From Octopus vulgaris (taxonomy: Eukaryota), in NCBI GenBank assembly GCA_951406725.2, contig OX597818.1, forward strand, positions 56,668,001 to 56,732,000: 64,000 nucleotides of DNA, read 5' to 3'. Each line of letters starts with the position of its first letter. Within the stretch, counting starts at the first letter, position 1. The translations under genes were made by a program, and so were the position numbers. The notes under the pieces were generated by a model, which searched no databases, had not been told where the DNA came from, and saw only the letters and a list, made by a program, of their open reading frames with translations. Shown here in pieces: positions 1-64,000 of this stretch.

Positions 1-13294: not shown

Positions 13295-14586
13295 TCAGGT
13301 CATCCCATAAGTTCTGTCCGAATTTTGAATAAAGAAAACAAGTGATCAATTGTTATAAGTAATTTGAAATTTAATCATCAATGTACTTTCCCTGATTATC
13401 TATGACTTCCTTCCATCTATTTACAAGCTTTTTAATCCCATCAATGTAAAACTCTTTGGTTTCAAAGCGAAGAACTCTGAAATGTCAGTTTCGACCTCCT
13501 CCTGGCCTGCGAAAGTTATGTTCCCAAATGATTCTGTAAACTACGAAATAAATGGTAGTCTGAAGGAGCAAGGTCAGGAGAATAAGGTGGATGAGGAATT
13601 TTTTTCTCAGCCAAGCTCTTCGATCTTCTGTGATGTGATCTTTGCTGTGTGGGGTCGCGCATTGTCCTAATGAAACATCACTCCTTTTCGATTCCCTAAG
13701 ACGGGTCTTTTTTTCTTCAAAGCTTCGTTCAAACGCTCTAATTTCTAACAGCAGACTTGAGCATTGATTGTTGCATTAGGTGGTAACAATTCAAAGTGAA
13801 TTACACCTTTGCAATCCATCAGATAGAGAGAAGAACCTTTTTTTCCATGAAGTTCCCTTCTTGGTTGTGGTTGAGCTTTTTCCCTTTTACCAAGCCACTG
13901 TTTACGACGTTTAACATTTTGATAGATCCATTTTTCATCACTAGTCACAAGTCTATCCAAAAAAAAGGGTGAAATGTGTTTGCAAGAATGGAGAGAAGAG
14001 CAGATGTCAACTCGGGATTTGTGGTTGTTTTCGGACAATTCATGAGGCACCCATTTTCCAAGTTTAGGAACCATTCTAAGTTGTTGAAGATGACGATGAA
14101 CAGTTGTATGGTTTGAACTAAGCTTTATTGCCAATTCTTCAACTGATAATGCAGGATTTTCTTCAAGTAATGCCCCAAGGAGCTTATCATGAAACTCAAC
14201 TGGACGTCCTGTTCAATCTTCATCTTCAAGGCTGAAATCTCCACTTCTGAATTTTGTAAATCATCTTCTGCAAGTTCTTTCATTCCAGCATTCTTTCCCA
14301 TAAACTGAGTGTATGTTTCAAGTCGCTTTGGCTCCAAAGTTTCCTTTTTTTGAATTCATAAAGCATTATGCGCCTTAAATGCTCTTTGGATACTTCCATG
14401 TTAGAAAGAGTTTTAATCAAAGAAATTTTAATTCTATTATTCTGTAAAATAATATTTAATTAGTTTAAATGTACAAAAATGCATTAAAATAATTATTAAT
14501 TCCATTAAACATTCTAAAATAATCTTAAATTTCATTTAATTTTTTAAAAAAAGGTAACAACGGACAAAACTTATGGGATGACCTGA
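13295..14586 (-). mobile_element. Full-length mariner transposon (1292 bp) with a decayed transposase at ~14399-13371
   Basis: TIRs tcaggtcatcccataagttctgtccg / cggacaaaacttatgggatgacctga with TA on both sides. Motifs MEVSKEHLRRIMLYEF, WVPHEL, TSDEKW and DNARPH. Several frameshifts and stops. Confidence 0.93.
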
Positions 14587-15836
14587 TAGATATATAGATA
14601 CAGACATAGATATAGATACGGAGAGAGAAATATATTAACTGTAATCCTTATTTTATCAGTCAAACGATTACTGTTTATAGATTAACGATTATAGTTTAAA
14701 TTCATTTTCAGACTTTATCTTTGAGTACTTTATTTGTAAGTGACCTGACATAACTTCTGTGTGAATTTGTCAACCTTGGTATATATTCTTTTATTCTTTC
14801 ATTTGTTTCAGCCATTCATTGCCATTCACTGCAGCCATGCTGGAGCACCGCCTTCAGTTGAGCGAATCGACCCCAGGACTTATTCTTTGTAAGCCTAGTA
14901 CTTATTCTATCGGTCTCTTTTTTTGAGCAATCTCAAGATTAATCAGCCGAAATTGCAAAGATGATCCGGTTCTTGACTGAGGCTTCGAATGACCCATCCT
15001 TGTTTTTTATGTATTGTCTATCAGGATATTTTGTTGTCCTTCTTTGCATCACCTAGTTGTCCAGATGTTTTGCGTTCTTGTCCCATTTTGTATCATATAT
15101 AAGTACACATTTTACTAAATTTTAACGACTTTTTCAACATTTTCACGCTTCGTTCTTTCTTCCCCCCTCTCTCTCTCTCACATTTCTTTGCCTTTCTTAC
15201 TCACTTTTCACTTCACTATGTCCCTGTCTCTCTCTATTTTGCTTGCCACTCCTTGATTCTTCTGTCTATCTACTTCTACAACTATTTCTCTCTCCTCCTC
15301 CCCCTCCTTTATTCTTGTGTTCCTCATTCTCTTTTAAAAAAGGTAAAATCTGACTGCAGAACTTATGCGTCTGACCTGATAGATATAGACATAGATATAG
15401 ATACTGACTATAGACTAATGATTATAGTTTAAATTCACTTTCAGACTTTATCTGAGCACTTCAATTTGTAAGTGGCTGGACATAACTTCTGTGTGAATTT
15501 GTCAACCCCTGGAATAATATTATTATTTTTATTCTTTCATTTGTTTCAGTCATTTGACTGTGGCTATCGTCTGTTCTTCTGCCACAGTGCGCCACAGTTG
15601 AGCTTCGACCCCAGCACTTATTCTTTGTAAGCCTAGTTTATTCTATCGGTCACCTTTTTGGAGCAATCTCAAGATATAATCAGCCAAAATTGCGAGGATG
15701 ATCCGGTTCTTCACTGAGGATAAATGACTGAGGCTTCGAATGACCCGTCCTTGTTTTTTATGTATCGTCTATCTGGATATTTTGTTGCCCCTTTTTGTAT
15801 CACCTAGTTGTCTGGATGTTTTGTGTTCTTGTCCCA
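14541..15836. repeat. Local direct duplication of ~500 bp (copies ~14541-15086 and ~15331-15836) including the mariner end
   Basis: Both copies read ttttaaaaaaggtaa...acttatg...gacctgatagata...tttcagactttatct...gagcaatctcaagat...cttgtccca. Confidence 0.8.
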
Positions 15837-16279
15837 GTGGCATGTAAAAGCACCATCCAAATGTGGTCGATGCCAGCCTCCTGTGGCCTGTGCCAGTAGC
15901 ACGTAAAAGAGCACCCACTACACTCTCAGAGTGGTTGGCATTAGGAAGGGCATCCAGCTGTAGAAACACTGCCAGATTGGATTGGAGCCTGGTGCAGCCT
16001 CCTGGCTTCCCAGTCCCCTGGTTGAACGGACCAACCCATGCCAGCATGGAAAACAGACGTTAAACAATGATTATAAAGATGATGATGATGAGCTTATGCT
16101 CTTCAACAGAAAGGAACATGAAGAAAAAAACAGAGATAATAAAAAAAAACTTGTGGATTTAGCAGTCAAATATATATATATATATATATACATACATACA
16201 CACACACACTTATTTGAGAAGATGACATTTTTGAATCACTAATGTTTTTAACTTAACATTTATATTCCAGAAAATAATA

Positions 16280-17440
16280 ATGGCAGACATTCAACTTACT
16301 CAAGGAATGAAGAGGTATGCTGTAAGTGTGGCCTTAAAGAGTGACTACAGATATTTAGCAATAGACCAGTTTTTAAAAGTCACCAGCTCTTTCATCTGCA
16401 AAGTTCACAAGGAATTACAAACCTAAGATGGAAATGTATCACCAGTGTTGAAACACAAAAAGCATTCCCAATACTCCAATAGCATCAGAACACCTGAATT
16501 TATTTAACAAGTTCAGTAGATCATTGACTGAAATCCCAGAAAATCCATGAGGTCAATTGCAAAGAATCTCCATGTGTCAGAAAGGACAATTTGAAATGTG
16601 GTTCACAAAGACATCTGATACAAGCCTTACGTGATGAGGAGAGGTCAATTCAGGTCAGAAAAAAAAAATAAAGCAGGAAAATCGTTTGATCAGATCTAGG
16701 AGGTTATTAAACAAAGTTAATAACCCAGAATATATGATTTGGTTTTTGTCAAATGAGAAAAACTTTGACCAGGACCAGAAGATTAACAGAAAAAAATGAC
16801 AGATGGCGCAGGAGTGGCTGTGTGGTAAGTAGCTTGCTAACCAACCACATGGTTCCGGGTTCAGTCCCACTGCGTGGCATCTTGGGCAAGTGTCTTCTGC
16901 TATAGCCCCGGGCCGACCAATGCCTTGTAAGTGGATTTGGTAGACGGAAACTGAAAGAAGCCTGTCGTATATATGTATATATATATAAGTGTGTGTGTAT
17001 ATGTTTGTGTGTCTGTGTTTGTCCCCCCAGCATTGCTTGATAACCGATGCTGGTGTGTTTACGTCCCCATCACTTAGCGGTTCGGCAAAAGAGACCGATA
17101 GAATAAGTACTGGGCTTACAAAGAATAAGTCCTGGGATCGATTTGCTCGACTAAAGGCAGTGCTCCAGCATGGCCGCAGTCAAATGACTGAAACAAGTAA
17201 AAGAGTATGGTAATGTTCAGACCCTACTGAAATTCCAACAGTCTTCCCAACAACATTTCCTGCAACTGCCATGGCTTATGGAGTTGTCAGTAATGAAGGA
17301 CATGTGATGCCTCCTTGTTTCTTTCCACAAGGCCTTAGTTAACTCAGTTAAATCTGCTGGATACATTGAGGTTCTGGAAAGAGTTGTCAAGCCCTGGATA
17401 GATAGAGTGTGCAATGGAAGGTCCTATGTTTCAGCAGGAC
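16280..17440 (+). pseudogene. Tc1/mariner (maT/DD37D-like) transposase pseudogene split by a SINE C
   Basis: MADIQLTQ...NPRKSMRSIAKNLHVSERTI...WFLSNEKNFDQDQKINRKNDRW, then the SINE, then CSDPTEIPTV...FPATAMAYGVVSNEGHVMPP...YIEVLERVVKPWIDRVCNGRSYV/FQQD. Many stops. Probable right TIR ends ~17838. Confidence 0.85.
16806..17207 (+). mobile_element. SINE family C, full length, inserted in the maT-like transposase
   Basis: Complete family C sequence, with atgg repeated at both junctions. Confidence 0.9.
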
Positions 17441-18612
17441 TTTGGTTGTTCAAGAATTTGGACCTGGAGATCTCCATTTCCAGCGACTTCAAAGGCCACC
17501 TCCCAGTGGTGTCGGGCATCAACAAAGAGCCCTCAACTACAACAAGACAACCAAAAATTTTTTTTCTCAAGGTCTGGGGTCTCTTGCAGCAGATGGCTCG
17601 CTGACCGGCGCTGGTACACGGACCACCGCTTTGAGTAGCACTGCTGTAGGAGACGATTTGGATCTTGCATAGAAGCAGTTATTGGCGCTCAAGGTGGCTA
17701 CAGTGAATGAGATTATAAAGAAGATAATTCAGTTTAGATGAACAAAGATTTTCATTAATAAAGTTGTTTTCTGTTATGAGACGCAAGCTTTTTTTTTTAA
17801 AAAATACAAACTTGTCCTAAAATACCTTACATACCCTGTGTGTATGTATGTGTGTGTATGTATATATATATATGTATGTATGTATGTATGTGTAAGTGTG
17901 TGTGTGTGTATACTTGGTTGGTTTCCTTACAGGATACAGTTGGGGGGTCTTTACCTTGTATTCGTTGAAGTTTGGTTTTGATTGGTTTGGAATTATGTGA
18001 CGTCAGTGAACAGTGCCAGTGAACCCACCACTTTTTGCTGCTATGATCAACAGTCAACCCCAACCACTACCAAGGTTGCCAAAATTACGACCAACTACTA
18101 TGACCAAAAATTACTACTGTTGCTACCATTGGAACACAAAGTAACAAAAAAGCGGTTCCTTTTAATACCAGCAAGAAACAATAATGGACTTCTTCAATAC
18201 ACTCAACAGGAATATAGTGATTAACAGTAAGAAACGATTATGAACTTTTCAATTTTGACTTTGTATAATATTTTTGATAAGGTTCGAGACCAGTTAGAAC
18301 CGATTATGAACTTCTCCATTACACTTTTTATAATATTTTTTAATAATATTTTTGATAAGGTTCGTTTTTTCAACAACCAAAACATGTAAAATTCATAAGA
18401 AAATTAAAATTTATCTAATATAGTGGCGTTTTCAAACTTCTTTTTTACAAATATATATATATATATATACCATTATCAGCATCATGATTTAATGTCCGTT
18501 GTCTATGCTGGCACGGGTTGGACAATTTGACTGGCTGGCATGTTGGAAGGCTGTGCCAAGTTCCCATCATCATCATCATCATCATCGTTTAACGTCCGTT
18601 TTCCGCGCTAGC

Positions 18613-18652
<40 letters not shown>

Positions 18653-18841
18653 ACTTATATATAAACCCGCGTATATATATATACCCGCTTAATACAATAA
18701 ATGAGTTAATTGCATTGCAATTAAAAACATTTATGTATTAAGAATCTGGGTACTTTACCAACAGTATATTGGATAAATACTATCCCTTATTGGGTTGCAC
18801 CCATAACTCCTATCTTACTTTGTATATATATAAATTTGTGA

Positions 18842-19205
18842 AGGTGCATGGCTCAGTGGTTAGAGTGTCGAGTTTATGATCGTGAGGTGTGAGTTTGATT
18901 CCCAGACTGGGCTGCACATTGTGTTCTTCAGCGAGACATTTTATTTCAAGTATGCTCCAGTTCACTCAGCTGTAGAAATGAGTTGAAACATCACCAGTGC
19001 TAAGTTCTCTCGGCCTTTGCTTTTCCCCTGGACAGCTTAAGTGGCATGAAGAGGGGAGGCTGGTACTGCATGGGTGATTGCTGGTCTTCCAGAAAAAACA
19101 ACCCTAGGTTGTGCGTTCACTGGTGAGGCAACTTTCCGCTCAGACTTGTACCCTGGAGGGGAACCTCTTAGGTGCACTCATGGTCATTCGTGACTGACAG
19201 CGAGT
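18842..19205 (+). mobile_element. tRNA-derived SINE family E
   Basis: A box tggctcagtgg, B-box-like gagtttgattcc, body ctccagttcactcagctgtagaaatgag. Reverse copy at ~27245-27530. Its tail is also found at ~55700-55830 and 56812-56940. Confidence 0.75.
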
Positions 19206-19397
19206 AAACCTTGTCATTTTGGCCGTTCAATGGCTTAATTCCAACAGGAGTTGCATACTCCTCTTGTAGATTGCTTTTCCTCATTAGTAGATACAGGATC
19301 TGCTTCAATGAAGCAGAATTTGTGCAGATCCAGTGAATCAGTTTGTTGAAGCTTGCATCCACTGCTTACTAATCTCCCACAATTTAAGGCTGGGAAT

Positions 19398-19762
19398 TTT
19401 TACCCTGCGTGTGTAAGTGAAAGTAGAGTATTGTAATCACTTGTCTTAGTCTGTCTGTGTGTTTGCAAAATTACTGGAAAACAGCTAAAGAAATTTTCAC
19501 TAAATTTGGCAGAAATACTCATTGGGTGAATGGCTAGAACTCATTAAATTTTGGTTTGCTTATTTTCAAAACTGGTGGACAGGTGAGTCAATATATTATT
19601 TTCTTTGTTATGTATGCATAAATGCAAATCAGGGGAAATAACTCTCGATGCCATTTTGTTGAAATGAATTCGTCTGAGTATATATTTATGAGATTGAATT
19701 TTATTTTATCCTTGTGTGCGCGCAGGGAATGTATCGCCCCTCCGATGACTTTTCTTTCTAGT
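19398..19762 (+). mobile_element. Possible Helentron/HINE-like non-autonomous element
   Basis: 5' ttttaccctgcg with subterminal inverse gcgcaggga, ending ttctagt. Confidence 0.45.
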
Positions 19763-20145
19763 AAAGATTGTTTGCCAACATAACATGGCAGTCCTGGATT
19801 AGGACGAATGTTGCTGTAATTTAGCCCCAGGAGACATCCTCTCCAGTTGACTTTTTTTCATTATCATTGAGGTTTACTATTCTAGGTATGGTTGGTTCAA
19901 GACTGTTTATGTTCATATTCACTGCTAACCTGGGAGCATATTTGAAGGCCTTTCCCCCATCCATCACCTGTTGTTGATGCATGCCAGGATTTGTCCGGAA
20001 CTTATGACACTGCATCTTCAAACCCTGATGGGAGAGATGTGGCAAGCGGCAAAGATCAACATGTTAAACCTGGTCGATTGGTCAAAGCCAAAAGACCTTC
20101 AAACATTTAGTCTGGGTTGGAACCAGGCCATAATAAAAAATAATA

Positions 20146-20190
20146 ATGTATGTATGTATGTATGTATGTGTGTGTGTGTGTGTGTGTGCA

Positions 20191-20229
<39 letters not shown>

Positions 20230-21178
20230 TTGTGCTTTTATGTCTGTATATATGAGTTTGCGTGTATGTGTGTGTATGTATGTGTAAGTGTGTCTATGTA
20301 TGTGTGTGTATGTATTTATGCACGTATGTATGTATGTATGTATGTGTATGTGTATGTATGTGTGTGTTTGTGTAGGCTTTGAAAAGGGCGCATTTATTTA
20401 TTAGTGGAGGCACAGGGCCTAGTGGTTAGAGCAGTGGACTTGCAGTCGAGAGATTGCGGGTTCGAATCTCAGACCAGGCGATTTGTGTGTTTATGAGCAA
20501 AACACCTAAGCGAGGAACCTAAATGTGTTTGTGTGTGTGTGTATGTCTTTATATATGTATGTGTGTATGTATGTATGCTTGTGTATGTATGTGTGTGTCT
20601 ATGTATGTATGTGTATGTGTTTATGCACGTATGTATGTACATGTGTTTCTGTATGTGTATGTATGTGTTTGTGTATGTATGTGTTTATATATGTATGTAT
20701 GTGTGTGTGTATGTATTTATTTATGTATACACATGTATACAGCTTACACAGTATGAACCCCACATGCTCATGCCAACCTACAATAATTCCTCAATGCTCC
20801 TCTTCACCCACACAAGTTCTCACAGTCTCACATCCATGCACAAGCTTTTACATCGCCCACCAAAGATTTCCCACAGGCATCCACCCCCTCAAAAGCAATG
20901 TCATCATACTGTCGTGTTTGTTATAACTTTATGCATGCTTACATTGCACCAATAAATGCACTCACTATCACGCCCCTGCCTCCAGACAGCAAAACGTTTT
21001 GATACGTGCATCTTCATAGACAAACCTCTTCTTCCTTGCTTATCTGCCTCCAAAAATGACATTCCACCTGGGTATTTAGCCCTTCACATCTCTATCTATC
21101 TATCTATCCAACTGTCAGTCTGTCTGTCTATCCATTTATTTATCTGTCTATCTGTCTGTCTATTTATCTATCTATCTA

Positions 21179-21217
<39 letters not shown>

Positions 21218-21223
21218 GTCTAC

Positions 21224-21259
<36 letters not shown>

Positions 21260-22101
21260 TTATCTGTCTATCTATCTGTCTATCTAGCTATCTATCTGTC
21301 TGTCTGTCTGTTGTCTATCTATCTGTCTATTTATCTATCAATTTATTTATCTGTCTGTCTGTTTGTCTATATCTCTCTCTCTCTCTCTGTCCGTCCATCC
21401 GTCCGTCTGTCTGTCCATCCACCCATCCGTCTATTATCTATCTATCTATCAATCTATCTATCTATCAAGCTAGATTGAGGGACAGGGATAGATAGATAGA
21501 TAGATACATACATAGTTACATAGACAGACAGGAAGGTAAATAGAGAGAGACAGAGACATAAATGAACTGATAGATTGATAAATAAGATTGACGGATCGAT
21601 TGACATGTATGGCAGGCAGGCAGGCAGACAGACAGATGGATAGATACAGAAACACGCACACACACACACACACACACAACGTACAAACACACACACAAAT
21701 AACCGACAGACAGACACACAGACAGATGCAAACAGTACACACTACACCATATCTAAATACATTTGAATCAGACAGCAAATGTAAAACCAAAAAAAATGAG
21801 CTAAAAATGAATAAAAACGACAAAGAAAAACAGAATAGTTTTACAGATGCGTCAAAGTTAGTAAACTAAAGCAGATTGAAGTCATAGGAAATTATAATGT
21901 AACGACCGAGAGCGTTTAGTGACGAATAAAAGCTTAAAGTTTAGATGAAATAGTGTCTTCAAATTGATAAAGAGTGGTACACAGGTTTTCAATTAACAGG
22001 GTTACGAAAAGACAAAAAAAATATATATTTTACTGCAATGCAAAAATAGTAGGACGGATATCTGTCTCATGTATGTATATGCGTATATGTGTGTATGTAT
22101 A

Positions 22102-22139
<38 letters not shown>

Positions 22140-22200
22140 TTACACACATATACATACATACACAAACACACGCATATCTATATGAATGACTGGATATATG

Positions 22201-22231
<31 letters not shown>

Positions 22232-22291
22232 CTGCATATTTGTATGTATATATATATATATATAGACATATATATACATAAATATATACAC

Positions 22292-22322
<31 letters not shown>

Positions 22323-22587
22323 CACATATATATAGACATACATACATATATATACATACATACATATATATACATATATACATACATACATATATACATA
22401 CATATATATATATATACATACATATATACATACATATATATACATACATACATATATATATACATATATACATACATATATACATACATACACATACATA
22501 TATATACATACATATATACATACATATATATATACATACATATATACATACATATATATATACATACACACTCACATATATATATAT

Positions 22588-22638
<51 letters not shown>

Positions 22639-22802
22639 TACATATACACACTCAAACACACACATACTCTTGTCATAAGAGCCTAACTGATAATTGTGTT
22701 GCTTCAATTTTATAAGATGCAGAAGAAAAAAAACAGAACGTTGGTGCTTCAAACGCTTAGTTTCTGACTCAGAACCAAAACGCATATCCAAACAAGCAGA
22801 TG

Positions 22803-22844
<42 letters not shown>

Positions 22845-22870
22845 TGCGCATGCACACAGACACCCACACA
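20146..22870. repeat. Microsatellite-dominated block: (TG/TATG)n, (TCTA/TCTG)n, (GATA/GACA)n, (TA/TACA)n and (CA)n with short unique spacers
   Basis: Directly visible. Confidence 0.9.
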
Positions 22871-23137
22871 TGCATAATCCTCACAAATTCTGAGCCTCAC
22901 ATACATTAGGCATTACAAATGCTGGGACTCGAAATCCTGAATTGATATTACTGGTCGAGTATTCCATAGACATATGTACTCTTAACATACTACTTAGACA
23001 GGATAAATATAACAGAGTATATGTGACAAGACTATCTTTTGAACTGCAGATGTAATCCATGCAATGAGCTTCAGTACAGTTTCCATCTGCCCAGTTTCAT
23101 TCACAAGAGATGAGTTAGCTACTTGTATTTGTACTTG

Positions 23138-23510
23138 CGTGGCTTAGTGGTTAGGGTGTCAGCATCATGATCGTAAGATTGTGGTTTCGATTCCTGAACC
23201 AGGCGATGCGTTGTGTTCTTGAGCAAAACACTTCATTTCACGTTGCTCCACTTCTCTCAGCTGGCAAAAATGAGTAACGCTGCGATGGACTGGCGTCCCG
23301 TCCAGCCGGGGAACACATACGCCATAGAAACCAGGAAACTGGGCCCATGAGCTTGGCTAGGCTTTAAAAGGGTGCATTTATTTATTAGTGGAGGCACAGG
23401 GCCTAGTGGTTAGAGCAGCGGACTCGTGGCCGAGGGTTCGCGGGTTCGAATCTCAGACCGGGCGATGTGTGTGTTTATGAGTGAAACACCTAAGCTCCAC
23501 GTGGCTCCAG
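23138..23510 (+). mobile_element. SINE family F (tRNA head with V-domain-like ctgcgatggactggcgtcccgtccag) immediately followed by a B-related SINE head
   Basis: Two consecutive A/B-box heads (tggcttagtgg...ggtttcgattcc and gggcctagtgg...ggttcgaatct). The same junction occurs at 20373-20512. Confidence 0.7.
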
Positions 23511-24644
23511 TGATCATCATCATCATCATTGTTCGACCGTGGTCAAGACCATGGAATTTACCATGTTACGCCAGACTTCTTGGTCCATCATAGCATTTTG
23601 GTTGATGACGCTTCCAAGAGAGATTTTGAGAGATTACCAGTGAAGGTAATGGCGAACTTCTGCTGACTCTTTAGCCATAACTTTCTCTCACTCTTTCCTC
23701 CTGCATCTTGCAGCTCACCTGCGTATAGGTGGGGAACCTATACGCCAAGGAAACTGGGAAACTGGCCCTTATGAGCCAGGCATGGCTCGAGAAGGAACAA
23801 AAATATATATTTGTACTCGCAGCAGCATTCAGCCTGGATGGGTTGATCCAGCTCTGATCAATAAGTTTGCCTTCACCGCATCCCTCATGAATATTGACCA
23901 CATCCAATGGTTGAACTTAATGTTCTGGTAGGCAAAATTCTGCTTCTGCCAGTGGCCCAAAAGTCCAGCTTGTAAATCTATCAAACGCCCCACAGAGAGA
24001 ACAAACGCATTGGCAAGCAAGGACACCGTAGCCGTAGTCATCATTCACTGTTGGGTAGAGTTCACGTTTGGAGTTTTAGCAGGAATACAAATTCACATGT
24101 GGGCCCCTGCTCACATGCACATACACATTTTGGGATAGTGTGATCTATAGCAGCTCATCCTGCAGCTGACTGCTGACCACTGCAGAGGATTTGCTGACCA
24201 AGTCATTGCCAGTTATCAGAGCAGATGTAGCCTGGGTCTGATAAGTCAACCTGAGGTCATACAAAAAGGACATTTTTTTCACCCAAGCTGCTAGTGGTTC
24301 CCAAAGCAGGCAGTACTGCCCCCTTGAGGGCGGTGGAAAGATCCAGGAGTGGGGGTTGATGAAAAGTAGGATGATAATGGGGTGGCCAAAATGGGTGATG
24401 GATGTAAAAAAAAAAAGTTTAATTAGGTCTAAATTTTGTGAAAAACAATTTTTTTGAATTTGCTGCAGAAAGTGGCCTAAATTTGTAGTGGGGAGGGTGA
24501 GGGGGCATTAGGAAAGTGGCCTGGGTGCCAAGGCAGCATGAAAAAGTTTGGGAGTCACTGTAGGATTGAACCCTGGTCCTGTTGGTTGTGAAGCAAATGT
24601 TTTAATTATTCGGTCATACTGTACTTATAGCTGGACATACTATT

Positions 24645-25030
24645 CTTTATTCTTTTATTTGTTTCAGTCATTTGACTGCGGCCATGCTGGAGTACCGCCT
24701 TTAGTTGAGCAAATCGACCCCAGGACTTATTTTTTGTAAACCTAGTACTTATTCTATCGGTCTCTTTTGCTGAACCGCTAAGATATGGAGACAGCATCAG
24801 TTATCAAGCAATTTTAGGGGTACAAACACAGATACACAAACATATACATACACACATATATACATATATTCGACGGGCTTCTTTCAGTTTCCGTCTACCA
24901 AATCCACTCACAAGACTTTGGTCTGCCCAAGGCTATAGTAGAAGACACTTGCCCAAGGTGCCACGCAGTGGGACTGAACCAAGAACCATGTGGTTCGTAA
25001 GCAAGCTACTTACCACACAGCCACTCCTAT
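24645..25030 (-). mobile_element. SINE family C
   Basis: Reverse complement of the family C consensus. Further copies at 26802-27232, 29863-30280, 42565-43174, 44438-44835, 46150-46478 and 51280-51674. Confidence 0.85.
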
Positions 25031-25195
25031 TATATCAGATTTAAACAATAAACAAAGGTATTGGGCACAGCGAGAAATTTTTCTTCATGGATCAGCTTGA
25101 CCTAGGGTTAAACAGCAACTGCTTGAGCTGGACAAGTTTACCACACTTGTGTGTGTGTATGTGTACGTGTGTATGTGTTTGCATGTGCATGCATT

Positions 25196-25236
<41 letters not shown>

Positions 25237-25794
25237 TTACAAGTGTGTGTGTGTATGTCACTGTGTTTATGTTTGTTCCCCTGTGTTTCCATCCCTGTAA
25301 CTATCTGCAAAAAAGAAGTCAGAAAAATAACTGCCAAGCCTAAAATTATTCGAGGTGGTGCCCCAGCATGGCCACTGTCCTAAAACTGGAACAATTAAAT
25401 GATAAAAAAAAAGCATCTATGTATGTATGTATGTGTGTATGTAAGTATGCCTGTATGTATGTATGTATGTATGTGTGTATGTATGTAAGTATGCGTGTAT
25501 GTATGTATGTCTGTGTGTATGTAAGTATGCGTGTATGTATGTATGTGTTTGTATGTGTATGTGTGTTTATGTACGTGTGTGTGAATGTGTAGATATATGT
25601 ATGTATATGCATATGTGCGTATGTATGTATGTGTATAAATATATATATGTATGTATCTACGTTTGTCTGTGTATGTATGTATATGTGTTGTATGTATGTG
25701 TATGTATGTAGATAGGTTGGTTGGTTGGTAGCTTTGGTATTTATGCATGTATGCCAGTATCTGTGTTACAACATATTAAGCCAATATATTGTGT

Positions 25795-26338
25795 CTTTTC
25801 TACTCTAAGCACAAGGCCGGAAATTTTTTGGACAAGTGGCCAGTTGATTAGATCGACCCCAGCACACAACTGGTACTTAATTTATCCTCTCTAAAAGGAT
25901 GAAAGGCAAAATCAACCTCAGTGGAATTTGAACTCAAAATGTAGAGGCAGACGAAATACTGCTAAGCATTTCACCCAGCGTGCTAACATTTCTTATTTCT
26001 TTACTACCCACAAGGGGCTAAACATAGAAGAGAATAACAAGGACAGACAAAGGGATTAAGTCGATTACATTGGTCCTAGTGCGTAACATAACGGCAGACG
26101 AAATACCTATTTCTTTACTACCCACAAGGGGCTAAACACAGAGGAGACAAACAAGGACAGACAAAGGGATTAAGTCGATTACATCGGTCCCAGTGCATAA
26201 CTGGTACATAATTTATCGACTCTGAAAAGATGAAAGGCAAAGTTGACCTCGGCAGAATTTGAACTCAGAACGTAGTGGCAGACGAAATACTGCTAAGCAT
26301 TTCGCCCGGCGTGCTAACGGTTCTGCCAGCTCACTGCC
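25795..26338 (-). mobile_element. Tandem/nested SINE family A units
   Basis: Repeated family A segments in reverse orientation. Confidence 0.8.
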
Positions 26339-26962
26339 ATATACATATACATACACACAGACACACACACATATATTGCATGCCTGTTGATGTTGTTTCA
26401 AGCAAGTTATCCATGCTAAGCTTCAAGAATATTTTACATATTTCCATAATGCCGTTAATAGCTTGTAACTGTAATTTTCTAATTATCAGAGACCTTTCTG
26501 ATTTTGTGAACATTGATTCTCACGATTGGTGTTATTGTACTCAGCCATGTATTCAAGCGTCCCAGGAACAATAAATATTACCCCAGTCCATAGTCAGAGG
26601 AGAAAGTAGAGTAAGGAATGAAATGAGAAAGAAGGAAAGTTTCTAACAATGCAGAAGCCTTCACATTTCGGGGCCTGAAGGTTTATTGCCAGAAGAATAC
26701 AGTGTATTTACATAGATCATAGCACCTTAGATAGTTTAGCACTTGGGTTAATAGCAGCAGCTCCACAAAATGGAATGTATGTGTATGAATACATACAATA
26801 GGTGTAGGAATGGCTGTGTGGTAAGTAGCTTGCTTACGAACCACATGGTTTCGGGTTCAATCCCACTGCGTGACACCTTGGTCAAGTGTCTCCTATTATA
26901 GCCTCGGGCAGACCAAAGCCTTGTGAGTGGATTTGGTAGACGGAAACTGAAAGAAGCCTGTC

Positions 26963-27026
<64 letters not shown>

Positions 27027-28320
27027 ATATGTTTGTGTGTCTGTGTTTGTCCCCCCAACATCACTTGACAACCGATGTTGAAGTGTTTACGTCCCTGTAA
27101 CTTAGCAGTTCGGCAAAAGAGACTAATAGAATAAGTACTAGGCTTCCAAAGAATAAGTCCTGGGGTCGATTTGCTCGACTAAAGGCAGTGCTCCAGCATG
27201 GCCGCAGTCAAATGACCGAAACAAGTAAAAGTGTATATACTGAGACCATGGGATTGCACCTAGAAAGTTACCCTCCAAGGCACAAGTCCGAGCAAGGTTG
27301 TTTATGGAAGACCAGCAGTCGCCCATGCATACCGGTCTCCCCTTTCCACGCCACCAGTGTTATCCAAAAGAAAGGCAAAGGGGACCGATACAGTTTGGCA
27401 CCAGTGACGTCACAACTCATTTCTACAGCTGAGTGAACTGGAGCAATGTGAAAGACTCAGCCTGGGATTCGAACTCACGACCTCACAACCGTAAGCTCGA
27501 CACTCTAACCACTGAGCCATGTGCCTTCACACACACACACATACATACATATATATCAGGCATGTTCTGAAAGTAATTACTCAGGGTAGGCAGCAGGTGA
27601 CTTTTATGTAGTAAAACACACAGAGAAAAATAAGTGAAACACAGGCGTGCAACTGAGTTGAAGGCAGATTTACTTCTGCCTTTATAGCACATAAAGAAAA
27701 TGTTGTTGTAGGAATGCACGCAGCATGTGTACTACAGCAGTACTATGCATAGCCTTAATTTTGAGATTGAAAGGCAGGGGCGAATTATGCTTACCCAATC
27801 TACAAAAAAATAAAATATTTCATATTTTATGCATAGTAATCAGACTAACCTTCATAATTTTACTGAATTAGGTGCATATTTTTTTCATGAGAGGAAAATG
27901 TTGCCATCGATCTATTTTATTCAGGGTAGGCACTGCCTACCTTGTTTACCTAGGTAGCATGTCTCTGACATATATATTAGGCATGGGGGCTCCAAAAGGT
28001 GTCTCAGGGAGTAGCATCCCTGCCTTCCTGAGATAGTTTTCCACCACATTTCTTAAAAAATCATGGTAGAGGCCTTGGTCTCAGGACCACTCATGTCTAG
28101 AAACTGAGGTTGGGATTAAGCAAGGGCATGATCCCTATAGAAAATCCAGCTCCAAAAAAGCCTCATGATAGCAAAGAAGAATGGGTACCAGCCAGCCCAA
28201 AGGTTGAGGTGGGCAGCACCTACCTACCTCGGTTGCTATGACATTGAGGTAAATTCGGGCACCCCATTAACAGGGACAAAACCCAGATTTAAAACCTAAA
28301 TGATGATGATGGTATATGTA

Positions 28321-28867
28321 CAAGGGTGAGTCAAAAAGTAATGCCATTTTATTTAGGACAGGTATAATTACCCATACAGGAACATGTAACATCCATCAAA
28401 ATGAAGCTGGTCTTCTGTGGATCACATCTCTACTTCTCAACATAGTCACCATCTCTCTCAATAGCAATGTTCCACCTTTGAATGAGAGCATGTATCCTGC
28501 CCCGTAAAATTCTGTTGACTGTTCTTTGAGCCACTTCTTCACTACAGTTTTTACTTCCTCGTCACTGGAATAATGTTTGCCTCTCAAACCCTCTTTTACA
28601 GGGCCAAAGATTATTCCAGTGACAAGGAAGTGAAAACTGTAGTGAAGAAGTGGCTCAAAGAACAGTCAACAGAATTTTATGAGGCAGGGATACATGCTCT
28701 CATTCGAAGGTGGAACATTGCTATTGAGAGAAACAGTGACTATGTTGAGAAGTAGGGATGTTGTGATCCACAGAAGACCAACTTCATTTTGATGTATGAT
28801 ACGTGTTCCTGTGTTGGTAATAATGCCTGTCCTAAACAAAATGGCATTACTTTTTGACTCACCCACG
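28321..28867. mobile_element. Mariner-derived palindromic MITE: two inverted ~255-bp copies of a mariner 3' end
   Basis: TA-caagggtgagtcaaaaagtaatgcc...ggcattactttttgactcacccacg-TA. Both arms encode the mariner C-terminus YSSDEEVKTVVKKWLKEQSTEFYEAGIHALIRRWNIAIERNSDYVEK*. Confidence 0.9.
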
Positions 28868-31031
28868 TATATATATATATATATATATGTGTGTATGTAT
28901 GTGTGTGTGTGTGTGTATGTGTGTATATATATATATATTTCTATATAACTCTGCCAAATCAAGATTGGAGCCTGGTGCAGCCATCTGGTTTGCCAGTCCT
29001 CAGTCAAATCGTCCAACCCATGCTAGCATAGAAAGTGGACGTTAAACGATGATGATGATGATGATGTATTTATGCATCCCCATCATCATCATCGTTTAAC
29101 ATCTGCCTGTCACGCTAGCATGGGTGGGACGGTTTCACAAGAGCCAACCAGGCAGAAGCATTCACCAGACTGCTGTAACTGTTTTGGCAGGATTTTTACA
29201 GCTGGATGCCCTTCCTAGCATTGGTGCTAGGAAGGACATCCAGTGTGGACTGCGTGCTTTTAAGTGGCACCTGCACTAATAGGGTCACCAAGTACTTACA
29301 AAAAAAAAAACCCAAAAGAGGGCATTGGAGGAGGTGATCTTGTGTCGGATGATGAAGATTATAGTGAGATAGAAAGAAGTGTCTTAGTGTAGAGGAAGTA
29401 CAAGGGAGGAGGCATGGCTGTGTGGTTAAGAAGCTTACTGCTTGCAGTCTCAGGTTCAATCTCACCACACGGCACCTCAGGTGAATGTCTTCTGCAATAG
29501 TCGCAAGTCAAGCAAAGCCCTGTGAATGCCTTTGGTTGATGGAAACTGAGAGAAGCCTATAGTGTGTATGTATGTGAATGCGTATGTGTATGTGTGTGCA
29601 CATGTGTATGTGTGAGTTTGTGTGTGCGTGTGCATACATTCATGTGTGTGTGTTTGTGTATGCGACTCTCTTTGTCTTGACATTATGTTATGACTGTGAA
29701 CAGGGATCAACATCATACAAGCAATGTCATTTGTTTCCACGATGCAGGTGTAGCTGTGTGGTAAGACTTCTGCTTCTCAACCACATGGCTCTGGGTTCAG
29801 TTCCACTGCGTGGCACCTAGGTTTGGGCAAGTGTCTTCTACTAAAACTCTGGGTTGACCAAAGCAGGAGTGGCTGTGTGGTAAGTAGCTTGCTTACCAAC
29901 CACATGGTTCTGGGTTTAGTCCCACTGCATGGCACCTTGGGCAAGTGTCTTCTACTATAACCTTGGGCCAACTGAAGCCTTCAGAGTGGATTCAGTAGAT
30001 GGAAACTGAAAGAAGCCTGTCATATATATGTGTGCGAGTGTGTCTGTGTCTGTGTTTGTCCTCCACCACTGTTTGGTAACTGGTGATGGTTTGTTTGCAT
30101 CCTCATAACTTAGTGGTTCAGCAAAGAGAACAACAGAATACATACCCTGCTTAAACAATAGAAAAGAAGGAAAAAAGTACTGGGGTGAGGTGGGGGGTCA
30201 ATTCATCCAATAAAGACATTCTTCGAAGTGGTGCCCCAACATGGCTACAGTCTAATTTAACAAAACAAGTAAAAAATAAAAGATAAAGGACGAAAAACAT
30301 GTCTGGCCAGGGGTGGGGGTGATATCACCTTGGTCGGAAAGAGGTAAGGGTTGGTGACAGGAAGGGCATCCAGCTGTAGAAACATCTGCCTTGGAAAATT
30401 CCATCCAATCCATGCCAGCATGGAAAAGCAGACATTCAAATGATGATGATGATGATGATGTTAATGACAATGGTGGTGGTGGTGGTGATGAATAGTAAAA
30501 GAAAATAGGATAATTAACAAGGTCAGTTTGTGGTACTTATAGCAAATATTTTGATGGTGTAATGTCAGGAATTAGGTAGATGGGATGGGGGGACTCAGGG
30601 GGGGGGGAAGAAATTAACGAATGGGAATGGAACGTTTTTTGCGACTTGTTAAATGGCAATGATTACTATTCTATGGTGTTATTGAGCACAAACACATATT
30701 TACACACATACACACATATGCATGTATATTTAATGTATGCGAGCATATATATGTGTGTTTATATATATATATGTATGTATATATGTGAAATTTAATAAAG
30801 TATTATTACCATGATTATTATTAATAATAATAATAATAAAGTGGTGAATAAGTTTAACCTATATAGGTAAAATATACAAATAAATAGAGTACTGAAATAG
30901 TGAGAAATTTGTGGTTTTGGAGTGTTAACTCCTCTTTCTAGCAAGTAGTATTCCAGTACCCTACTTTATATATATATATATATGTATATATATAAATCTC
31001 TGAGCGAGTTATAAACAGTAGCTGCACAACA

Positions 31032-31416
31032 TCGTGAAGTATATTTGCCACCTAAATAAGGCTAACCCTTAAGGGTTGATGTTACTGTAGCTTGTAGCCC
31101 TAGGAAGACATCTCCTCCAGCTGGCTATTGACACACTATCTGTGCTCTTTCAGTATATATATATTTGCATTGAGAACCACTTCCCATCACCAACCAGTGG
31201 TTGTCACACGCTGATGACAGGTCAATATCCAGAAACTCGGGTCCGTGTGTATCACGTCAGGTTGGAGATGGGAACGATGACTTCCCTTTGCAAATACTGA
31301 TAGGGCACAGAAAGTGTGTCAATAGCCAACTGGAGAAGATGTCTTCCTGGGGCTACAAGCTACAGTAGCATCACCCTTAAGGGCTAGCCACATTTAGGTG
31401 GCAAATATACTTACGA
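31032..31416. repeat. ~385-bp foldback element between (TA)n tracts
   Basis: aagtatatttgccacctaaat...cccttaaggg...gacacact.tctgtgc pairs with gcacaga.agtgtgtc...cccttaaggg...atttaggtggcaaatatactt. Pairing continues inward (ttcccatc/gatgggaa, ccaacc/ggttgg). Confidence 0.92.
31205..31249 (+). ncRNA. Type I hammerhead ribozyme motif at the foldback apex
   Basis: cacacg-CTGATGA-caggtcaatatcca-GAAA-ctcggg-TC-cgtgtg. Perfect 6-bp stem I, near-palindromic stem III (ACTCGGGT), GUC site, weak stem II. Confidence 0.8.
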
Positions 31417-31417
31417 G

Positions 31418-31465
<48 letters not shown>

Positions 31466-31468
<3 letters not shown>

Positions 31469-32438
31469 AGCAGAGTTATCCGGCGTTGCCCGTGTTACAT
31501 GTAATTGAAGAATTAGACTTTTCTGTTATATTTTCTGTAATGAATTGGAATACCTGTTTCGAATTTCATCAAAATTGCAGATGAGGGTTATTTCCCTCTT
31601 TACACTCTCAAACAAAATTGTAATCGTGCCACATGTATCCCATACTACTGATTTTTATGTGCATATTCCAAAATTCTAGTCTTATAGAACCTGTTAAAAG
31701 GATTTTGCTCCTGAAAAATGGAGGTCATGGAGCTCTAAAATGTGAGAGTTAAGGCCCCTATTGGGGGTGGGCGTTTTAATGTCAACCAGAGAAGTTGAAT
31801 TGTTGAGAATCTTTTTAACTTGGGTCCTATATCTATTGTCTGAATTTCTTTGAAATAGGAAATATATGTTCACTGGGTTTGTAAAAGAGAGCAAAGTTAC
31901 AGGAAACTAAAAGACGAATGATCACAATAAGCAATCAGTTACCCTACCCTAGTCGTTACCACTCCCAATGTAGTATTCCTCACCATCCAGGTGAAAGGCA
32001 CAGCTGTATGATGCATTACGGATCTATAGCAATTGGAAGAGCGTGACCCAACTGAAATAAACATTAACAAGTGTGTGACGTGAGGGCTAAGGAGAAATGA
32101 AAGTTGGAGTTTGCAAATGACCACTATACTGATATGTAACTGGACAGAATAAATTTACAATCCATAAATGTCTTTGAATAACCAGTCACTCATCTGGGAA
32201 GGCCTTGAAATCAGTGTTACCATCTGGGGACTATGTGTGACCCAGTGATAATAAAAAGACTGAAAGGAGGTCTGCGATCAAATAACTTTACTCAACACTT
32301 TGCAACTGAATCAGTGGAGGCAAAGATACCTCTCATTTACTTCACAATTTATGTAGCACAATGCAGAAATCACAATTTAAGTGTATGTCAAAGATAGATA
32401 GATACACATATACAAATACATGTGTACACAAACAATTC

Positions 32439-32483
<45 letters not shown>

Positions 32484-33345
32484 AAATAAGAAAATGGAGA
32501 AATAAATCGAAATCAAATATCAATTACCAGATAATACTCAATCAAATACGTTATTAAACCACTACATAAGAAACTATAAGGTTAAACATAATAATGCAGG
32601 GTAAAACAGTGTACATGAAGGAGTGTACATAAAATAGTAATGTTATACAATAAGTAGAATACGTATAATAGAACATAAATATAAGTACACATAAATATAG
32701 ACTATATCTTACAGCTGTTTCAGCCATGTAGATAAGCATGTCTCATTCAACTCATATTAGCCATTTATGGTAGGTCAATATGTAGTTATAAATGAGACAT
32801 TTACAAAAACATCCTAAGGCTTCTTCGGAGATTACAAATTAGATTACCTACATACTTATATAGGTGTGGGTACATACCCATAATAAAACATATACATATG
32901 AGTGTATATACTCACTTGGAAGTTTAAAGAATATTAAAGGAAATAAATATATTTATTCTGATAAAATAGATATTTTCAGAAAAATTCTATCAGATGATGT
33001 GAGTATAAAGAAAGTTATTAAAATACCGAAATCAATCACAGTTTAATTTTGTAGAACTTCTAAATATACAATGTTTTCAGTGTGTCCTTTAATTGGGGTA
33101 CAAATAAAAAGAGTTTTGGGTCTTCCAATTCGTGAACATCCTACATATAATTGCCAATGAGAGAAGCAAGGTTAAATCCAAGAACATTGAGAGATTGAAC
33201 TTGAGATTTGTTTATGGACATAGCAAAATTTAGTTTCACTGGGAATTGGAGCCGTTTAAATTCATAAGGGAGGTCAGATGGGATTAATGGGATCTGTGGA
33301 ATGAAGACACCATCACCCTTATATTTCCCAAGAGAAATGAATTCT
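31466..33345 (-). mobile_element. Helitron remnant: 3' hairpin and CTGG terminus at ~31466-31493, PIF1-like helicase C-terminus at ~33055-33345
   Basis: Minus strand reads cgggcaacgccgg...ctgg|t. Protein VFIPQIPLIPSDLPYEFKRLQFPVKLNFAMSINKSQ...QLYVGCSR is typical of the Helitron RepHel helicase end. That both parts belong to one element is inferred. Confidence 0.75.
32706..32832 (-). ncRNA. Type I hammerhead motif with long stem II and CCGAAGA core, in a Penelope-like pLTR fragment (~32482-32900)
   Basis: Minus strand: atct-CCGAAGA-agcc[hairpin incl. atgtctcatt/aatgagacat]ggct-GAAA-CAGCTG-TA-agat. Confidence 0.75.
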
Positions 33346-34607
33346 GGTGATAAGGACCAAACCTCTTGTTTCATGATCACACTTAAAAAACGTTTATCTT
33401 TACTTTAAAAAAAATGAGGTGGAGGGGTTGTTGATGTATGACGGGGAACTATTCAATATCATGTTTGTTTCTTCAGAATCGTTTGCCTTTAAAGCGAAAA
33501 AACAGAACTGATGTAGATGACAGGCATCATCATCATCATCATCGTTTAGCGTCCGCTTTCCATGCTAGCATGGGTTGGACGGTGCAACTGGGGTCTGGGA
33601 AGCCAGAAGGCTGCACCAGGCCCAGTCTGATCTGGCAATGTTTCTACGGCTGGATGCCCTTCCTAACGCCAACCACTCCATGAGTGTAGTGGGTGCTTTT
33701 TACGTGCCACCTGCACAGGTGCCAGACAAGTCTGACAAACGGCCATGGTCGGATGGTGCTTTTTACGTGCCACTGGTACGGAGGCCAGGCGAGGCTGGCA
33801 ATGGCCACGATCGGATGGTGCTTTTTACGTGCCACCGGCACGGAAGCCAGTCAGGGCAGCACTGGCAACGGCCACGTTCGGATGGTTGTAAAACATATTT
33901 CTGTTTTTGAAAAAAAAGCTTAAAATTTAGTGACACACCCCATTCCCAAAACTTCCCTGGGTAATGAAAAACCTTCATGCCAAATTTGGTACAGATTGGC
34001 CCTGAGGTTTGGCTGTGCAGAACAATAGACTGTATGGCTAAGGGGAAATTATAGATTCAGTTTCAAATCTGAGGTAGGACCAATATCTAAGTAGTAATAC
34101 TCACATTGGATTTAAATATGAAATATCGAGTGTGCTCTCACTAATTTTATTAGGTCCATTCCATGAAGAATTATTTGAATAACTCACGTCAACATCTCTA
34201 ACTTATGTCATGGAAATATTGAACTTTAAAATTTACAAAGTTTATCGTATAAATTGAAAGATATCCTACAATGTATAACCGTGTGTCCGTATGAAGATCT
34301 TTCGCTATTTAGAAACCTTACTGTTTCTTTTTCTTTAAACCTCGTTTCATTATCACAATTAAAAAACGTTTCAGAATTGTTTACCTTCAAAACAAAACAG
34401 CAAAACCGATGTAATTTCCAGACAACCAAATTTGGTACAGAGTGATCGATCCAGCAGTTTGGCCATGCATAGAAGAAACACACACACACACACAGTAAGA
34501 ATAAAAGTGAAACAATTAGTGAAGGAAAAGTGAAACTATAGTACTTGAGAGGACCTGTCAAGCCGAGTGCATCCATGCTGGTGACACGTAAAGAACATCT
34601 TTTGAAT

Positions 34608-34750
34608 GTTGGGCCTGACGAAGGTAATGTGGCCAAGTTCCTTTCAAGCATTGGGCCTCACAGAGACAAGATGGCTGAGTTCCTTTCAGGCATTGGGCCT
34701 CATGGAGGCAAAGTGGCTGAGTTCCTTTTGAGTGTTGGGCCTCATGAAGG
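34608..34750 (+). repeat. ~42-bp tandem repeat (about 3.5 units) in the upstream part of a family D element
   Basis: Recurrent ttgggcctca...tggctgagttcctttc. Confidence 0.75.
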
Positions 34751-35659
34751 AAGATCTCATGGAAGCAATGACCAAGACCTTTGGCATTATGTCATGCTTG
34801 AGAAGAAGAATCCATCAAGCTGAGCAAAATCAGTCATGGCAGATACCAGTGTCACGCAAATAGGCACCAGTGCTGGTGGCACATAAAAGCCACCTGGTGT
34901 CACACAAATGGTACCTGTGCCAGTGGCACGTAAAAGCACCCATTACACTCTCAGAGTGGTTGGCATTAGGAAGGGCATTCAGCTGTAGAAAACCATGCCA
35001 AATCAGATTGGAGTCTGGTGCAGCCTTCCTGTATGCCAGCCCAGTCACACCATCCAACCCATGCCAGCATGGACAACAGACATTAAATGATGATGATGAT
35101 GAGAATATTTATATATATATATATATATATATCTCATACATAAAAAGCAGCCATACCAGTGCTGTGCAAAAGTACCCAGTACACTTTGTAAAGTGGTTGT
35201 CATTAGGAAGGGTATCTAGCTGAGCTGCAGAAACCATGCCAACACAGACATGGAACGTGAACAGCCCTTCAACTTGTCAGCTTCTGTCAAACTGTCCAAC
35301 CCATACCAGCATCGAAAACAGATTGATGATGATAATGGTATAGTAGAAGACACTTGCCCAAGGTTCCATGCAGTAGGACTGAACCCGAAATCCTGTGGTT
35401 GGTGAGCAAGCTACTCACCACACAGCCACTCCCACGCCTATAGTAGAAACAACTATTTCATATCTTTATAAAGGCAGTAAGACCGGACAAAATACTTGGG
35501 GTCATTTTGTCCATCTTTATGATTTGAGTTCAAATTCCGCCAAGGTCAACTTTGCCGTTTTTCCTTCAGGGTCGATTAAAGAAGTACCAGTGAAACACTA
35601 GGGTGGATGTACTTGACTAGTCCCCTCCCTACAAGTTTCAGACCTTGTGCTTACAGGTG

Positions 35660-36320
35660 CTATGTCTTCTCGTCCAACGTCACACCGTCAAATGTCTTTT
35701 CATCCACGTCTTTTGGTCCAAAATCTTTTTATCCGATGATTTTTTTTGTCCGACAAATCCTATCAATAAAATTCTCAATGATTCTTTGATTTTGATGTTC
35801 ACCTTGTTTTCTAAAGAGTTTATTTAAAATTAGCAGTATCGCCCACCGTTGCTCAGGTCTGTTTCGACCCTTTAGAATTGGCATTTTTGAAAAGTAAAAA
35901 TTTTGCATTATGTAGCTTGTTATTCTCCTTAAGTGAACAATTTTCTGGTTGAAATACACCGAAAAATGGCGACACAGCAGTCAAAAAATCGTTAAAATTA
36001 GGGATTTTCATAGAAAAAAAGCACCTTTTTGATGTAAATAATATTTGGTGTTACCATGGTCCAATTTGAATTTTTTCTTCTACAGAAGGAAGAGCAAGCC
36101 TTCTTCTATCATACTCTCAATTTTGGTCAACTTGCGCTGCAGGGTCTTGGAGGAGATAGTGTAAGTTGAAGGCTACCAGACCTGCCATACACAGACAACT
36201 TCAGCTTTATATAGAGAGGGATTGGACAAAAAAATCATCGGACAAAAAGACGTCAGACCAAAAGACGTGGACGAAGTGACGTTGGACAAAGTGACATCAG
36301 ACAAAAAGATGGCTCGCGGT
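35660..36320. mobile_element. MITE with ~15-bp subterminal tandem repeats, interrupted by a non-autonomous Helitron (35830-36217, minus strand)
   Basis: gtccaacgtcac/tccacgtcttttggtc/tccgatgatttttt on the left mirror aaaaaatcatcgga/gaccaaaagacgtgga/gtgacgttggac on the right. The insert is the reverse complement of 49196-49588. Confidence 0.75.
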
Positions 36321-36558
36321 ACCTATAATGGAATAGAAAAGATTATTTCATGTCTTTTTTTACAGTTTACCATTATTTCCTGAAAGAAGGTGATGAACTG
36401 GCATAACCATTAGCACACTGGGCATGTTGGACAAACGCTTAGCAACATTTCATTCATCTTTAAGTTCTGAGTTCAAATTCCACCTGAGGTCAACTTCGCC
36501 TGTCATCCTTTTGGGATCAAGAAAATAAGTACCAGTCAAACAGTGGGGTTGATGTAAT

Positions 36559-36724
36559 CACTAGCATAGCTAGGTGAGGGCGATAGGGGTGGTTCACCCT
36601 GGGAAGCACTTTTAAAGGGGTGACACTTTTGGTTCTGCTGTTGGCAATGCGTTTTTTGTAGGGCCAGGGGGCAGCAAACAAAAGGGTCACCCTGGGCAGC
36701 ACACACACTCTAGCTGGCGTAGTG
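36559..36724. mobile_element. hAT-like MITE with 8-bp TSD gatgtaat, related copy at ~45770-45925
   Basis: gatgtaat at 36551-36558 and 36725-36732, termini cacta...tagtg. Confidence 0.7.
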
Positions 36725-36740
36725 GATGTAATTGACTTAA

Positions 36741-36962
36741 GGCGGCGAGCTGGCAGAAACATTAGCACGTCGGGTGAAATGCTTAGCGGTATTTCGTCTG
36801 TCGATACGTTCTGAGTTCAGATTCCGCCGAGGTCGACTTTGCCTTTCATCCTTTCGGGGTCGATTAAATAAGTACCAGTTACGCACTGGGGTCGATATAA
36901 TCGACTTAATCCGTTTGTTTGTCCCCTCTGTGTTTAGCCCCTTGTGGGTAGTAACGAAATAG
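36741..36962 (+). mobile_element. SINE family A, full length, with 16-bp TSD
   Basis: gatgtaattgacttaa at 36725-36740 and 36963-36978. Confidence 0.9.
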
Positions 36963-38234
36963 GATGTAATTGACTTAACTCATTCCTCGAAATTGCTGGC
37001 ATTGTGCCAAAATTTGAAACCATTATTTCTCAAAAGAGTGATGGAATGACAGAATCGGTAGAACATCAGAAAAAAAAATGTCATGTTCTGACTCTTCATA
37101 ATGTGAGGTCAGTTCCTGCTGAGATTAATTTTGTCCATCGTCCATTTGGGGTTAGTAAAATGTAGACCAGCCAAGTACCAAGGTTGGTTACATTGACCAA
37201 TCCTCCTGGCCTCGAGAATAAATTAGAAAGAAGCTAGAATTATTTCCTGATGAATGGGAAATTTGAGGCAGTGGCTTTTGAGGATTGATCAAGATCATAT
37301 GAACGGGAGCACTTAAGTACATGCCATTTAGTAGACGGATGTATATGCACACACATCAACCACACAATCTTGCTTTGTCTACAGAATATATTTAATTGGT
37401 TAGAGCTGTGAATCATAACCAGGGTAGTGGCACAAACTTAGTGACATTGTATGTTCATGAGATGATGTAACCTTTTAGCGTTTGGCCAGTGTTCTGTGTG
37501 TTTTATGCTAAAACTGACCCGGATCCAACGTTTTACATTTATCCTGCAATGTCATATACAATTACATCATCAGAATCTTGAAGCTACAAGATAATGCATG
37601 ATTAATTTAAAACAATGCAAACAAACAAACACAGTCGACAAAGAAATCTGAATGCAAAAGGATTGAAGGATACATAAATAAAATGGAAGTATACAAAAAT
37701 AAACATTATTTTCTATCATCATCATTTAACGTCTGTTTTCCATGCTAGCATGGGTTGGACGGTTCGACTGGGGTCTGGTAACCCAGGAGGCTGCGCCAGG
37801 CTCCAGTCTGATCTGGCAGTATTTCTAAAGCTGGATGCCCTTCCTAACGCCAACCAGTCTGTGAGTGTAGTGGGTGCTTTTTACATGCCACCGGCACAGG
37901 GGCCAGAGGAGGCTGGCAAACAGACACGATTGGTTGGTGCTTTTTACGTGTCACTGACACGGAAGCCAGCCAAGGCGGCGCTGGCATTAGCCACGTTTGG
38001 ATGGTGTTTTTTACATGCTACCAGCATGTGTATCACAACTACAATTTCCATTTGATTTTCATTTTGATGTTGGTGTTGACGTACTTGACTCAATAGGTCT
38101 CCTGAAGCACAGCAGATCACCCTACAATCCAAGGTTAGGACAGCAGGCCGTCCTGTGAGCCATGAACTCACTTCATTTGTCGGTATTATTAAATTTTGCT
38201 TAGTTTATATTTTGAATTACATATATATATATAT

Positions 38235-38540
38235 TGTTGTTTGTTCCTTCTCGAGCCATGCCAGGTTCATAAGGGCTGGTTTCCCAGTTTCATTGGCGTA
38301 TAGGTTCCCCACCTGGACGGGATGCCAGTCCCTTGCAGGTGAGCTGCTAAATGCAGGAGGAAAGAGTGAGAGAAAGTTGTGGCGAAAGAGTCAGCAGAAG
38401 TTCACCATTACCTTCTGCTGGAACCACATGGAGCTTAAGTGTTTCGCTCATAAACACACACATCGCTCTGTCTGAGATTCAAACCTGTGAGCCCTTGACC
38501 ACAAGTCCACTGCTCTAATCACTAGGGCATGTGCCACCGC
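38235..38540 (-). mobile_element. B-related SINE
   Basis: Reverse complement of the head at 23390 and of the body at 23640-23800. Confidence 0.7.
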
Positions 38541-39012
38541 ATTACATATATATAGGGGTACCAAAATCTATTAAGTGCTTAAAACCTTAATGGGTCTTAA
38601 TCCAGCCCTACCTTAAAGACATTTTCAACAAAATCTTTTTTTTTTTCTTTTGATAATATAAGTAAAACACTGTGTTATCAGCAAATAGGATGGTGCCAAG
38701 GTCCAATATAATTTAATTAAGTCCTGAAGTTGATGAGCTTGTAGAAATATTAGTACATCAGACGAAATATTTAGTATAATTTCTTCCAACTTTTTGCATG
38801 CTGAGCTTACATCCTGCCAGGATCAACTTTGCCCTTTTTCCTCCCAGGGTTGTAACAGAGCTTCATTCAAATATCTGGCCCAATGTATTTAACTGGCACC
38901 CTTCTCTCTAAAGCTGTTCGCCTTGTGCCAAAATTTGAAACAATTTTATAAGACCTTTCATTCTTTTATCATCATCTAGTTGAGCTTGTTTTAAAAATTT
39001 TTAACCCAGACA

Positions 39013-39170
39013 CAGGGGTGGACTGAAAGTATTAAGGGCCCTTGGGCATAACTGTTTACCAGGCTCCTTTGAATGTGTGTTTTAGTAGAGTTGACATGTA
39101 GAGTGCAGGCCCCTCAGAGATCCATGCCTTCGAGCAGGGCCCGATTGACCGGCAGCTCAGTCCACCCCTG
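39013..39170. mobile_element. hAT-like MITE
   Basis: TIR caggggtggactga/tcagtccacccctg. 8-bp TSD cccagaca/cccacaca with one mismatch. Confidence 0.8.
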
Positions 39171-40226
39171 CCCACACATGTCATCCATCTCGGTCCTACA
39201 TTGAGGGAAGTCTTCAGGAAAGCATCAAGTGTTTTTTATTTCTTTATTGCCCACAAGGGGCTAAACATAGGCGGGGACAAACAAAAACTGAGAAGGAGAT
39301 TAAGTCGATTACATCGACCCCAGTGCATAACTGGTAATTAATTTATCGACCCCAAAAGTCGACCTCGGTGGAATTTGAACCCAGAACGTAATGGCAGACG
39401 AAATACTGTTAAGCATTTCGCCCGGCATGCTAACGTTTCTGCCAGCTCGCCGCCTTCACTGGATGCCTTCAGGTAGGCATCCAGTGTTTCTGGCAAGTTG
39501 ATCTACATATATGGTGTTTGGACAACTGGCTTGAGTATGACCATGCTTTGGCATCCATAGCAGTTGGTCACTCTCCAGCAATATCCATCAAAGTACAAGC
39601 ACCTTTCCCTTATAATGGTAGAAACAGGCATTCATAGTTTAATAATATAATAAAAAAAAAACTTTAACAAGAAGAGGCACTAGTTTACAGAAATAACTAA
39701 AGGGAGCTTTATACTGACAAGAAAGTTTAAAGTAAGGTGGCTAATTAACCACTACACAAAATTAACTTGTGTTTGATTAAAATAATCTGCATTTTTGGGA
39801 TCTTTTACCCAAAACATGAAGAGGAGGCATTTGTGAAATGTCCTTTAAGGAAAAGGGCCCCGAGTTAAAAAAAAAGGTTCAGAACCAGTAATTCAGAAAG
39901 AAACAATGGTTCCCTAAGTAGTTGGCACCATTACCTTACATCATCATAGCAGCAGCAGCAGTGTTTTAACATCCACTTTTCCATGCTTGCATGGGTTAGA
40001 TGGAGTTTATCAAGGCAGATTTTCTAAGGCTAGATGCTCTTTCTGTTACAAACCTTCACTTTTTTTTAAAAACGAGATAACTCTCAGATGTTTCCAGTGG
40101 TCAGATATACTTCTGTGGATGTTTTGGTGACAATTCACCTTTTCAGTCACAGTTGATCTGTCGCTTGTTTAGCCAGGTACTATATAACAGTAGTGCATAA
40201 GTTATATATAGATATGTGGTTTGATT

Positions 40227-40257
<31 letters not shown>

Positions 40258-40824
40258 TTAGAAAGATAGATGTGAGAAAATATTTATGTATGTATATACA
40301 TGCATATATACATATATACATGTATACACACACTCACCCACATGGAGACACATACATACAGTTGTAGTGAAATGGTACACCGCTTCCCATTTGGCAAAGT
40401 GGTATGACCCAGCCACTATGAAGACGTCAGTCAGTAGTAGTAAAGTCGTTGTACAAGTTTCTCAGTTGGAGTCAGTGTCAGTTATGTGATATATACAGGC
40501 TCAAGTTACCGTCAAGGTAGACATTTCAAAGTCATTGTCTTACGGAGCTATCAGCGATAGCACCACGATAGCCGAGTCAAAGATAATAAGACATGGAATA
40601 GTGTCACAACATTAATACTGGCGACAAGAATATTACTGTGGTGACGATAATATACAAGTAGCCGAGGATCCACTTTATGACACACAGACATACGTACATA
40701 CATACATACTTATATACATACATATAAATCTACAGTGTGTGTGTATCTATATATTCACACACACGAATATATATATATATACACACACACATACGAATAT
40801 ATATATATATACACACACACACGA

Positions 40825-40887
<63 letters not shown>

Positions 40888-40892
40888 CACAC

Positions 40893-40929
<37 letters not shown>

Positions 40930-40990
40930 TATATATATATATATATATATGCACACACACACATATGTATATATATATATATACATGTAT

Positions 40991-41022
<32 letters not shown>

Positions 41023-41239
41023 CTTTATATATAAAGAGGAGAGAGAGAGTGAAAGAGAGAGGGAAAAAGAGAGAGGGAAAAAGAGAGAGAGAGAGAGAGT
41101 TAGCAACAACTTTTATTTGTATAATGTTGCTGTCAGTTGTCAGATAATTAGAGCTCAGCTGTTGCACAGAAACTATTTGTCAATATAGATATATCTTATG
41201 TTTAAGGTACCTACATTTTTTATGTCAGGTCATTGTAGT

Positions 41240-42365
41240 AGCGGTGGTGGAGGTAAGGTGATTCTTGTGGAGTTGGTGTTGGTGGTGGGGGAGGTGGTAG
41301 TCATGATGACAATGACAATGATGCTGATGATGATGACAACTACAAATGATGACAATGATAATGGTATGGAGAAGATGATGACGATCCTCATGGCGGTGGT
41401 GAAAACAATGACAAAAGAGATAATGACGACAATGATGATCATCATGGCAGTGGTGGTGGTGGTAGTGGTGGTGGTGGTGGTGGTAGTGGTGTGGTGGTGG
41501 TGGTAGTGATGGTTGTGGTGTTGGCAGTGGTGATGGTGGTGGTGTTGGCAGTGGTGATGGTGGTGGTGGTAGTGGTGGTGGTGGTAGTGATGGTGGTGGT
41601 GTTGGCAGTGGTGATAGTAGTGATGATGGTGGTGGTGCAGTGGCAGTGGTGGTGGTGGTGGTGGTGGTGGTGGTGGTGTGCTGGTGGTGTTGGCAGTGGT
41701 GATGGTGGTGGTGATGGTAGTGGTGGTGGTGGTAGTGATGGTGGTGGTGTTGGCAGTGGTGATAGTAGTGATGATGGTGGTGTTGGCAGTGGTGATGGTG
41801 GTGGTGCTGGTGGTGGTGGTGGTGTGGTGGTGGTGGTGGTAGTGGTGGTGGTGGTGGTAGTGATGGTGGTGGTGGTGGTGGTGGTGGTGGTGGTGGTGGT
41901 AGTAGTGGTGGTGGTGGTGGTAGTGATGGTGGTGGTGTTGGCAGTGGTGGTGGTGGTGGTGGTGGTGGTGGTGGTGGTGGTGGTGGTGGTGGTGGTGGTA
42001 GTGCAGGTGGTGTTGGCAGTGGTGATGGTGGTGCTGGTAGTGGTGATGGTGGTGGTGATGGTGATGGTGGTAGTAGTGATGATGTTGGTGTTGGCAGTGG
42101 TGATGGTGGTGGTGGTGGTGGTGGTAGTAGTGATGGTGGTGGTGGTAATGGTGTGGTATTTCTTGTAGATTTGGTGTCGTCACTGGTGGTGGTGATGGAG
42201 GTAGTAGCAGTGATGATGATGACGACGATGACAACAACAACAATAGCAATAATGATGATGATCATCATAACAACAGAAATGACGATGATGATGATGATGG
42301 AAGTTGATGATTTTAGATTTGACGATGGTGATGAGGAGGAGATTATGACGATGATGATGACACTG
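41240..42365. repeat. (GGT)n/(GAT)n trinucleotide field with recurring ggtgttggcagtggtgat unit
   Basis: Directly visible. Source of the poly-P/H/V/T ORFs. Confidence 0.92.
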
Positions 42366-43318
42366 ATAAGGACCGAGATAATTGAAACTACCTTCCTATT
42401 TAATTGCAATCTAAATTAGATTACCTTCTTATTAATGACCTGTCGACAGACAATATTTCGTTAGGCAACCATGACATACTACAATGTATATTAAACACTT
42501 TTATAAGTCAATACCACGTCCTACTGTGTTAGCAGTGCTACTACATCACTTGTTAAGATTACCTCTCTTTACTCTTTGACTTGTTTCAGTCATTTGACTG
42601 CGGCCATGCTGGAGCACCGCCTTTAATCGAGCAACGCGACCCCGGGACTTATTCTTTTGTAAGCCCAGTACTTATTCAATCGGTCTCTTTTGCCGAACCG
42701 CTACGTAACGGGGATGTAAACACACCAGCACCGGTTGTCAAGCAATGCTAGGGGAACAAACACAGACACACAAACAAACACACACATACATCATCATCAT
42801 CATCATCGTTTAACGTCCGTTCTCCATGCTAGCATGGGTTGGACGGTTCGACCGGGGATCTGGGAAGCCAGAAGGCTGCACCAGGCTCCGGTCTTATCTG
42901 GCAAAGTTTCTACAGCTGGATGCCCTTCCTAACGCCAACCACTCCGAGAGTGTAGTGGATGCTTTTTACGTGCGACATACATATATACATATATATACAT
43001 ATATATATATACGACAGGCTTCTTTCAGTTTCCGTCTACCAAATCCACTCACAAGGCTTTGGTCAGCCCGGGGCTATAGCAGAAGACACTTGCCCAAAAT
43101 GCCACGCAGTGGGACTGAACCTGGAACCATGTGGTTGGCAAGCAAGCTACTTACCACACAGCCACTCCTGCGCCTAAAGATTTGCTATAGAAATTATGGC
43201 CGGCACTGATTTTTCTTATGGTGTTTCATATCCAAGATACCTGATGTAAACAATGAAATCGAACATTATTTACATTATTTACATTTGATAGATATTTGTC
43301 CTCATCTTGTTTGTTGTT

Positions 43319-43617
43319 AACACAACCTTTCGGCTGATATACCCTCCAGCCTTCATCAGGTGTCTTGGGGAAATTTCGAACCTGGGTTCTCATTCCTAAG
43401 GTATTTTTTTGATGTTATTATTATAACATATGGCGTAGTGGTTAACAGCATGGGCTACTAACCCCAAGATTACGAGTTCGATTCCAAGTAGTGACCTGAA
43501 CAATAATAATAATAATGATAATAACAACTTCAAAAAATACCTTAGGAATGAGAACCCAGGTTCGAAATTTCTCCAAGACACCTGATGAAGGCTGGAGGGT
43601 ATATCAGCTGAAACATT
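43319..43617. mobile_element. Composite element: inverted ~100-bp arms, each carrying a hammerhead motif, flanking a tRNA-like Pol III head (43431-43500)
   Basis: Left arm 43324-43424 is the reverse complement of right arm ~43515-43617. Minus-strand HHR 43319-43364 is gacac-CTGATGA-a-ggctg..cagcc-GAAA-GG-TT-gtgtt. Plus-strand HHR 43577-43617 is truncated after GAAACATT. A box tggcgtagtgg, B box gagttcgattcc. Confidence 0.85.
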
Positions 43618-45149
43618 TTGGGGGTCAATAAAATAAGTACCAGTTGAGCACTGGGTCAATGTAATCGATTTAATCCGTTTGTCTGTCCTTGTTTGTCCCC
43701 TCTATGTTTAGCCCCTTGTGGGTAGTAATGAAATAGGTATTTCTGAACTTTCTCCCCATCAGGATATTCAGTACTTATGTTTCCTTTTACACATGTTGCA
43801 TTATTGCCCTTATGAAATTCCTGAAGCATGCAATGCAGAATATGCAGCCACTAAAGGTCATGACTTCCATGGGCTATCAGACAGAACTTACCCCTGACCC
43901 CCAAATTGCTGGCCTTGTGCCAAAATTTGAAACCAATATTTCATATAGCATTCTCAAGGCAAAAATTACTTTTGATTAAAATCAAAGTCATTGAATGAGA
44001 TTGAACCTGCTGTTCCATTGTTACTGATTCTGGTTCAACCTGTTTGGCCCAATGATTCATGTGTCGTTGAAACTGGCCCAGGAAACGAAGAAGAGGAGGA
44101 GGAGAAGAGCCAACAGGATGTAGAGTTCTCGTGATATTTTCAAGGCTTTCCCTGATTTGTTGGTTGGTTGATTCATCATACATACTCACAGTCACTCTCT
44201 AGCAAGATTCCTACCAACGCCCATTATATATATTGCCTTATTTATTACATTTAAACCCACTTGTCATTCAGAATCCAGGCATTCCCCCAAAATAAAAGTA
44301 ATAATAAATATCTGAATATAAACATATATAAAAAGTACAAATTATATAAATCAATGACCTTATTAGCCTCTTTTTGAAATATCTGCAGCCATATCAGCTT
44401 TGCAAAGGAACAAAATGAATACAACATATTAATAAAAGGCACAGGAGTGGCTGTGTGGTAAATAGCTTGTTTACCAACCACATGGTTCTGGGTTCAGTCC
44501 CACTGCGTGGCACCTAGGGCAAGTGTCTTCTACTATAGCCTCGGGCCGACCAAAGCCTTGTGAGTGGATTTGGTAGACAGAAACTGAAAGAAGCCCGTCG
44601 TATATATGTATATATATATATGTATGTGTGTGTATATGTTTATGTGTTTGTGTTTGCACCCCCAACATCGCTTGATAACTGATGTTGGTGTGTTTACGTC
44701 CCCGTAACTCAGCGGTTCAGCAAAAGAGACCGATAAAATAAGTACTAGGCTTACAAAGAATAAAGTCCTGGGGGTCGATTTGTTCGACTAAAGGTGGTGC
44801 TCCAGCATGGCCACAGTCACGACTGAAACAAGTGAAAAAAATGAGTAACCCCCCCACCTTCCACTATTGCATACAAATGCAATATAAGAGAGAGAAATGC
44901 CAAACCATTGGTTGTTGTTTCATTGTTCAATCTTTGTTAAATCCTTTGTTTCATTGTAAAGTCTTTGTTAAATCCTCTTGTTTATTGTTAAAAAAACCCA
45001 TCTATTTGCTGAGTTGTATACAGTGAATAGATTGAAATACAATCATAAAAAGTGGATTGGCAGAAAGTCTGTTGTCTGTAATGTGAAATTCCTTCCAGTC
45101 TTTTACAGGCTTTATGTGTAAATCCCACACAAGTCCATTTTGCTTGTTC

Positions 45150-45490
45150 ATTCCTCTGAGAGAGTTTTCTCAGCTGAATTGCATCAGGGCAGGCACAGGT
45201 GTGGTGGTCAGAAGTTGCAATACAGGGATGTGCAGAAGAAACATATGAAGAACTCTGGCCTCTCCTCCGACACCTGGGAGGAGGGGGTCCTGCAGTGTGA
45301 TGAATGATATCGATAATTGGAGCTTTTGAGTTCAGCCGTTGAGGAGATACTACAGAGAGAATAATAAAGGGCACACGAGAGATGTCGTTTCTCCGTTGTG
45401 TCAAGTAGCTTCACCTGCAGCAGAGGTCCTCACTGCTGCAGATCAAGAAGAGCAGGTCTTGTAGTCCCCAAGTGAGCCTGCCAGAGATGA
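45150..45490 (+). pseudogene. Decayed RTE/BovB-type LINE C-terminus
   Basis: GGQKLQYRDVQKKHMKNSGLSSDTWE and a terminal FTC..CRSR.AGL zinc-knuckle-like remnant. Confidence 0.65.
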
Positions 45491-46476
45491 TTACTAAATG
45501 AGAACAGTCACTGTCAACTTGTGACGGACAGCCAAAATTTGAAACCAATATTAAGAGCAAACAAAGGTGGCAAGCTGGTCGGAGTTGTTACCATGCCAAC
45601 ATACATACGACGGGCTTCTTTCAGTTTCCATCTATCAAATCCATTCACAAGGCTTTGGTCGGCCCGAGGCTATAGTAGAAGACACTCGCCCAAGGTTTCA
45701 TACAGTGGGAATGAACCCAGACTCGTGGTTGGTAAGCAAGCTACTTACCACACAGCCACTCCTGCACCTCTAGCGGAGCTAGAGTGTGTGCTGCCTGGGG
45801 TGGCCCTTCCGTTTGCTGCCCCTGGACCCCACAAAAAAACACATATTGCCTACAGCAGACCCAAAACTGACCCCCCCTTAAAAGTGCTACCTGGAGCAGA
45901 CACCCCCTCCCCAGCTTTGCTAGCGATTTCAAGCAAAATGTTTAGCAACATTTCATTAATTTTTTATGCTCTGAGCTCAAATTTCACTGCAGTCAACTTT
46001 GCCTTTCACCCCCTTTTGGGGTCCATAAAATAAGTACCAGTTGAGCACTGGGGTCAATGTAATTGACTTACCCCCTCTCCCAAAACTGCTGGCCTTGTGC
46101 CAAAATTTTAAACCAATATTTCATATTGCATTCTCAAGGCAAAAATGAACAAATCGACCCTGGGACTTATTCTTTGTAAGCCTAGTACTTATTCTATCAG
46201 TTTCCTTTGCCGAACCGCTAAGTTACAGGGGCATAAACACACCAACATCGGTTGTCAAACGATGGTAGGGGGACAGACACACAAACATATACACACACAT
46301 ACATACATACATACATATATATATATACAACGGGATTCTTCCAGTTTCTGTCAACCATATTCACTCACAAAGCTTTGGTTGGCACGAAGCTAAAGTAGAA
46401 GACACTTGCCCAAGGTGCCATGCAGTGGGACTTAGCCTGGACCCATGTGGTTGGGAAGCACAGCCACTCCTGCACC

Positions 46477-46507
<31 letters not shown>

Positions 46508-46620
46508 ATAAGGGTAGAAATTGATATTAATCAATTAAAACCAGTGGCCTAGCATATTTAAAAAAACCCGAAGATTAAAACTTTTTTACATACAAAATTT
46601 TTAATCTTCAGATATTTTAA

Positions 46621-46667
<47 letters not shown>

Positions 46668-47269
46668 CACACATACACACACACGCTCACGACAGGGTTC
46701 TTTCAGTTTCCATCTACCAAATCAAATTCGCAAGGCTTTGGTTGGCCTGAGGCTATAGTAGAAGACACTTGCCCAAGGTGCCACACAGTGGGACTGAACC
46801 CGGAACACACACATACATACATACAAACATATATAAACAAAAATACCCTGTTGTTAATGTTGAAATTCCAATGAAGGAGCCTTGGATCTCGGTTAGAAAC
46901 TGGTTCTTTCTCTATTGGCAAGAAATCTTGAAATAAACTAATTACATACATATATGGAGGCGCAATGGCCTAGTGGTTAGGGCAGCAGACTCATGGTTGT
47001 AGGATCGCGGTTTCGAATACCAGATTGGTCGTTGTGCGTATTTATTGAGCGAAAACACCTAAAGCTCCACGAGGCTCCGGCAGGGGGTGGTGACGATCCC
47101 TGCTGTACTCTTTCACCACAACTTTCTCTCAATCTTACTTCTGTTGGCCTGCTCGCCCAGGCACCAGGGTGGCCTCATTTGACAGCTAAAACAATGCGAA
47201 GCGCATTGTGACCAGCGATGTGTAGCAGCATCTGATAGCCTGATCGGTCACGGTGATCACATACATATA

Positions 47270-47645
47270 TTAGCTCTTTCTGTGTCATAAGGAACATAAA
47301 GCCACAACATGATCTCCCCAAGCAGCTCTGCTTTCCGCCTCTATTCAGTTTCCCACCCTTCTTGTCTCCTTTCCTTGTCAACGATCCTTCGCCATGTGAT
47401 TTTAGAGCGCCCTGCTGCTCTTTTCTGCTCAGGTTGCCACTTTACTGCCACCATCCAGTTGCCTTTGTTGATCTTGCCTGAGGACATGTCTAATCTGGTT
47501 CCGGAGTCTGGGTCTTATTTCATCACTGATCTCGTTCATGACCATTTTGTCATCTCAACTGTCTCACTTTGGACTCTTTGCAGCCACTTGATGTCGAGTA
47601 TTCTCCTTAAGCGTCGGAATTGGAAGCTGTCCATTGTTTTTTCCT
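47270..47645 (-). pseudogene. Decayed RTE-type LINE C-terminus
   Basis: Minus strand gives RRLRRILDIKWLQRV, RHVLRQ and KWQPEQKRAAGRSKITWRRIV with frameshifts. Confidence 0.75.
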
Positions 47646-47953
47646 CCACACACACACACACACACACGTGACATTTTATAACTATATCTATATATTTATA
47701 CACACATATACACACACGTGTGTGTGTGTGTCTATATATATATATATATATGTGATATTTTATAAATATATCTATAGCTATATATAAGTATATATTTATA
47801 TAATATATGTGTGTGATATTTTATAAATGTATCTATAGCTATAAATATATGTATATATATATAAATATATATAATAATAAATATTAGGGAATAAATCCAA
47901 ATTTACAGGGAAAAATCAGATTTAGGATTAAATCCAATTTTATAGTAAAATAT

Positions 47954-48064
47954 TATATAATATAATTCGAGACAAAACCACTATTTTGCAAAACAAACAA
48001 GGAAAGACTTAATCAATAAGTTGTTTGTTTTGCAAAATAGTGGTTTTGTCTCAATTAATTATAT

Positions 48065-48070
<6 letters not shown>
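47954..48070. repeat. Hairpin with a perfect 32-bp stem (47969-48000 / 48021-48052) and 20-nt loop
   Basis: gagacaaaaccactattttgcaaaacaaacaa and its exact reverse complement. Confidence 0.9.
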
Positions 48071-48119
<49 letters not shown>

Positions 48120-48440
48120 TTGCTAAATGTGTATATAATCTAGCATCAAATTTTTTTTAAACGGATATATATTTTAATTTATTAATTTATTAATATTTTA
48201 CAGCTAATTATTTACCCCGGGTATTCAGGCTTTTTCCTTCTTTATAAGCTATTTTTTGATTTAAGGTTCTCTTCGATTTTTATAATAAAATGATTTTAAA
48301 CCGCAATTTGTTATTGCATGCAACCAGTTATTGAAAAGATCGTTAGTTGAAAGGACCAATGAAACAAAACCATTTTTAAATGTGTATCTATCAAACTAAT
48401 TGCATTTCTGCATGTAACTTTATCTTGCTCCATTCTAAAC

Positions 48441-48486
48441 AAAACTGTCCGATGAACGGGAACGTGAAACTCTGAGTAACAGTTTT
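48441..48486 (+). ncRNA. Compact type I hammerhead motif with CCGATGA core
   Basis: aaaactgt-CCGATGA-acg-ggaa-cgt-GAAA-ctctgag-TA-acagtttt. 8-bp stem I, GNRA-capped stem II, GUA site, AATAAA about 23 nt downstream. Confidence 0.8.
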
Positions 48487-49037
48487 TGTGATATTCTTGC
48501 TGCTTTTTAATAAAGCATATTACTCTACATCCGGTATTCTAGTACTATTTTTCCCCACCTTGTTTTGCATTTATGTGCTCACTCTGGTACATATATGGTG
48601 GCTGCACCCTCGTTGTCGAGTATGGCCATTGCACGAAGCTTAATCAATGTTGTTATTGTGCAATGCCTGTGCAAGAAGATTTTTTTTTAAAGTGAGGAAA
48701 GGCTGTGCACTGAGTCAATCCCACTCACTAAGCAACAGCAGCCATAATCGGAAAAGAAGAACAAGTCAACATTATCGGTAACCACTGTATACATACATAC
48801 ATATATATATATAGAGAGAGAGCAATAAGAAAATGGAGGGGATCAATAGGTGTTTCATCAACTTTTAGACATTATACTATGTCAACTTATTTATTTACTA
48901 AAATGACAATTACAAGAATATACATACATATATATATACATGCATAATATATTATGATTTACATATAAAATATATTGATATATAAAGATACCAGTAATTA
49001 TTAAAATATAACATACAGGAATATAAATTGGGAAAAT

Positions 49038-49161
49038 AACTTACAGCTGTTTCAGCTAAGAGGTAAAAATACCTCATTCCACCTTTATTCCTCCTGTAGA
49101 CTGAAGTAATAAGTAGATGAAATTGAGGTACTTGGGTGTTTCTCTAGGCTTCATCAGAGAT
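49038..49161 (-). ncRNA. Type I hammerhead motif with long stem II and canonical core, in a Penelope-like pLTR fragment (~48822-49190)
   Basis: Minus strand: atct-CTGATGA-agc[long hairpin incl. tacctca/tgaggta]gct-GAAA-CAGCTG-TA-agtt. Confidence 0.78.
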
Positions 49162-49195
49162 TTTAGAAAGTACATAAGGTCAAGTTATAAATAAA

Positions 49196-49588
49196 TCTAT
49201 AATTATAAAGCTGAAGTTGTCAGTGTATGGCAGGTTTGGTAGCCTTCAACTAACACTATCTCCTCCGAGACCCTGTGGCGCAAGTTAACCAAAATTGAGA
49301 GTATGATAGAAAAAGGCTTGCTCTTCCTTCCGTAGAAGAAAAAATTCAAATCAGACCATGTTAACACCAAAAATTATTTACATCAAAAAGGTGCTTTTTT
49401 TCAATGAAAATCCCTATTTTTTTTACAATTTTTTGACTGCTGTGTCGCCATTTTTTGGTGTATTTCAACCAGAAAAATGTTCACTTAAAGAGAATAACAA
49501 GCTACATAATGCAAAATTTTTACTTTTCCAAAATTCCAATTCTAAAGGGTTGAAACAAACCCGAGCAACACAGGGCGATACTGGCTAG
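49196..49588 (+). mobile_element. Non-autonomous Helitron (393 bp)
   Basis: a|TC start, subterminal hairpin cccgagcaacacaggg and CTAG|t end. Second copy at 35830-36217 on the minus strand. Confidence 0.85.
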
Positions 49589-49956
49589 TATAAATATAAA
49601 ATTAATAAATACACACACACACACACATATACACATACACACAAGCACACAAACAGTGGCTGACTGATGTCACAGCCAAAAGCTGGGCTCATGGAAACTT
49701 TGTACATAAATTTGAAATTTATATATATAAAAAAAGAGAAATGAAAAGAATTGGTGACTTCAAAATTTTATTATAGATTGTTAGCATTTCATTTCAGCCT
49801 TGTAATTCTGGACACCCCAACGTTCATACTACTTCTTCCCACCCAATATGCTGCCGGTTAACTAATCAATCATTGAACCGGAGCATAATTTGTAATTTTA
49901 AGATAATTTCTTAAAAAAATTCATACCGAAATACACCTGATGAAACTATTGAACAG

Positions 49957-50575
49957 GCCGAGAGCTGGCAGAAACGTTAGCACATCGAGCGAAATGCTTA
50001 GCGGGATTTCTTCTGCCATTACGTTCTGAGTTCAAATTCTGCCGAGGTCGACTTTGCCTTTCATCCTTTCGGGGTCAATAAATTAAGTATCAGTTACGCA
50101 CTGGGGTCGATGTAATCAACTTAATCCGTGTGTCTGCCCTTGTTTGTCCCCTCTGTGTTTAGCCCCTTGTGGGTAGTAAAGAAATAGGTATTTCGTCTGC
50201 CATTACATTCTGAGTTCAAATTCCGCCAAGGTCGACTTTGCCTTTCATCCTTTCGGGGTCGATTAAATAAGTACCAGTTACGCACTGGGGACGGTGTAAT
50301 CGACTTAATCCTTTTGTCTGTCCTTGTTTGTCTCTTCTGTGTTTAGCCCCTTGTGGGTAATAAAGAAATAGGTATTTCGTCTGCCATTACGTTCTGAGTT
50401 CAAATTCCGCCGAGGTCGACTTTGCTTTCATCCTTTCGGGGTCGATTAAATAAGTACCAGTTACGCACTGGGGACGGTGTAATCGACTTAATCCGTTTGT
50501 CTGTCCTTGTTTGTCTCTTCTGTGTTTAGCCCCTTGTGGGTAGTAAAGAAATAGGTATTTCGTCTGCTGTTACGT
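49957..50575 (+). mobile_element. SINE family A head followed by three tandem body units (~176 bp)
   Basis: Unit tatttcgtctgcc...aaagaaatagg repeated. Similar arrays at 53420-53740 (minus) and 57669-58050 (plus). Confidence 0.88.
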
Positions 50576-50789
50576 CTTGATCATGAGAAAGGAACCTAGT
50601 TGTTTCATGCAAGAAATACATCCGGATCCCTAAATATTACACGAACACCCAATCTACTATTTTACTTAGATGGAGTCTCCAAAATTCTATATGGACTCCC
50701 GGGGAACACTGACCCCTTGGTTGAGAACCATTGATCTATACACTGACAGCATCCATAAACAGATGATTGAAGGGCGATGGATACTCCCC

Positions 50790-50920
50790 AGGAAAGAACA
50801 TTGGTGACAATATGGAACTAGGAGTGATTTATTTACATCATATCTTCATGAGTATGTGCGACGAAATAAATTTCGAGATCGTGAAAAACTATTCGCGAAT
50901 TTCATTTCGTGCAATGTTAT
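50790..50920 (+). pseudogene. Merlin-like transposase C-terminal remnant
   Basis: QYGTRSDLFTSYLHEYVRRNKF, homologous to FGTSDILFVSYLHEFLWR in the 52.5-kb fragment. Confidence 0.6.
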
Positions 50921-50935
50921 GTTTTCCAGAGAGGA

Positions 50936-51859
50936 GGTAAAGAATACATCCACCATCCGTTTTCGAAATAACAAAAACCCTAACCCCTAAACACATGGTG
51001 TACGTATTCTTAGCGGAGGTAAAGAATACCAGCCGTTTTCGGCATAACAAAAACCCTAAAATTTTCGTTGCGTGTAAGGTTGCAACACGCAACGAAAACT
51101 TTAGGAAAATAAAAATAAAGAATAAGTGGAAATTTTACCGGTGAGTGTGTTAAATAATAAGGCACAAAAAGAAAATGACTCTCCCCAGACGCAACAGAAT
51201 ATGCTTCAACACACGAACTCATATAAAGAATCTTGCAAACCAAATCCCAAAAAAACCCCCTAAACACCGGGCGTACGTATTTACTCTTTTACTTGTTTCA
51301 GTCATTTGACTGCGGCCATGCTGGAGCACCGCCTTTAATCGAGCAAATCGACCCCGGGACTTATTCTTTTTGTAAGCCCAGTACTTATTCTATCGGTCTC
51401 TTTTGCCGAACCGCTAAGTAACGGGGACATAAACACACCAGCATCGGTTGTCAAGCAATGCTAGGGGACAAACACACACATATATATATATATATATATA
51501 CGGCATATATACGACGGGCTTCTTTCAGTTTCCGTCTACCAAATCCACTCACAAGGCATTGGTCGGCCCGAGGCTATATTAGAAGTCACTTGCCCAAGGT
51601 GCCACGCAGTCGGACTGAACCCGGAACCATGTGGTTGGTAAGCATGCTACTTACCACACAGCCACTCCTGCGCCTCTTAACTTTCGCCATCATTTCTATC
51701 ATCACTACCACGTCTTGCTTTTCCCTTTTTATCTTCGACTTCTTTCTATGATTAAACTAAACACATCTTATATAACATGAAAACAGTACATATATCGGCG
51801 TTACCCTAACCCTAAACCCTAATCCTAGCCCTAACCTCCGAGTGTGCGTATTCTCTACC
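50936..51859. mobile_element. Merlin-like MITE(s) with GGTA termini and ccctaa motifs, interrupted by SINE C (51280-51674)
   Basis: ggtaaagaatac at 50936 and ~51018, gtattctctacc ending at 51859, internal aaccctaa repeats. Confidence 0.5.
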
Positions 51860-52293
51860 TTAAGCCCAAATGATTTCCAATAAACGGGAAAATGATGTTT
51901 GAATTTCGTACTTGTTACTTTTGACACGAATTATCATTAACGCCAATAATGTTCTTTTCTTTTCATTAGGGTGTAACTGTAAGAGATTAACAAATTTCGT
52001 AGGGGATTCACTATGTTAAGTAGTTTTAGACCCAATATAAGCGCGCGAGTGTGTGTGTGTATATATATAATATATAGGTTATGAGAGGTAATGGTGTCAA
52101 GAAGACCCAAAAGTGTTAGGTAATGCTGAGTAAGTGCTATGGACAGACTAGGTTAAGCTCCAGGTTCGGTGATTATGCGAATGAGGAGTCCAACGTAGGC
52201 CATATATTAGCATGCATATATATAAAAAAATTAACAAAATGAGATAAAAGAATCCAAGGCTAAGAAAGATTTCAGAACATTTATAAAGCGAAG

Positions 52294-52350
52294 GTCTTAC
52301 AGATGTTTCCAGGATATTTGGGATATTTTATATATCTCTTCATCAGAGAC
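52294..52350 (-). ncRNA. Type I hammerhead motif, partly decayed
   Basis: Minus strand: gtct-CTGATGA-agagatat..atatcctg-GAAA-CATCTG-TA-agac. Confidence 0.7.
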
Positions 52351-52494
52351 GGTGCGAGAAAATGCTTAAGCAATATATATTTATATATATATACACACAC
52401 AGGTAATTGTTTGGTTTAGTTATGTAATAAAAGTAAATAAAAATTAAGGAGAGATAAGTAATGAAAGAAGCAGTTTACTTTTTATGCAGTATAA

Positions 52495-64000: not shown

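What the first reader, a model, noticed from the sequence alone, without database searches (positions are those of the whole stretch)
31032..31416. Rod-like ~385-nt foldback crowned by a hammerhead ribozyme
Seen: arms of ~170 bp pair almost continuously into a perfect 6-bp stem I that closes CTGATGA...GAAA-CTCGGG-TC, so the ribozyme is the terminal loop of the rod. Each arm contains its own cccttaaggg palindrome, the unit lies between (TA)n tracts, and I see no TSD or ORF. Established: minimal type I HHRs with palindromic stem III typify Penelope-like elements and retrozymes and can cleave as dimers, and rod-like HHR RNAs recall viroid-like replicons. Inference: this may be an undescribed non-autonomous ribozyme retroelement. 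Self-cleavage would open the hairpin into a long duplex without Dicer. This copy's stem II is weak and may be decayed.
Basis: partly seen in the sequence, partly recalled or inferred. Interest (0 to 1): 0.85.

Follow-up and report, generated by a model that had tools for sequence, protein, structure and literature searches.

The report
Hammerhead retrozyme with Penelope insertion footprint
This long DNA hairpin is one old insertion of a ~355-base, protein-less repeat carrying a hammerhead-ribozyme motif; its two arms are head-to-head partial copies of the same unit, a layout typical of Penelope-like retrotransposons, which likely copy it around the genome.

Summary
The hairpin and the hammerhead motif are real, but the 385-nt rod is not the element. 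It is one insertion of a ~353-360-nt head-to-tail repeat with a type I hammerhead (non-LTR retrozyme type; 1,327 core matches genome-wide). Arms and apex do not co-occur: 0 of 88 loci chosen without regard to the ribozyme have this layout. Family copies show the Penelope-like-element (PLE) footprint: two fixed 3' ends about 46 nt apart, 5' truncation, (TA)n targets and 9-13-bp TSDs. Every inverted pair with both ends intact has one end of each kind (53 of 53 among 60 pairs; 19 of 19 in a very young autonomous PLE). Both arms share one haplotype. A young subfamily (439 identical ribozymes, arrays up to 5 units) matches Rfam Hammerhead_1. This copy's ribozyme is decayed. Likely mechanism: a PLE protein primes both ends of a staggered cut on one multimeric or circular RNA. 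No partner PLE, cleavage or circular RNA was shown. Verdict: new member of a known kind, with useful mechanistic evidence.

The parts
30967..30993 (.). (TA)n target microsatellite, left side
   Evidence: sequence; 46 of 50 young family loci have (TA)n on at least one side
   Evidence: it is the sequence that follows end A inside head-to-tail arrays (L031, L065)
31032..31156 (-). inverted, 5'-truncated copy of the unit (positions 51-175, counted from the cleavage site); no ribozyme
   Evidence: L001 minus segment [51..215]
31152..31156 (.). head-to-head junction; AGTAT fits both arms (microhomology) and lies at the base of the unit's native hairpin
   Evidence: sequence; register to the native hairpin within 3 nt
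31154..31416 (+). sense, 5'-truncated copy of the unit (positions 271-360 then 1-175), ending at 3' end A without tail; subfamily S3
31150..31300 (+). native imperfect hairpin of the unit (about 55 bp) that extends hammerhead helix I
   Evidence: the same upstream arm is present in copies with no inversion
31205..31249 (+). type I hammerhead motif: helix I 31205-31210/31244-31249, core 31211-31217, decayed helix II 31218-31231, GAAA 31232-31235, palindromic helix III 31235-31242, predicted cleavage after 31243
   Evidence: sequence; covariation across subfamilies; young relative matches RF00163; this copy does not
31066..31075 (.). CCCTTAAGGG palindrome in the inverted arm: the same unit position as 31374-31383, copied twice
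31374..31383 (.). CCCTTAAGGG palindrome in the sense arm (unit position about 132)
31419..31466 (.). (TA)n target microsatellite, right side; any TSD is hidden in it

Best explanation
The hairpin is one insertion of a ~355-nt, protein-less head-to-tail repeat with a type I hammerhead motif (retrozyme type), made of two partial copies joined head to head, and it was likely written into the genome by the enzyme of an autonomous Penelope-like element (PLE). Shown: the repeat unit, the arrays, the two fixed 3' ends A and B about 46 nt apart, 5' truncation, (TA)n targeting, 9-13-bp TSDs, one A and one B end in every intact inverted pair, and one shared haplotype across the arms and units of a locus. 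Inferred: (1) array transcripts self-cleave as dimers and circularise, as shown for other retrozymes; (2) a PLE RT/GIY-YIG protein, probably a dimer, makes a staggered cut of about 10-13 bp in AT-rich DNA; (3) both 3'-OH ends prime reverse transcription internally on the same multimeric or circular RNA, one at A and one at B, and read through the uncleaved ribozyme; (4) the two cDNA ends join by short microhomology, giving a head-to-head repeat with a tail on one arm. Here the join fell at the base of the unit's own hairpin, so the ribozyme happens to crown a continuous rod. This copy is old, and its ribozyme is probably inactive.
For: UNIT. 360 nt in L031, 344-nt spacing in L065, 353 nt in the young subfamily with arrays up to 1,795 nt. 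Genome counts: 745 exact arm motifs, 154 exact cores of the older type, 1,327 broad cores, 439 identical young cores; reversed-pattern controls 0. ENDS. Of 34 older inverted pairs, 30 are A+B, none A+A or B+B, 4 have a broken end. Of 26 young inverted loci, 23 are A+B, none A+A or B+B, 3 broken. In the autonomous 775-aa PLE, 19 of 19 inverted pairs carry the tail on exactly one end. TSD of 9-13 bp in 14 of 48 non-(TA)n loci, control mean 0.5. SAME TEMPLATE. At recurrent variant columns of young copies, agreement is 89 of 97 between arms, 124 of 131 within arrays, and 1,983 of 18,612 between loci. Older arms are the same subfamily in 46 of 50 assignable pairs; shared private variants 140 against a control of 48 +/- 6. 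NOT SIMPLE SNAP-BACK. Neither arm contains the other in 14 of 30 older and 7 of 22 young pairs; the window copy is such a case. NOT A CLEAVED LINEAR TEMPLATE. 3' ends lie about 175 and 220 nt from the cleavage site. 5' ends do not pile up at it: 4 of 117 in the 20-nt bin around it. 36 of 50 young loci have a segment longer than one unit. RIBOZYME. The young core matches RF00163 over the full model, 32.2 bits against a gathering score of 34, E 4.4e-6. Helices I and II show two-sided changes, and helix III stays self-complementary as CTCGAG, CTCGGG, CCCGGG and CCATGG in a sister family. PARTNER CLASS PRESENT. Near-identical RT + GIY-YIG PLEs with (TA)n targets and a tail of about 46 nt. LITERATURE. 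PMC11167929 (two internal RT start sites bound the tail; both strands cut and extended; dimer predicted; ribozyme cleavage not needed in vitro); PMC8557442; PMC3846280; PMC7229834.
Against: No autonomous PLE sharing sequence with the unit was found in 89 PLE loci; the hits at L284/L287 and L303 are separate neighbouring insertions, and a weak one (L186, E 0.02) was not followed up. Trans-mobilisation therefore rests on the footprint alone. No cleavage, circle or transcript was shown. Some young loci carry unit-to-unit differences that both arms share (L213, L228, L266). That points to a multimeric template rather than a monomer circle there, and the L228 pattern fits no simple register. 82 of 102 locus-private variants sit in one unit only; these are expected from mutation after insertion and are uninformative. 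A shared haplotype could also come from two RNAs of one source locus or from gene conversion. PMC11167929 saw no difference in start site between strands in vitro, so the strict A+B pairing is not explained by that assay. 31 of 52 pairs remain compatible with snap-back. The covariation set was picked by a core pattern and its members are related, so its shuffle control is lenient.
Confidence: 0.72

Rival explanations
1. Same identity, different route to the inversion: one cDNA folds back on itself (self-priming, possibly on an antisense template), and the PLE endonuclease resolves a DNA intermediate with offset cuts that leave the tail on one side.
For: Proposed in PMC3846280 (self-priming) and PMC8557442 (EN-mediated resolution), passages read. 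It explains the shared haplotype. 16 of 30 older and 15 of 22 young pairs have one arm inside the other. Older junctions cluster at unit positions 37-76: 28 of 72 5' ends at multi-segment loci against 3 of 45 in singles, p = 8e-5.
Against: In 21 of 52 pairs neither arm contains the other, the window copy included. Single copies also end at A or B (25 B and 19 A of 49). PMC11167929 maps both tail boundaries to RT start sites on RNA.
Confidence: 0.17
2. The unit is only the terminal repeat (pLTR) of an autonomous PLE that I did not find, and the copies are its 5'-truncated remains.
For: Same footprint as PLEs. Only a few of the genome's PLE families were examined: 150 of 6,136 GIY-YIG candidates scored, 89 loci held. 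bioRxiv 10.64898/2026.07.22.740005 derives retrozymes from pLTRs.
Against: Upstream of the ribozyme, copies run on into the tail and the next unit, not into an ORF. Young arrays reach 5 units, and the unit's longest stop-free frame is 66 codons. Single copies share no common upstream sequence apart from one unrelated repeat in three loci. Derivation from an ancestral pLTR stays possible.
Confidence: 0.06
3. One reading: the 385-nt rod with an apical ribozyme is itself a selected RNA unit (viroid-like, or a self-opening duplex precursor).
For: Very stable fold. About 10 loci among the similarity- or ribozyme-selected sets have a similar in-register rod.
Against: 0 of 34 unbiased pairs (0 of 88 loci) have it. 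Junctions differ from locus to locus. The arms have diverged like neutral copies. Core positions in inserted copies change at the background rate: 23 of 614 against 927 of 22,072; 29 of 45 cores intact. This copy has no Rfam match.
Confidence: 0.03
4. An ordinary MITE (DNA transposon derivative) with long terminal inverted repeats and a variable centre, inserting at TA.
For: Long inverted arms, TA flanks, variable centre.
Against: The ends are asymmetric (tail on one side). 49 of 88 loci have one orientation only. 5' ends are scattered, head-to-tail arrays exist, and TSDs are 9-13 bp.
Confidence: 0.02

Closest known systems
Metazoan non-LTR retrozymes (PMC7229834, passages and sections 14 and 17 read; bioRxiv 10.64898/2026.07.22.740005, parts 1-3 of 5 read)
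   Same: Protein-less head-to-tail repeat of about 350 nt with one type I hammerhead per unit; monomers, dimers and multimers; coexists with PLEs. Mussel units are about 350-390 bp.
   Different: In what I read, these papers link retrozymes to PLEs by shared ribozyme type, co-occurrence and pLTR phylogeny, and leave the mobilisation mechanism open. Here the copies carry the PLE integration footprint itself. No parent pLTR was found here, and circles were not shown.
EN+ Penelope-like elements (PMC8557442, PMC3846280, PMC8969392: passages; PMC11167929: parts 1-2 of 4)
   Same: 5' truncation, partial tandems, head-to-head inverted copy, tail on one end, 8-10-bp TSDs reported in a rotifer, (TA)n or AT-rich targets, two internal RT start sites.
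   Different: No RT/EN ORF; the tail is about 40-46 nt rather than 30-40; a canonical-type hammerhead rather than the minimal PLE variants.
Non-autonomous Chlamys PLEs such as MRC1 of Chlamydomonas (PMC8557442, passage)
   Same: Non-autonomous PLE derivatives forming multicopy head-to-tail insertions.
   Different: Those generally share 3' sequence with an autonomous family, and most Chlamys lack hammerheads; here no sequence link to a partner was found.
Rfam RF00163 Hammerhead_1; canonical metazoan type I hammerhead (PMC4209133, passages)
   Same: 6-bp helix I, 4-5-bp helix II, short palindromic helix III expected to work as a dimer; the young subfamily aligns over model positions 1-45.
   Different: Older subfamilies, including this copy's, have a C.A opposition where G10.1-C11.1 is usual, and this copy has two more changes in helix II; it gives no Rfam match.

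Membership tests
Non-LTR retrozyme | Short (about 150-400 nt) head-to-tail repeat unit | tested here: met
   344-360-nt unit in older copies, 353 nt in young, arrays up to 5 units
Non-LTR retrozyme | Type I hammerhead in each unit | tested here: met
   RF00163 full-model match in consecutive young units, 32.2 bits, just under the gathering score of 34; covariation. Decayed in the window copy
Non-LTR retrozyme | No protein-coding capacity, no LTR | tested here: met
   longest stop-free frame 66 codons in the young unit and 69 in the window insertion
Non-LTR retrozyme | Self-cleavage of the RNA | not testable with these tools
   needs in vitro transcription
Non-LTR retrozyme | Expression as linear and circular monomer RNA | tested here: inconclusive
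   no run on record as RNA was listed; only contigs were available
PLE-mobilised element | Fixed 3' ends with an optional tail, variable 5' truncation | tested here: met
   ends at A (about 175) or B (about 220) in 44 of 49 older singles and 30 of 34 older pairs; young set
PLE-mobilised element | Head-to-head inverted 5'-truncated copy with the tail on one end | tested here: met
   53 of 53 pairs with two intact ends, among 60 pairs
PLE-mobilised element | Short TSD and AT-rich or microsatellite target | tested here: met
   9-13 bp in 14 of 48 non-(TA)n loci, control mean 0.5; 46 of 50 young loci at (TA)n. Not visible in the window copy
PLE-mobilised element | Identified autonomous partner sharing cis sequence | tested here: inconclusive
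   none linked in 89 PLE loci from a few families; most families not examined
Autonomous PLE | RT + GIY-YIG ORF | tested here: not met
   no ORF in the unit or the insertion
MITE | Symmetric terminal inverted repeats at both ends of most copies | tested here: not met
   49 of 88 loci single-orientation; ends asymmetric
Viroid-like rod RNA | A fixed rod-shaped unit with the ribozyme as a constant part | tested here: not met
   0 of 88 unbiased loci share the layout

The most novel reading that the evidence does not exclude
A recently active ribozyme circle is retrotransposed by a PLE dimer that primes both ends of one staggered DNA break at two sites about 46 nt apart on the same circular or multimeric RNA and rolls round it. 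The hundreds of near-identical insertions would be in vivo evidence that animal retrozymes ride on PLEs, and that PLE head-to-head repeats with a one-sided tail arise by twin target-primed reverse transcription rather than self-priming. The partner would recognise structure or spacing, not shared sequence.
Probability: 0.45. Interest if true: 0.7.

Novelty: new member of a known kind. Interest (0 to 1): 0.45.

Why it matters
The rod itself is a by-product. The family matters for two questions that the papers I read leave open: which machinery moves animal retrozymes, and how PLEs make inverted repeats with a one-sided tail. A 353-nt cis-element with hundreds of 96-99.9%-identical copies, beside a PLE whose copies are 98-100% identical and whose tail has about the same length, is a small substrate-enzyme pair that can be tested in an existing PLE in vitro assay. 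It also warns annotators: such insertions look like MITEs or viroid-like rods when seen singly.

Tried and rejected
Rfam on the window found no hammerhead; the other hits are weak matches to simple repeats.

Partner search. L227 (two ribozymes 3,250 bp apart) is a duplication inside a satellite, not a PLE. L284/L287 and L303 have a unit beside a PLE, but as separate insertions. The unit did not align to the 775-aa PLE's ends better than shuffles did (51 and 172 of 200 shuffles scored as high). Folding the A-B regions showed no obviously shared structure. One recalled Pfam accession was not in the library.

Expression. No RNA holder was listed. Contigs of three guessed-RNA runs and one run of unknown kind hold family sequence, but contigs cannot show ends, strand or circles, so I use this neither for nor against.

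Other. Purifying selection on the core within inserted copies was not seen. The junction hot spot of older pairs was not evident in young ones.

Rows dropped. C28 loci that duplicate one insertion, and loci fetched twice, were left out. L227 and L206 (an apparent duplicate of L201) were left out of the young counts. The unbiased set is 88 loci from the first 100 listed of 745 matches (contigs C1-C2); one locus already held (L057) and the last three were not included, and an arm motif picks two-armed loci more often than one-armed ones. The young set (50 loci from the first 100 listed of 439 matches) was picked by an intact ribozyme, which biases it to long arms.

Earlier scan findings were not available. 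Supplements of the bioRxiv preprint could not be seen, and I did not open those of the PMC papers; they might list cephalopod families or insertion structures.

Full report
OBSERVATION. The stretch 31032-31416 folds as one long hairpin (-245.2 kcal/mol, z -27). At its apex a 6-bp helix closes a hammerhead core with a palindromic helix III and predicted cleavage after 31243. Rfam finds no hammerhead in this copy. The genome is 2.8 Gb in 227 contigs. From SINE-like repeats in the window I recall it as an octopus-type genome; no call shows this.

WHAT THE UNIT IS. A DNA search gave 89 matches from 40 scored of 5,125 candidates. Copies with more upstream sequence run from the ribozyme back into the sequence that lies beyond the element's 3' end, and then into another unit. 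The element is therefore a head-to-tail repeat: 360 nt in L031, 344-nt spacing in L065. Numbered from the cleavage site, the window insertion is a minus-strand segment [51..215] (30992-31156) joined head to head to a plus-strand segment [271..360, 1..175] (31154-31416). The outer ~123 bp of the rod are two copies of one sequence, 8.1% diverged. The inner ~55 bp are the unit's own imperfect hairpin, which extends helix I. The junction lies at the base of that hairpin, on a 5-nt microhomology, which is why the rod looks continuous.

DO ARMS AND APEX CO-OCCUR? No. I took 88 loci by an arm 27-mer, without regard to the ribozyme (745 exact matches, control 0; the first 100 listed, less one locus already held and the last three). 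Of these, 49 are single-orientation, 34 are simple inverted pairs and 5 are more complex. A ribozyme is present in 14 of 34 pairs and in 29 of 49 singles. None of the 34 pairs has the window's layout within 10 nt of the native register; about 10 loci in the similarity- or ribozyme-selected sets do. The rod with an apical ribozyme is a recurrent minority outcome, not the unit.

A YOUNG SUBFAMILY. A looser core pattern gave 1,327 matches, among them 439 identical cores with a perfect 5-bp helix II. That unit is 353 nt and 273 positions identical to L031. Most segments are 96-99.9% identical to one natural unit, and arrays reach 1,795 nt. It matches RF00163 over the whole model at 32.2 bits (gathering 34). 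Across 26 distinct ribozymes, 91.3% of cells pair and 19 cells show two-sided changes, above all 500 shuffles; the set was picked by a core pattern and is related, so this control is lenient. Helix III stays self-complementary in four forms. PMC4209133 (passages) describes such short palindromic helices III as needing a dimer. In unbiased older copies 29 of 45 cores are intact, and core positions change at the background rate (0.0375 against 0.042). Inserted copies thus decay neutrally, and selection shows only between source lineages. The window's subfamily has C.A at the base of helix II, and this copy has two further changes there. It is probably inactive (inference).

THE INTEGRATION FOOTPRINT. 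3' ends fall at A (about 175) or B (about 220); 5' ends are scattered. Older pairs: 30 of 34 A+B, none A+A or B+B, 4 with a broken end. Young inverted loci: 23 of 26 A+B, 3 broken. 46 of 50 young loci touch (TA)n. Where the flanks are complex, 14 of 48 loci show a 9-13-bp duplication, a few of them low in complexity (shuffled control mean 0.5, maximum 3). These are the marks described for PLEs: an inverted 5'-truncated copy, a 30-40-bp tail often on one end only, microsatellite bias (PMC8557442, passages) and 8-10-bp TSDs (PMC3846280, passages). The genome holds abundant GIY-YIG PLEs, including families with 781-aa and 775-aa RT + GIY-YIG frames. The 775-aa family has a 4,271-bp tandem unit, copies 98-100% identical, (TA)n targets and a tail of about 46 nt, whose far end is blurred by TA. 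In 19 of 19 of its inverted pairs the tail is on exactly one end. No sequence link between the unit and any PLE was found in 89 loci.

MECHANISM. In young loci, arms agree at 89 of 97 informative comparisons and array units at 124 of 131, against 1,983 of 18,612 between loci; 14 locus-private variants are in both arms, of 62 at columns that both arms cover. Older arms are the same subfamily in 46 of 50 assignable pairs (12 more not assignable). Both arms therefore come from one source haplotype. Simple snap-back requires one arm to contain the other; this fails in 14 of 30 older and 7 of 22 young pairs, including the window copy. The cDNA does not respect the cleavage site: 4 of 117 older 5' ends lie in the bin around it, and 36 of 50 young loci hold a segment longer than one unit. 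PMC11167929 (parts 1-2 of 4) showed that a PLE protein cuts and extends both target strands, starts at two internal RNA sites that bound the tail, is predicted to be a dimer, and does not need ribozyme cleavage in vitro. The simplest joint reading is twin target-primed reverse transcription: one target end starts at A, the other at B, on one multimeric or circular RNA, and the two cDNA ends join by short microhomology (young junction overlaps -8 to +6, mostly 0-5). This step is inferred. Against a pure monomer circle: L213, L228 and L266 have unit-to-unit differences shared by both arms, and L228 fits no simple register. Two RNAs from one source locus, or gene conversion, are not excluded. Self-priming with endonuclease resolution (PMC3846280, PMC8557442) remains the main rival and fits 31 of 52 pairs.

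COMPARISON AND NOVELTY. The unit meets the tested features of non-LTR retrozymes (PMC7229834: passages and sections 14 and 17); cleavage and circles were not tested. A 2026 preprint (10.64898/2026.07.22.740005, parts 1-3 of 5) argues from co-occurrence and phylogeny that such repeats are non-autonomous PLE derivatives, and leaves the mechanism open. PMC8969392 (passages) says they may rely on PLEs. Six literature searches listed no paper that, by title, abstract start or the passages I read, reports this family, PLE-type tails, inversions and TSDs on a retrozyme, or a count of the A+B rule. Subscription journals, repeat databases and supplements were not seen; PMC8967140 was seen only as a listing. 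The one-sided tail is already known qualitatively for PLEs.

VERDICT. Observation partly confirmed; interpretation partly supported. New member of a known kind. Confidence is about 0.9 for the identity and the PLE footprint, and about 0.72 for the whole account including paired priming. Interest 0.45: the rod is incidental, but the family makes two open mechanistic questions testable.

Noticed in passing
window 43263-43620: A second, unrelated hammerhead-bearing repeat as an inverted pair (cores at 43359 minus and 43582 plus); multi-copy, 83 matches from 40 scored of 6,591 candidates. Probably another PLE-type or retrozyme family.
   Followed up: partly
L332 (G000:C1:27840400-27850300) and L275-L280: Two very young EN+ PLE families (775-aa and 781-aa RT + GIY-YIG frames) each have an extra upstream open frame of about 450-480 codons overlapping the RT frame, with no convincing Pfam match for the one tested. 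Their hammerhead-like cores are degenerate (CCGAAGA, TTGATAA). The 775-aa frame has a CX4CxxC linker like Neptune/Nematis. PMC8557442 describes canonical EN+ PLEs as single-ORF.
   Followed up: partly
L303:7-755 (G000:C1:42384110-42384858): A diverged sister unit of about 360 nt, with apparently identical copies within the locus, a CCGACGA core and CCATGG helix III; same tail-plus-inversion layout; a young PLE is inserted in the (TA)n at its end.
   Followed up: partly
G000:C28:6.48-22.65 Mb (L003, L004, L006-L009, L013, L015-L018, L020-L025, L027, L029, L030): One inverted insertion, with its junction inside the ribozyme, repeated with its flanks at 13 places on one contig: a segmental duplication.
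   Followed up: no
L267:4680 and L268:4860 (minus strand): Two further hammerhead-like motifs sharing the CTCGAG helix III but no similarity to the unit.
   Followed up: partly
L227 (G000:C2:202400500-202409500): Young units embedded in a long AT-rich satellite that is itself duplicated at about 3.2 kb spacing.
   Followed up: no
window 19822-19855: A 35-nt fragment of the same unit on the minus strand.
   Followed up: no
window 6315-7226, 8706-9278, 13745-14212, 29744-29978: Fragments that look, from recall, like LINE RT C-termini, a mariner-type transposase and tandem SINE copies; not tested.
   Followed up: no
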